Notes: a model not told the origin generated them from the sequence alone. A stretch of 64,000 nt of DNA from Entomortierella parvispora E1425 (GCA_020891255.1 BQFW01000008.1:992001-1056000); one strand, 5' to 3'. Positions 1-64,000 are shown, counted from the stretch's first letter. Made by a program: numbers and translations.

Positions 1-985
1 CTTGTCGGAGGAGCGATCGGCATCCCTTTTCTTGCAGGGTTCCTCAAGGTTATCAAGATCAGTGGCGATAACTTTTTCCTCTACGTTTGGCTGTTCATGT
101 AGGTGCTTCTAGTACTGCCAAAAAACATTCATTCTTTGAGCAAAATTAACTCTAATTTATTCCTTTCACCTCGTTCAGGGTCGCCTTCCAGCTCATCATG
201 GTCTCGGTCTTCCCTACATTCATTCAGCCCCTGTTCAACAAGTTTGATCCCCTGCCCGATGGCGAGCTTCGTACCATGATTGAGGCCCTGGCGAGCAGGA
301 TCCATTTCCCTTTAACAAAGCTGTTTGTGATTGACGGAAGCAAGCGATCGGGACATTCCAACGCTTACTTTTATGGATTCTTCAAGAACAAGCGCATTGT
401 CCTCTACGATACCCTCTTGGAGCACTCCAGCAATGACGAAACTTGCGCCGTACTTGGTACCGTACCGGCGACATTTGTTTTTAGATGGCATGCATTTCCA
501 TGAAACTCGGAGCACTAACGTCGGATTTCTTGGTAATAGCTCACGAGCTCGGACATTGGGCGTGCAATCATACACTCAAGATGCTCGCCTTCAGTCAAGT
601 GCAGATCTTTGCCACCTTCTATCTCTTCTCTCACTTTATCAACAACAAGGCCATGTACCAGTCGTTTGGATTCATGGACGCCACTCCAACTTTGATTGGT
701 TTCCTGCTCTTCCAGTTTTTGTACTCTCCCGTGGACAGCGCCATGAGCTTCATCACTAACATGATCAGTCGTCGGTACGAGTTCCAGGCAGATGCTTTTG
801 CCCGTAACCTCGGCTATGCCAGCTCGTTGGCCTCAGGCCTGATCAAGCTACAGCTCAAGAACTTGGGTACAATGAACCCAGATTGGCTCTTTTCTATGTA
901 CCATCGATCACACCCAGAGTTGGTTGAGCGCCTCAATGCCATTAACCACCCTGGACTCGTTTCAAAGACAAAGAAGGCAGAATAG
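1..985 (+). CDS. STE24: CAAX prenyl protease (M48 zinc metalloprotease), 5'-truncated by window edge; introns 99-178 and 457-539
   Basis: Spliced translation gives [11 protein letters not shown]..., [29 protein letters not shown]|AHELGHW (HEXXH), [24 protein letters not shown]; GT-AG introns restore the frame. Confidence 0.93.
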
Positions 986-1217
986 ACATTCAATTTTCTA
1001 CTCATAAAACAAAATAGCCGCCCTCTAAAAAAAAAATGTGTGCCACTTTTATGACAATCTAAAGACAGCTACGTCTCCAGCATGAGTGTTCCTACAAGTA
1101 TCTGCATGGCATCCCTTGTAGAAGCCTCGTCGTCTCCCAATCCTTCAGATTATGGTTGCAATCCTGACATTCATTGCAGTTAATTTCTAATACTACAGAC
1201 GGTGCCTCTTTCCCTGT

Positions 1218-2202
1218 TTACTGCTGCTGAGGCTCCTTGGCAGACAATGCTTGGAAGGTCCCTAAAAACACGTCAACATGTTCAAAAACCAGAACACAGT
1301 CAGCAAGTGCAAAAACATGTCGTAGTTGAACACCATAGACGTCGACCAATCATCATAGGAAAGAAAAGGTAAAAAGAAATGGGCATACTCATGGAAATCT
1401 CGGTGAGGTGCTTCTCGGTACCGTCCTTGCCAGTGTAGGTGCGGTAGTGAATAGGTCCTTCCACAAAGACAAGGTCGCCCTTCTTGACGCGCTCAGCCAA
1501 GTATGGGTTCTTCTTCTGGTCCCAAGAGACAATTCTGTGCCATTGAGTGGTCTTGATCAAGTTGCCTAGGACAAGGAAAGTAGTTATATGACAAAAGGTC
1601 AGTTTTTCCGTACAAGGTTATCTGGCCAATAAGAAGCCCTTCGTTTTTGAGACAACATGTCCATGTGTGTTGGTTGAGGATCCTGTCAGCCTTGTTACCT
1701 TCGGCATCTTTGCGGTTCTCGGAAGTGGCAATAGAGAAATGTACGACAGAGCGCTCAGGACCTGCACTGTTGATTTCAGCATCCTGACCGACGCGTCCGA
1801 CGATCGTAGCCTTGTTCACTAGAGTTCCATGAAAAAACACCAAATCCAACGTCAGTCTTTTGCAACTTAAATGGAAAACTCTGTCAAGGGCTGTGCTCTG
1901 CTCTCTCTCCAGTATGCGTCGTGTTGTCAAAGATTATTCCTAGACAACTTCGTGTCAACCCTACCGAGAGTACGGACAGCACCGACAGAGGTCTATACCA
2001 AAAGTAAGGCAAAGAAACAATAGAAAAGAAAAAGAAAAAATGACGCGTCAGCTCCACCTCCTCAAATTCAATGTTGTCCGAATCTCCCAGGGGGATTTCG
2101 AAAAACAAATCACTCCAAGTCCTCGAGCTCCATGCATTCCCGTGGAGAAAAACTGACCGTGGCGACGCGCTTGGCGACTGGGTTGATTCTGGCGAGAAGC
2201 AT
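1218..2202 (-). CDS. RIM1: Mitochondrial single-stranded DNA-binding protein (multi-exon; 5' exons uncertain)
   Basis: OB-fold SSB motifs NKATIVGRVGQDAE, FSIATSE, KTTQWHRIVSWD, KKGDLVFVEGPIHYRTY; candidate exon 1 MLLARINPVAKRVAT (presequence-like) ends at a gtcagt donor; last exon RTFQALSAKEPQQQ* ends at 1218. Confidence 0.82.
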
Positions 2203-2781
2203 GTTGATTTGGGGGTGGAGGTGGGTTGAGGAGTGGGAATGAAAGATTGTTTGTGAAAGGAGAAATGGACCAGATATGGAAGTCGGAGGCAGTCACGTCA
2301 CGTGGCTTCCGCTTTTGGACAAATGCGGGAGAACCAACCCTGGATTTTGTGGAGGTTTTCTTGTTCAAAGATGCCCACCCCTCGCGTCTGGGTCTTTGAA
2401 TGAGTGTCGCGTCCCATGCAACCGGTTTCTGCCTTCTGCAGAGAACCAAAGCCACCTGGACACACGCCGCCGAGGCTCGAAAATGCCTGGGCGAGTCTCT
2501 TTGTGTTCAAGATTGGGCCATGCGTTTCGAGCAAGTTGGGTCGATTCCTCTGCTCTCTGGGCTCTGTGAGAAAAGAAAAAAAGATGCATCCCGAGAGACA
2601 ACAACCACCAGCAAACATCAGGCACCTTTGGCCAACCACTGCGGCCTCTGGCACAGCCTTTGCAAAAAAAAAGGTCCCGCTCGCCTGTTTGCCTCTTTCT
2701 TCACCTTGTTCTCTCCCCTCTTTTCCCCAACGCCCCGCTTCTGACCCTTTCTCCCCTTCACCCTGTCCCTTTGGAACTGCC

Positions 2782-4837
2782 ATGAGCACCGTCTCTGTCC
2801 CTGCGTACCCCAACGCATGTATCGGTCCCTCGCTTGCGGCCTCCACAGTTTATCTGGCAGGAGTGCCTCCTTCAGTTGAAGGGCGACTGGAGTTCTATTC
2901 CATCGATCTCACCAATATCAACTCGCCCACGGCAACACTTATCAACTCCACCGAACCTGCTGGCTTGTTTTGGACCAGTGGGTCCCCCAAAGCCTGTTAC
3001 CCCTATCCCGGTAACCAGGCCAACCCCAACAACCCTATGCTAATGGTCCAGTTTGGAGCAAAGTCCCAGTTCACCAACTTGTACCCAGTCAGCAAGTTCA
3101 TGGATGACCCCACTGGCTTCACGGACTATATGTTTGTCTCGCCAAAGCTGTTCTCCATTTCGGGTGCCGTTGGTCCCTCAAACTGGTTCACGGCGCTGTT
3201 GGACCATCCCTCCAACCTCACAGGCTCCTCTTGGTCTGCACTCCGCATCAATGCCACCCTGACTCTTGACAGTCAGAGAGAGTAAGTCAGTGGGGAGGCG
3301 AGGGTAGGCGCGTGCTACCTCTCTCTTTGCGATGCGGCGTGTTGTGTTGTTATTTTTTTTTATTCTTTAAAACGAGCTCTCAACTGTTGTTGACTTTGTC
3401 AGTACCAGGCAACTGAATCCTTTGTTTTCTCCTCCATTGTTTGCAGCTTCGTGATCTCACAGTACCCTACGGCCACACCTCTTCTCAGCGTTGGAACTTT
3501 TATTCCTACTTCGTCCACGCCTGCCCAGGGATACCAAGTGGTCTTTGATAACGGTGGAGGAGGCGTGATGTATACCTCCTTGGATTCTGCCGCACCCATC
3601 AACAATGACCAGAATGACAGGATTCTTTCTCTATCGAGTGCTCAAACCGTGGACATGGGCGGTATCATACTCACGTATAACGCCATCCCTGTCACCATGG
3701 TTGGTGTCGCGTACATCCTAGATCAGGTACAATTCACACCGCTGAAGTCCCACCCAAAGCGGACTTTATTCTCCTTTTCTTGGTACCGGAGACTTTTTTT
3801 CTTCCCTCCCAGGAGTGCTCACAAACCAACCTTTCTGGTCCTTTTTTCCTCGGAATGTTTAGGCTGCAGATGGATCCACAGTGATTTACAGCATCAACCC
3901 TGCCTCAGGACCCAAGCTTCAACGCGTCCCGGTCTCTGGAATGGTTCCTCCTTTCTCACCTTCCATGTCAGCAACGGCTTTGGGTGGCCAGATTGTCACT
4001 TATGGCAGTTCCTCCACCGGCTCTGTTTCCTCCACCTTCAACAGCTTTAACACAGTGGCTGGTTCTTGGAGCGGTCCAGGATTGGTGCAGCCCGCGGCCA
4101 TTCCCTCCCCCTCTGCTTCCAACAACATCAGTCCCACGCCTAGCAACAACAGCAACAACAGTAGCAGTGGCAAGAGTACGAATGTTGGAGCAATCGCTGG
4201 AGGTGTCGTCGGCGGGTTGGTTGTGATTGCTCTGATCGTCTTTTTGTTCATTCGTCATCGCCGTCGATCCAATGCCGCCGCTGCCAGTGCCGCTGCCAGT
4301 GCCACTGCCGCTCCTGCCCCTGTTCTGAACACTGCTACCAAGCCCATTTTCCAGGCCCAGCCCCCTCTCCAGCAACAACAACAACAACAGCAGCAGCCGC
4401 AGATGCAGCAAGCGTATGCATACGTGACCCCTCAACAGGCTCCAACCTACAACCCTCATAACTCTTACATGCCCTATATGGACCCTAGCAAGGATGCTTA
4501 CTCGCCTGCTCCACAGCACTCCGCGCCTCCTGCCCAGCCCCCTAGTCCCCTCATCTTCCAGCAACAGCAGCATCAACAACCAACATACTCGTACACTCCC
4601 CCTACCCTGGGCATTGCCGCCGTGGAGCCTCAGAATCCAAACATCTTCCAACCCCAAGAGGCATCTTCGGACAGTGGCAGTAACCCCTCGTACACTCAAG
4701 CTCAATACACTCCTTCCACAAGCGCGGCTACGCCTCAGACACCTTATACCCCCGTGGCCAACCAAGCTCATACCCCATCCACAGGCGCCTCTAGTCCTCA
4801 ATATGTTCACCACAACAATCACGGATATGTTTCGTAA
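2782..4837 (+). CDS. Single-pass membrane protein: beta-rich N-terminal domain, Ser/Thr stalk, TM helix, Gln/Pro/Tyr-rich tail; introns 3282-3446 and 3727-3862
   Basis: Three ORF segments join in frame at GT-AG sites; TM AIAGGVVGGLVVIALIVFLFI followed by RHRRR stop-transfer; N-terminal motif shared with gene at 51942-54796. Confidence 0.75.
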
Positions 4838-5048
4838 CAACAAAAAAGATGACAAGATGATATTCTTTCCATGAAATGGTACCTAATAAAAAAAAAGTTA
4901 ATGAAGTAGGCCTGTTCATTCTACTGTTCACCGGACCCTAGTTGCTTGAGCATTGAGGCCCTGCATGGGTCATATTTTAATAAGTTCTTTAGTATTATAG
5001 ATTAACATTTTGGACTCTGCTGAATAAATAGTACAAACAAATGGAAGA

Positions 5049-8000
5049 TCACAGTTGCCTCAAGATCTGCCAGATCCAGCCTATCAGGTAGACCAAGCTT
5101 CCCAGGAATCTTCCAGTGGCGCCGATCGTGATAGTCCAGACCACGATCGTCACATAGAGATTCGAACCATCACTCAGAACCAAAAACGGGGCCAATTGGT
5201 CCGAGGAGATGGTAATGACTAAAGCCCCGTTGACGACAATCCACAGCAGGAGAATCCGGGTCCTGAACGTTCGATAGTAATCCGACTGGAGGGTCTTGAT
5301 ATCGTCCCTCTGTTTCTTGGCTGCCTTGACCGCTTTGGTTTTGTTTGTGGATGATGGCGCCAAAGGAGACGACGAGTTGGGTCCACCAGCAGAGTGCGTT
5401 GGCAACAGAGAAGCGGAAGAGGAAGAATGGTGTCCTAGTGTGGAAACCGAGCTAATGAAGGAGTGCCTTGGTCGTTTCTTCCGATCCAGATCATCAATGG
5501 CGTCCTGATAAGCCGAAGCAACATAGTGCTCGTCTGGCATGAGGACCGTAGAAGCATGGTAGATGGCTTCTCGACTGATCATTGGATCCTTTTCATGGTC
5601 CTCTGGTTCTTTGATTCCCCAACTACACAATAAAAAAAAGTCGTCCATTATAAGTCTCAAAGCATCATGAAAGTCATCAGAGTCCATGTCGAATAAAACA
5701 ATAGCACGATCGGATGGAGGTGAGGGATCACTTACTTGACTTCGTGCATGTTGCAAAAGGCGTACACGCCAAGCACGCTGACGTAACTGGGCAAAAGTAA
5801 TAGGAACTGCACGAAACAGGCGATCATATGCCATGGCTCTCCATAGAGTAGTGCCGAAACCACGTAGACGGCGTAGCAACAGACCAAGGCCAAAATCAAC
5901 ACGTGGTACCCAGCGGCCTTGAACACAGCAATGATGGTTTGGAAAGACTGCCAGTTTGCATAGGGCAAGAACTCGGTCGCGTGCAGAAACGTTAGATAAC
6001 CGGCAGCGAAGAGAATGTACGCCTGAATGAACGCAAAAAAGATGAAACTGAGGATAAACAGGTAGAGGGATTGTCTAGGGAATAAAAAAAAAGGGCAATG
6101 TTCGTGTTAGTGGTCAAAATCTCCTTCACTACATCTCTCCACAGTTTTTAATTTGCAGGCGGAAACTTACCCTCGCGGCCGATTTCCCATGGATATCATC
6201 ATAACAACAACAATCAGGCAAATGTAAACATAACGCGTCAACATAAAAGCCGTCTCTCCAAAATTGATATGAGATGCCGACGACAGTGTTTGAGCCATGT
6301 AATAGAAGACGAGATAATAGTTTCCCTAGATATTGCAACACACTCGAGTGAGTACCTGTTGCCTGGGTTGATCTCGTTTGCGACTTCAGCTTGGCCATTA
6401 GCACTTGGGCATTTCACTTACCAAAGCCAAGAACCAGAAGGCCGTATCGCAACCCAGGTAGATAATTTCCAGTGTCATCCACACCTTTCTCAGGAAATGA
6501 TGCCCACTCCTCCAGATAGCCGCCACATGTGAGACTGCGTAGATGAGTCCAAAGAACCGACGGTTCTGCCATTTGCGCTTCATGCCCAAAAAGGTACCGA
6601 TCCCTGCTGGTAGTTCCGTCTCCGCCCAAGCCGAACGGACGTACTGCATCGTGTACTGCCGCCGCTCTCTAGTTGCTACTAGAAACGGCAGAATCTGATC
6701 CTCGGCGAAATAAGAGTATTGGAGGACCTCTCCCACTTCCTGATGGTCCTCGCTGAAAACCAAGTAATCTGGTTCGAAATACGCCGTGAGGGGGCCCCGC
6801 CCCGAGACCGGCTCTGGTAACAGCGCTTCATAACGGTAGGCAACCAAAGCGCTCGGCATGACAGATATATAGCCGAAAATACTTTCGAAGGGCTTCTCGA
6901 GCACGCTCGAGACCTTGTATTCAAAGATCTGAGCTGCGATGATCGGATTCAACACTTTCCACCACAGGAGACCCTTGGCAACTCTGATCTCTCCGCATGC
7001 TCCTGCGCAGTGAGGGTTTCTGTCAAACGCGTTCCAGAGATGATAAAGACTTCCATTGCCGATTTTGGCGCCTGCTGTCGTCAAAAGAGTGATTCTGGGT
7101 TGCAGTAGAGGGCAAAGAGCGTGAAAGAACCACCGATGCGAATTGAGCTTTTTGGTGTGGCGTTCCTTTAGACAGAAAACAATTTGGATTGGTGGGTAGT
7201 GGTGTTTGTTGCTGTTCTTGAGTGTTCTGCCTTTGAGCTTTAACTTGCAGTCCACAGACACCTGCGTCGAGTACTATAAGGATTCCAAGCGGAGGTTAAT
7301 GAAAGAACTTCTGTTTTATCACTGCTTGTCTGGTTGAACAAGTTCTAGCCTTTCTTTTTACCTCAAAGATGTGAGCCTGTACTGCATGTCCGTTCACCTG
7401 ATTCTTAGCGACACCTTCCTGCCAGCATCCCATGGAAGCCAAGACCTTGAGGATTATAGGATTCAAATGACGACGACCATCCGCTACAATACAAATCACG
7501 ACTTTCTTCCAGGAGTCCTCTTCAGCCCAAACGGGGTTCCTGTGGGCCTTTGATTTTGAAAGCGGTAAGCACATTTGCCGGATATTTTTGATCAGTGAGT
7601 GTAAAGTCAAGCAGAACGCTTGTGGCGATTCCTAGAAAGGAAAAAAGGGATGTATGAGCGTGCCATTCCTGATAATCGCAGTTGAAAAGTTCTCGAGATG
7701 TTTTTAAAGAGATCCTTACCTCGTTCACTGTCAAGCAAATGGCTAACTCGACAGAGCGCTTCAAATTATGGGTCCGAAGTTTGTATTTACCCTCGGGCAC
7801 CATGTCAGCATCACAGGTCACGGCCATGTACCGCATAGTTTCAAACTCCAATCCTGTCTGATGATCCACTGCAGAGAGATAGCTGGTGGGCACAGGCGTA
7901 TCCAGAACTAGGTTGCCGTCCGTCAATTGTACTTTTTTTGGCTTGAAAACATAATGGATTGGCATCGGCATCGATATTGAGGGAAACATTGGTGCGAGTG

Positions 8001-8838
8001 CACTAGGAAGCTGGGATGCCATTCTCATCCAGGGTGCCTGTAGCCAGTGAGAAAGCGGGAAAGACTGCATGGGCGACGACGAGGCGCGATATGTCCCGCC
8101 ACTGTGCGGCATGGGTGGGTAAAATTCTCCTGGGGCATATGGAGTAGCTGTCGAGGCCAAAGTTGGAGACATCGGTGGCGAAAGAGCCGATGTGGCCGCA
8201 GATCGGAGAACTGTCCTCGATTTGGATTTTTCTTTGGACCCGCTTTCTGCGCTGCGGGGACTTCTGGCTTCTTCTGGGTACTGACCTATGATTCTTGGTG
8301 GAGGAGAGAGATGTCTTGTTGTCGAAGTTGTAGATTGCGCTGGTACCCAAGGCTCAGGCATCGACACCGGAAGTACGTCAAATGTTGACCGGGGCGTTGT
8401 TTTCCTAGTCATGATTGAGGGCGTCCGTCCTGTCCGTGACAGGGGCTCCTGGAGCGGCGGGGGATAGTATCGCGAGTCCTGATGGACGTTAACCCTCGTC
8501 CTTTCTAAGGTTGGTGATGAGTGTTGGAACTCAGGCGGGTGATAACGACGCTGATAAGTAGCCCTAGGGTAATCTGCAGTGCCTCCCGTTCCGTTACTCG
8601 GCCCCGTGTAGGGTGTAGTTGAGGGCCCAGATACCACTGATTGACGAGAGTGGTAGAGTCGGAGAGGCAGACTGTCAAGGTGTCTATGGGTGGTTGGATC
8701 GGACCGTGTCGCAGGAGGTGATCGGGTTTGTGTACGGGAGGAAGGTAGCATCCATTCGAAGACTGCTGAGGAAAGGGTCAATGGGATCAAGGGTGGACCG
8801 TTTGAGAATCCGCAACCGTCATCCAATGCAAGGCCCAA
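5049..8838 (-). CDS. Chitin synthase-like protein (GT2, class I/II type), multi-exon, catalytic motifs degenerate; start codon uncertain
   Basis: Segments match the chitin synthase framework: VVICIVADGR, VQAHIFE, IVFCLKERHTKKLNSHRWFF, CAGACGEI, AAQIFEYK..LEKPFESIFGYISV, C-terminal SVLGVYAFCNMH and TM helices; low-complexity N-terminus. Confidence 0.85.
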
Positions 8839-10002
8839 GGTGATTGAAGAGATGAAAAAAAGTCAGTTATGGTATGCACGCAGATCGTGGAAGGACGAAA
8901 GAAAGAAAGCAAAGACCGTTCTCCAAAACAGCGGCTTGAACCCCTCCTCTTGGCCGGTCGACCCTTCGTGATGAAGGCACCTCCAACATAGGGGCAGGCC
9001 AGGATGAATGACCAGGGTTAAAAATACAGCAGAAGGAGAGCGACAGGGGGATTGATGACCAACAGCATTCTGACCAGCTGCCTCGTCCCTGCCGTCTACA
9101 ACAACAAAAAAGGGGTTCTCTCTACAGGCGAAGCGTGGCCAGCTGACAACGTGCGCATTCGTGCCTGCGTATTTGCGCACGGTCCCTTTTTTCTCGTCAT
9201 AGAAACGTTGCCCTCCGAACCCTTCTCCTTTGGGCTCTTGCTGACGAGTGCTGTATCCGACATGCTCTTTTGGAACCAGCACGTGGGCCCCTTTTTCACC
9301 GCATGCAGTAGAACCATTGGCTGAGAGAATGGCCGCCATCACAGCCCACCGAGCTTAGCGATATTGATTCCTCTTTTTCTTTTCATTTTCTCTTTTCCTT
9401 TCCCTTTACTCACCATAGATGACATGGAGCTCGAACTATGACGTCTCGACGACTTTGATGAGGGGCTGGAGGACAAATGCACAAAGAAATGTGGGCGTCC
9501 AAGCTTGCTTGCTGCGCGCTCATGAGGGACAAAGTCTGATACAAGTGCAATGACAGCGAGATGCCTGGTCTTCAGTCTAACTCCAATAGCAATGGGGAAA
9601 ATGTTTTCAGAAAGTTCAAATGAGGGAGGAGAAGCATTCTTGGACATTGTTCAAAAGCAATGGAGGAGTGCAGCGAAATGGAAGAACGCGCGAAGGCGCG
9701 TCAAAGGCTGACCCTGAAATTAAGGGTATAGCTTGCTCAGTGATCGCATCCCCATGCATATGACCTCTTCCTCTTCCTCCACCCGGTGGATGCGGATAAA
9801 AAGACTGGGGGACATTTTGTGGCCAACAGTTTCGAGGCGAGTCCTTGGATCCGACCTTAGGAGCTTCATGACCTCCAGGTCCCTTGTTGCATTAAGCGTT
9901 TATTGTACAGCTTCTACTTATTACAGGTTTTTACAAGGAGGCTATAAATTAGCTCTTTTTTTGTGGGGGGTTGCACGACTACCAGTGCTTTGTGGGATAA
10001 TT

Positions 10003-10908
10003 TTAGTTGGGTTGTATTGATGGGAGAGGACCCCCATATCGGCCATTGTAGGCTGGAAAGGACTGCTGAGGCAATTGCGATACAACAGAGCTGAGTGAGG
10101 GAAGAGCCACTGGTGTTTGGACCTGTTGAGAGGCATTGGCTGCTACTGGTGGTCCAGTATGTGAGTTTATTTGAGGGTGTTGCTCCAAAAGACCAGACGG
10201 GGAGAGTGGAGGCGAATTGAGCTGCTGTGAGGAGGAGGACGTAGCCGACGGGTCTGAGGGAAGTGACCCCGGTGATGGTGTCGGGTCGGTGGGCGAGAGA
10301 GACATGTTTGAGGATTGACGAGGTGAAGTAGGACTTGTCACCTCTTCCTCCCCGTCGACGGCCATAGGGATGGGAATGATAGGCTTTAGCCCGGCACAGT
10401 TTCGTAAACGACGGATTTCATTGATGGCGTTCCGTAGCGTCGTTATCGAGTTTGATTTGACAGTAGACCTCTTCTCTACACCACCATATTCCTCAGTGGC
10501 AGAATGCCGCAGACGTTCTTTAGTAGTCGGAGGGACCGGCGTCAGAGGAGGTGGCGAGGATGGGGGCGGTGATGAGGAGGAGGAGGAATGTGAACTGGCG
10601 TCGATATCGTTGGCAGATTCTCGGACCAGACTCCCTAGCTCGGTGATGAGCTGGTTCATAGTATCGCGCCTTTGACGCTCATCAAGAATGTGGGTGGCGC
10701 GTCGCCTTTCCAAGGCAGTCAGACGAGCGATAGAGTCAACATTTTTTCTGTTCAGAACGTTTACACCATGGAGTCGAAAGACGTTTTTGGTCAGAGGCTT
10801 CGAAGGCGTAGTTGTAGAGGAAGACGAGGAGGAGGAAGAAGAGGAGGACGCTTCCACTGAAGGAGCAGGCGGAGAAGATGAAGATTTGGATGATCTTGTT
10901 GCAGCCAT
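10003..10908 (-). CDS. bHLH transcription factor
   Basis: Basic region/helix 1 RRRATHILDERQRRDTMNQLITELGSLV (H-E-R pattern), helix 2 KSNSITTLRNAINEIRRLR; TATAAA on minus strand at 11082-11087; ATG MAATRSS at 10908. Confidence 0.8.
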   Translation of the reverse strand: MAATRSSKSSSSPPAPSVEASSSSSSSSSSSTTTPSKPLTKNVFRLHGVNVLNRKNVDSIARLTALERRRATHILDERQRRDTMNQLITELGSLVRESANDIDASSHSSSSSSPPPSSPPPLTPVPPTTKERLRHSATEEYGGVEKRSTVKSNSITTLRNAINEIRRLRNCAGLKPIIPIPMAVDGEEEVTSPTSPRQSSNMSLSPTDPTPSPGSLPSDPSATSSSSQQLNSPPLSPSGLLEQHPQINSHTGPPVAANASQQVQTPVALPSLSSVVSQLPQQSFPAYNGRYGGPLPSIQPN

Positions 10909-13900
10909 GTCTGGGAAGAGAAGGACTTTTTTTGGTTGACGGGCAAGAGTGGGGAGAACTGAGAAAGAGCCGTGAGAATCAAAGAAGATGATTGTGGACA
11001 GAAAAAAAATTGATTTCACCACAGAACAGGCTGTGGGGGTGGTAGTGCAGCCGCCAAAAGCGGCTCTGGGGGTGGCGAGTTTTTATAAGACAGGCTTGGA
11101 ACGGTAAAAAGAATGCGTCAAACGGATGGTGAGCGACTGACTGAACTGGGTTCGATCAAGATCAATATTCAATGGACCAGGAGTGAGGGGTGTGTTGCGG
11201 GCCCTGTGCCTGGAGTGGTGATAAGAGATATCTTGAGCGCAATTGCGACGATCATAATGGGGTTGGCAAAGGGCGGGAGCAGGGCGACGACCGATGGAAT
11301 GAAAAAAACAGGGGGCGTTGGCTTGGCACTGCCGTCGACTGTGGACAGAGACACTGAAAGGTTCGTCAGAGCAATGTTATCGGCACCATCGCGCACAAGA
11401 AAATAGCGAAAGAAGAAACACAACATGTCTGGCTAAATATATCATGTCTATGTTCGCTCTGCAGCTGTCCGTCCGAGGAGCGTTGTGAAGTATAGTACTT
11501 CGAGAGGCCGCTTGCTTTGCGGGGTAGGGTAGCTTTTCTCCTCCGAGGAATGGATGTCCTCGTAATAGATCGAGAAGCACCGGTACTAATGATTTGGCAG
11601 TAGTAGGGAGGCGCCGAGGAGGATCTTCCACGATGGCTAGAAGTCACCCTTCGCGCGGATCAGGCGCCAGATTGTGGCGCCGCCTCGTGGGCGTGTACTC
11701 TCTGGGTATCGCTCTTTGCTGGCTGGGACCTGTATGTTGTGTCCGTGGTCAAGAAAAAAAATAAAATTGAAGTGAGCCCGCAGCTGATTGTTCTTTATCA
11801 GTGCAATCAAAGACGTCCAAGACAGAGAGCAGTGGTACCATGTCACGACTATGTCCCACAGACACACTTTCCACGCTGCTCTTAAACCGTTTTACAATAT
11901 GATCGAATCCTCTCATCCGACAGAGTCGATTCTTGTTTGTTTTCATGCATCAGCCCTTGTCACTTTAGTTTATTTCAATGTAAGGTTGAACCCAGCAACT
12001 CTCTATCGGTCCTCAGCAGGTCCACAGGTTCCTTCCAAGAAGAGAACAACCGAAGACAAGGTGGTCGGAGGTCATCCAAGCAAACCATAGAAAGAAAACA
12101 TGGCTCCACTCCTTTTGAGGGATGCATCCCGAGGCGAAACCAAGACTGGAAACTTCGCTTCTATTACAGCCAAGATCGACAAAGTGAAGGTGAAAATGAT
12201 ATTACAAACGATAGCCATGACATTCTGACGCCCCAGTCTTGAGACAAGAGTCAATACACTATAATCGCTTGGGTTCTGTTGGTGATTGCGCGCCTTTTCG
12301 TCTGTCAGGATAATCGCCTCCCTTGCTCTCCTAACCGTGCGAACATGTCTTTCCTGGCCACGAATTCCTGTCGATGTCGAGCTGGATCACTAGAGGTTAA
12401 ATGAATTGGAAAGTAGAATGAAGAGAAAGAAAGAGTTCAAAAGGGTGTCCTTTGCCTTCCCCTCAATGACGCATCAATAAAAAAAAATTGCACCACCGAG
12501 ATCTGTTATCGCTGCAATGATGTTTGTCATCTTCATCATCTCGATTTTTCCTATCGATCCAATTGCTCTCTGTGGGATCCTGTCCCGCAGTTCCGAGGTC
12601 CGAGACGAGGGCGGTGAGTCGAGACAAAGGCGGTCAAGGTCTTTTTGTGCTGTCCTTGATGGTGGGTGCAGCTTCATGAAAAGAATGGCGCTCTCGAACC
12701 AATTTCTCCACAACCTTGTGGTTTTGATTCCCACACGAACAAACACAAACACAAAGGCAAACACAGGGTGATTGATTGAGATCGATAACCCAGCCTGCAT
12801 GCTGTTAGTCCAATCAGAACCACTTGGCGTATTTGTTTGTTTGTTTGTCTTCGAGAGGACACAAGATCTTCCCGCGGCGCAAGGCTCAAGGTTCGGCATC
12901 AAATCCAGAATAATTTATTCGAGATATTTTGAGTTTGTTCGCCCTGGGTGAGCACCCAGCGTTGGACCGAACCTTGATGGAGTGATTGTGCTCGGAACCA
13001 TAACCTTGTGTCTCTCACTGACTGGGCATGGAGGCAAGAAGGTTTTGCTTTGTTGTGCACTGTTGTTTGGGCGGAATAGACGTTGCGTGCTCTCAAGAAC
13101 AAAGGAAATGAGAGAGACACTCAACAAACGCAATGAAAAAGGCGGCTACGCACCTGACCTTGTGCCCAATGAAAGGAAAAGAAGGGTGAAGAAACAAACA
13201 AATCAACATTGAAGAGCTAAAGAAAAAGTAGCCATCGACTGTTGACTTGCAACTTATCTGTTTGGAGTCAGCAAGAGGAAGACAAGATCATGCAAACGAT
13301 GGTTTGATAAACTCGCGAACGCCCTCTCTTTGTGCCACAGAGCGATAGCATATCAGTCTGTCATGCGATCCAAATGTGTTTCGTCAACAAACGAATCCCA
13401 AACATGCTCGTCTTCCACCGAGGTACCCAATTGGCTTCGGGTCTTTTTTCATTCGTGCCCCTTTTCAATCTTGTGTCTCAAGGTCGCGCAAAAAAGAAGT
13501 CAAACAGGATCTTGTTGGACAAGATAAAGCTTTGCTGTTCTTCTGTCCTGACAATAATAGGGGTGAGCATCAAAAAAAACAAAAAGTCTTGCTTCTATGA
13601 TGTCCTTTGTGTGAACGAGCACCAACTGAAGTGCAATGTGGCAGATTGTACTCTTTTTTTTTATCTTTCTCGCTCTCGTCCAGATTGATCCAACTCTGCC
13701 TACTCCAAAGAAGCGCCATTACTTCGATTCCTGTCAATAGGCTGTTTTAGAGTAAGATGGTTGCACGATAATGGCAATCTCCCCCACAAGATCTTGTGGT
13801 CGTTCTTCTGCTCACGAATGTGTCCTTCGCGGTATCTATTCGCCCCTTAGCTTCCTTTCTTGGAGAAGGAGAAAAGGCTGGAAGAGTTCCAATGGCGCAG

Positions 13901-14614
13901 GCAAAACCGTCTCCTACCCCTAAAAAAAGACTCGTAGACTTCATTCTTCCCTGTGGTAACGGTTACTTCGTTAGCGCAAAATAAAATTATTCTCGCGTTG
14001 TGCACGATCTGAGCTGAATTTGGGTCAGTAACAATCCAACCTTTTCTGCCACTGAGTTGTTCTCACTGCCCTGGTCCTGCAGTGAATGAGATCCACCATC
14101 CTCTGGTCAATGGTCCATGAAGATTGACCGCAGAAATGAAGCGAATGCTAGTCTACCTACGGAAGAAGAATCAGCCCATTGATCATTCGTGGTGCCACGG
14201 AGAACAACATGGAGAGTCGTTTCTACCTAAAAAGTTGTTTTTTTTTTTTTCATCTCTCTGTGCCACCGAGTTGAGGAAAACCTCAGGTCTCTGACAGCTG
14301 GCCCCAAGAGCAAAACAAATAACACTCGAGAGCACTCTTTCCTCTTTGGGTTCAATTGGTCCACCAAACGGTCCGAATCCTTCACATAAGTCAAGAAAAA
14401 GGCACATGCGTAATTATATTCCAGAAAAGAGACGGACCGATCGAGGACTTTTTCTCCCCTTGGACACGCCGCAGTGTTCAATTGATGACACTTTGCCGTG
14501 CCCTGAATCCTGACAGCCGGGGTAAAGTATACTTGACGAACGAAGCAGAACTCAGATTCCTCCATCATCAAGACAGTCTGAACCAGGGGGGACAAATCGA
14601 GGCCGCTGCGGTGG

Positions 14615-14671
14615 TATAAAAATCATCTCTCCTTCCTCCTTTTTTTTTTTTTTTCTTCACCCTCAGGTCTC
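14615..14671 (+). promoter_or_regulatory. Core promoter of transporter copy 1: TATAAA plus TCAGGTCTC
   Basis: TATAAA 14615-14620, TCAGGTCTC 14663-14671; same arrangement before all four intact copies. Confidence 0.6.
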
Positions 14672-14735
14672 TCACTTCCTCTACAGTCTCCCTTTCGTCT
14701 TCACCCTCCCTTTCCTCACCTCCACTTCATCGACA

Positions 14736-16245
14736 ATGGTGCGCCTCGCCGACCCTCTGACCCAGGTCATCATCCTGGTGAGTAACCTGACCGTATTTAA
14801 AACACCTTATACCCTTCTCAAGTACAACGTCTAACCGATGACCTCTGTCTTCTCAGGGTTTCATCTGCTTCTGCTGCCCTGGCATGTTCAACGCTTTGAA
14901 CGGAACCGGTTCTTATGGTCTTAGCGCCAAGGATACCGATGTCGGAAACCGTGCTGGTACCGCTCTTTCTTGCGTTTTCGCCTTCTCCTCTCTGTTCGCC
15001 GGTGCTCTTTTCAACTTGTTCGGTCACCGTGTCCTTCTCATCCTCGGAGGTTTGACTTACGTCCTCTATGTCGGATCCTTCTTGGCTTACCACTACATCG
15101 AGTCCATCGTCTTTGTCGTCATTGCCTCTTGCTTGCTCGGTGTTGGTGCTGGTTGGTTGTGGTGCGCTCAGGGTGCCGTCATGATGGGTTACCCCGCTGA
15201 GGGTGACAAGGGAAAGTACTTCTCGCTCTTCTGGGCCATCTTCAACTGCGGTGGTGTCCTTGGTAACTTGATTCCTCTCGGTCTTCAGTGGAACGACCCC
15301 ACCGCCGGCGGTGCCTCGACTGGCTCATATGTCGGATACATGGTCGTCATGACCCTCGGCTCCCTCATTTCCGTCTTCTTGTTGCCCACCGCCAAGGTCA
15401 CCCGCAAGGATGGCTCTGCCGTCGTCAAGGTCAGATACTCGAGCCCCATTTTGGAGCTTAAGGCCGTCTTGGGTCTCTTTGGTGATTGGAGAATGTTGTG
15501 CTTGGTCCCCATGTTCTTCACCTCCAACTGGATCTACACCTACCAGTTCACCATGAACTCCACCAACTTCACCCAGCGCACTCGCTCCATGAACTCTATG
15601 TTCTACTGGTTCGCTCAGATTCTCGCCTCGATCGCCTTCGGTGCTTTCTTGGATCGTGCCCAGTGGTCCCGCTCTACCCGTGCTCGCTATGGTCTCATTC
15701 TTATGACTGTCATGTTGATCGCCATCTGGATTGGAGGCATCATCTGGCAAACCACCTTTGGCCCCAAGAGCTATATCATCAGCGACGGCGAGCCTGTCAA
15801 GAACCCTGCCGACTACCACATGATCGACTTGGTTGAGGACACTCACGAGTACATGGGACCTTTCTTCTTGTACTTCTTCTACGGAGTCGCCGATGCCATG
15901 TACCAGGGTTACTCTTACTGGTTGATGGGCGCCTTGACCAACGACACCAACCAGGCAGCCCGCTTTGCTGGTTTCTACAAGTTCGTCCAGAACTTGGGAG
16001 GTGTCCTTGCCCCCGTTGTCCAGACCTCCACCATTGGCATCGCTCCCTCTGATGGTTACAACATTGTTCACGCCCACGGCAAAGGTATGGGTGAGATCAT
16101 CATCGCTGTTGTCCTCGTCTTTGTCGGAGTCCTCGGTGCTGTCCCCGTCGCCTTTAAGGCCGTCAAGGACCACACTGTTGAGGAGACCGAGGATGTCGTC
16201 GACCAGAAGCAGGAGGCTGTCTATGAGGAAGACGTCAAGGCGTAA
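14736..16245 (+). CDS. UNC-93-like MFS transporter (NGT1/NOPE1 family), copy 1, loop type A; intron 14778-14856
   Basis: MVRLADPLTQVIIL|GFICFCCPGMFNAL, GAGWLWCAQGAVMMGYP, GKYFSLFWAIFN, YWLMGALTND, FAGFYKFVQ; about 12 hydrophobic segments. Confidence 0.92.
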
Positions 16246-18419
16246 GAATAATGGCCCCTTCCAAGAACCCATCTTTCCCCCCCCCCCCCAATCTACCCTT
16301 CTTATTTCACACGTAATATTGTCATTTCTTTATTCACCACCTTGGTGAAAAAATAAACAACGGTCCCATTTGTACAACAATTTTTAGCATGCTTTTGGGA
16401 CCTCGATGCCAGGGAAGGTGCATTTTGAGGTCGCGGGGGTAAATAAAAAAAATAAAAAATCAACAAGAGTGAGCAGAGGATAAACCAAGTAGGCTGGCGC
16501 AACGTCTTTTACATCCTGGTCCTGGAGGACAGTTGTCTCTTGCAAGGACAATCCCCTGTACACACAAGATCAGCAATGACAACCAGAGCTGCCAATTGCA
16601 CCTGAGGCCTTGTGAGTGCAACAAGCATACCCTAGTGCCCTAGGTAACGTGTCGATCAGCCAGTAACTCAGCAGCTACATTTGTCTGACGTCCTTCTACG
16701 ACTAATGAAAGACAAAGAGCTCTGGTGCACGACAAAGCACGTAACTGTCCACTTGGATGTGGATGGTATGACTGCGTCTTCGCGTTGCACGCGTCAGGGG
16801 ATATAGGCCGTAGGAAAGTGGAAGCAAAAGGAGTTTGGCAACGCGTATCCTACCAAACCTCGCCTCTTCTAGCTCAGGGCTGATACTCGACAAAAGGCCA
16901 AAACATTGTTTAATTCTTGTTTGTGGGCGGATACGACTACCATTGAATCATTCTGTAACTATTGTAAGCTCAATTGAGTAATACCCGGTATTCAATTGCT
17001 CTTTGGTCCTCGGAGCACCCCAGACAACTCTGTGGAGAATTCCTGGAAATTGAAAAGGAGGTTGAAAATTAAAAAAGAAAAAAAAATAGAGAATAGAGTA
17101 TCCCTCTTCTGTTGAATCCGACATTGTCCATCTCGATACACATCGATCCTCAAAGCAACTGACAAGCGGCTCTTTGTGGCGATGGACAACTAAACTGTCT
17201 GGCCAGGACATGTCATTTGCAAAGTAGGAAGCATCGACATCGACACAGCAGCAATTGCCTCGGATGGATTTGGCTTGTTTTACATTTCCCTGTTGAACCT
17301 CGACGCCTGCACTTCGATCCACCTTAGTTTGCCAAACAATCAATCCACCACCTGCCCCTGTTTGCTCTCGCTCAAAGATCAGACACGACTTCAGAGGCGG
17401 CACTCAGGGGAGAGATAAGAGTCTCTGTGGTACAAGGCCACCATGTCTCCTCCCACAACAACTCTCATCATTCTTTCTCTGCTCAACATCAAAAGAAGTC
17501 AATCAAATGAGGAAGATGAGAACTAAGTATGGGGGGGCAGACCAATGGATGATCATGCAACAAGATCTTTTTTTGCGCAAAGTTTTGATAAGGATGTCCC
17601 GTGCCTCGTACAAAGAACACTCGATACCTTTCTGCGAGTGCCCATCCTGCCATCCCCAGACTGCGAGTGGTGCAGGTTGTTTTCCGAGCTTTTGGGTGCT
17701 GAGCGTTATTCCCAATTTAAGATTTCCAGATTGAATGTTATCAAGCCAGGATCTTTGAGAGGAACAGCGACAACAACCACCCCCGTTCTGCTTCTTTCCC
17801 AGGCTCCGTCCTCGCCCATTGCCCACCTCGATGTTGCATCTCCACGAGGTTGCTTGATCCATGTAGCACCCTTCATCACCCTCCCTTGACCGCTAACAAG
17901 GAGAGAGAAAGAGAGGAAGAGAGAAGGACAGAGAGAGAGAGAAAAAAAAAGAAGAGTGAGAGTCCAGTATTGTCAAGACCGAGACTGAGCTCGCCCCACT
18001 GTGCCTGCTGATACAACTTTGATTATTTTAACCTTTTCAACTCCAATGGGCAGTGGTCACTCAAGGAAGGAAAGACAGTGAGCAGCCCAACCTTCGCTTG
18101 TTGCCAAAGCCAGCGCCTGCTCGATGCAATTGTGCAAACAAAGCAGCAACCACGTCTGCCACAGACCTGGACTGTCCCACAATCGGTGAGCCATCGCCTG
18201 GCCCTCCTGTCCGCTTTGATTCATTCGGGCCTGAATAGGATAGGGCCTGAATGAATCAAACAGAGGGTTGTGCTCACACTTTCCCCGGGACATGAATCTG
18301 TCCATCCCGTCCACCCTCGCTTCAACGGTCAAAGTCCCCCAGACAGAATGGGCTTCCCCTTTCACTCAAGACTGCCTCACTCTTCACACACCCGGTTTTT
18401 GTTGCAGTTGCCCCGGTCG

Positions 18420-18479
18420 TATAAATTGTCTCCTCCACAATCCCTCTTCCCCTCTTTTTTTTTCTTCAGCTCAGGTCTC
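18420..18479 (+). promoter_or_regulatory. Core promoter of transporter copy 2: TATAAA plus TCAGGTCTC
   Basis: TATAAA at 18420, TCAGGTCTC 18471-18479. Confidence 0.6.
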
Positions 18480-18538
18480 TCACTCTTCCTCTCTTTCTCC
18501 TCTCTCCCTCTCCCTCAACGCCCATCGCCACTTCCACA

Positions 18539-20162
18539 ATGGTGCGCCTCGCCGACCCCTTGACCCAGGTCATCATCCTGGTGAGTAACAACGACACTTT
18601 CTGCCTCGCCTTTACATCCTTCTCCTTCTTGGCTACCACTGCCCCTCTTCCATCGATTCCATATCTTGTCGTGCAATCCTCGCTTGCGATGCATTTCCGC
18701 TTTCTGCTCTCATAACCAGGGTGTCGCCTCTAACTCGTCTTCCTTGATCACCATATTGTCACTGCTGTAGGGTTTCATCTGCTTCTGCTGCCCTGGTATG
18801 TTCAACGCTTTGAACGGAACCGGTTCTTATGGTCTTACCGCTAAGGATACCGATGTCGGAAATCGTGCCGGTACTGCTCTCTCGGTCGTCTTCGCCTTCT
18901 CCTCTCTGTTTGCCGGTGCTCTTTTCAACTTGTTCGGTCACCGTGTCCTTCTCATCCTCGGAGGTTTGACTTACGTCCTCTATGTCGGATCCTTCTTGGC
19001 TTACCACTACATCGAGTCCATCGTCTTTGTCGTCATTGCCTCTTGCTTGCTCGGTGTTGGTGCTGGTTGGTTGTGGTGCGCTCAGGGTGCCGTCATGATG
19101 GGTTACCCCGCTGAGGGTGACAAGGGAAAGTACTTCTCGCTCTTCTGGGCCATCTTCAACTGCGGTGGTGTCCTTGGTAACTTGATCCCTCTCGGTATCC
19201 AGTGGAACGACCCCACCGCCGGCGGTGCCTCGACTGGCTCATATGTCGGATACATGGTCGTCATGACCCTCGGTTCCCTCATTTCCGTCTTCTTGTTGCC
19301 CACCGCCAAGGTCACCCGCAAGGATGGCTCTGCCGTCGTCAAGGTCAGATACTCGAGCCCCATTTTGGAGCTTAAGGCCGTCTTGGGTCTCTTTGGTGAT
19401 TGGAGAATGTTGTGCTTGGTCCCCATGTTCTTCACCTCCAACTGGATCTACACCTACCAGTTCACCATGAACTCCACCAACTTCACCCAGCGCACTCGCT
19501 CCATGAACTCTATGTTCTACTGGTTCGCTCAGATTCTCGCCTCGATCGCCTTCGGTGCTTTCTTGGATCGTGCCCAGTGGTCCCGCTCTACCCGTGCTCG
19601 CTATGGTCTCATTCTCATGACCGTCTTCTTGGCCGCTACCTGGGTTGGAGGCATCATCTGGCAAACCACCTTCGGCCCCAAGAGCCATATCCTCGATACT
19701 GATGGCAAGACCCCCATCAAGAACCCTGCCGACTACCACATGATCGACTTGGTCGAGAACACTGGCGAGTACATTGGACCCTTCTTCTTGTACTTCTTCT
19801 ACGGAGTCATCGATGCCATGTACCAGGGTTACTCTTACTGGTTGATGGGCGCCTTGACCAACGACACCAACCAGGCAGCCCGCTTTGCTGGTTTCTACAA
19901 GTTCGTCCAGAACTTGGGAGGTGTTCTTGCCCCCGTTGTCCAGACCTCCACCATTGGTATCGCTCCCTCTGCAGGCCACAACATCCTTAACGTCTCCACC
20001 AAGGGTATGGGTGAGATCATCATTGCCATTGTCCTCGTCTTTGCCGGAGTCCTCGGTGCTGTCCCCGTCGCCTTCAAGGCCGTCAAGGACCACACTGTCG
20101 AGGAGGGTGATGAAGTTATTGGCGAGAAGCAGGAGGCTGCTTACGATGATGTCAAGGCTTAA
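18539..20162 (+). CDS. UNC-93-like MFS transporter (NGT1/NOPE1 family), copy 2, loop type B; intron 18581-18770
   Basis: Same exon 1 peptide and family motifs as copy 1; central DNA nearly identical to copy 1. Confidence 0.92.
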
Positions 20163-22132
20163 ACGCCCTTGTCCCCTGCCTTTCCTTTCCTCTCTTATCC
20201 CTCCCTCCCTCCCTCCCTCCCTCCCTCTCCTTTCATACCCATTCCTATGACGCTTAATCATTCTGTATTTCTATCCCAGTCTTTTGTGCAGTGGAATAAA
20301 AATATGTCCTTTTTTGTAAAACTATACCAGGCAAAGAGAAAACATGGTGGGTCATTGCATTTACAACGGGTGGAGGAGGTGGATTCAACGTTTGGCTCTT
20401 CTGGTTTGGCACGATTGTTTGTTAGTTTTAAGGTGCTGATGGCGACTTCCCGATTCGGGAGGCAATTCAAAATTTTGTTCCTGAATCGCAATCAGAGCTG
20501 TCGGACGCGATGGATCTTGTGCCTCGCGCGTTGCTGAACATGGTAGGATGTAGTGGAAGGGGGGGGGGGGGGGGAAGCAATGAATGAATCGGAGGTTGTG
20601 ATGAGGGAGAACGTGAAGGAGGTATGGAGGTGTGTGTGTGTTCGTGTGTGTGCACTGTGTGAGAGAAAGGGAGGATGAGAGACGTGTGAAAGAGAGAGCG
20701 AGGGGGAGGGGGAGAGCGAGGGCGAGAATCGTGTGCGTGTGGTGTGTGTGTGTGGTGTGTGAGAGAGAGAAAAGGTAGGTGAGAAAGGCGATAGAGGGGT
20801 AAGGAGGGAGATGGAGGGGGTGAACAGGTGGGTGCCAGTCTGGTGTGTTTGTGTATATCGACTGATGGTGTGGTGTGAGGAGGTAAGGTGGGGTGAGGTC
20901 GGGCGAGCAAGTTTCAAGCCCCTTGAGCTAACCGGACGGTGAAGAGGATGTGCAATTGCGATGAGGTGAGGTATGAGCTGACTGATCGAAAGCGGAAAGA
21001 GTGAGAAGGGAACAATAAACTGAGGGGGAGCCAGAGTCCCCCTCAAGAAGTCTGTTCTTTTTATAACAATTCCTATGGGGGCGCGGGGGTTGTGCCAAGA
21101 CAAAAAGTTTGAACTGGTTAACGCGCGGCCTAGAGGCAGGTGCTTTAATCCCCCGTGCGGAAGAGGCGCACTGACTCGATTGAGGACCACACTGAATCAC
21201 TGAATACTTGCATTACTGCCACTGCTGCGGGGTTCTATTCTTGCAGTCGAGGGGTTAGTTTACTGACCAGTGGGTCAACGGGGTCCAGTTGGATCAAACG
21301 TGGAGATTAAGGCTGGGTCTGTGAAGACTTTCGAGATGCCAAGAGATTCCAATGTTTGCCAAGAGATTTAGGCAAAAGAAAGTTTTTTTCAGCCCCCTTC
21401 TTGCATTTAAAAAAATTGGGCGAAAAAATAATCAGTATTTATTCCAGGTCCAGAGAACAACCTTCAATTGAACCCGATTAACTGCTTGTACAAGAGAATA
21501 CTCCTGAGGTCTTGTTAAAGAACAACGTTGATCTCTTAATATTATTACCGTCGGTCTTTATTCTTTAACCAACAAAGAAGGCAACAGCACCTCCCAATTC
21601 GATGTAGGGGAGCAAATCCCGCCGGCCGCAGGTCAAGACCTATGTCCAATAAAAAAAGTTGACTCTCCTGACTTCTGTCACGCTGCTGCTACGATTGTGG
21701 AAGCCAAAGGTGATGCCTTGGGGAAGCTTTTCGAAAATTCGTCTTATGGCAGCTGCTCGAGCTCGAGCGAAGGATGGCGATTCTTCATAGTGTGGATGAA
21801 GTTGGTCTCCATTTTGAATCCAGGAACTGAATAGAGGTAAGAAATCACAACAGGGCATGCACCACCCCAAGTGTTCCCTCTGAATGCGACTCAATTGTGC
21901 GGGCGGACCTCTGAGTACCATACTAAAGAGGCACTTCCACGAAAGTAGTGTAATAACAAAAAAAGAGACATTGAGCACAGAATGTAAAAGCTCACTTCCT
22001 TCGATCCCCTTGCACCTGCGATGCCAAGACTTGATAATAGCTATCTCTGGTCCTCGTCCCAAATAGTTTCAAAGGTTCCCTCATTATGATTTGAGTCAAG
22101 AACCCTCGTTTGAATAGGACCTTCACAATAAC

Positions 22133-22133
<1 letters not shown>

Positions 22134-22166
<33 letters not shown>
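22134..22166 (+). repeat. Poly(A) tract, about 33 nt
   Basis: Direct reading; homopolymer length may be affected by sequencing. Confidence 0.85.
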
Positions 22167-22167
<1 letters not shown>

Positions 22168-22940
22168 ATTGTAAAATATTATCGGCCTTCCTTCAAACTG
22201 AGTATCGTCTCACCCATCACAAACGCACTCGAAAAGAGGCAATGGATGGTATTAGTTATCCCTTGACATGATGAAGTAGTGGAGTACAACCATCAGGCGA
22301 ACCTCATCACGACCAGCAGTCGGTGTCATATATCCACGTTACTGGCCTCCGGCCTGCTCAAGCCAAGGTACACAAACTACTATCAATTGAGTCCATGGGG
22401 CTGAGGCGCTTCTCCGCAAGTCCCGGGCACTCTCTATAAATGTGTTTTGATGAAGGCGCGTGTTGTTCAGTCCGAGCCAACAGCTCAATTGGAAATTCGA
22501 GCAGGCAAATCGCCTATTAAACGAGATTTTTTTTATTCTGGAAAAGAAGGTTTTAAACTTTTTTCTCCGCGTGTTTTCCGTCCGAGAGAACGGGAGACGT
22601 GCAGAGAACACAAAATTGGCTGCACCCTTGGTCCTCCCTGGTCAGGATGTTGCTCCCAAGATAGCCGCCCGCGCCCTCAAACCAGCTTCCACTGACTAAG
22701 ACTGAAAAAAAGATACTGTTGCAAATGGTATTCACTTTTGTCGCCTTCAATTGGCACGGTATTGACTCTTGCCACATTGAATAGGGAGGCGTGCCTCGAT
22801 GGCCAAGGGAATCTTTTCAGAGGAAAACGCTATAAAACCAACACCTTCTCTGCTTCCTTTTTTTCTTTGCCCTCGAGTCACTCCAACTCCCCTTTCATCT
22901 CTCCCAGCCCCTCTGTCTCTCGTCCCCTAAGCTTTTCGCC

Positions 22941-23740
22941 ATGGATCATTTCGCTGGTCGCTTGACATCCTTCGAAAGCGCACCTGAACTCGCCAGTCCA
23001 ACCAACAGTTTCTCCGTTATCGACTTTGCACTCGAGGATCCCATTACTTCCACTGTCTACCATACTTGACTCACTGAGTTCCCTAGGTGACCTTTGCCTC
23101 CCCCTCTTCCTCCGTCTCCTCCTTCTCATCGGAGGGTTGACTGTCTTACACCTTATATCCTATGTGACCCTACATCCATTCCATTGCCCTTGTTATTGTC
23201 TCTTCTTACTTCGTTGGCTTGGGTGATGGTTGGTTGGGATGCACCCAGGTCGTCATGATATGTTATCCTAGTGGAGTCCGTAAGGGAAAGTACATCTCGA
23301 TCTTTCTGAACAACCTCAACTATGGGGTGTCATTGGCATTCCTTTTGCTGTTTAGTGAGTCAACTCCATCGCCGGTGTCCCGACAGTTCTACATGGGATA
23401 CAGGGATACATTGCCATCATTGTTTTTGGAGTTCTCATCTCAGTCTTCCTGCCCCCGTGAGAGTTCTCTGTACAGTACCATCAAGGCCATCCTATCCTTC
23501 CACTTCACTGACTTCTACATGTTCCTGCAAGACTTGAGAGCTACCCTTTCCCTTTTGCTCAGACCTCCCCCGTCGGTAGAGCAGTATTCATCCCTCGGAT
23601 GATTGACCATATCATACATGCCCATACCGCGGAATGGGTGAAGCTACTACCGTGGCCGCCTTTGTTCTCGACACCAGTATCATAACCATACCTAGCAAAA
23701 TATTTACACCACTGAAGGAACCAATGTTATCTCTGAGCGA
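22941..23740 (+). pseudogene. Decayed fifth copy of the UNC-93-like transporter with frameshifts, stops and a large internal deletion
   Basis: DNA blocks collinear with intact copies: ctccttctcatcggagggttgac; ggttggttgggatgcacccaggtcgtcatg; aagggaaagtacatctcgatcttt; ggatacattgccatc...ctcatctcagtcttcctgccc; ttctacatgttcctgcaagac; ccctcggatg...catatcatacatgcccat...ggaatgggtga; gttatctctgag; TATAAA at 22831. Confidence 0.8.
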
Positions 23741-25999
23741 CACTGACACACGATGGTAACAAAGCCTAACGAACCCTTCACCTTGCGCCGCCTGAAGTTC
23801 ATGTTCGTCAGTGGTGGTTCTCTCTCGCCTATTTTCTCTTAGTTATATCTGTCATCCTTGCTACTTCACTCCTTCCTGCACGCTAGTAAAAAAAACAAAA
23901 AGAAAAATAATAAAAAAAAAAGGCCAATAAAAAATACTTTCTCCTGGCTGCTGATAATCCTGATCCAGGCGAGATGTTTCCTTTCCATTATTAGTAGCTG
24001 TAGTGAGGCTGCAGACTGACTCTATGATCCTGTGGTCTTGTTCCCCTGCACTAGACTTGTGGAAGTGAGTCTTTTATGGGCGGATTGGTGCCACTGAGAT
24101 CACCGATCGAAACTCTGAACTTGTACCTCAATAACATGGGCTCCTCCCTAATCTCATCCCGATTTGGTGCGACTTCGATTTTTGGCGATCTGCATGCATT
24201 GAGGGAGTTTGCGCACGATCGGATGAGCAGTCTTGCAATGCTATGCCATAGGTGAACATCGCTTGCCAAGGTAAAGGGCCAGGGAACTGGGTAACTGGGC
24301 AAAACGGAAGGTTAAACACGATTTTGGGAAGTGTACGACAAATCAATTGCAGAAAGTGGCAGTGGATAGACGATTTAGCAAAAGGTGGACGAACGAGATG
24401 GAAAAAAGAAGAGGGGACAAAAGGGGGAGGCATGGCTCCTTCAGGACTGGAGGCCCTTTTATAGGCGATATACAGCGAGCGCAGAGTCCATGCGTGTTAC
24501 AATTGTGTGCCCGCGTGACCACCTACTTCAGATCTTGAGGTCAAACCGGTTCGACTTTATAGGACTAAGGTAATGAATTGGAGTGAATGGACATGGAAGC
24601 ATTGGCTGTTGTTTGAGTTAATAACGCGCTAAACCAACTAACGATCAGAAAAACCTGTTTACAAAGTTATTTTAGTGCCATGGTCCGATGGTGCACAGAA
24701 AAAAATTATTCCTGCTTTTTTTTTTTTTTTTTTTGACTTCGGCTTTGGATTTGGGTGCTATGGTGCACATGAGTTTCCAGCGGATTGGTATTGACAGCGA
24801 AGGTCTGGTACATACTTTCGCAGGTTCTACGTGGCTTGCGCGTTATGGTGGTGCATCTTGGCTCCGTGGCACGTTTCCAGACTTGAGATCAATCCGGCAA
24901 GGATTGGTCAGAGTCGCCTCCAGCTACCCTGGCGAGTGCTATTAAATCTCTTGAGGGTAGTAAGAACAACAACTGAATTCAACTGCATCCACTCGATCTA
25001 ACTGAATTGTAAACCACTTGGAATTGACCACCACCTGCCTATCTTCCATGTGTGGAGACTTAGAGAACACAAACTACCCCTAGCAGGTTCTGATCTAGGA
25101 GCATGCACAAGATTTGCCTGAAGATTCAAGTGCATGGCACTGATAAGATTGTATCCTTTCCTTTCCAGGATTCACTGTCCACCCTTTTACTCCTTATTCA
25201 GTTTCCATTGTTCAACCCCTTCTCCTTGAAAACACTGAAAAGATGAAGATTGACATTTTAAGTTCCATTCTAAACGATTTCATCGTTGAACAATGGCAAC
25301 TGATAATGCACGATGCTGGCTTGAACTACCCTACCTTCTTGAATACAATCAGTCAGTTGCGTGAACAACAGCCTTGCCTGCAAACTAACCTCCTATCAGG
25401 CGCGCTTTTGGTGCCCATAGTTGCAACACTGTAGATTGTTTGCGGTCAAGTCATGAAATAGTGAACAAATGAGTCCTCTAATGGGAACATGAACAGAATA
25501 CCCCATAGAACGGCTATAGTCCATGACGAGACGAGAGTCCGAATCGGCCACTCTGCGCGTGTGAAAGTCGAGGAGCGGACCAATCCCTCGAATAGCACCC
25601 GGAAACACCTCAGCCCTTGGTCACATCGGTTGTACCTTGCAATGACCGAAATTTATCCCAAAAAAAAAAAATGAAAACACCACTACGGCAAAACAGAGTT
25701 TACATTTATCCCGACCTGCTAAACAATCCTCCGGCCGAGCCCTCGAGCTCAGTTTGTTGCAGTTGGCGCCCACGATCAACCTTTATCAGGAGATCAAGAA
25801 CCCGTTGACAAATGGACCTAGTTTTGAGTCCTCGATATTTAGCGTCTCTCCAACGCACTGTTCTCCCTCATCCTCCTTTCTCAGGAACGTCGTCCATTAT
25901 TCTGCCCTCTTATTTTCAATTGCGAGTATTCACTCCAAATACTGTTGAATCACTTTCCTCAAAGTGAGCAGAAACTCTGTCAACAAGGGAAAGAAGGTC

Positions 26000-26051
26000 T
26001 ATAAAAGGGCCTCCGTGTCCGCCACCCCACGTTTGCTTCACCTCAGGTCTC
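26000..26051 (+). promoter_or_regulatory. Core promoter of transporter copy 3: TATAAA plus TCAGGTCTC
   Basis: TATAAA at 26000, TCAGGTCTC 26043-26051. Confidence 0.6.
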
Positions 26052-26112
26052 TTAATCAACTCTCCCTCACCGTCCTCCTCCCCTCCTCCCCTCTCCCCCT
26101 CCACTTCGCACA

Positions 26113-27648
26113 ATGTTGCGTCTAGCCGACCCCATGACCCAGGTCATCATCCTGGTGTGTATTCTGCTCTGTCCCTTCCACCTCTCCTCCCCTGGATTTG
26201 ACTGTGTCAGAACTTCTGTCTGACTGACAATAGCACATCTTCCTATCACTCGTGCCCATTAGGGTTTCATTTGCTTCTGCTGCCCGGGCATGTACAACTC
26301 GTTGAACGCCACTGGATCCTATGGTCTCAACCCCAAAGACACCGATGTCGGAAACAAGGCGTCCATTGCCTTGAGCTGTGTGTTTGCATTTTCCTCCTTG
26401 TTCGCGGGTGCTCTTTTCAACGTGATGGGTCATCGTGTCCTCCTCATCCTCGGCGGTTTGACCTATGTCCTGTATGTCGGATCCTATTTAGCCTACCACT
26501 ACATCCAGTCCATTGTTTTTGTTGTCATTGCCTCCTGCTTGCTCGGCTTGGGTGCTGGATGGTTGTGGACTGCCCAAGGTGCCGTCATGATGGGCTACCC
26601 CGCTGAAGGTGAGAAGGGCAAGTACTTCTCGATCTTCTGGGCCATCTTCAATTGCGGCTCCGTCATCGGCAACGTGATCCCCCTTGGCATTCAGTGGAAC
26701 GATCCCACTGCCGGAGGTGCTTCCACGGGCTCCTATATCGCTTACATGGTGATCATGACCCTCGGGGCCCTTATCTCCGTCTTCTTGCTTGCCCCTGAGA
26801 AGGTTACCCACAAGGATGGAACCCCTGTAACCCGTATCAGATACTCGAACCCCATCCTCGAACTCCAGTCCGTTGCTCGTCTGTTCTTGGACTGGAGAAT
26901 GCTGTGTTTGGTCCCCATGTTCTTCACTTCCAACTGGTTTTACACTTACCAGTTCACCATGAACTCACTCAACTTCACTCAGCGCACCCGTTCCATGAAC
27001 TCGATGATGTACTGGTTTGCTCAAATCGTTGCCTCTATCGCCTTTGGCGCTTTCATGGATCGTGCCAAGTGGACACGCAAAACTCGTGCTCGTTATGGTC
27101 TTGTTCTTTTGACCCTCCTTTTGATCGCCACCTGGGCTGGAGGCATCGTCTGGCAAACTACCTTTGGCCCCAGGAGTTATATCATCAGCGACGGCGAGCC
27201 TGTCAAGAACCCTGCAGATTACCACATGATTGACTTGGTTGAGAACACTCACGAGTACATGGGACCTTTCTTCTTGTACTTCTTCTATGGCGCCCTTGAC
27301 TCTATGTACCAGGGTTACGCCTACTGGCTGATGGGCGCCTTGACCAACGATACCTCTCAGGCTGCCCGATACGCTGGATTTTACAAGTTCGTTCAGAACC
27401 TGGGTGGTGTTCTTGCACCCGTAGTCCAGACCTCTACCATTGGTATCGCTCCCTCGGATGGAAATCATATTGTGCACGCTCACGGACATGGCATGGGCGA
27501 GGTCATTGTTGCTGCTGTCCTGGTCTTTGTCGGAGTCTTTGGAGCTGTCCCTGTCGCTTTCAGGGCCATTCAGGACCACACTGTCGAAGAAGGCGACCAA
27601 GTTGTCTCTGAGAAGTACGAGGCCGACGTCGAGGACGTCAAAGCCTAA
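26113..27648 (+). CDS. UNC-93-like MFS transporter (NGT1/NOPE1 family), copy 3, loop type A; intron 26155-26262
   Basis: MLRLADPMTQVIIL|GFICFCCPGMYNSL and all family motifs. Confidence 0.92.
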
Positions 27649-28407
27649 AAGTGTCATTTGCTTTCTATGATAATATACTCCATGCCGCTACTGTAATATC
27701 TTGCACAGTTTCTCTTCCCTATTGCCTTCAAGGCTCCTACTGTTTTTCTTCTTTGTGCGTGCGTGAAACTGGACGCAGGCCTGCCTGCTGGACTCGTTGT
27801 CGATCAGCGTGACCGATGATTTTTCCATTGTTTGTTTGTCGCACTACTTTGACCACGGAGAGTTGCTTGGGCCCTTTTGGGAAACGTCATCCACCTGGAC
27901 TTTTGCCGTGGACTAGACAGCAATGGCGGTGGACAAGAATAAAGAGCCCATGGAGGGTGGACAGCTTCGTGGCCCAAAATCATCAGAGGGGAATACAATT
28001 GTCCAACATGCAGATCACGAGGAAGAAGAAGGCCAAAACAATCTTCTTCATGAACTGCTGGCCATTTTAGAGAAACAAAGCATCGGGAAGGGACGTTTAG
28101 TATCATGGTGTCCTTGGCGTTGAGCTTCCTTTGGGCATGTTCTCGTGTCTCCAGAATCCGCAATGGATTGCCTCTCTTCTCTTATTTTTTTTTTTTTTTA
28201 TGAAAGCGACTGAATACACGGACAGGATCTGTCTAGAACATAATTATCGATCACAGACAAACGGGAGCAGGGAAAACAAGGCACGACTGGATGAGCAAAG
28301 AATCGAATTCCCGGTATTCGACGAATGCCCCGTGCTAAACTGCAACGCAGGAGCTCAAACTCAATTAAGGTTGTGGCCGTTCAAATCAGTATATATTTTG
28401 AAAACTG

Positions 28408-28439
<32 letters not shown>
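28408..28439 (+). repeat. (AACGAC)x5 hexamer microsatellite
   Basis: Direct reading. Confidence 0.85.
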
Positions 28440-29504
28440 TTGCAAGAACAGAAAACTTGTCTTACCTCCCACACTTGCAGTCCAAGGACTAGTGGGTGTC
28501 CTATTTCTTCAAAGCCGTCAGCTATATCCATAACAACGACTGGCAATGATAGAAGCGCCGCTGAGATTTTTGAGTCTGGTCAGTCATCGTATGATCAATT
28601 GGCGCCACAATGAGATAGACAGACACCCCTCGCCAGCAGATCGAGCTGAAAGGTATCAAGGACACCACCTGAGATAACCATTGACTGGAAGTTGTAGTGG
28701 AGATGAAGGATATCCAGCCCTGATTGAATAATAATATTGTTTTTTTTTTATCAGTGGAGAGCGCAGGCACTCTTGCGCGTTACTTTTACATTGGCAGCCA
28801 CCAATGCATAACAACGTTCGATCCAACACTCGACACAACATTCTTTAGTTCTTCATTGATCTTGATAGACAGTGAATGGAGGTTTTCTTGTTTAATCTGA
28901 ACAGAGTGAACGAATGAAGAAAAAAAAATAAGAAAAACGTTTTTGACTACGCGAAAAGGAAGGATTGCGGATGAGGAACTCTGTATGTCAACTCACGAGT
29001 TGACAAAATGAATGAGATTGAATAGGATCAAAACAATGAATAAAGCACTCCGCCCGGGAGCTCCATGCAAAAGTGCACTAGGGTCCGTTATTTTTTCTAT
29101 TCCAGAAAAAGCAAACTATTCATTTCAGGAACAAAGAAGGAAGACTTCAACGGCGAGATCACCAAACAAAGACAATGTCGCGTACACAAGACTTTGAGAC
29201 CCAACTTTGTACATTCACAAGATGCAAGAAAGCAACACCCGGTCTGTTTATCTGTTGCACCGTCGAGACTAAGACTATCCAGCCTCTTTTTTTTTTTATC
29301 TTTTGGTGTCCAAGACTTTCCTCCACAAACAAGGGCCACGATCTCTGTAACTCTTGCTCTTCAGAGCCGACAGAGCAATACCAATCTCTTTTGGCGTTCG
29401 CATTGCCTTGTATTCACTTCTGGGGTACTTAATTAAGAAAGAATGCATTTGCTTGTCGTTTTGAATAGCCTTGACACGGTGAACCCTGGTCAAGCGAAAA
29501 GAGG

Positions 29505-29553
29505 TATAAAAGTGAAGTCTTCCCTTCGTTTTTTTTCTTTACCATCAGGTCTC
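29505..29553 (+). promoter_or_regulatory. Core promoter of transporter copy 4: TATAAA plus TCAGGTCTC
   Basis: TATAAA at 29505, TCAGGTCTC 29545-29553. Confidence 0.6.
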
Positions 29554-29624
29554 CAGCTCATCCCTCCTCCTCTCTCCACCCTCAACTCCCTTACATCCTT
29601 TTCACCCTCCACCTTCTTCGCACA

Positions 29625-31130
29625 ATGCTGCGCCTTGCTGATCCCTTGACCCAGGTCATCATCCTGGTGAGTCCCTTGTTCCACACCGTGGAGCAAACTC
29701 CATCTCACTCTCCCGCACCATGCTGACATGTTTTTCTGTAGGGCTTCGTCTGTTTCTGCTGTCCAGGAATGTTCAACTCACTGAATGGCACAGGATCTTA
29801 CGGTCTTGAATCCAAAGATACCGATGTCGGAAACAAGGCGTCTATTGCCTTGGGCTGTGTGTTTGCCTTCTCTTCCTTGTTTGCCGGCGCCCTTTTCAAC
29901 GTTTTGGGTCATCGCCTTCTCCTTATCCTTGGAGGTCTCACCTATGTCATCTATGTTGGATCTTTCTTGGCTTACCACTTTATCCAGTCAATTGCCTTCG
30001 TCGTCATCGCCTCCTGTTTGCTCGGTTTGGGAGCTGGTTGGCTGTGGTGCGCTCAAGGAGCTGTCATGATGGGTTACCCTGCTGAAGGCGACAAGGGCAA
30101 GTACTTCTCGATCTTCTGGGCAATCTTCAACACCGGTTCCGTTATTGGTAATTTGATCCCTCTCGGTCTTCAGTGGAACGACCCTGAGGCCGGCGGTGCC
30201 TCGACTGGATCCTATATTGGATACATGGTCGTGATGGTCATGGGTGCTCTCATCTCGGTCTTCTTGCTGCCTCCAGAGAAGGTTTCCCGTAAGGATGGCA
30301 CCCCAGTCTCGCACATCAAGTACTCGAGCCCTATTCTCGAACTCAAGTCTGTTGCTCGTCTCTTCTTGGATTGGCGTATGTTGTGCTTGATACCCATGTT
30401 CTTCACCTCCAACTGGATCTACACCTACCAGTTCACCATGAACACCACCAACTTTTCTCAACGCTCCCGCAACATGAACTCGATGTTCTACTGGTTTGCA
30501 CAAATCATTGCCTCTCTCGCTTTTGGAGCCTTCTTGGATCGTGCCAAGTGGTCCCGTACAACTCGCGCCCGTTACGGTCTCATTCTCATGGCCATCTGCT
30601 TGGCTGCCACATGGGTTGGAGGTATCATCTGGCAAACCACCTTTGGCCCCAAGAGCTATATCTTCGATAATGATGGCAAGACCCCCATCAAGAACCCCAA
30701 AGACTACCATATGATCGACTTGGTTGACAACACTGGCGAGTACCTGGGACCATTCTTCTTGTACTTCTTCTACGGAGCCATTGATGCCATGTACCAGGGC
30801 TACTCTTACTGGTTGATGGGCGCCTTGACCAACGATACCTCCCAGGCTGCCCGCTTTGCTGGTTTCTACAAGTTTGTTCAGAACTTGGGTGGCGTCCTTG
30901 CCCCTGTGGTCAACGAGTCTGTTATCGGCATTGCCCCCTCCAAGGGTGCAAACGCCATGAACGCCACCACCCGTGGAATGGGTGAAATTATTCTGTGTGT
31001 TGCCCTCGTCTTTGCTGGTGTCATCGGTGCTATTCCCGTGGCCTTCCGTGCTGTCCAGGACCACACAATCGATGAGGGTGCTGAGATCTCTGAGAAGCTC
31101 GAAGCTGAGTTTCACGATGTCAAAGCCTAG
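29625..31130 (+). CDS. UNC-93-like MFS transporter (NGT1/NOPE1 family), copy 4, loop type B; intron 29667-29741
   Basis: MLRLADPLTQVIIL|GFVCFCCPGMFNSL and all family motifs. Confidence 0.92.
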
Positions 31131-31584
31131 AGCATTTTGCTTGCACAATCTTTAAGGTTCCTTTTCACCTTCCCCTCCACCCCTTCCTTCTTTATCTCGA
31201 CAAGCCGGGAATACTATAATAAACGAATCTACCTTGTGTCGCATCTCCGTCTCTCTCTCTCTGTCTCTCTATCTCTCTCTTGCCTTACTTTATAGAGGTA
31301 TCGCTTGTTGTCAATTGGACTCGAGCAAGGGAGTATGAGCTTGGCCCGTCCAAAGTGGCTTGTTTTCTCTGTGGGCTTGTGGGCTCGCACAGACAGCACA
31401 ATTTTGAGATCATTGATGATAACGGACGGCGCGTCGCACCGTGAAGCGAGGTCGAGCGGCGGTGCGCCATTACCTTTCGGACGCTCTCTTTTTCTCTCTC
31501 TCTCCACCCCCTCTCTTCCTTCTTTCTCTCTTACTTGCACATCCTATTCTCAGCAATTGCCATCTGCAACTTTGACTTATTCCC

Positions 31585-32357
31585 ATGACCCTCGGCAACA
31601 CCTCTGTCTTCCCCATTCGATGTCGGGGATTGTTGTTTGACATGGTGAGTAACTATCGCCTTCAATTTTTGTAGAAGACTACAAGCTAACAAAAATCAAC
31701 CAACAAAACCAGGACGGGACCTTGCTGGATACTACCCCTATTGTCGAACGTCATTGGAAAGTATGGTGCCAAACCTATGGGGTCGACCATCCCTCCCTGA
31801 TTGCGACCTCTCATGGTCGACCCACGTTCGAGATCATAAAACTCTGGCTTCCGCCGCATCTGGAACGATCAGACGACCAAATCCGTGCTCTTGTGGCAGA
31901 GCTGGAAGGAAATGTCACTGAAGACCAGGACGGGCTGATGGTCGTTCCAGGCGCCTTGGGCCTCTTACCTACGATCCCCAAGGATCGATGGGCGGTCGTG
32001 ACAAGCGCTGGGCGATCCATGGCCGTCCAGCGGTTTAAGCAGACGGGACTTATGATGCCGCCAGTCCTAGTCACGGCCAAGGAGATGACAAAGGGCAAAC
32101 CTCACCCGGATGGGTACTTGGCCGCCGCGAAGCGACTAGGGCTGGACCCCAAGGAATGCATTGTTTTCGAGGACGCCACTGCAGGCATCCGAGCTGGAGT
32201 CGCTTCAGGTGCTGTCGCGGTTATTGGGATGAATACAAGCACGACACCACCTGAAGATCTAATTCAGGCAGGCGCCATGGTGGTGGTCAAGAGCTTTAAC
32301 GACCTTCAAATGACATTTCTATCCGACGGATGGATTGAGGTCTCTCCACGCTCATAG
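31585..32357 (+). CDS. HAD-superfamily (IA) sugar/glycerol-phosphate phosphatase, DOG/GPP/YfbT-like; intron 31645-31712
   Basis: Motif I LLFDM|DGTLLDT split by the intron, motif II WAVVTSA, motif III/IV KGKPHPDGY...CIVFEDATAGIRAG. Confidence 0.9.
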
Positions 32358-32438
32358 TGGTTGTTCTCATTGCTCCATCACAATAAATGTTTAAAAATAT
32401 TTTCTTTTTGATATTTTTGATTGTTTTTTTCTTTTTTT

Positions 32439-34477
<2,039 letters not shown>

Positions 34478-36112
34478 GGACAGGAACGCGGTCGCAGGCT
34501 AGGCTGGGCTAGGCTGAGCTGAAGACGAACTGCTCGTGGATTTTCAAAGAGAATAAAGACGATGATAGACGGTAAGAATGGTGAGAGAGGTATCGTGCAG
34601 TGAGAAGGTAAGAGAGATAGGGATATGCTGAAGAATGGGACAATGACACGGCGAAGCGAGCGAGCGGATGATGGAGTGCTTGAGCGAATGATGCATGCAT
34701 CAGCAAGCGTGATGACTAAGACAGTCACTCATCACGTGGAAGGCGATTTTTGGTGGCAAAACGCAACCCTCCTTGAGCTGATCAAGGGGGTTGCGAACAA
34801 GATAGCGAGAGCCTTTGGGTCGCCACCCATCGCCTTTCCTGTCGTCTCTGCTGTTGCTGCTCTTGCGCCTGCTGTTTCTGCTGCTGCTGGTGCCATGGCG
34901 GCACTCTGGTAGGACCCCCTTGTTTTCTCTCTGGGTCGAGGATGGGCATGAGGAAGGGAGAGAAACAAAAGGAAGCACACAAGAAAGGAAGAGCAGCGAG
35001 GTCGACTAAGATGATGCAAGATGCTGCTGCAGAGCGCCCCCTCCCCTTGCCAGATTGGATGCATCCTATCCACCTCCCATTCCATCATCATCATCATCAA
35101 TAGCACTATTACTTTTTTTTTATTTTATTGTACCTTTGGCTTGTTCATCTGGCCTTGTATCACTCGTTCATGCAAACCAACTGCCGAAGAGCATATGGAA
35201 GTCGACTGATCTGACCGTTGTCAGTGAACATCGATTCGCAGTAAGGCACCAAATAACCCCCCCCCCCCTCCATCTTTTGTGCTCAGGGTGCAGTGCAGGC
35301 GCGCAGGTGTGGAGGGAACGTGGGAGGAGGTGGGAGATGGGCGGTTGGACAAGCAGGAACGGGCAGAAAGACCTGTCAGCATTGAGATCCACGCTATCGC
35401 ATGAATGATGGCCAGTTGAATGCAATGAACGGGTTCATTGTCGACTGCACATGATCACACCGACAACGACGTCGAAACAGAGGGCGTGGAAGGGGGAGGG
35501 GAGGGTTAGGAGGAGAGAGATTGAGATAGAGGCAGCAAGAGAAACAGAGAGACGGTGGTGGAGGTGGTGGTGGTGGTAAAGGAGGGGGGAAGAGGGACTT
35601 GACAAAGGGACCGAAAGACACACCGACCGTGATCCTCCCTGCTGTGTGTGTCCTTTGCGCACCTCTCTTCCCTTTTCCTTTCCTTCTTGTCTCGTTCCTT
35701 CCCACTCCGACCAGCCCTGACCTTTGCCCTCTCTTTCCTTTTCCTCTCCTCTTCTTCATTTCCGCCATTCCCTCTCATTCCTGTCAGGCCCATGTCTTTT
35801 GCCTGATCCCAGACACACAAAATAACAGGAACAAAAACAGGAGCCAAAAAAAAGCTTCTTTTCTGTCCCTTGACACGCTTTAGCTCATCCGATAACGCGA
35901 CAATATTCCCTCCGCAACCTGGGTGAGTTGAACGAGCGAACAAGAGAAGCGGATGCTGGCCTGCGAGAGGATGGTAGTTGTTGGTGATGGTTGCATGCAT
36001 CCGTCTTCGATGTGTGTGTGTGCGTGCAATGCAGAGAGTGATTCCACACACACAGTTGCACACTTGCGCACTTGCACACCTGCACGCACACTTGCACACC
36101 TGCAGACCCGCA

Positions 36113-36153
36113 CACTCACTCACTCACTCACTCACTCACTGGCACACAACAGC

Positions 36154-36235
<82 letters not shown>

Positions 36236-36460
36236 CACAATACAGGACACAGCATCCATCCTTGGTCACACCCACCAACCACTCCCCTTGGCTTTTGCAC
36301 ACCCACTAACGGTCTTTGCTCTCTTTTTTTTTTTTTCTTTTTTTTTCTTCTGGCTCTGTTGGCTGATCCTTCCTTTCTCTCTCTCCCTCTTTCTTCATTC
36401 ATTCATTCATTCATTCATTCTTTTCCTTCCTTTCCTTTCCTTTCCTTCCTTCCTTCCTTC
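36113..36460 (+). repeat. Compound microsatellite cluster: (CACT)n, long (CA)n about 36166-36234, (TTCA)n, (TTCC)n upstream of PKA-R
   Basis: Direct reading. Confidence 0.9.
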
Positions 36461-36863
36461 CCTCCTTGCCCTTTGCTTCTCTTTTGTTTCCCCCCCCCCC
36501 CCTCCTCTCCTCCCATCCATTCCTATCTTACTGCCACTGGAAACAAACCCGTTGCCGTCTTACTGCCAAAAAGAGCTGACACGCCCTCTGCCTCAAACCC
36601 CTTTCAGCCTCGCTTCTCAACGGTCCCCTCTCACACGCACAACCACACCCGCGCATCGTCTCATCCCTCCCTCCCTGCCTCTCTCTTCCTCTCCCTCCTT
36701 CACCCCAGCCAGACCACGCGCCTAACAAGGAGGCGTCCTTTTTCTCCTCGTCTCTTCTTTTCTCTCTTGCTCGTCCTTGCAAGACCTGTTCTGTTGACAA
36801 ACTCCGTTTGTTGAGAAAAGCCAAAGAAAAACAGACATCCTCCATCCTACCCCGGAGCCAGCC

Positions 36864-39699
36864 ATGTTTGCCTCCTCCACCACCACGCAGTCGCCCATAC
36901 ACCGCTCCCTGCCGCAGGCCTACGCCGAGATCCTGAATGATCTGAATCAAAAGGTCATATCTGCCCAGCCCCAGGACGTGCTCCAGTTCTGTGCAAACTA
37001 CTTCAACAAGAAGCTGGAGGATCAGCGCATCCGATTCCTTGCAGCAGGTAAGATGGAGTGTCAGCACGAAAGGGGTGATTATGGACGGATGGGATGGATG
37101 AAGGGTGAACTTCAGGAGACGGTCCTGGACCCTTACGAAGCTGCTTCCCCACCTACTCACCCTGACCCCGAGGATAAACATGCTCAGCGTATTTGCCTTC
37201 TGGCCTTGGTGAGCGAGTGCATGTGGATAATGGGCAGAGTGAACGGAGAGTGTGTATCTCAGAGCACTGCTCGACACATGGTGTGGTGTTTATTATTATT
37301 AACTGCAACAGCAATAGAGCAGCGAGAGCGACTCAACGAGCATTGAGCAGCAGCAGCAAGCAGCAACAGCAGCGGCAAAGAAAATATTTTCCCTCTTCCT
37401 TTTCCTTCCTCCGTTCCTTCGCTATCGCTGTCTGCTTGTCCGTATCTCGCTCTTTCTCCTGCCCCTCTCTGTGCCCATGGTCCATCCTTCCTGGGCTGCC
37501 ACATGTCGGGCGTGGATACAGCTGAGCTCAAAGTCATATTTGAGCAGCAGATGGTGACATGCATACTTTGCCACGCCACTGACAAACACGCACTCACAAA
37601 CACACTGTCGACAACGACAAGGGACCGGACCTTTTTTGCCATGCACACACAAACAACGTGGCCGGACGGACATGGTGTCATTTCTTGGGATCGTGTGTAT
37701 TCTTTTTTTATGTTTTGTGTTTGATGGGTCGGGCTTATTGCGATTGGACTTCAGATTATTGCAACTGCCATACCACATCCATCCTCTTTCACCCTCTGTG
37801 CTGATGCCATGCATGGCCATCCGAGCTAGCCCTCCACCGTACCGGTCCCCTTGCTCTCCAGTCTGTCTCTGGACTACTCACTCTTGAATATATTGTGTTC
37901 CTGCAGTGTGGTACCTCCCTATTCATCATCGCTTCTTGGATACAATTTCATCCATCCTCATTAATTGATGTCTCGCTCTCCCAACTACCAACCTCTGTAT
38001 CTCACTCACTCACTCACTCACTCACTCACTCTCCTGCCTGGCACTCTACTCCTGTCCCACGCGCTCTCTTATATCTTTTCTTGTTCGCCCTGGTTGTATT
38101 TTTTCTTCCGTTTTTCTTTCTCAGAAATGGAAACAAGAGAGCATGCCAACGGACTTTTGTTATGTTTTTTTTTTGTTTGTTTTCTTTTCTTTTTTTTCTT
38201 TTTCTCTTTTCTGGCACTGTGCCATCTATATTTACTGGGAATCAAAGTGAACGATGGATACAATCTTTTTTTTGGACTGTCCATTGTGGTATTGAAAAAA
38301 AATACTAAAACCACTGGTTTCTAACATTTACCTGCCTGTCTATTCCTATGTGATCTTTTAGCCAGGGCTGCTCCCCAGCAAAACAGAGAGGTTCCTCAAT
38401 TCCTTCCCGCTTTGGTTCCCCCAACGCTCTCTGTGTCGTCACCCAAGATCTCCCATGCTGCTACGCCTGCAGCTTCAAGTCCTGACCACTCGATGGAGAG
38501 CGACACTGACACAGATAGCGATGATGATGAGGAGGACGAAGCTCTGGAAGATCCTAGTCCGCTCCTGTCCATGCCCGCCAACTACATGCGTGGCCGTCGC
38601 ACATCTGTGAGTGCTGAAAGCATGGTTCCCAGCCATCAAAACTATGTCAAGACTGTCATCCCAAAGACGCCAGAGCAGCGCAAGCGTATTGAACTGTCAA
38701 TTGCTAGCAACTTCTTGTTCAAGAACCTTGATGAGGACCAGCACGAGGACGTTGTTAATGCAATGGCTGAGAAGCGCTTCAGGAGTCGAGAGAACGTGAT
38801 TGAACAAGGAGCTGTCGGTGACTTTTTCTATGTGGTCGAGACAGGCACGCTGGACGTCTTTGTGGCCAAGAACGGCAACGCTGCCGAAAAGGTCTTTGAA
38901 TATGGACCAGGAGGAAGCTTTGGAGAACTGGCTCTCATGTACAACGGTCCCCGTGCGGCGACAGTCACCGCCACCTCTGATGTCGTCCTCTGGGCGTTGG
39001 ATCGAATCACTTTCCGTCGAATTTTGATGGAAAACACCTCAAGGAAAAGACGAATGTACGAAGCATTCTTGGAGACGGTGCCATTGCTTGTCTCCCTTGA
39101 GCCCTATGAGCGCCACAAAATCGCAGATGCACTGGAGTCCGTTTACTTCGAGGATGGTCAGAACGTTGTACGACAAGGTGATCAAGGCGACAACTTTTTC
39201 ATCATTGAGACAGGAGAGGCTACAGTGACGAAGTGCAGCGAGGAAGGCGAGGAGTTCCCAATGCCTGGACTTGGGCCTGGACAATACTTTGGAGGTAAAG
39301 TACAAGGCTAAATGTACAACTGCCTTTCTATAGCACCAGATCAAGCCACTGACAACTTTTGTTTTCTCGTTTCTAGAACTGGCTCTTTTGAATGACATGC
39401 CTCGCGCAGCAACCGTTCAGGCCAAGGGTAGACTGAAGTGCGCTACTCTCGGAAAGCGCGCGTTTGTTCGTCTGCTTGGGCCCGTGGTGGAAATTATCAA
39501 GCGAAACAGTGTCAACTATCAGACGATTGAACAGCAGATCCAACAGCACCAGCAACAGCTTGTTCCTTCCTCCTCCGCCTCAGCTTCTCCAGCTCTCTCA
39601 TCAGCACAAGCACCTACACTAGCATCCTCTCCATCCCCGGCCTCGGCAACCCTTCCCTTCTCACAGCAACAGCAGCAACCTCAGCTCAGCCTCATCTAA
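36864..39699 (+). CDS. PKAR: cAMP-dependent protein kinase regulatory subunit; introns 37048-38361 and 39295-39376
   Basis: D/D domain [32 protein letters not shown]; inhibitory site [11 protein letters not shown]; [19 protein letters not shown]; CNB-B QYFG|[13 protein letters not shown]. Confidence 0.95.
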
Positions 39700-42262
39700 A
39701 TCTCGCCAAGATATAAGGAGGACCAGCATCGATGTACAAAAGCAAGGGGAGATCCCCCAGGAGATGCCGAAAAAACAGATCAACCATCAAAATAATACCT
39801 TGCCGGCTGCGCCTCTTCACCTCGATGGATGTAGAACCAGCAGGAAAAGAAAATATACGATCGACAAGCCCCACCACCCACCATCAGAAACCCAGCACTA
39901 AGTTTTTTTTTTGTTTAGCAATACCTTCTTTTTTATCATACATATACTAGTCATACAATATTCTTCATAAACATTCATTATACCAACCACGACAGTTTTT
40001 TTTTTTTTTTTTTTTGGCATTGGAAGCAAACTCAGAGCAAATTTAAAGGACCATTGGTTTTTATTACTAAACTCTCGATCTCATAATACGTGGTCGTCCT
40101 TACCTTGAATAACTGATGATCTCAAATCACTTGGCCTAGAGAGACAGAAAAAGAGAAAGGCGCCTGCCTCCAGCCGCTGAGATGAGCTCGTTTTGGGTTT
40201 TCTACCGTGACAAAGGCAAATGAAAGACTGTTAATTCACTGGATCTTTCTCGTATTCTCGATCGATCAAATATAGCACCCAAGCCCAAGGTGAAAGAGAG
40301 AAGACGCTCCAGGAAACAAGAACGACGGCTTCGTATCATATCAGAATTAACTATCTTTTCCCAGTTAAATCAACATAGTTGTGTCTGATGTCCCTAACTA
40401 TATTATCATCATTTGATACAGCCCTCGTCTTCTTTGTTTTGTTTTGGATGACATCCTCTCTCTCTCTCTCTCTTGAAGGTAGGCTGGCGAGGAATGGAAG
40501 ATAAAAATGAATAGAAAACTTACTCGTTGGGAGACGTAGAGGCGAAACCAGTCCCGTTCCTTGTTTGGCATCGGGTTTGGCTCAGTGACAGGTCAAAGAC
40601 CAACGCGACCGTTATGTTCTGCCCAGGATCTGTCTCCTCCCATGGGCATGCTCAGGATAGGCTCAACGTCCAACTCTATGTTGTCCTCTGCCTCGATCAC
40701 GTCAGGTTCAACATAAATGTCGGATCCAACGTCCCTTCAGCCTATCCATTGCCTATCTGCCCATGAGTGGACCCCTCGTGTGCAAAACAAACGCGTCGTT
40801 ATGGTCTGTGAGATGATGTTGAATTACCAAAATAGAAATCTAAACGTGAACTGCAAAAGGACCAAAAGGCTGGTTAGATATCAAATCGTCAACAGACCAG
40901 AGAAATAGAGGACCCAAAGAGAAAGGGGAAGGTGGGTAGGGTATTTTCAGATATTTTCTACTATCTATCCCGTTAAGTTCAGCATCTGCCCGAAGGCATG
41001 CAGATGTCCCTAACAGTTTATCATCATTGTTGTACTTTTTTTTTATTCTGCTGGTGTGGATGTTTGTTCTGAAGAATATAGTTCTCACTTACGTTTAATT
41101 TTAGATGCAATGTAGGTAAAGGTAGGGAATAGGGTGAGGAAGGGAATGAGAGAAGGGAAAGGGAGGGAGGAAGGGGAGAAGAAGTGGAACGAGAAAGTTT
41201 TTCACTTTGTATTGTTTTTTTTGTCTCGATCCAGAACAAAAAAGAAAAAAATTCATCAAACGCGTCCCAGTCACGGAAGAGAAAATCATCGCAAATACAG
41301 CAACGGTCAAGGTCTTTTAAGGGGTTGCGCGCGGAGTGACAACCTGAGTTTTGGGCCGACGGCTGCGGCAAAAGAGGAACAATGGAGCGAAAGAAAAGAA
41401 CCGGATGGATAGCGGCTGAATATGGTTATCGAGAAGGTACGGAAGGGTAAAGAGTCGAAACTTGAGATGCGATGGATAAGAATCCTCTGCGCGTGGAAAC
41501 ACGAGAAGCGAAACCTGGAACGGGACCAAAACAGTGGTCCAAAAAAAAAAAAAAAAAAAAAGAATACAGAAGAGGCAGGGGAAGCGGGTCAGAAGAGCAC
41601 GATGCCAAGTCGAGTGACCCACACAGAAAGGAATCTTGTGCTCTGTGTGAACTTCCTCCAAAATGACCTTCTCTCGCTCGCCATCTCAGAACTGCCTACA
41701 GTGGACGCTGACTTGGAGGGGAGGATACGATCACGTTTATCGATCTTGCCATCGGATAAGAACTACTCAGCTTGAAGGAGTTCGAAGATGGAGAAGAACG
41801 TGCTCTGGGGTTTAGAGAAGATCCACGCCTGCTTTGAAAGACAGAAATGACTATTGTGACAAGAACAAGATGAACAGGGTCTTCACCCTCGAAAGACACA
41901 ACAACAGAACGGCCCTAGAAAAAAAAAACACGGGCACCCTTTTTGAAGACAAGAACGGTGTCATCTCAGCCGCGTTGGAGGAAAGCCCCGCCAGACATCA
42001 AATAAACGAACATTCCTACTTTGCCTTGATTCTCACTTTACATTCTGATGTACTTTGCAATGTGGGTTGGTCATGATATATTTACAATGGTCATGTCTCC
42101 TTCATGTCTATCTAATGAGTTTCGTTGCTGGGGTATGATGGAAGGAGAAGAAGGGTATATGAAAAGGCGGTTTTGGTAACCCGCCAATTCGTTTTTGGGA
42201 GGGGTGTGGACTATGTTCAGGTGTATGTGTTGTGTGTATGTAAAGAGTGAGACCTCTTGGCT

Positions 42263-43143
42263 TTAGGGGCTGCGCTTCAACATTCTCGAGACAAGCTTGA
42301 AGTGCTGCTTGGCCTTGAGGCGCCACGAGCTTCCATCATGATCATGAGACTTTTCAGAATCAGGCTGGGACTGGGAAGAACCCGCGTTCGAGGCACGCTT
42401 GGCAGCAATGCCCTCGAGGAACATTGGGTAGCTGGAGCACTTCATCAGATCAGTGATCGACTCGCGTGCTTGCTCCAAGACCTGGGGGTGGTAGTTACCC
42501 TCAGCCACGACCCTCAAGAGTTTGCAACGGACGGCATCCGACAAGTTGAGCTCGTGAGGGCTGCTGGGGAGAACAAATGTGTCGAGAATGGCACGCATCT
42601 TGAGCTGGAGATCGGTGAAGGCTCGCAATTGGGAAGCGTTCAGGTGCTGGGCAGAATCTGTATGCAGATTGAACAAGGGAGTTGACTGCTGGACAGACTG
42701 GTAGAGAGACTGTGCGCACAACTAAAAGAAGGAAAAAAAGTGAACTTCAGGGTTAGGACACTAGGAACTATCTGCTTGAAAGAGCGCTTGGTACACTATG
42801 CAGCCAATGACGAATAGTTTACCTTGTATTGTCTAGAGGCGAGCCAGAAGGCCAAGTTTTCGTAGCAGAACTGGGATTGGAGAAAAGCCCCAAAGCTGTC
42901 GAGCGTGTATTGACCACGTCCCTGGTTGAGGAGGATTTGATGAAGAGAGGGTCGGTTCATGGGCGAATCGTCCTCGTCTGAGGAGAGGCGTGAGTCAAAG
43001 CTGGAGACTGAGCGACGGTTCTTGTGAGAGGAGGCGTGCGAGAAGTATTGAGGCGATGGTGGGCTGAGAGGGATCGATGACCTTTGGTGCATCGTTGGTC
43101 CCTCGAAGGAGCCAGCTGTGGAAAGAGAAACTGTGGTGGGCAT
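42263..43143 (-). CDS. Small RGS-domain protein; intron 42722-42822
   Basis: FGAFLQSQFCYENLAFWL, FVLPSSPHELNLSD, ARESITDLMKCSSYPMFL match the RGS box; TATAAAA on minus strand near 43433-43439. Confidence 0.85.
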
Positions 43144-46100
43144 CGTGTGGAAGAGTCGCTTCAGGCGTGTGTTTTTGGTGTTTGTTGCGGTTGAGTTGCT
43201 GGTTTTCGAGAAAGCGAAGGTGTGAGCAAGAGCTGTTTGTGAGAGTTGTTACAAGAGTACAGAATGAATCGAGTGTGGTATGATGAAGAGAGTGTGTGTG
43301 GGCAAAAGTGAACAAAGAGGCAGGACGAAAAACAGCAAAGCAAAGGTAAGGAAAAAAACAGAAGCAAAGGTGTGGGTATTCAGTGTGAAAAGCGAAAAAA
43401 GAAAGGGGGAAGGACGAACAAGTGAGGATCTTTTATAAGACAGGGCAGACTGGACAGCTAGGGACAGGGGTCCAGCAATTGAATGAATGAATAGAAAGGA
43501 GAAATGAAAAACAATTTCAACGGGGCTGACAGAATAGCGCAGATTAAGGTTGGTCTGTGGACTGAATTGAAGTTGCAAAGTGAATAGGTCCGGTCACAAC
43601 TCAACTTTGTTCAGGCACGGCAGGGCGAAGGGGACAGAACAACGTGGAAGGAAACGATGTCAAACCGGTTGCTGCGTGCGTGCTCAATTGATTTGCCGGT
43701 GGCTGTATTCTAAAGGAGTTGCGAGCTGTGACCCGCCTGACCAGAGTCGTGAATCGTTCTTTTCCCTTCTCTGACTCCTATCTGGTCCGCCTCACTGCCT
43801 GCCTTGCAAACAAACAAAATCATCCAGCCTCTGCCGTCATTTTTCATTTTTCTTTGCTGTCCGCCTTTGTTTGTGCTTGCAATCGTGCACCTATTAAAAG
43901 CGGTATGGCTGCAAGCAGTAACAGTCCGGGAGCGTCTGTTGTTTCCGCCATGCCTTCGGTAAGCAAAGGCAGATCGAGGCCCAAACGTCGCTCAAAAAAA
44001 GGGGGTGGGGTAGGGGTGTTCAAGCTGCAGGTCGACGGTTAGGAAATGAAAAAGTGGCATGGACTGAGATTCTACATTCGTCGCCATATTTTGATTGAGG
44101 TCCACAAGTGATGATGCCATCTTTGCAATCGCCGCGGTCATTACCACATCCAATTCCTGGCTCTTTTTCCCTCCTTCTGGCAACATTGACAGGGTAGCGG
44201 GATCTAAAGCCCTGTGTCCTTTTGCCTACTTTTAAAACAGGATTGCGACAGCGCGCCTTTTCTCAGTAGGCTTGTGCAACCACTGAGGGGTTTGTCATTG
44301 CTCGTGAAGACGAGGGATTAAAAAACAAGGCAGGGGCAGCAGCAGTAGGAGATATAAAAAGTTTGCTATGCTCATGACATTATCGAGACTCGCGCGCACT
44401 AACCACTGGTCTTGCTGCACCAGTCGTTGGAAGTCGAGTCTGCCTTGGGTATGCAGGACAGGCTCAATCTTTTGCCCTCTCAGCGTCCTGGCCACGTAGA
44501 AGAACGATGCACGCGGAAAAGTACATGCTCCCATGAGAGCCACAGATACAAAAGAAAGTGGATAGCGTGTTTCCTAAAAGATACGAATGCACGATCCGGG
44601 GCCTCCTTTCCCATGAGCACCATGGACATCTGAATCTCAAGCAAGACCGTGTAATTCCTCACTGGGAAGTCTTGCTTTTTCGGTAAGGGGGTTGACTTGC
44701 TACCCTGTTACTCATCCCATGGTATCACTCTTTGTATATATGAGCTGGGTCACTGACACACCGTATCTTCGTTTCCCGCTCCCTTTGCTGACCTTTTACT
44801 GTGGCAATGCTCCGGTTATAAATGGAACGCGGATCTCATAAGACAAACAGCTGTGGGTTGTGTTGGATCCACGAGAGAAAAGCAAATGGACCAGCTCACG
44901 GCTTTGCCACTTTTAGTCAGCCAGGTCCCTGACTTTGGAGTTTTCTCACGGCGCAGCTGACTATTTTGGAGGAGGTGGCTGGACCCACCGTTCGCTATGT
45001 TCCTGAGGGTTTAGAAAGACAGACAAACATAGATGAGGAGAAAAGCCCGATCTGCCAGCCAAGACGTCCCTCTCCACCCTTTCGTGCCCTTTCCAGCGGG
45101 GCTGCCAAGAAGCAAAAAAAAAAAAAAAAAAAAAAAAAGACACAGCCTGATGACCAACAACTGTTTCACAGCAGAGTCGGGAAACCACGTTTTCTTCACT
45201 CGTAGCTGTTGGTTCCGAATAGCCGACAATCACCTTTTAAACAGAGTCCTCGCCCCGCTGGGGGTCATCGTCAGTCACCAAGCAAACGTGGTAGTGAACA
45301 ACAACAGACATCGGCGTCAACCTCTTTTGATCTGTGACAATTGACCTCAATGGCGAATATAAGCTCAGAGAGGAGAGCTTTTGGCTGCGGGCGGGCGTGA
45401 AGACTTTCGATCCCCTTCTTTTTGCAAGCGGTGAGATCACAGCGATGCTGCGTCCCTCTGGTGCCCTTGAAAACTAAGAGAGAGAGAAAAAAAAGAGGGT
45501 ACATTCACTAGAAGCCAGGGATCGAGCTTGTTTGTGATCTAATACCTCCAAGGGACAACTCACAAAAGCTCCTGTCCACCAGCCAGCCCCGCCTGTCATT
45601 TGTCTCCCTGCTGTCATCATCGCCACCCCTTTTGGGAACAATTGTCGACAGAAGTATCAAGATAAAAAAGAGTCATGTTGCTCCTGGGGGTGCTGTGAGT
45701 TGCTGCTGTTGACGAATATTTTTGTCTTTTTTTCTTTCAGGTACCCCAATCAGATCGCAGCTGTTTGTCATCCAGCCCAGTGTCGTGCCCTCAGTCATTC
45801 CCAAGATAGGAGACAAAAACAAGGAAAGAAAAAAAAAGGTTTTACAGGTGACCTCACTGGCAGCGAGACTGACACATCCATCAGATTTTTTTTTCCTAAC
45901 CCGGTCCTGGGGGCTGTTTGACAGGTCCAGTGTTGGATCTGTTTGTTTGTTCGATTTCAGGGCCCTGAACAAGAATAGATGCGGTGGGCCACGATCCCAG
46001 ATCCATCAAAAAAAAGTATCGGGGATCAGAGTGTGGGTCTCCTTGCTGTTTCTGTCAGTGTTCATAAAGACTGTTGAACTGTTGCCAACACAGTGATTTG

Positions 46101-49100
46101 AACACTCTGTGACCCTTATGTCTCATTGTATGCGTGAGGGCTTATGTCATTCCCACGCAGGCAGGCGTTTGCGAGGTGTTTTCATACAAAGACGACCAAA
46201 ACTTGGAAAGAGGTAAAAAAACCTCACCTCACTGTCAAAAAGAGCGCAATGAGGGAAATATATTCTCAAGTGGGGTGCATATACCCACGCCAATCAACCA
46301 CACCTTGCGCTTACTCGTGTGCCTGTTGGTTCAACGGGTCAAACACAGCAGTTCATTTTTCTCTCTCTTGGAAGATACATGGATACAGCGGGAGCAAGGA
46401 CGAACGTGCGCCTGCATCTGCATCTGCTGAGAAAGAAAAAAAAGGCGAGAGAGAGCTGTGTGGCCGTTCTGACCAACCGACAACACAACGCACTGGTAGG
46501 ATATTAAAAGACGTTCTCAGCTTCAACCCCTATCGCCCTTTGAAAAGAAGAACACCACTCGCCCATTGCACAACGATGGGACATCTCAAACAAACAGGCA
46601 AACGTTTTGCCGAGAGATGTTCTCTGTGACCAAACACAGACGTTGCATCCACGTCTGTGTGTTTGCGTGTCTGTGGTATCTATGTGTCACAGGAAGTTGG
46701 TTGGGCTGCGTTTGTCGTTGTTTTTGTGTTCAAGGTTGGGGAAACCCATGACCTCTGTGGCCAGAGGATAACGCACGTTATCCCAAACATCAGAATGGGC
46801 GCTCCACCGAGCAAAAAGAGCCAGAGATAAAACGTGCTGGTAGTCCCAGGTGGTGTGAGCGAATACATATGATAACGTGGGGCGATGACCTGGGGCCTGG
46901 GAACGACAGAGACTGCTCTTCCCTCTTGCAACCTCTTCTACTGGTTACCCGCTCACAACTACAGTACGCGATTTAGAGTATTGTAGACGATAGTACCATC
47001 ATCAGGGTACATCTCCCCAACTCCAGTCTCTCTGTTCTTTATTTTTTTTTCATTGACCGCGTTCCTTTACCTCCATTGATATTCCCCCCAAGTGAATGTG
47101 CTGGCAACCTTTTGCATGAGCACTTGAATGGCTTCTAGTGAAGGGAGAGAAAGGTTGTTTTTTTGCTCCGCCAACCCCACCTCCCTTTTTTCAGAGAGAG
47201 AGTAACTAAGATGAATCGTTATCAGATTCTTCGTGTAGCAAATAAGACGCCATCACGGCATCGCAAGTCTGGAGAGGGTTGCGGTGTTGTAGATCTCTCA
47301 AAAGAGGCTGAGATTCAACCCGCGGGCATCAATTGAAGGAGAGAGTGAAGAAGAGGTGTAGCTTTTCTGACCTGAAAATCTAAATGAAGTTGCACGTTCT
47401 CTGGTAAGCAGTGTGTTTGCGGGGATTAGCCTGTTTTCTGGGGAGAGGTGTGTTTATCGCTGCCGACGGTAATATTGGTTAGTTGGACAGGATAGCCATG
47501 GTTTTTTTTTTCTCCACAATGAACCCTTGGTCACCTGCGTCGATATGCACAGACGAAACGACGTGTTTAGGATGAATGGCACACGCCATCTGTGAACAAC
47601 AGACAATGGATGTGAACCTGCCCTTGGAACAGGAGGATGCCGCAATCCAACCAATTGATCTTGTGTGGCTGACATCATTTGAGAAGAGAACTGAAGTGGG
47701 CCTTTCAAGGCACTTGACCAATTTAGGATCACACACAGACACGCACGAAAAAGACAAACACACAAACCGTCGCCTTGAAGTTTGAACAAACAAAAACACA
47801 ATCGACGGGCAGATTGGGCAGAGACAGAGAGACGGCTCTCGATGCTGGGCACGGCAAAGACACGCAAAAGCACGCAAGGTTCCCCTGCAAAAATTTGGTC
47901 ATGAGAGCCACCATCGAGGACAAAAGATGACCGTTGTGAAAAAAAAGAAAAAAGAAAAAAAAAACTCCACTCTTCATTTTGTGCAACCATGGAGAATAGA
48001 AGGAGAGAGTGGAGATCTCTCCAAAAGGCTCACTGCTTTTCCTTTGTGTCTGTTGCCCAAGAGGGGAAGAGAGGGGGAAGGAGGGGGCAGAGAGAGTTGG
48101 CTCTGTTCCCCATGTTTAATTGCATCGAGGTCTTGCATGCATGCATGATCAAGCCGGAAAGAAGTGATGTTGGTCAATGAGCTATGGGTGGGTGCACGAA
48201 ATTGTCACTCTTGCCATCCTCCCATCTTCTGCAGCTCTATACGTCGCTATTGTGCATACTCACGCAACAAGGATAACTGAAGCCTTTACATATAACCTGT
48301 CTAAAAACGTGAGCGAAGCTTGACGCAGGAGAAAAAAACGTGTTGGGCAACTATGAAAGATTGGACCTATGGCAGCTGAATGAATCCGCCGCACTCAATG
48401 TATGCCCCGGACATATTTTGTGGCTGTTAGAGTTGTGGACATCGGACTGGGTGACCAAACAACGAGAACTGAGAAAACTCAAAAAGAACAAACCAGCGAG
48501 CCCACCTGCTGAGCATGGGACAGAGTTGGTGAACGGGATGAGTTGCAGCCTGTCCTCTCTGAAGAAAACCAGCGAGAGCAACAAGGTTTGTGACTCGGTC
48601 GTTCCTTGTGGAGAATGCGACTGTGGAACCAATCACTTCGTTGCCCTGGAGACGAAGGGAAAAATGGTTTTTTTTGTTCCCGCTACTCTGCTTGTTTGCT
48701 CGTTGGGATTGATAATCTCGTCTTCATCTCTCATCCGCCACAAAGGGAAAATCGTGGAGAGATAGAGATGAGCACCAAAGGTAGAGAAAGAGAGCCAACA
48801 ACTGCCATTTCTTCCGGCTGCCTTTGACAGCGACCTTTCCCCGCTTTGTCTGCCAGCCTGGGGGATGGTGGTACAGTGATCAGCCATCAGCGACACACGT
48901 TTGGTTTGTTTGTGAATGCCCCTGCTAAACGGCCAAACGCTTCATTCCACAGAACCATCCGAACCAAACAAAAGCCGCCAGTTCATATCCCGTCGAGAAT
49001 AGACCATAAACACATGCAGGTCGGTACACGCACTGTGCATGTGCTGTACTTGGTTGGGGAAAAAACAAATGCATGGGAAAAAGACCTCCTTGTCAACGCC

Positions 49101-50521
49101 CCTGATAGGGAGTGGTCAAAAGGGGGAAGCATGGAGGATAAGGGTTCAGCCCCAAACCTGTCGCGACCCGTCCTTTTGTTGTCTACACATTCCATGAACG
49201 TCATTCCGTTCTCGCGCGCGCTTTTGGATGTCCAGAGTCCACACAGGATGAAGGAAGTAACCCGCAACTTTATTTACACGTCGTTTCTCTACAAAGTTGC
49301 AACAATAGGACATTTTCGATTTCGGCCCTTTTGTTCAACCTTCAACGTCAGCGATCAGAAGAACCGCGTGTGGTTCACAACCAGGAGCGGGGCCCAACTT
49401 TCATACTTGAAGATCGCAGCACTGTTACAAAACGGCACCGGAGAAAAATGTGAGGCTGAGGCAGAGTTTGGTGGATCAGCAAGGTAAGGGTAAAAAAAAA
49501 GACGGGAACTGGTTGGTGTGAGTGGGGAGGTAGTCCATGGGTTGAAACATTCCTCTTCACCAAACCGCCAAAAGAATTCAGAAACGTTTATATTTTTATC
49601 CGGGATGTCAGGCCTAAAACCTTCTCGCTGAACTAGAGGTACTGTACCGTAGATCGACGACAGTCAAAAGGGCAAAACCATAGCTGTCAACTGAACACCG
49701 TGGATCACCCATTGGACCTAGGAGATCCATGGACAAAGCGTGGTTCAGAGTGTAGAACAAGAGGAGAGGGAAATCGTGCCCAAAGTCAAGATTGGATCCC
49801 CCAGTGCCAAAGGAGAAGCTTTGGCGAAAGCCAAAAATGAAGAAAAGAGAGGCGAGGCAAAGGACAGTGCAAAGCGCACTGGGCATTTTTGAAAGACAGC
49901 GAACGTTTACTCCAACAACCTTTCGCGTTCGTCTTTTTTCAGCTCTGATCCTGTTCCAAATGGTTTTGGATTCAACCGCTCAAATCTTTTTGAATGAAGA
50001 GGGCCATGCGTTTCGATGCAACGCCTTAAGTGAACTCTATCGACCTTGACTTTTGTCCGTTTTTTTTTTTTTTTTTTTTTTAATCTTGGCTCGGTGGAAT
50101 GCTTTCAGTATTGGGAGATCCCCCACCTTCCAATGATTCCTTTCTGTCCTATCTTCAATACACGAAGAAAACTTTAACAGAGCCGGATTGTCATTCCTCT
50201 AGCACATCGCCAACAAGCGAGGAACGCGCTGTCTTGAAGATCATGATGTCTAGCAGGCAGGGCCAACTCACGTCTATAGATCCATACTCGCGCAGCGCGT
50301 TTGATGTGTCAATCCAGACGATCCAAAGCACCGGCCTCTTACAACCTCGAACATTTCACCACACAACTTCTGACTGAACGACTGGTAATGTTTTTATTGT
50401 ATGCCCAGCGTGATAATAAATACAAATTGAAAGGGAGGGGGTGCGGGGAAGTAAGCGATTTCTTTTTTTGGTGGCGTTGTGGGGCCGGATTTGCAGTTGT
50501 AAAAACGTGATCCAAGTTTTT

Positions 50522-51561
50522 TTACTTGGTCCTGACGGTGACGGAGCCATCCTCACATCCGAAGTACGCGACCTCGGCCATATTGCAGAACAAACCAACC
50601 TCAACAACACCTGTGATCAACTTGACGTCTCTGAGTACTTTGACGGGGTCGTGGATCAATCCGAAAGGAGCATCAATGATGAAGTTGCCATTGTCGGTCA
50701 CGACAGGACCAGCCTTGGCCACGGCCATACGGAGCTTTGCCTCGCTGGATCCCAAAGCCTGCAACTTCTTGAGGACGGCTCTCCAAGCAAAAGGGACAAC
50801 CTCAACAGGGACACCCTTAGTCCACTATGACGCAATTGATCCAGAGAGAAAGACATCGTGAGAAAATAGACAAAAATATAAACATATTCCTCGAGTCTTT
50901 GCAGTGGAGCTACGATAGGCCTTTTACCTGCTCTCCAAGAACCTTGGAGTCCTTGCGGAAGTCGGCAACAATGATGAACTTCTTGGCAGCCTCAGCAACG
51001 ACCTTCTCCTGCAGGTGAGCAGCTCCACCTCCCTTAATGGCATTCAACTGAGCATCGACTTCATCGGCGCCGTCGATGGTGACATCAATGTTTGAGTATC
51101 TAGGTAGGTAGGATAGAGGAAGAATTTGTAAGAAGATTGGCGCAAGGGATCAGTTGGACTCAAACATAGCCACCAGAAAAAAAAGATGATCCAGGAATAT
51201 CATACTGCTCAACATCTCCAACGGTCAAACCACCGTCCAACAAGAGTCCGCGAGACTGGAAGGAAGTGGGGACAAAGACTGTCTTGGCGTTTAAGGCAGG
51301 ATCACGCTGCAACAGACGAGCAACAACGTGGACAACGGTCGAGCCTGAGCCAACGCCAATGACTCTGTGCTCGGGGAGGACGTGCTCGTCCACAGCCTGG
51401 TAGGCAGCTTTCTGCTTGGCTTGCTCAATCAATGAAGTCATGGCGATGCGGTTGCTGATCAATGTTCTGGCAGGTTGGATGCTGAATGCAAATTTCTTTG
51501 ATCCCGAGAGTCGTGAAGGAAGAAGAAAATGAAATTGTCGGGAGCAACTTCGCGAAAACAT
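50522..51561 (-). CDS. RKI1: Ribose-5-phosphate isomerase A, three exons; start at 51441 (core) or 51561 (with presequence)
   Basis: [69 protein letters not shown]. Confidence 0.95.
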
Positions 51562-51684
51562 GTCTTTCATATGACAAAGGAGAAGCCAAAAAAAAAAAAA
51601 CTTTTTGATCCCGTCCCACGTCAACTCGATGACTGTGGGGTCTTTCTTTCCGAGTCCAAAACAGCAAAAGGATCAAAAGATGAA

Positions 51685-51756
51685 TTCCCAGTCCGGGGAT
51701 CGAACCCGGGCCTTGTCGGTGAGAGCGACAAATCCTGACCACTGGACCAACTAGGA
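51685..51756 (-). tRNA. tRNA-Glu (anticodon CTC), intronless
   Basis: Minus strand TCCTAGTTGGTCCAGTGGTCAGGATTTGTCGCTCTCACCGACAAGGCCCGGGTTCGATCCCCGGACTGGGAA: acceptor stem, D-loop TGG, anticodon loop CTCTCAC, GGTTCGA T-loop; T4 runs downstream. Confidence 0.96.
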
Positions 51757-51941
51757 AATTTTCAGATAAAGACCTATCTTTTAGGTTTAATATCTATGGA
51801 ATAGCAACTGTATCACGTGATCTCACGAGCCCTGTAATATTTTTTATCTTTTGATTAAAAAATAATTATCGAGTATAAATTAGTCGGGACTTACGTTTCC
51901 CTCGAAAACCAAGACATTAAAAATGGTAGGAAGATGCTATT

Positions 51942-54796
51942 CTACAGTTTATTCTTTTTGTCCCGAGGAATGGGCCGTGGTAGAGATCCCAGCTTAGGTG
52001 TTAAAGGGCTTTGGGCCACAGGTGCTGGCGAGCCGCTGTTCGAATTTGCCTCAGAAGCGTTCTCAGTGATCCCAGCCTGCGCTTGTTGTTGGTGGATTTG
52101 TTCTTGTCGTTCCTGCCAAAGCATTTGTTGCTGCAGTTTTTGACTTTGGAGCTGCTTCTGTTGTTTTTGCTGTTGGTCCAGTCTATATTGGTCGTATATT
52201 TGCTGCTGTTGTCGCTGCTGCTGTTGTTGAATGGGTAGACTGGACACCGACGTCGGCACAGTGGGAGCGGGTCGACGATTTTTGGACTGAGGAGGCATCG
52301 GGAATTCCCCAAGAACACTGTCAGACTCTGAGGGTACAGGTGACGATGAATAGCCTTTGGAGGGTATAGGTGCAGTTGACGCGACTTGGCGAGAGGCAAA
52401 CAGTGGAGCTGATGCGGATGTCGGCGTGTTTTGTCTCTGTGTCTGTGGCTTTTTCTGTGGCCGCTGTTGTTGTTGCTGTTGTTGTTGCTGCTGCTGTCGT
52501 CGCGAGGCAAGTTGTTGATCTCCGTATTCGACCTTGTATGAGCCAGAGTCTCGATGACTCGCAGCGTGTCCTTGAGGAGAAGACGTGAAGGATGAAGAGA
52601 GGAGGGGTTCTATCTTGGATAGGCCAGCGCCACCGTTGTTGATACTGGTAGAAACACTGTTGTTTGAACTTCTTGGCTTCCTGGACTTTGCACCGCTGCC
52701 ACTGATCAGATCTGTAGATGCCAGTGGAGACGAAGGATTGTCTCTAAACGTCTGTCTTGGTGACTTTGGGGGCCTTGAAGAGTTGGAGCTGCGCTGTGAT
52801 TCAAGGCTCAGAGTCCTGTCGCCTTGACCTTGCTCTGATCTGACCCCATCCATGGAGGGAAGTCGATTGATGGGTTGTCTATCGTCGTAATTATCAGGAA
52901 TATTGACCTTGTAGTTGGACGACCCTTTCCTGCTGATTGGTTGTGAAAAGGACGAGGGGGAGGTATTTCGAAGAGGCGAAGGATGTTGTTCCTGTCGCTG
53001 ATTTGCAGACCCGGTGTATTCAGAAGGCAACGCCGGAGTCGGGGGCAGCATCGGCGGTGAGCTCACCAGGTAGATCTGAGAGCTAGCAGGGAACAATGAG
53101 ATGTGGCCAGAACTCAAGCTGGATCGTACAGAGTGCGAGCTCGACTGTCGAGATGGCCTTCCAGGACGTGTCCCTGCTGGTTGTGGGTTCGGTGGCGGCG
53201 GGTGGTACGGCTGCTGATGGCGCTGCTGTGAGGCTTCTTGTGCACGTTCTTGTTGTCCATGAGCGCTCAATGGTGTTCCAGGGGTGGACGGTTGAGCTTC
53301 AGTGAGGGCCAGCGTGGAACTGCTATCTGATGCTGGATTCCGTTTCTGATCAAGGTAAGCCAAATGCATCTGATTTCCTGGAGTCCTCTGGGTCTTGACA
53401 TCGTATGCCTCGTCTTTGAGCATCTCTACTCCTTTTGTCCTATTAGACGTCCTGCGTCGTCTCCTCCACGCAAGTGCCCCCACAATCAGAAAAAGAACAG
53501 CGACACCGGCAGCAATACCTCCAATCATGGCAAAATTCGGTTTCTTTGAGTCACTATCGCCATTCGCACCGCTGCCAAAGGATGTGGGGTTTACCAGTGC
53601 TGGTCCTGTCCAGGTCCCCGCAATCACATCAAAGATACTGATACCATTGGACGGACTCGAGCTTTTTGGGTCTAATCCACCGTAGACAATAATCTTACTA
53701 TTGAGAATGGTGACAGCTTGCTGAGCCAGGAACTGGGGAACCAAGCCTCGGGCAAGGGACTGGACCAGTTTGTACGAAGAAATGCGTGGGTCGATAGAAT
53801 AGAGCGCGATTGTTCCAACAGAACTCTGTATAATTGAGGAGAGCTGTTTGTCAGGAAACAAGGAAGCAATGGAAAACAACGCCCAAACTCGGTTGCACAA
53901 AAGAAAGGCCTCTGCCTCATTTTTGAAAAAAAGCTCTAATCGTACCTTGTCCACAACAAAAGCTGAAAAGGAGGATGTGAGGGGCCAGGCGTTCGTCGTG
54001 AGGATGTTGCCATTCATATCGACCGGCTTGACCAGAGTGATATTAACCAAAGGCTCCGTGGCCGTCAGGTTCACGGCTGGATGCTTATTACCCACGGTCC
54101 GAAAGACGGAACCTGTCGTGCCATTTTTCTCAAAAGAAAACAGAAGTCCGTTACCAAAGCTCGCAGTGTCTTGTGCGATGGCTCCCACAGTCAGAAGGGG
54201 ATCTGAGCCCACTGTCGAATCTCTAAACAGCACAACATTTTTTTTTGTGAAGAAAGATGTCGATGAGTAATTGAACAAATATTTCACATAGCATCAGTCC
54301 ACATTCCTTACATCGGTGCTCCAGACTCGCTACTGTTACCAATCCGTATGCTCCTCCAAGAGTCCGTGCCTCCTGGTTGTGGGACCGATTGTGCTAAGAA
54401 CCAGTTCCAGCCTGCTGTGGAGCCGACTAGACTAAACGTCCTTGGGCTGACATAATTCAGAGGGGATTCTGTGGCTGCACTTAAGGTGGTGAGCCAAGTG
54501 CCGTTGGGGTAGAACAGAGCCTGGATGGTATTCCCGAATTGTACAATGCTGATGGGGCTGTTTGATGGAGGTGAGTCGCCCAGGTAAGCACTGCAGGCGA
54601 GACTTTGCTGGGAGTCCCAAGCTGGCGTTGTGGAGGTTGAGGAGGAGATGAGCGTTGATGCGGGTGATAGAGGATTGGAAAGGTCGATAGAGTAAGCATC
54701 AAGACGTCCTGGAGAGGAAACACCAAAGAGAAATACTCTCTGATTATTGATGTCTGGAGCTAGACATGAGGAGGGAAGTGAAGGGAGTGTGGACAT
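51942..54796 (-). CDS. Single-pass membrane protein, paralog of the 2782-4837 gene, with long Ser/Pro/Gln-rich tail; at least one intron starting at 54311
   Basis: N-terminal SCLAP..VFLFGV..GRLDAYSIDLSNPLSP; kelch-like KIIVYGG...FDVIAGTWTGP; TM IGGIAAGVAVLFLIVGALAW followed by RRRRR. Confidence 0.72.
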
Positions 54797-55528
54797 GGAT
54801 GAGAATGCTGCAGGTAGTCTTGCCTCTCCCGTTGTATTGTATGAGAACTGGCGAGATGGCGAGAGCTTGGGAAGTAGAAGAGAAAGAGAGGAGAGGAGAA
54901 ACGGGCGGGATGTTGAGGAAGAAAGAACGGAAGAGACGGGCTGAATGAAAGAAATGAAAGAATAAAAAAAGAGGCTGCAGATTTTCATCTTTGTCTTCTG
55001 CGTTTCGCGCCCTGTGGACGGTTGCACAAACCACAACGGAAAAGATGTGGTTGCAACCAGCAGCCAGTTACGGTTGCTCTTACTCGATACAGTGGACAAA
55101 GCCATCTTTGGCTTATACAAATGACAGAAATGGTGCTGGGATCAGCAGTACTTCTTAAACCGGCTAGGCCTTATGGTGGCGATCTTGGCTCTACCGTGGA
55201 CTATGATTCACCATTTGTCTCTGAAGTCTGCAGGCGTGCCAGATCATGAAAAAACACGACTGGCGTTTGTGCTCTTTCCAAACAGAAGAGCAGTTGGCTG
55301 GGCTCTTTCGAACTACACTCCCATCACTGAGAAAGGCTTTTATTATTGTCTATTTCTGCGCTCGAATTCTTCGCGAGTCATCATGGGCTTTGAAGCCTGA
55401 GGTGGGAAGAAAGGTGGAGGGTTCATAGGGAGGCCTACATAGAAATAATCAAATGAACTGTTAGCAATCGCTTTTCAAACTGAATAATCCGATCACCATC
55501 TCATTGCCCTCATGAACCATGCAATGGC

Positions 55529-58500
55529 TTATGGCTTACCAGGATGTGGCATGCCATTCATGGGATGCCCAAAGTTGTTAGGGACAAAGTGGTTGGGACC
55601 AGGGCCAGGACCCATTCCAGGCATGGGGCGGGGAGGCACAGGGCCACCGGGGCCACGGTGCATCAGCATCTCGACGGGATTCATGGGATACATGTTGGGA
55701 TGCATAGGGTGGCCTCCATAGGGTGGCATGCCAACGAACTGCGAGGGGTGTGGAGGCATGAACTCGCCAGGCCCGCTCACATGCATCTGCTGATTGAAGG
55801 GTGGCATCTGCTGCGAAAACTGGGGTGGAAGTCCTTGGCCAGGTCGTTGCATAGGCATTCCATTAAAAAACCCTGATTCCGCCTCCATGGCAAGAGCATG
55901 GGATCCCATTGGTGAAGGCCCTCCATTGGGATAAATACCACCCATCCTAGGATCCATAATAGGCGAGTGAACGTTTGGTCCAGAGCCTTGGCCAAATGGT
56001 CCAAAGTTCTTGTTTCCTTGCTGCTGCTGCTGCTGCTGCTGCTGTTGTTGTTGCATAAGACGGTTCATCGACTGATGCTGCTGCTGCTGCTGTGGAGGCA
56101 TCGATTGTGAAGGATATTGCTGTGGAGGAGGCATCGACTGTACGGCATTGATAGCCTGAGCATTCATCTGTCGGGGACTGTTCACGGTTGGAGAAGCAAG
56201 TGATGGACTCGAGCTGCCAGTACCATTGCTGGAACCATTCACAGAGCTCAGTGGTCGAATCAATGGCGAGCCTGATTTTTGCCCATCGGTCTTTCCGCTC
56301 AATTGACGATAGACCGAAGTAGGGATGCCGCCACCAAATGCCACTTGCACGGGCCGAGGAGCTGGTCGAGTAGGTTCTGAAGAAGGCGTCGTGGATGCTG
56401 TAGTGGAAGGTGCTTCAGAGTTGGAGGCCGCGGATCCTCCAGTTGCAGAAGATGAGACCAAGTTCTCAACAGGAGAAGGACTTTCGAGGCCGGCTTTTGT
56501 AGTAGTCTCCATGTTGACCGGTTTCACCTGAGTTGCAATAGCGGATGGGTCAACAGTTAGTGCCGAAGTCTCCTGACGTTTTGCAGGTAAACCTGCTGCA
56601 ATTCCGTCGCCAGTTGGGAGCTGCATCTGCGAACGAACAGCGGTGGGGCTGCTTGGGCCGGCTGAATCCGCTTGGTTAACAGATGGGGACTAATGAAGAG
56701 CAAAGTTGTTAGATATCTGCAATCTGATGCCGTGGATTCCAACAATGACAGAGGTTGGTTCTGTTTTACCTTGGACAGAACGGCCATGATTTTGCTGAAA
56801 GCAAATGCATCTTCTGACTGTTCCTTAGTCATGGTGGGAGGTCCAGAAGGAGTTGGTTTGGATGCATTCATGGATTGAAGAATCTCTGCCTCAGAAGGCA
56901 TACGAGTAAGTTGAGGCGGTGGATGCATAGCTGCGGTCGATTTGGGTGCGTGAGACTGGAAGAGTTGATCAAGGGAGAGCTGCTTTCCTGGAATGGTATC
57001 TGCATTAGGTCGAGAAGGCCCTGCTGCCACTGTAGGTTCGGATTCGGTGTCGTCTTCCTCAAAAAAGCGCGCAAAGCGAGAACCGTCGGCTTTTCTTGTT
57101 GGCGTTGGCAGACGCTGATCGTCAAATGTGGACGCAGCACTGTGTTGAGAGAGGAACTTTTCGAAGGCTGTCGAGGATTCAAGTGTTTTGCTGAGATCGA
57201 TACCTCCGGGGCTGAAGAACAGGTCGATATCCTGAATGGGATCATTCGACAAATGAGTCTTGCCAAGTGGTTTCTCCAGCGCGGCAAGTATGGCAGTATC
57301 GGCTCTGCTATTGACTGCTGTTGAGGTTGTCTGTGGTACAGCAGCACTCGAGCGCCAAGATGTGCTGCTGTCGGCCCTGGATGGTGCCTTTGGATCCGTC
57401 TTGCTTGACTGAGACATCGTTTCCTTTTCCTTCTCACGCCGCTCCTGCTCTTTCATGCGAGCTTTCCAAGCTTGAATATCATCCACAAATGCCTGGGGTT
57501 CGCCCTCGCCATCTTTCGCCGATGCGCTCTCTGTTTCTGGATTATAACTCATCCATTCTGGCGCATCAGACCGCTGCTGCGAGCGCATGGACATGCTACT
57601 TCCATTGTTACCATTACTGCCCGAGGAATTGTTGTATGTCGACATGGACTGGCCAGAATTTCTGGTAGAAGTGCCCAATCTCGATCCTAACCCTGATCCT
57701 GAACTTCCGGATACAGACCCAGTGGAAGACAGTGTAGATCTCGAGTCTATAGCGCAGAAATTCAAAGGTCAGTCAACGTCATCCACCATTATTCCAAGGT
57801 ACAGGTCTACATCACTAGTCCTACGACACTTACTTGAAAGAGTAGAACGGGAAGGATCTACTCGGCGTCTATCCATGCCGCTGAGCAGACCTGTAATATC
57901 TTTAGGAGTGACTTTTGGAAGGGGTTTATGAGACGAGAGCCTCTCAATAGTCTCCCTTCCAAACCCTTGCTCCAGAGCGCTCGGAGGCCCGCGAGGTGCA
58001 CGACCTTCCCTCGGACTCTGCTGTTGAAAAAAGATATATGAACGACATGTAAATAAGCATGCCTCAAAGGTGATATTAGTGCATAGGTTCCTGTGAGCAG
58101 TTCGTTACCTCCAATGACTTTTTAAAACCAGAAAGGCCATCGTCTGATCGCTTCAGGCCTCCTAATGAAGACGAAGCAAAGCTCATTTTGGGAGGTCCAA
58201 GTACGATACGGTCTATTGAAGGTAGGAGAGAAGGTGTTAACGCCCAGCTGCCTACTGTATATCCACCACGCTGTAGTCAACGACCGATCAGCAGTGTATT
58301 TGTACCTGACAGGGTGGATCTATTGCTGAAAGGATCAAGGGTAAAACCAAGGTTAGCTGAAAGCTTCAACAAACAGAGATGGGCATTGATGATCACAGGC
58401 AGGCTAGCTCACTGTACCTTGTCGCGGAGCGAGAGCCGTTGCTCGCTTCTGGTTCTTCCTTGACAACCTCACTATCATGTAAGAGTGAAGAGGTTAAGCT

Positions 58501-58733
58501 CGATTAGCTTACGTTGCACCGCTGCAAAAACAGGCAGAAAAGGGGACCCAAGGAAAGATATGCTCCTTGCTTGTCAACACTTACCCAAACCAAACGTGAG
58601 TCGGGGGCAAGGCAGCAGGTCGTTCCACAAGAGGGCTTTTAGCACAGGCCATTAGGAACTCGCGTGAGTATCGAATTACAGAGTCGGCATCCTGTGTCCC
58701 TGACAATGCAGGGTCGGAGGGAGTCGAGCTCAT
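55529..58733 (-). CDS. 4E-T/Eap1-like eIF4E-binding protein, seven exons (58585-58733, 58418-58471, 58306-58325, 58109-58212, 57834-58020, 56770-57746, 55529-56689), about 883 aa
   Basis: Exons sum to 2652 nt in frame; YSREFLM (YxxxxL-phi) at 58650-58670; DRIVLGPPKMSFASS; APEWM at about 57550; SRFARFF at 57061-57081; Q/P/M/G-rich disordered C-terminus. Confidence 0.75.
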
Positions 58734-59162
58734 GGCGAAAGATGGAATCTGAGGATCTAACGAAGAGATGCGATCGAGCGATGTGTAATGTGTGTGTGTT
58801 GAAAGAGATTGAGCAGTGGTTTGACGCACAGCAGGCGAAAGGAAAATGGGCGGTGGAAGAGAGGGGCAGTGTTTGATGATGTGATTCGAGTGGTTGACAG
58901 GAAGGCGAGAGAGATGCAGGCAAGGCACAACGGCAGGCGAGGGAAGGCAAGGATGGCAGGGCAGGACAGGGCAGTGCAGGTCAAGGAGAGTCAAAGGTGG
59001 AAAGCAACGAGAGATGCAGGCGTCTGTGTGGTGTGTGTGTCTGTCTCTGTGTGGGTTGTGTGTTGGAAGAGCGAAAGGCCATTGTCCGCTGTCAGTGGTT
59101 CGTCTGTTCGCCTGTTCTGTTCGTCTCCTCGTCTGCCCTCGACTCTTTTTTGGGCGAGGTCG

Positions 59163-59184
59163 TGACGTCATAGATCACGTGATC
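59163..59184. promoter_or_regulatory. CRE palindrome TGACGTCA plus extended E-box GATCACGTGATC in the divergent promoter
   Basis: Direct reading at 59163-59170 and 59173-59184, roughly mid-way between ATGs at 58733 and 59567. Confidence 0.65.
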
Positions 59185-59566
59185 ATCTCATTCTGCCTCT
59201 TTTTTTTTTTTTTTTTTTCTTCTGCATGTGCCACGATTTGGGATCAATCAATCTGTTCTTTCCCTTGTTCTCTGATTCACCGTGTCCGTCCGTTCCTTCC
59301 CTCCCATCCTTCTCCCTGTCCATCCTCCCATACGCTCCATCGTTCCCCTTCCATCTTAGTCTACGAAGCACGCCCTGTCTCTCCTTCCTCTCACATTTGC
59401 ATTTTCTTTCTATCATTTGCTCGCATTTCTTCACTGTATACTATTCCAAATCGTTTCTCTCTCTATCTTTTTATCATTCTCCAACACCTGTTCCTCCTCC
59501 TCGTCTCAACCTTCTAAACAACTTCCCTTCGTTCTCTTTTACACTTGTTTTTGATTTCTTTCAACC

Positions 59567-60651
59567 ATGGCTCAAAACGATAACCTCACCGTACCTGCTG
59601 GAGACAGCAAGTATGTCACCGTCTTTAACGACCCCGTCAACTTCAACGCAAAGCATCCCCTTCACAACTCTTGGACCCTCTGGTTCGATAACCCCGGTAA
59701 GAAGTCAAACGCTAACAACTGGGAGCAGTCGCTTAAAGAGCTTATCACCTTTGACACGGTCGAAGACTTTTGGGGGTAAGTTACCGCACTGTTTTCAACT
59801 CGTTCGCGAAATACTTCCCTTGTTTCTTCCTGTTTGTCGCCAACCGCGTTTTCCCTTGACCTACTCCTTCAACAGAGGAGAAGCGGTGAAAGGCTGCGCC
59901 TGGAGACAAAAAAAAGTGCAGAGGACTGCAGATCGATCGAAATATCTCAATTTGGCCTATTGTGCTCTGATCTAACTGTCTTGTTTACTCTCTGATAGTG
60001 TTTACAACAATATCATGAAGACTTGTGATCTGGCCATCAGCTCCAACTACCACTTGTTCAAGCAGGGAATCAAGCCAATGTGGGAGGATCCCGCCAACAA
60101 GAACGGTGGAAAGTGGAGCATTCAGTTGCCCCGCAACAAGACCATGGCCGATATTGATAACATCTGGCTTTTTACCGTACGTATACACCCCGAAACAATC
60201 GCGACTTTCAGGACAGTCAGCAAAACAGAGAAAAAAAAAGCGGTTGCGGATCGAATCTGAAACCTCCTAGAAGAGAGAGACCTTGCTGGACCATGGCTGA
60301 CGTGGACACTTATTTTCTTCTTTTCTAGATGCTTGCCTGTATTGGCGAGGCTTTCGAGTACGAGAATGAGGTTTGCGGAGTGGTGGTGTCTGTCCGTAAA
60401 GCCTTTTTCAGGATATCCATGTGGACCAGGTCGTCAGACAACCAGACCATTGCTATGAGCCTTGGGTAAGGACGCGAAAGCTTTGTCTTTGAGAGAATTG
60501 CTCCCTCATCGTTCGAGTAGATACTAACCGCTGCACATTTTCTTTTCTCAATAGCAAAACTCTCAAGAAGTCTGCAGGAATCGAGGGTGTTCTCGAATTC
60601 CAGAGCCACAACGAGGACGCAAAGCGCCAGGGCAAACCTTGGACTGTGTAA
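59567..60651 (+). CDS. eIF4E: Translation initiation factor eIF4E (class I); introns 59776-59998, 60177-60328, 60466-60554
   Basis: [23 protein letters not shown]|[34 protein letters not shown]...RISMWT. Confidence 0.97.
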
Positions 60652-60754
60652 ATATACAACCTTCAGACGCGGGAGTCCGCAAGCTGCGATAATAGCAACA
60701 TCATGTTCCCAAATAAAAGTTACCACACTTCACTTTATTGGTTGAGATAAAACT

Positions 60755-61982
60755 CTAAAGCTCCAGACCTGGAGCATCATCGTCGTCCGAGAACGAAGCC
60801 ACGGAGCTCATATCATCATCTGACGAGCTTTCATCCGTGGCAGCATCTGCAGCATCCTTGGTGGCATATCGAGAGACGTATTCTGGTTCCAATCAGGACA
60901 TAAATGGCAGGAGTGTTAGTTGGCAGCTCTTCACATCTCAAGTCGTTGAATCTGAGAGCCGTGCAATTGTAGTCCAGACACAGGCAGCGTTGCACTGTAC
61001 CTTTTACTTTGAGTTCATAGCTGGCTGCCTCTCGCATCAGCATAGCAGCCGCTTCCCCGTTCAAAGGGTCCGTGGGATTGGGATAGCGAAGGAGCTGAGG
61101 CAGGAAGACTTCAAAAATGTTGATCATATCTAGAAAGGAGGAAACAGATCGGAAATGAGAGGTGTTAGCTGAGGCCAGACCTCTTCCTCGCCCTGTAGTC
61201 GTCAATCCAGTGATTCTGGGTATCCTTACCAAACATTGGACTCCACGTCTGGTTGATCACGTCCAAGCACACTGATCCACTCCTGAATATTGGAAAGCAA
61301 AAAGAAAAACATAAACACAAACAAACAAAGAGTCAGTGTTTTCGTCTTGTGCCTCCTTTTTCACTGAATGCATTGTGCGGCCCTTTCTCCCCCCAAAACC
61401 CCTTCAGCCCCCTTCCCCTTCCCACCACCAGATATTGCAAATGACATGGAGAAAGGCGAAAAGGTGCCAAGGGTTGCCCCATTCCTTACAGTTCGTCAAT
61501 ATTGGGGTGGAAGATCCTATTCATGAATCCAATCGAAGGCGATTTGTAGGGATATTGGTCAGGGAGCTCCACATGCACTTTCCAGACGCCTCCAGCGAAC
61601 GGCGCTATTTTTTTTTTTTTGGTTATCCACAAGAACAGTAGGTGAGTGTTGGTGCATCATTGAATCCATTTAAGCCTGGGTTCCTCTTCAAAGTGTGGTG
61701 GTGCATAATCATCGTGATAGAGCGAACTCCTTCTCTTTCTCATGCCTTACTGTCTGTGGGTCCATGGAAGCGGACATAAAACTCTTGCATGTTGTCATTG
61801 ACAAGAGTGACCTCATAGTCACTCATCAAGCTAGAGGAATACATTGAGAAGGCAGAAGGACGTTAATTAGAAATGATTAAGCAGAAGGGCATACAGAGGG
61901 TCAGCAACCATCTCAACATGGTGTAGAACTGCGCTTACAGTTTCATGACATCGGTCTCGATGCGTCTGCGGGGCGAAGACAT
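60755..61982 (-). CDS. UBC8: E2 ubiquitin-conjugating enzyme (Ubc8/UBE2H), six exons
   Basis: [85 protein letters not shown], acidic tail. Confidence 0.96.
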
Positions 61983-62389
61983 TGTTCTATTCTTGGTGTG
62001 GTTGCTGCTTGTCTTTACTTCGATGAGCGAGTTTCTTTTGTTGCACTCTGTATAGTCGGTGTGTTGTCGGTGGTGGCTGCTTGAGGCTTGGCTGGAAAGA
62101 TGAACGGTGGAAGAATGATTGAAAAAGGAAAGGAAGGAAGAGAGAGGGAGGATAAAGGATTTGACCCACGGGGCACGAGACGCGAATCTGAACTTTTGTG
62201 CCCAATCCAATCAGCACTGCTCTATATTTTCAGTGTGGTCACAGTTGGATTGCGTTGCTCTTGGGCACCCTTTTTTCTTCTCGTTGTATGCGGATACAAA
62301 AAATAATAATGCGAGATCAAGATCAAACCATTCAAAGAGTCAGCTTATTCTTTTTAATTGACAACTATAGACAGCGAATCATCCTAACT

Positions 62390-63513
62390 TTAGTTGTTGG
62401 CAGCACGACGACGATCGCGCTCCTCGGCAATGGTCAAAGCGACACCCTTGCCCTTGGGGAGGGAGATCCAGGGCTTGTTGCCCTCACCAATGACGAAAAC
62501 GTTGGAGAGACGGGTGGCGAACTGGCGGTCGAGGACATCCTTGATGTGGACGATGTCGAAACCTCCGACGTGACGCTCACGGTGGGTGATGACACCGACA
62601 CGGCCAGTGTTACGACCTCCGGTGACCATGGCAACGTTACCGACCTCGAACTTGACGAACTCGTTGAACTTGCCAGTCTCCAAGTCGAGCTTGACGGTGT
62701 CGTTGACCTTGATCAAGGGATCGGGGTAACGAAGGGTGCGGCCATCGTGGGTGACAACGAAGGGGATGCCCTTGGCACCGAGCTGAACCTTCTTGACCTT
62801 GCACAACTTGTACTTGGCCTCCTCGGCAGTGATACGGTGGACGGTGAAGCGACCCTTGGTATCGTAGACGAGACGGAAGTTCTCACCGGTCTTCTCAATG
62901 GAGATAGCATCCATGAATCCAGCGGGGAAGGTGGAATCAGTGCGGACCTTGCCATCAACCTTGACGAGACGCTGCATAAGGATGGACTGAACCTCCTTAC
63001 CGTTGAGTGCGTACTTCAGACGGTTGCGCATCAAGATGACCAAAGGCAAGCACTCACGGAGCTTGTGAGGACCAGCAGTGGGGCGGGGGGCCTACATAGA
63101 TCAAAAGAACGACGTTGAACTGGTTGAGTATATGAAGCTGAAGATGTACAGGACACTGGAAAGGTATTTTCATAAAAGTAAGGTTCTTTGGTGTCGTCGT
63201 TGATAGCATCGAGGTTGTAAAGATCATCATCCTGTTCTGATATTGCTGAGTGGCATAAAAAAAACACCAACAAGGAAGTCGTGGAGCCAACGATAGCGAA
63301 GGTCGTGCAATCATCAATAGTTTCCAGGGCTCTGTATAGATGTCCAGTTGGAGGTCCATATCCAATCTCATTGTTGTATCCGTGTTCGTTCAGTGTAAGT
63401 TTCCAGACAAATAAGTAGGGCAGTCAAAAACATACATAGGTGCCGGTAAGCTTGTCAAGCATCCAGTGCTTGGGGGCGTTAAGACGCTTCAAGTGCTTCT
63501 TGGGTCCACGAGC
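62390..63513 (-). CDS. RPS4: 40S ribosomal protein S4 (eS4); exons 63436-63513 and 62390-63091; ATG exon not found (probably beyond window end)
   Basis: [26 protein letters not shown]|[17 protein letters not shown]...[15 protein letters not shown]...[12 protein letters not shown]...[10 protein letters not shown]. Confidence 0.98.
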
Positions 63514-63813
63514 CTAGATTGTCCATCAAGAGTAACAAGGCGATATAACAGTTAGGTGATGTCTCTCATCTTTCCCAGATTTCATTCCTCTTTGCGTTGA
63601 CGACTCCATGAGTAACTCCAGATCCAGTGTCTGCAAAAAAAAAAAAAGTCCTGCTGAGCATGAGCCGGATTTCACTCCTTGGAGAGATCAAAATCTACGT
63701 GCCGACAACAGTCTCTATTGCGACGGTCCTGCCAAAACATTGTTTGGTGGACTGTAGACTGAAGAACTGGATGATCGCATCTACAATGGGTCTATCGAGG
63801 TAATCGCCCATGT

Positions 63814-63975
63814 GTTGGAATCTAGTGCTGGAATCTGGTGCTGGAATCTGATGCAAGATGAGATCTCTGTTCCGTCCGAAATCAAAGTCATCCAGAAAAA
63901 GTAGCAGGGGTTGGGCTTGCGGGTAGTCTCCACTGCTGTCCTGATTGATGGATCGATGGATCGATGGATCGATGT
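63814..63975. repeat. Short tandem repeats (about 13-bp GCTGGAATCTGGT-like x3 and GATGGATC x3) in the RPS4 upstream intron
   Basis: Direct reading. Confidence 0.6.
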
Positions 63976-64000
63976 CCTTGAGGCGATGATGGATGCATGG

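What the first reader, a model, noticed from the sequence alone, without database searches (positions are those of the whole stretch)
55529..60651. eIF4E is encoded head-to-head with a putative eIF4E-binding repressor (4E-T/Eap1-like)
Seen: the divergent partner of eIF4E (ATGs 833 bp apart) splices into an 883-aa protein starting with YSREFLM, a canonical YxxxxL-phi motif, followed by a PEW motif and SRFARFF. Established: YxxxxL-phi peptides dock on the eIF4E dorsal face (VEDFW, intact here); from memory, metazoan 4E-T carries a PEW-containing DDX6-binding region and a similar SRFxxxF stretch. Inference: a cap-binding factor and its own inhibitor/P-body adaptor are co-transcribed from one bidirectional promoter, fixing their ratio. 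I know of no such arrangement described in fungi, but cannot search to confirm.
Basis: partly seen in the sequence, partly recalled or inferred. Interest (0 to 1): 0.8.

Follow-up and report, generated by a model that had tools for sequence, protein, structure and literature searches.

The report
eIF4E beside an Eap1-family binding protein
A Mortierella-type fungus encodes the cap-binding factor eIF4E back-to-back with a long disordered protein of the fungal Eap1 family, which very probably binds eIF4E, but related fungi show the pairing is recent and dispensable rather than a fixed regulatory unit.

Summary
A canonical class I eIF4E gene (+ strand, 4 exons, 206 aa) lies head-to-head, 833 bp away, with a spliced gene for a disordered protein carrying YSREFLM, PEW and SRFARFF.

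The partner belongs to Pfam PF20566 (Eap1, eIF4E-associated protein). That family is found across fungi. A profile of the N-terminal module hits only 4E-BP1 peptides in the whole PDB (E 3.6e-5). Pfam EIF4E-T (PF10477) is never hit, so "Eap1-like" is supported and "4E-T" stays a resemblance.

The adjacency is intact in four Mortierellaceae lineages:
- the window species
- M. alpina
- Mortierella sp. AD032
- Lobosporangium

It fails elsewhere:
- Lunasporangiospora keeps the position, but its eIF4E is a decayed pseudogene while the partner is intact.
- Podila has rearranged the block.
- Actinomortierella has an RBM39-like gene upstream, as does a glomeromycete.
- Calcarisporiella and Bifiguratus lack the pairing.

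Ratio-fixing by a shared promoter is therefore untested and not required. The scan had not noted this before on other DNA.

The parts
59567..59775 (+). eIF4E exon 1 (residues 1-70; HPL, W-x-x-W, VEDFW dorsal-surface motif)
   Evidence: Pfam IF4E 39 bits; best PDB match Chaetomium eIF4E 6FBZ, E 2e-14
59999..60176 (+). eIF4E exon 2 (cap-binding PMWED Trp-Glu, GGKW)
   Evidence: 72 bits; 6FBZ, E 7e-19
60329..60465 (+). eIF4E exon 3
   Evidence: 47 bits
60555..60651 (+). eIF4E exon 4 and stop codon
   Evidence: conserved in orthologous loci
58734..59566 (.). 833-bp divergent intergenic spacer. It is purine-rich on the + strand in its left part and pyrimidine-rich in its right part, so each gene has a CT-rich leader on its own coding strand.
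59163..59170 (.). TGACGTCA (CRE-like palindrome) at the point where strand composition switches, 404 nt upstream of the eIF4E ATG. It is followed by CACGTG (59176-59181) and a T21 tract (59200-59220).
   Evidence: a (T/C)(G/A)ACGTCA element lies 404-485 nt upstream of eIF4E in all four loci with an intact pair; it is absent upstream of the partner in Podila and Actinomortierella.
58585..58733 (-). Partner exon 1: N-terminal eIF4E-binding module, with canonical YSREFLM (58650-58670), the SPLVERP elbow and the invariant Trp of VWFG
   Evidence: only 4E-BP1 chains hit, E 3.6e-5; Pfam eIF_4EBP 16.8 bits, below cut-off
58413..58471 (-). Partner exon 2
   Evidence: GT-AG boundaries in frame; aligns with orthologues
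58306..58356 (-). Partner exon 3 (least certain). Its 3' end, RSTLS-D, aligns with SKSSMSD of the orthologues.
58109..58212 (-). Partner exon 4 with the invariant IVLGPPKMSFASS motif
   Evidence: (weak Eap1 hit at profile positions 69-89)
57834..58020 (-). Partner exon 5
56770..57746 (-). Partner exon 6: PEW (57553-57561), the DDIQAWKARMKE helix, SRADSSxSWR, SRFARFF (57061-57081), LSLDQLF, RMPSEAEIL and EDAFAFSKIM
   Evidence: AF2 helices fall only at these motifs
55540..56689 (-). Partner exon 7: the FGGGIPTSVYRQLSGK motif, a polyQ run and a long Pro/Met/Gly/Gln-rich low-complexity tail
55343..55434 (-).

Best explanation
The - strand gene encodes a roughly 922-aa intrinsically disordered scaffold of the fungal Eap1 family (Pfam PF20566). 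Its N-terminal module has three parts: a canonical helix (YSREFLM), an S-P elbow of the 4E-BP1 type, and an invariant Trp about 26 residues downstream. This module most likely clamps the dorsal and lateral faces of eIF4E and competes with eIF4G. Downstream short motifs (IVLGPPKxSFA, PEWM, the WKARMKE helix, SRFARFF, PTSVYRQL) most likely recruit mRNA-repression and decay factors. The invariant PEW is a candidate Dhh1/DDX6 W-pocket ligand. The + strand gene is the ordinary class I eIF4E. Their head-to-head position arose inside the Mortierellaceae and travels as part of a five-gene synteny block: Kelch-like, Eap1-like, eIF4E, E2 enzyme, RPS4. It is not needed for either gene to function. Shown here: the gene structures, family membership, motif conservation and synteny pattern. 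Inferred: binding to eIF4E, PEW-Dhh1 binding, and the lack of selective value in the adjacency.
For: Family: orthologues pass the PF20566 cut-off of 28 bits (P0005 54.7, P0003 33.4, P0010 30.0). Sixteen of 22 diverse members hit it, best E 1e-67. Profile hits in the large database are all fungal and almost all carry PF20566. eIF4E binding: the N-terminal profile A2 finds seven PDB sequences, all 4E-BP1 or designed 4E-BP peptides bound to eIF4E, best E 3.6e-5. Y22, S33, P39 and W48 are invariant from Mortierella to Basidiobolus and Pezizomycotina. In yeast Eap1p, a conserved Trp in the FWRL motif downstream of the canonical helix contacts the eIF4E lateral surface (PMC6061780). Disordered scaffold: AF2 mean pLDDT is 41, with helices only at conserved motifs, including residues 30-37 (the canonical helix) and 264-289. 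PEW is invariant in 20 of 20 aligned members. PEW is the W-pocket ligand of 4E-T and GIGYF on DDX6 (PMC6771390), and yeast Eap1 co-purifies with Dhh1 (PMC6459490, PMC3468468). eIF4E: Pfam IF4E; the closest solved structure is the Chaetomium eIF4E that was crystallised with eIF4G. Adjacency derived and dispensable: the pair is intact in L001, L006 and L007. In L011 the eIF4E is a pseudogene while the partner's binding module is intact. L010 is rearranged. Actinomortierella has an RBM39-like upstream neighbour, and a Racocetra gene model fuses RBM39 to the Eap1-like gene. L003 and L005 lack the pairing. The gene tree places Actinomortierella as sister to the other Mortierellaceae.
Against: The window protein could not be scanned as one spliced sequence. 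Its separate exons score below the PF20566 cut-off (best 12.6 bits), as does its 60%-identical orthologue P0002 (21.1 bits). No binding experiment exists for any non-yeast member. A conserved ACGTCA element sits centrally between the two genes in all four intact pairs, so shared regulation is not excluded. Basidiobolus has an IF4E gene about 10 kb from its Eap1-like gene, which could hint at older linkage. The tree rests on one disordered protein and a quick search.
Confidence: 0.62

Rival explanations
1. One reading: the two genes form a co-regulated module. One bidirectional promoter drives both, so the cap-binding factor and its inhibitor are made in a fixed ratio, and selection keeps them together.
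For: The two ATGs are only 833-1109 bp apart, head-to-head, in four genera. A (T/C)(G/A)ACGTCA element lies at the centre of every intact pair, 404-485 nt from the eIF4E ATG. The strand composition is mirror-symmetric about this element.
Against: Three of seven sampled Mortierellaceae lineages lack a working pair. In Lunasporangiospora the partner stays intact while the adjacent eIF4E has decayed at 32% of otherwise invariant exon positions. The flanking genes are about as syntenic as the pair itself. The ACGTCA element is absent upstream of the partner in Podila and Actinomortierella, so it may belong to eIF4E alone. No 8-mer is shared by all four spacers. No expression data were available.
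Confidence: 0.2
2. The partner, and the whole PF20566 family, is the fungal orthologue of metazoan 4E-T/Cup. It would carry the same ordered set of short motifs: the eIF4E-binding motif, then a PEW-containing DDX6-binding region, then an SRFxxxF motif. It would act as a P-body adaptor.
For: PEW is the defining W-pocket element of the 4E-T CHD (W221) and of GIGYF (PMC6771390). Here PEW lies about 220 residues after the eIF4E-binding motif and is invariant. Human 4E-T has its eIF4E-binding motif near the N-terminus, its CHD at 208-245 and a conserved motif III of unknown partner at 331-346 (PMC5291280). That order and spacing are similar to 22 / 246 / 406 here. The protein has a similar length and a similar disordered, Q/P-rich architecture.
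Against: PF10477 is not hit by the window's exons, by 7 orthologues or by 22 family members, even at E up to 10. PEW-region profiles of 73 and 23 columns find no 4E-T or GIGYF chain in the PDB. No IEL or FDF element was recognised after PEW. A published statement says Eap1p and 4E-T are not homologues (PMC3468468). I could not obtain a 4E-T sequence through the tools, so no direct profile-profile test was possible.
Confidence: 0.3
3. The YxxxxL-phi motif is a chance match and the partner has nothing to do with eIF4E, so the adjacency is pure coincidence between unrelated genes.
For: The bare motif occurs in roughly 15% of yeast proteins (PMC7139794). The window's exon 1 is below the cut-off for Pfam eIF_4EBP (16.8 vs 24 bits).
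Against: The match extends over about 30 residues, including the S-P elbow, and is specific to 4E-BP1 among 177,635 PDB sequences. The module is invariant across fungal phyla. The family is the one that Pfam names after the experimentally verified eIF4E binder Eap1.
Confidence: 0.04

Closest known systems
Eap1 (eIF4E-associated protein 1) of Saccharomyces cerevisiae; Pfam PF20566
   Same: Orthologues of the window protein score above the PF20566 gathering threshold. Both have a canonical YxxxxL-phi helix followed by a conserved Trp-containing non-canonical element. Both are long, disordered and non-enzymatic. Yeast Eap1 associates with Dhh1 and promotes decapping and repression of specific mRNAs.
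   Different: The window protein is about 290 residues longer than the 632-aa size I recall for yeast Eap1p. It has a long Pro/Met/Gln-rich tail. Its binding helix and elbow look more like 4E-BP1 than the crystallised Eap1p peptide does; that peptide was not retrieved by the profile. Reviews state that Eap1 is restricted to Saccharomycotina (PMC7139794), yet this family is found in Mortierellomycotina, Mucoromycotina, Glomeromycotina, Basidiobolus and Pezizomycotina. I did not inspect a Saccharomycotina sequence, so which motifs yeast Eap1p retains is unknown here.
Metazoan 4E-BP1 (Pfam PF05456)
   Same: The eIF4E-binding region aligns residue by residue: (I)(R/I)Y-x-R-x-F-L-(L/M)-x-C-x-x-S-P-(V/L)-x-x-x-P-x-x-L-P. 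This includes the Ser-Pro that is phospho-site S65 in 4E-BP1.
   Different: 4E-BPs are proteins of about 120 aa with nothing beyond the binding region. This protein has 922 aa and many further motifs, and the Pfam score is below the cut-off (16.8 vs 24 bits).
4E-T / Cup / IFET-1 (Pfam PF10477)
   Same: It works like this family on paper: an N-terminal eIF4E-binding motif, a PEW motif about 200 residues later, further conserved short motifs, a disordered scaffold of about 900-1000 aa, and an expected link to the DDX6/Dhh1 helicase.
   Different: There is no detectable HMM similarity, no recognisable IEL element of the CHD, and no UNR-binding motif I. Nuclear shuttling signals were not examined. 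Membership was tested and not met.
Divergent (bidirectional-promoter) gene pairs encoding functionally linked proteins, such as histone H2A-H2B pairs
   Same: Head-to-head orientation, a spacer under 1.1 kb, and products expected to interact physically.
   Different: The classic pairs are conserved over very long distances and their co-expression has been shown. This pair is confined to part of one fungal family, has been lost repeatedly, and has no expression data.

Membership tests
Pfam PF20566 Eap1 (eIF4E-associated protein) | HMM score at or above the gathering cut-off (28 bits) | tested here: inconclusive
   The window protein is spliced and could only be scanned exon by exon (best 12.6 bits). 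Orthologues and relatives pass: P0003 33.4, P0005 54.7 and P0010 30.0 bits. Sixteen of 22 family members hit, best E 1e-67. The closest full-length orthologue, P0002, scores 21.1 bits.
Pfam PF20566 Eap1 (eIF4E-associated protein) | Canonical YxxxxL-phi eIF4E-binding helix | tested here: met
   YSREFLM at residues 22-28. Y is invariant in the family. An AF2 helix falls at the equivalent residues of P0002.
Pfam PF20566 Eap1 (eIF4E-associated protein) | Conserved Trp-containing non-canonical element downstream of the helix (FWRL in Eap1p, PMC6061780) | tested here: met
   W48 in VWFG is invariant in all aligned members. Its equivalence to Eap1p W145 is inferred, not aligned.
Pfam PF20566 Eap1 (eIF4E-associated protein) | Physical binding to eIF4E and association with Dhh1 | not testable with these tools
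   Needs a pull-down, ITC or a multimer prediction.
Pfam PF10477 EIF4E-T (4E-T/Cup) | HMM match to PF10477 | tested here: not met
   No hit for the window's exons at E up to 1, for 7 orthologues at E up to 0.1, or for 22 family members at E up to 10.
Pfam PF10477 EIF4E-T (4E-T/Cup) | Cup homology domain: PEW plus an IEL/FDF-type element binding DDX6 RecA2 | tested here: inconclusive
   PEW is present and invariant. No IEL or FDF was recognised. Profiles of the region find no 4E-T or GIGYF chain in the PDB.
Pfam PF05456 eIF_4EBP | HMM score at or above the cut-off (24 bits), and a small protein of about 120 aa | tested here: not met
   16.8 bits on exon 1, and the protein is about 922 aa. Only the binding region is alike.
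Pfam PF01652 IF4E, class I eIF4E | IF4E domain, with Trp at the positions of human W43 and W56 and the cap-stacking Trp residues | tested here: met
   IF4E hits on three exons. NSWTLWF, NNWEQ and PMWED can be read directly. The best PDB match is the Chaetomium eIF4E of the eIF4E-eIF4G complex.
Conserved co-regulated bidirectional gene pair | Head-to-head orientation with a spacer under about 1 kb | tested here: met
   833 bp in the window; 1066-1109 bp in L001, L006 and L007.
Conserved co-regulated bidirectional gene pair | Adjacency kept across relatives more than the surrounding synteny | tested here: not met
   Intact in 4 of 7 Mortierellaceae lineages. It is a pseudogene in L011, rearranged in L010 and absent in L008/L002. 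Outside the family it is absent in L003 and L005, and in L004 an IF4E gene lies about 10 kb away, not head-to-head. The neighbours RPS4, UQ_con and Kelch are similarly syntenic.
Conserved co-regulated bidirectional gene pair | Correlated expression from a shared promoter | not testable with these tools
   No transcript data were available.

The most novel reading that the evidence does not exclude
The PF20566 proteins are the long-missed fungal counterparts of metazoan 4E-T. They would share the same ordered motifs (eIF4E-binding module, PEW Dhh1/DDX6 ligand, SRFxxxF motif) that budding-yeast Eap1 has blurred. In core Mortierellaceae, this repressor and its target eIF4E would be driven from one CRE-containing bidirectional promoter that couples their dosage.
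Probability: 0.12. Interest if true: 0.7.

Novelty: new member of a known kind. Interest (0 to 1): 0.33.

Why it matters
All Mortierellomycota copies of this gene are annotated as hypothetical proteins. Reviews still describe Eap1 as confined to budding yeasts. Placing the gene in PF20566, with a 4E-BP1-like binding module and an invariant PEW motif, gives early-diverging fungi a concrete candidate for eIF4E-dependent mRNA repression. It also offers sequences that could link yeast Eap1 with animal 4E-T. The head-to-head pairing with eIF4E is a neat natural arrangement that could be used as a reporter system. However, the comparative data argue that it is a lineage-specific accident of gene order and not a conserved dosage device.

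Tried and rejected
- Full-length scans of the spliced window proteins were not possible because no reference exists for a spliced product. I used exon pieces and orthologue ids instead.
- Pfam EIF4E-T was never hit.
- PEW-region profiles of 73 and 23 columns found nothing relevant in the PDB.
- The profile search of the 5.8-billion-protein set with alignment A5 returned only fungal PF20566 proteins. Its word prefilter probably never considered animal 4E-T, so this does not speak against homology.
- The look-up of the Rhizophagus orthologue's locus failed. The RBM39 adjacency in Glomeromycotina therefore rests on the fused Racocetra gene model alone.
- No 8-mer or longer is shared by all four intergenic spacers. 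Only the short ACGTCA core is shared.
- I tested whether the Lunasporangiospora pseudogene decayed by RIP-like mutation. All four transition types are about equally frequent, so I rejected this.
- My first two splice models (915 and 909 aa) were rejected because they put non-coding-looking sequence between exons 2 and 4.
- Literature searches for a described eIF4E/4E-BP divergent pair, or for a stated Eap1/4E-T homology, found none. One paper states the two are not homologues.
- The bacterial promoter/terminator scanner was not used because it does not apply to a fungal promoter.


Full report
**Anatomy**

The + strand gene runs 59567-60651 and has four GT-AG exons: 59567-59775, 59999-60176, 60329-60465 and 60555-60651. 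It encodes 206 aa. Three exons hit Pfam IF4E at 39, 72 and 47 bits.

The closest solved structure for exons 1 and 2 is the Chaetomium thermophilum eIF4E that was crystallised with eIF4G (6FBZ/6FC0; E 2e-14 and 7e-19). The Trp residues at the positions of human W43, W56 and W102, and the dorsal VEDFW, can be read directly. This is an ordinary class I eIF4E.

It is strongly conserved among genera. Exon 1 is 94-96% identical at the protein level in M. alpina and Mortierella sp. AD032. Exon DNA is 75-87% identical.

The - strand gene starts at 58733, which leaves an 833-bp spacer. My first splice models were wrong in the region 58100-58420. The final model has these exons:
- 58733-58585
- 58471-58413
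- 58356-58306
- 58212-58109
- 58020-57834
- 57746-56770
- 56689-55540
- 55434-55343

It gives 922 aa with a C-terminus conserved in the orthologues. Exon 3 remains the least certain.

**What the partner is**

A phmmer search of exon 6 against 1.84 billion representative proteins gave only 22 hits. Follow-up searches showed orthologues in every sampled Mortierellaceae genus, all annotated as hypothetical. More distant relatives occur in these groups:
- Calcarisporiella, Endogone, Umbelopsis and Parasitella
- Glomeromycotina
- Basidiobolus
- Pezizomycotina

Pfam PF20566 (Eap1, eIF4E-associated protein) is matched above its 28-bit cut-off by P0005 (54.7), P0003 (33.4) and P0010 (30.0). It is matched by 16 of 22 diverse members, best E 1e-67. 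The window's own exons and its closest full-length orthologue fall just below the cut-off, so membership is by orthology, not by a direct score.

Alignments show a fixed series of short motifs, invariant from Mortierella to Pezizomycotina:
- IRYxxExLLxxxxSPLVxxPxxLPxxxxW(F/M)G
- (I/L)VLGPPKxxFAS
- PEWM
- xWKxRMK
- SRFAxFF

Members outside the Ascomycota also share:
- SRADSSxSWR
- RMxSExExL
- EDxxGFxxIMxAL
- FGGxxPTSVYRQLSGK

AlphaFold2 on P0002 with the family alignment gives mean pLDDT 41. Helices appear only at these motifs, including the canonical helix (residues 30-37) and a confident helix at 264-289. The protein is a disordered scaffold studded with short linear motifs.

**Does it bind eIF4E?**

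The bare YxxxxL-phi motif is too common to count as evidence; it occurs in about 15% of yeast proteins (PMC7139794). But a 50-column profile of the N-terminal module, searched against all 177,635 distinct PDB sequences, returned seven hits. All of them are 4E-BP1 or designed 4E-BP peptides co-crystallised with eIF4E. The best E is 3.6e-5, and the alignment runs through the helix and the Ser-Pro elbow.

An invariant Trp lies about 26 residues after the Tyr. In yeast Eap1p, a conserved Trp (in the FWRL motif) downstream of the helix packs on the lateral surface of eIF4E (PMC6061780). I infer a bipartite dorsal-plus-lateral binding mode. This is an inference, not a test.

**PEW and the 4E-T comparison**

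PEW is indeed the W-pocket ligand by which 4E-T (W221) and GIGYF bind DDX6/Me31B (PMC6771390). Yeast Eap1 co-purifies with Dhh1 (PMC6459490, PMC3468468).

Human 4E-T has its CHD at 208-245 and a conserved motif III of unknown partner at 331-346 (PMC5291280). That order and spacing resemble 22 / 246 / 406 here.

However, profiles of the PEW region do not retrieve 4E-T or GIGYF chains. No IEL or FDF element is evident. I could not obtain a 4E-T sequence through the tools for a profile-profile test. The SRFxxWF reading of motif III is from memory only. The protein therefore plausibly works like 4E-T, but it is not shown to be a member of that family.

**Is the adjacency meaningful?**

I fetched ten orthologous loci. 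The results, by lineage:

| Lineage (locus) | Arrangement |
|---|---|
| Mortierella sp. AD032 (L001) | Intact head-to-head pair |
| M. alpina (L006) | Intact head-to-head pair |
| Lobosporangium transversale (L007) | Intact pair with the same flanking genes as the window (RPS4, E2 enzyme, Kelch-like) |
| Lunasporangiospora selenospora (L011) | Position kept, no eIF4E gene called; remnant is a pseudogene |
| Podila verticillata (L010) | Order is Eap1-like, Kelch, RPS4, E2 |
| Actinomortierella ambigua, two assemblies (L008, L002) | L008: upstream neighbour is an RBM39-like RRM gene in tandem. L002: contig ends 994 bp upstream, no eIF4E found |
| Calcarisporiella (L003), Bifiguratus (L005) | No IF4E neighbour |
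| Basidiobolus (L004) | IF4E about 10 kb downstream, not head-to-head |

In Lunasporangiospora, tblastn shows an eIF4E remnant with several in-frame stops, a frameshift and loss of the cap-binding Trp. It has changes at 128 of 406 exon positions that are invariant in the four intact orthologues. Its partner gene is intact, including IRYSREFLLECAKSPLVERP.

In Podila the divergent promoter has been broken. The contig ends before any eIF4E.

A Racocetra (Glomeromycotina) gene model fuses an RBM39-like N-terminus to the Eap1-like protein. This suggests that the RBM39 arrangement is the older one.

A quick single-gene tree places Actinomortierella as sister to the other Mortierellaceae (SH-aLRT 99). 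It rests on one disordered protein.

The simplest history has three steps. The eIF4E adjacency arose after Actinomortierella split off. It was then carried along as part of a syntenic block. It was later undone twice.

**The spacer**

No word of 8 bases or more is shared by the four intact spacers. All four do carry a (T/C)(G/A)ACGTCA element 404-485 nt upstream of the eIF4E ATG. It sits where the strand composition flips from purine-rich to pyrimidine-rich. In the window this is TGACGTCA at 59163-59170, followed by CACGTG and a T21 run.

The element is missing upstream of the partner in Podila and Actinomortierella. It may therefore be an eIF4E promoter element and not a shared one. Co-regulation is neither shown nor excluded.

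**Verdict**

The partner is a new, unannotated member of a known family (Eap1, PF20566) with an unusually 4E-BP1-like binding module. The 4E-T label is not supported as membership. The dosage-coupling idea is untested, and the natural losses of the pairing argue against it.

One is an antizyme gene just beyond the window (s1-180523), which fits the Podila synteny. The other is a second candidate 4E-BP elsewhere in this genome (s1-185361).

Noticed in passing
L011:5588-6500 (- strand), Lunasporangiospora selenospora: An eIF4E pseudogene sits at the syntenic head-to-head position. It has several in-frame stops, a frameshift in exon 2, PMWED changed to LMRED, and 32% of otherwise invariant exon positions changed. 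All four transition types are about equally frequent, so the decay is not RIP-like. A functional eIF4E must lie elsewhere in that genome.
   Followed up: partly
window 59163-59220; L001, L006, L007 spacers: A CRE-like (T/C)(G/A)ACGTCA element is conserved in position, 404-485 nt upstream of the eIF4E ATG. In the window it is followed by an E-box (CACGTG, 59176-59181) and a T21 tract. It is absent upstream of the Eap1-like gene where eIF4E is not adjacent.
   Followed up: partly
P0058 (Racocetra fulgida) and L008:2334-4546: An RBM39-like RRM gene lies directly upstream, in tandem, of the Eap1-like gene in Actinomortierella. It is fused to the Eap1-like gene in a Racocetra gene model (residues 1-382 RBM39-like, 383-1061 Eap1-like). 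This is probably the older neighbourhood, and the fused model is probably an annotation error.
   Followed up: partly
L004:23215-23404 (Basidiobolus meristosporus contig): An IF4E-domain gene lies about 10 kb downstream of the Basidiobolus Eap1-like gene, with five unrelated genes between them. This could be chance or a trace of loose linkage; it is unresolved.
   Followed up: no
literature: A 2020 review (PMC7139794) states that Eap1 exists only in Saccharomycotina. PF20566 matches proteins of Pezizomycotina, Glomeromycotina, Mucoromycotina, Mortierellomycotina and Basidiobolus, nearly all annotated as hypothetical or 'sequence orphan'.
   Followed up: partly
window 60755-62000 (-) and 62390-63400 (-): Downstream of eIF4E lie a ubiquitin-conjugating enzyme gene (UQ_con) and ribosomal protein S4e. 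The same order is seen in Lobosporangium. In the M. alpina locus (L006) no E2 gene is called between RPS4 and eIF4E, which lie only about 430 nt apart.
   Followed up: partly
window 52863-54793 (-) and 2794-4099 (+): A Kelch-like gene lies downstream of the Eap1-like gene and is syntenic with M. alpina, Podila and Actinomortierella. It has a diverged paralogue (30-37% identity) near the start of the window.
   Followed up: no
window 56020-56100: A CAG/CAA repeat encodes runs of 12 and 5 glutamines inside the Pro/Met/Gly-rich tail of the Eap1-like protein. The tail length varies widely between orthologues.
   Followed up: no
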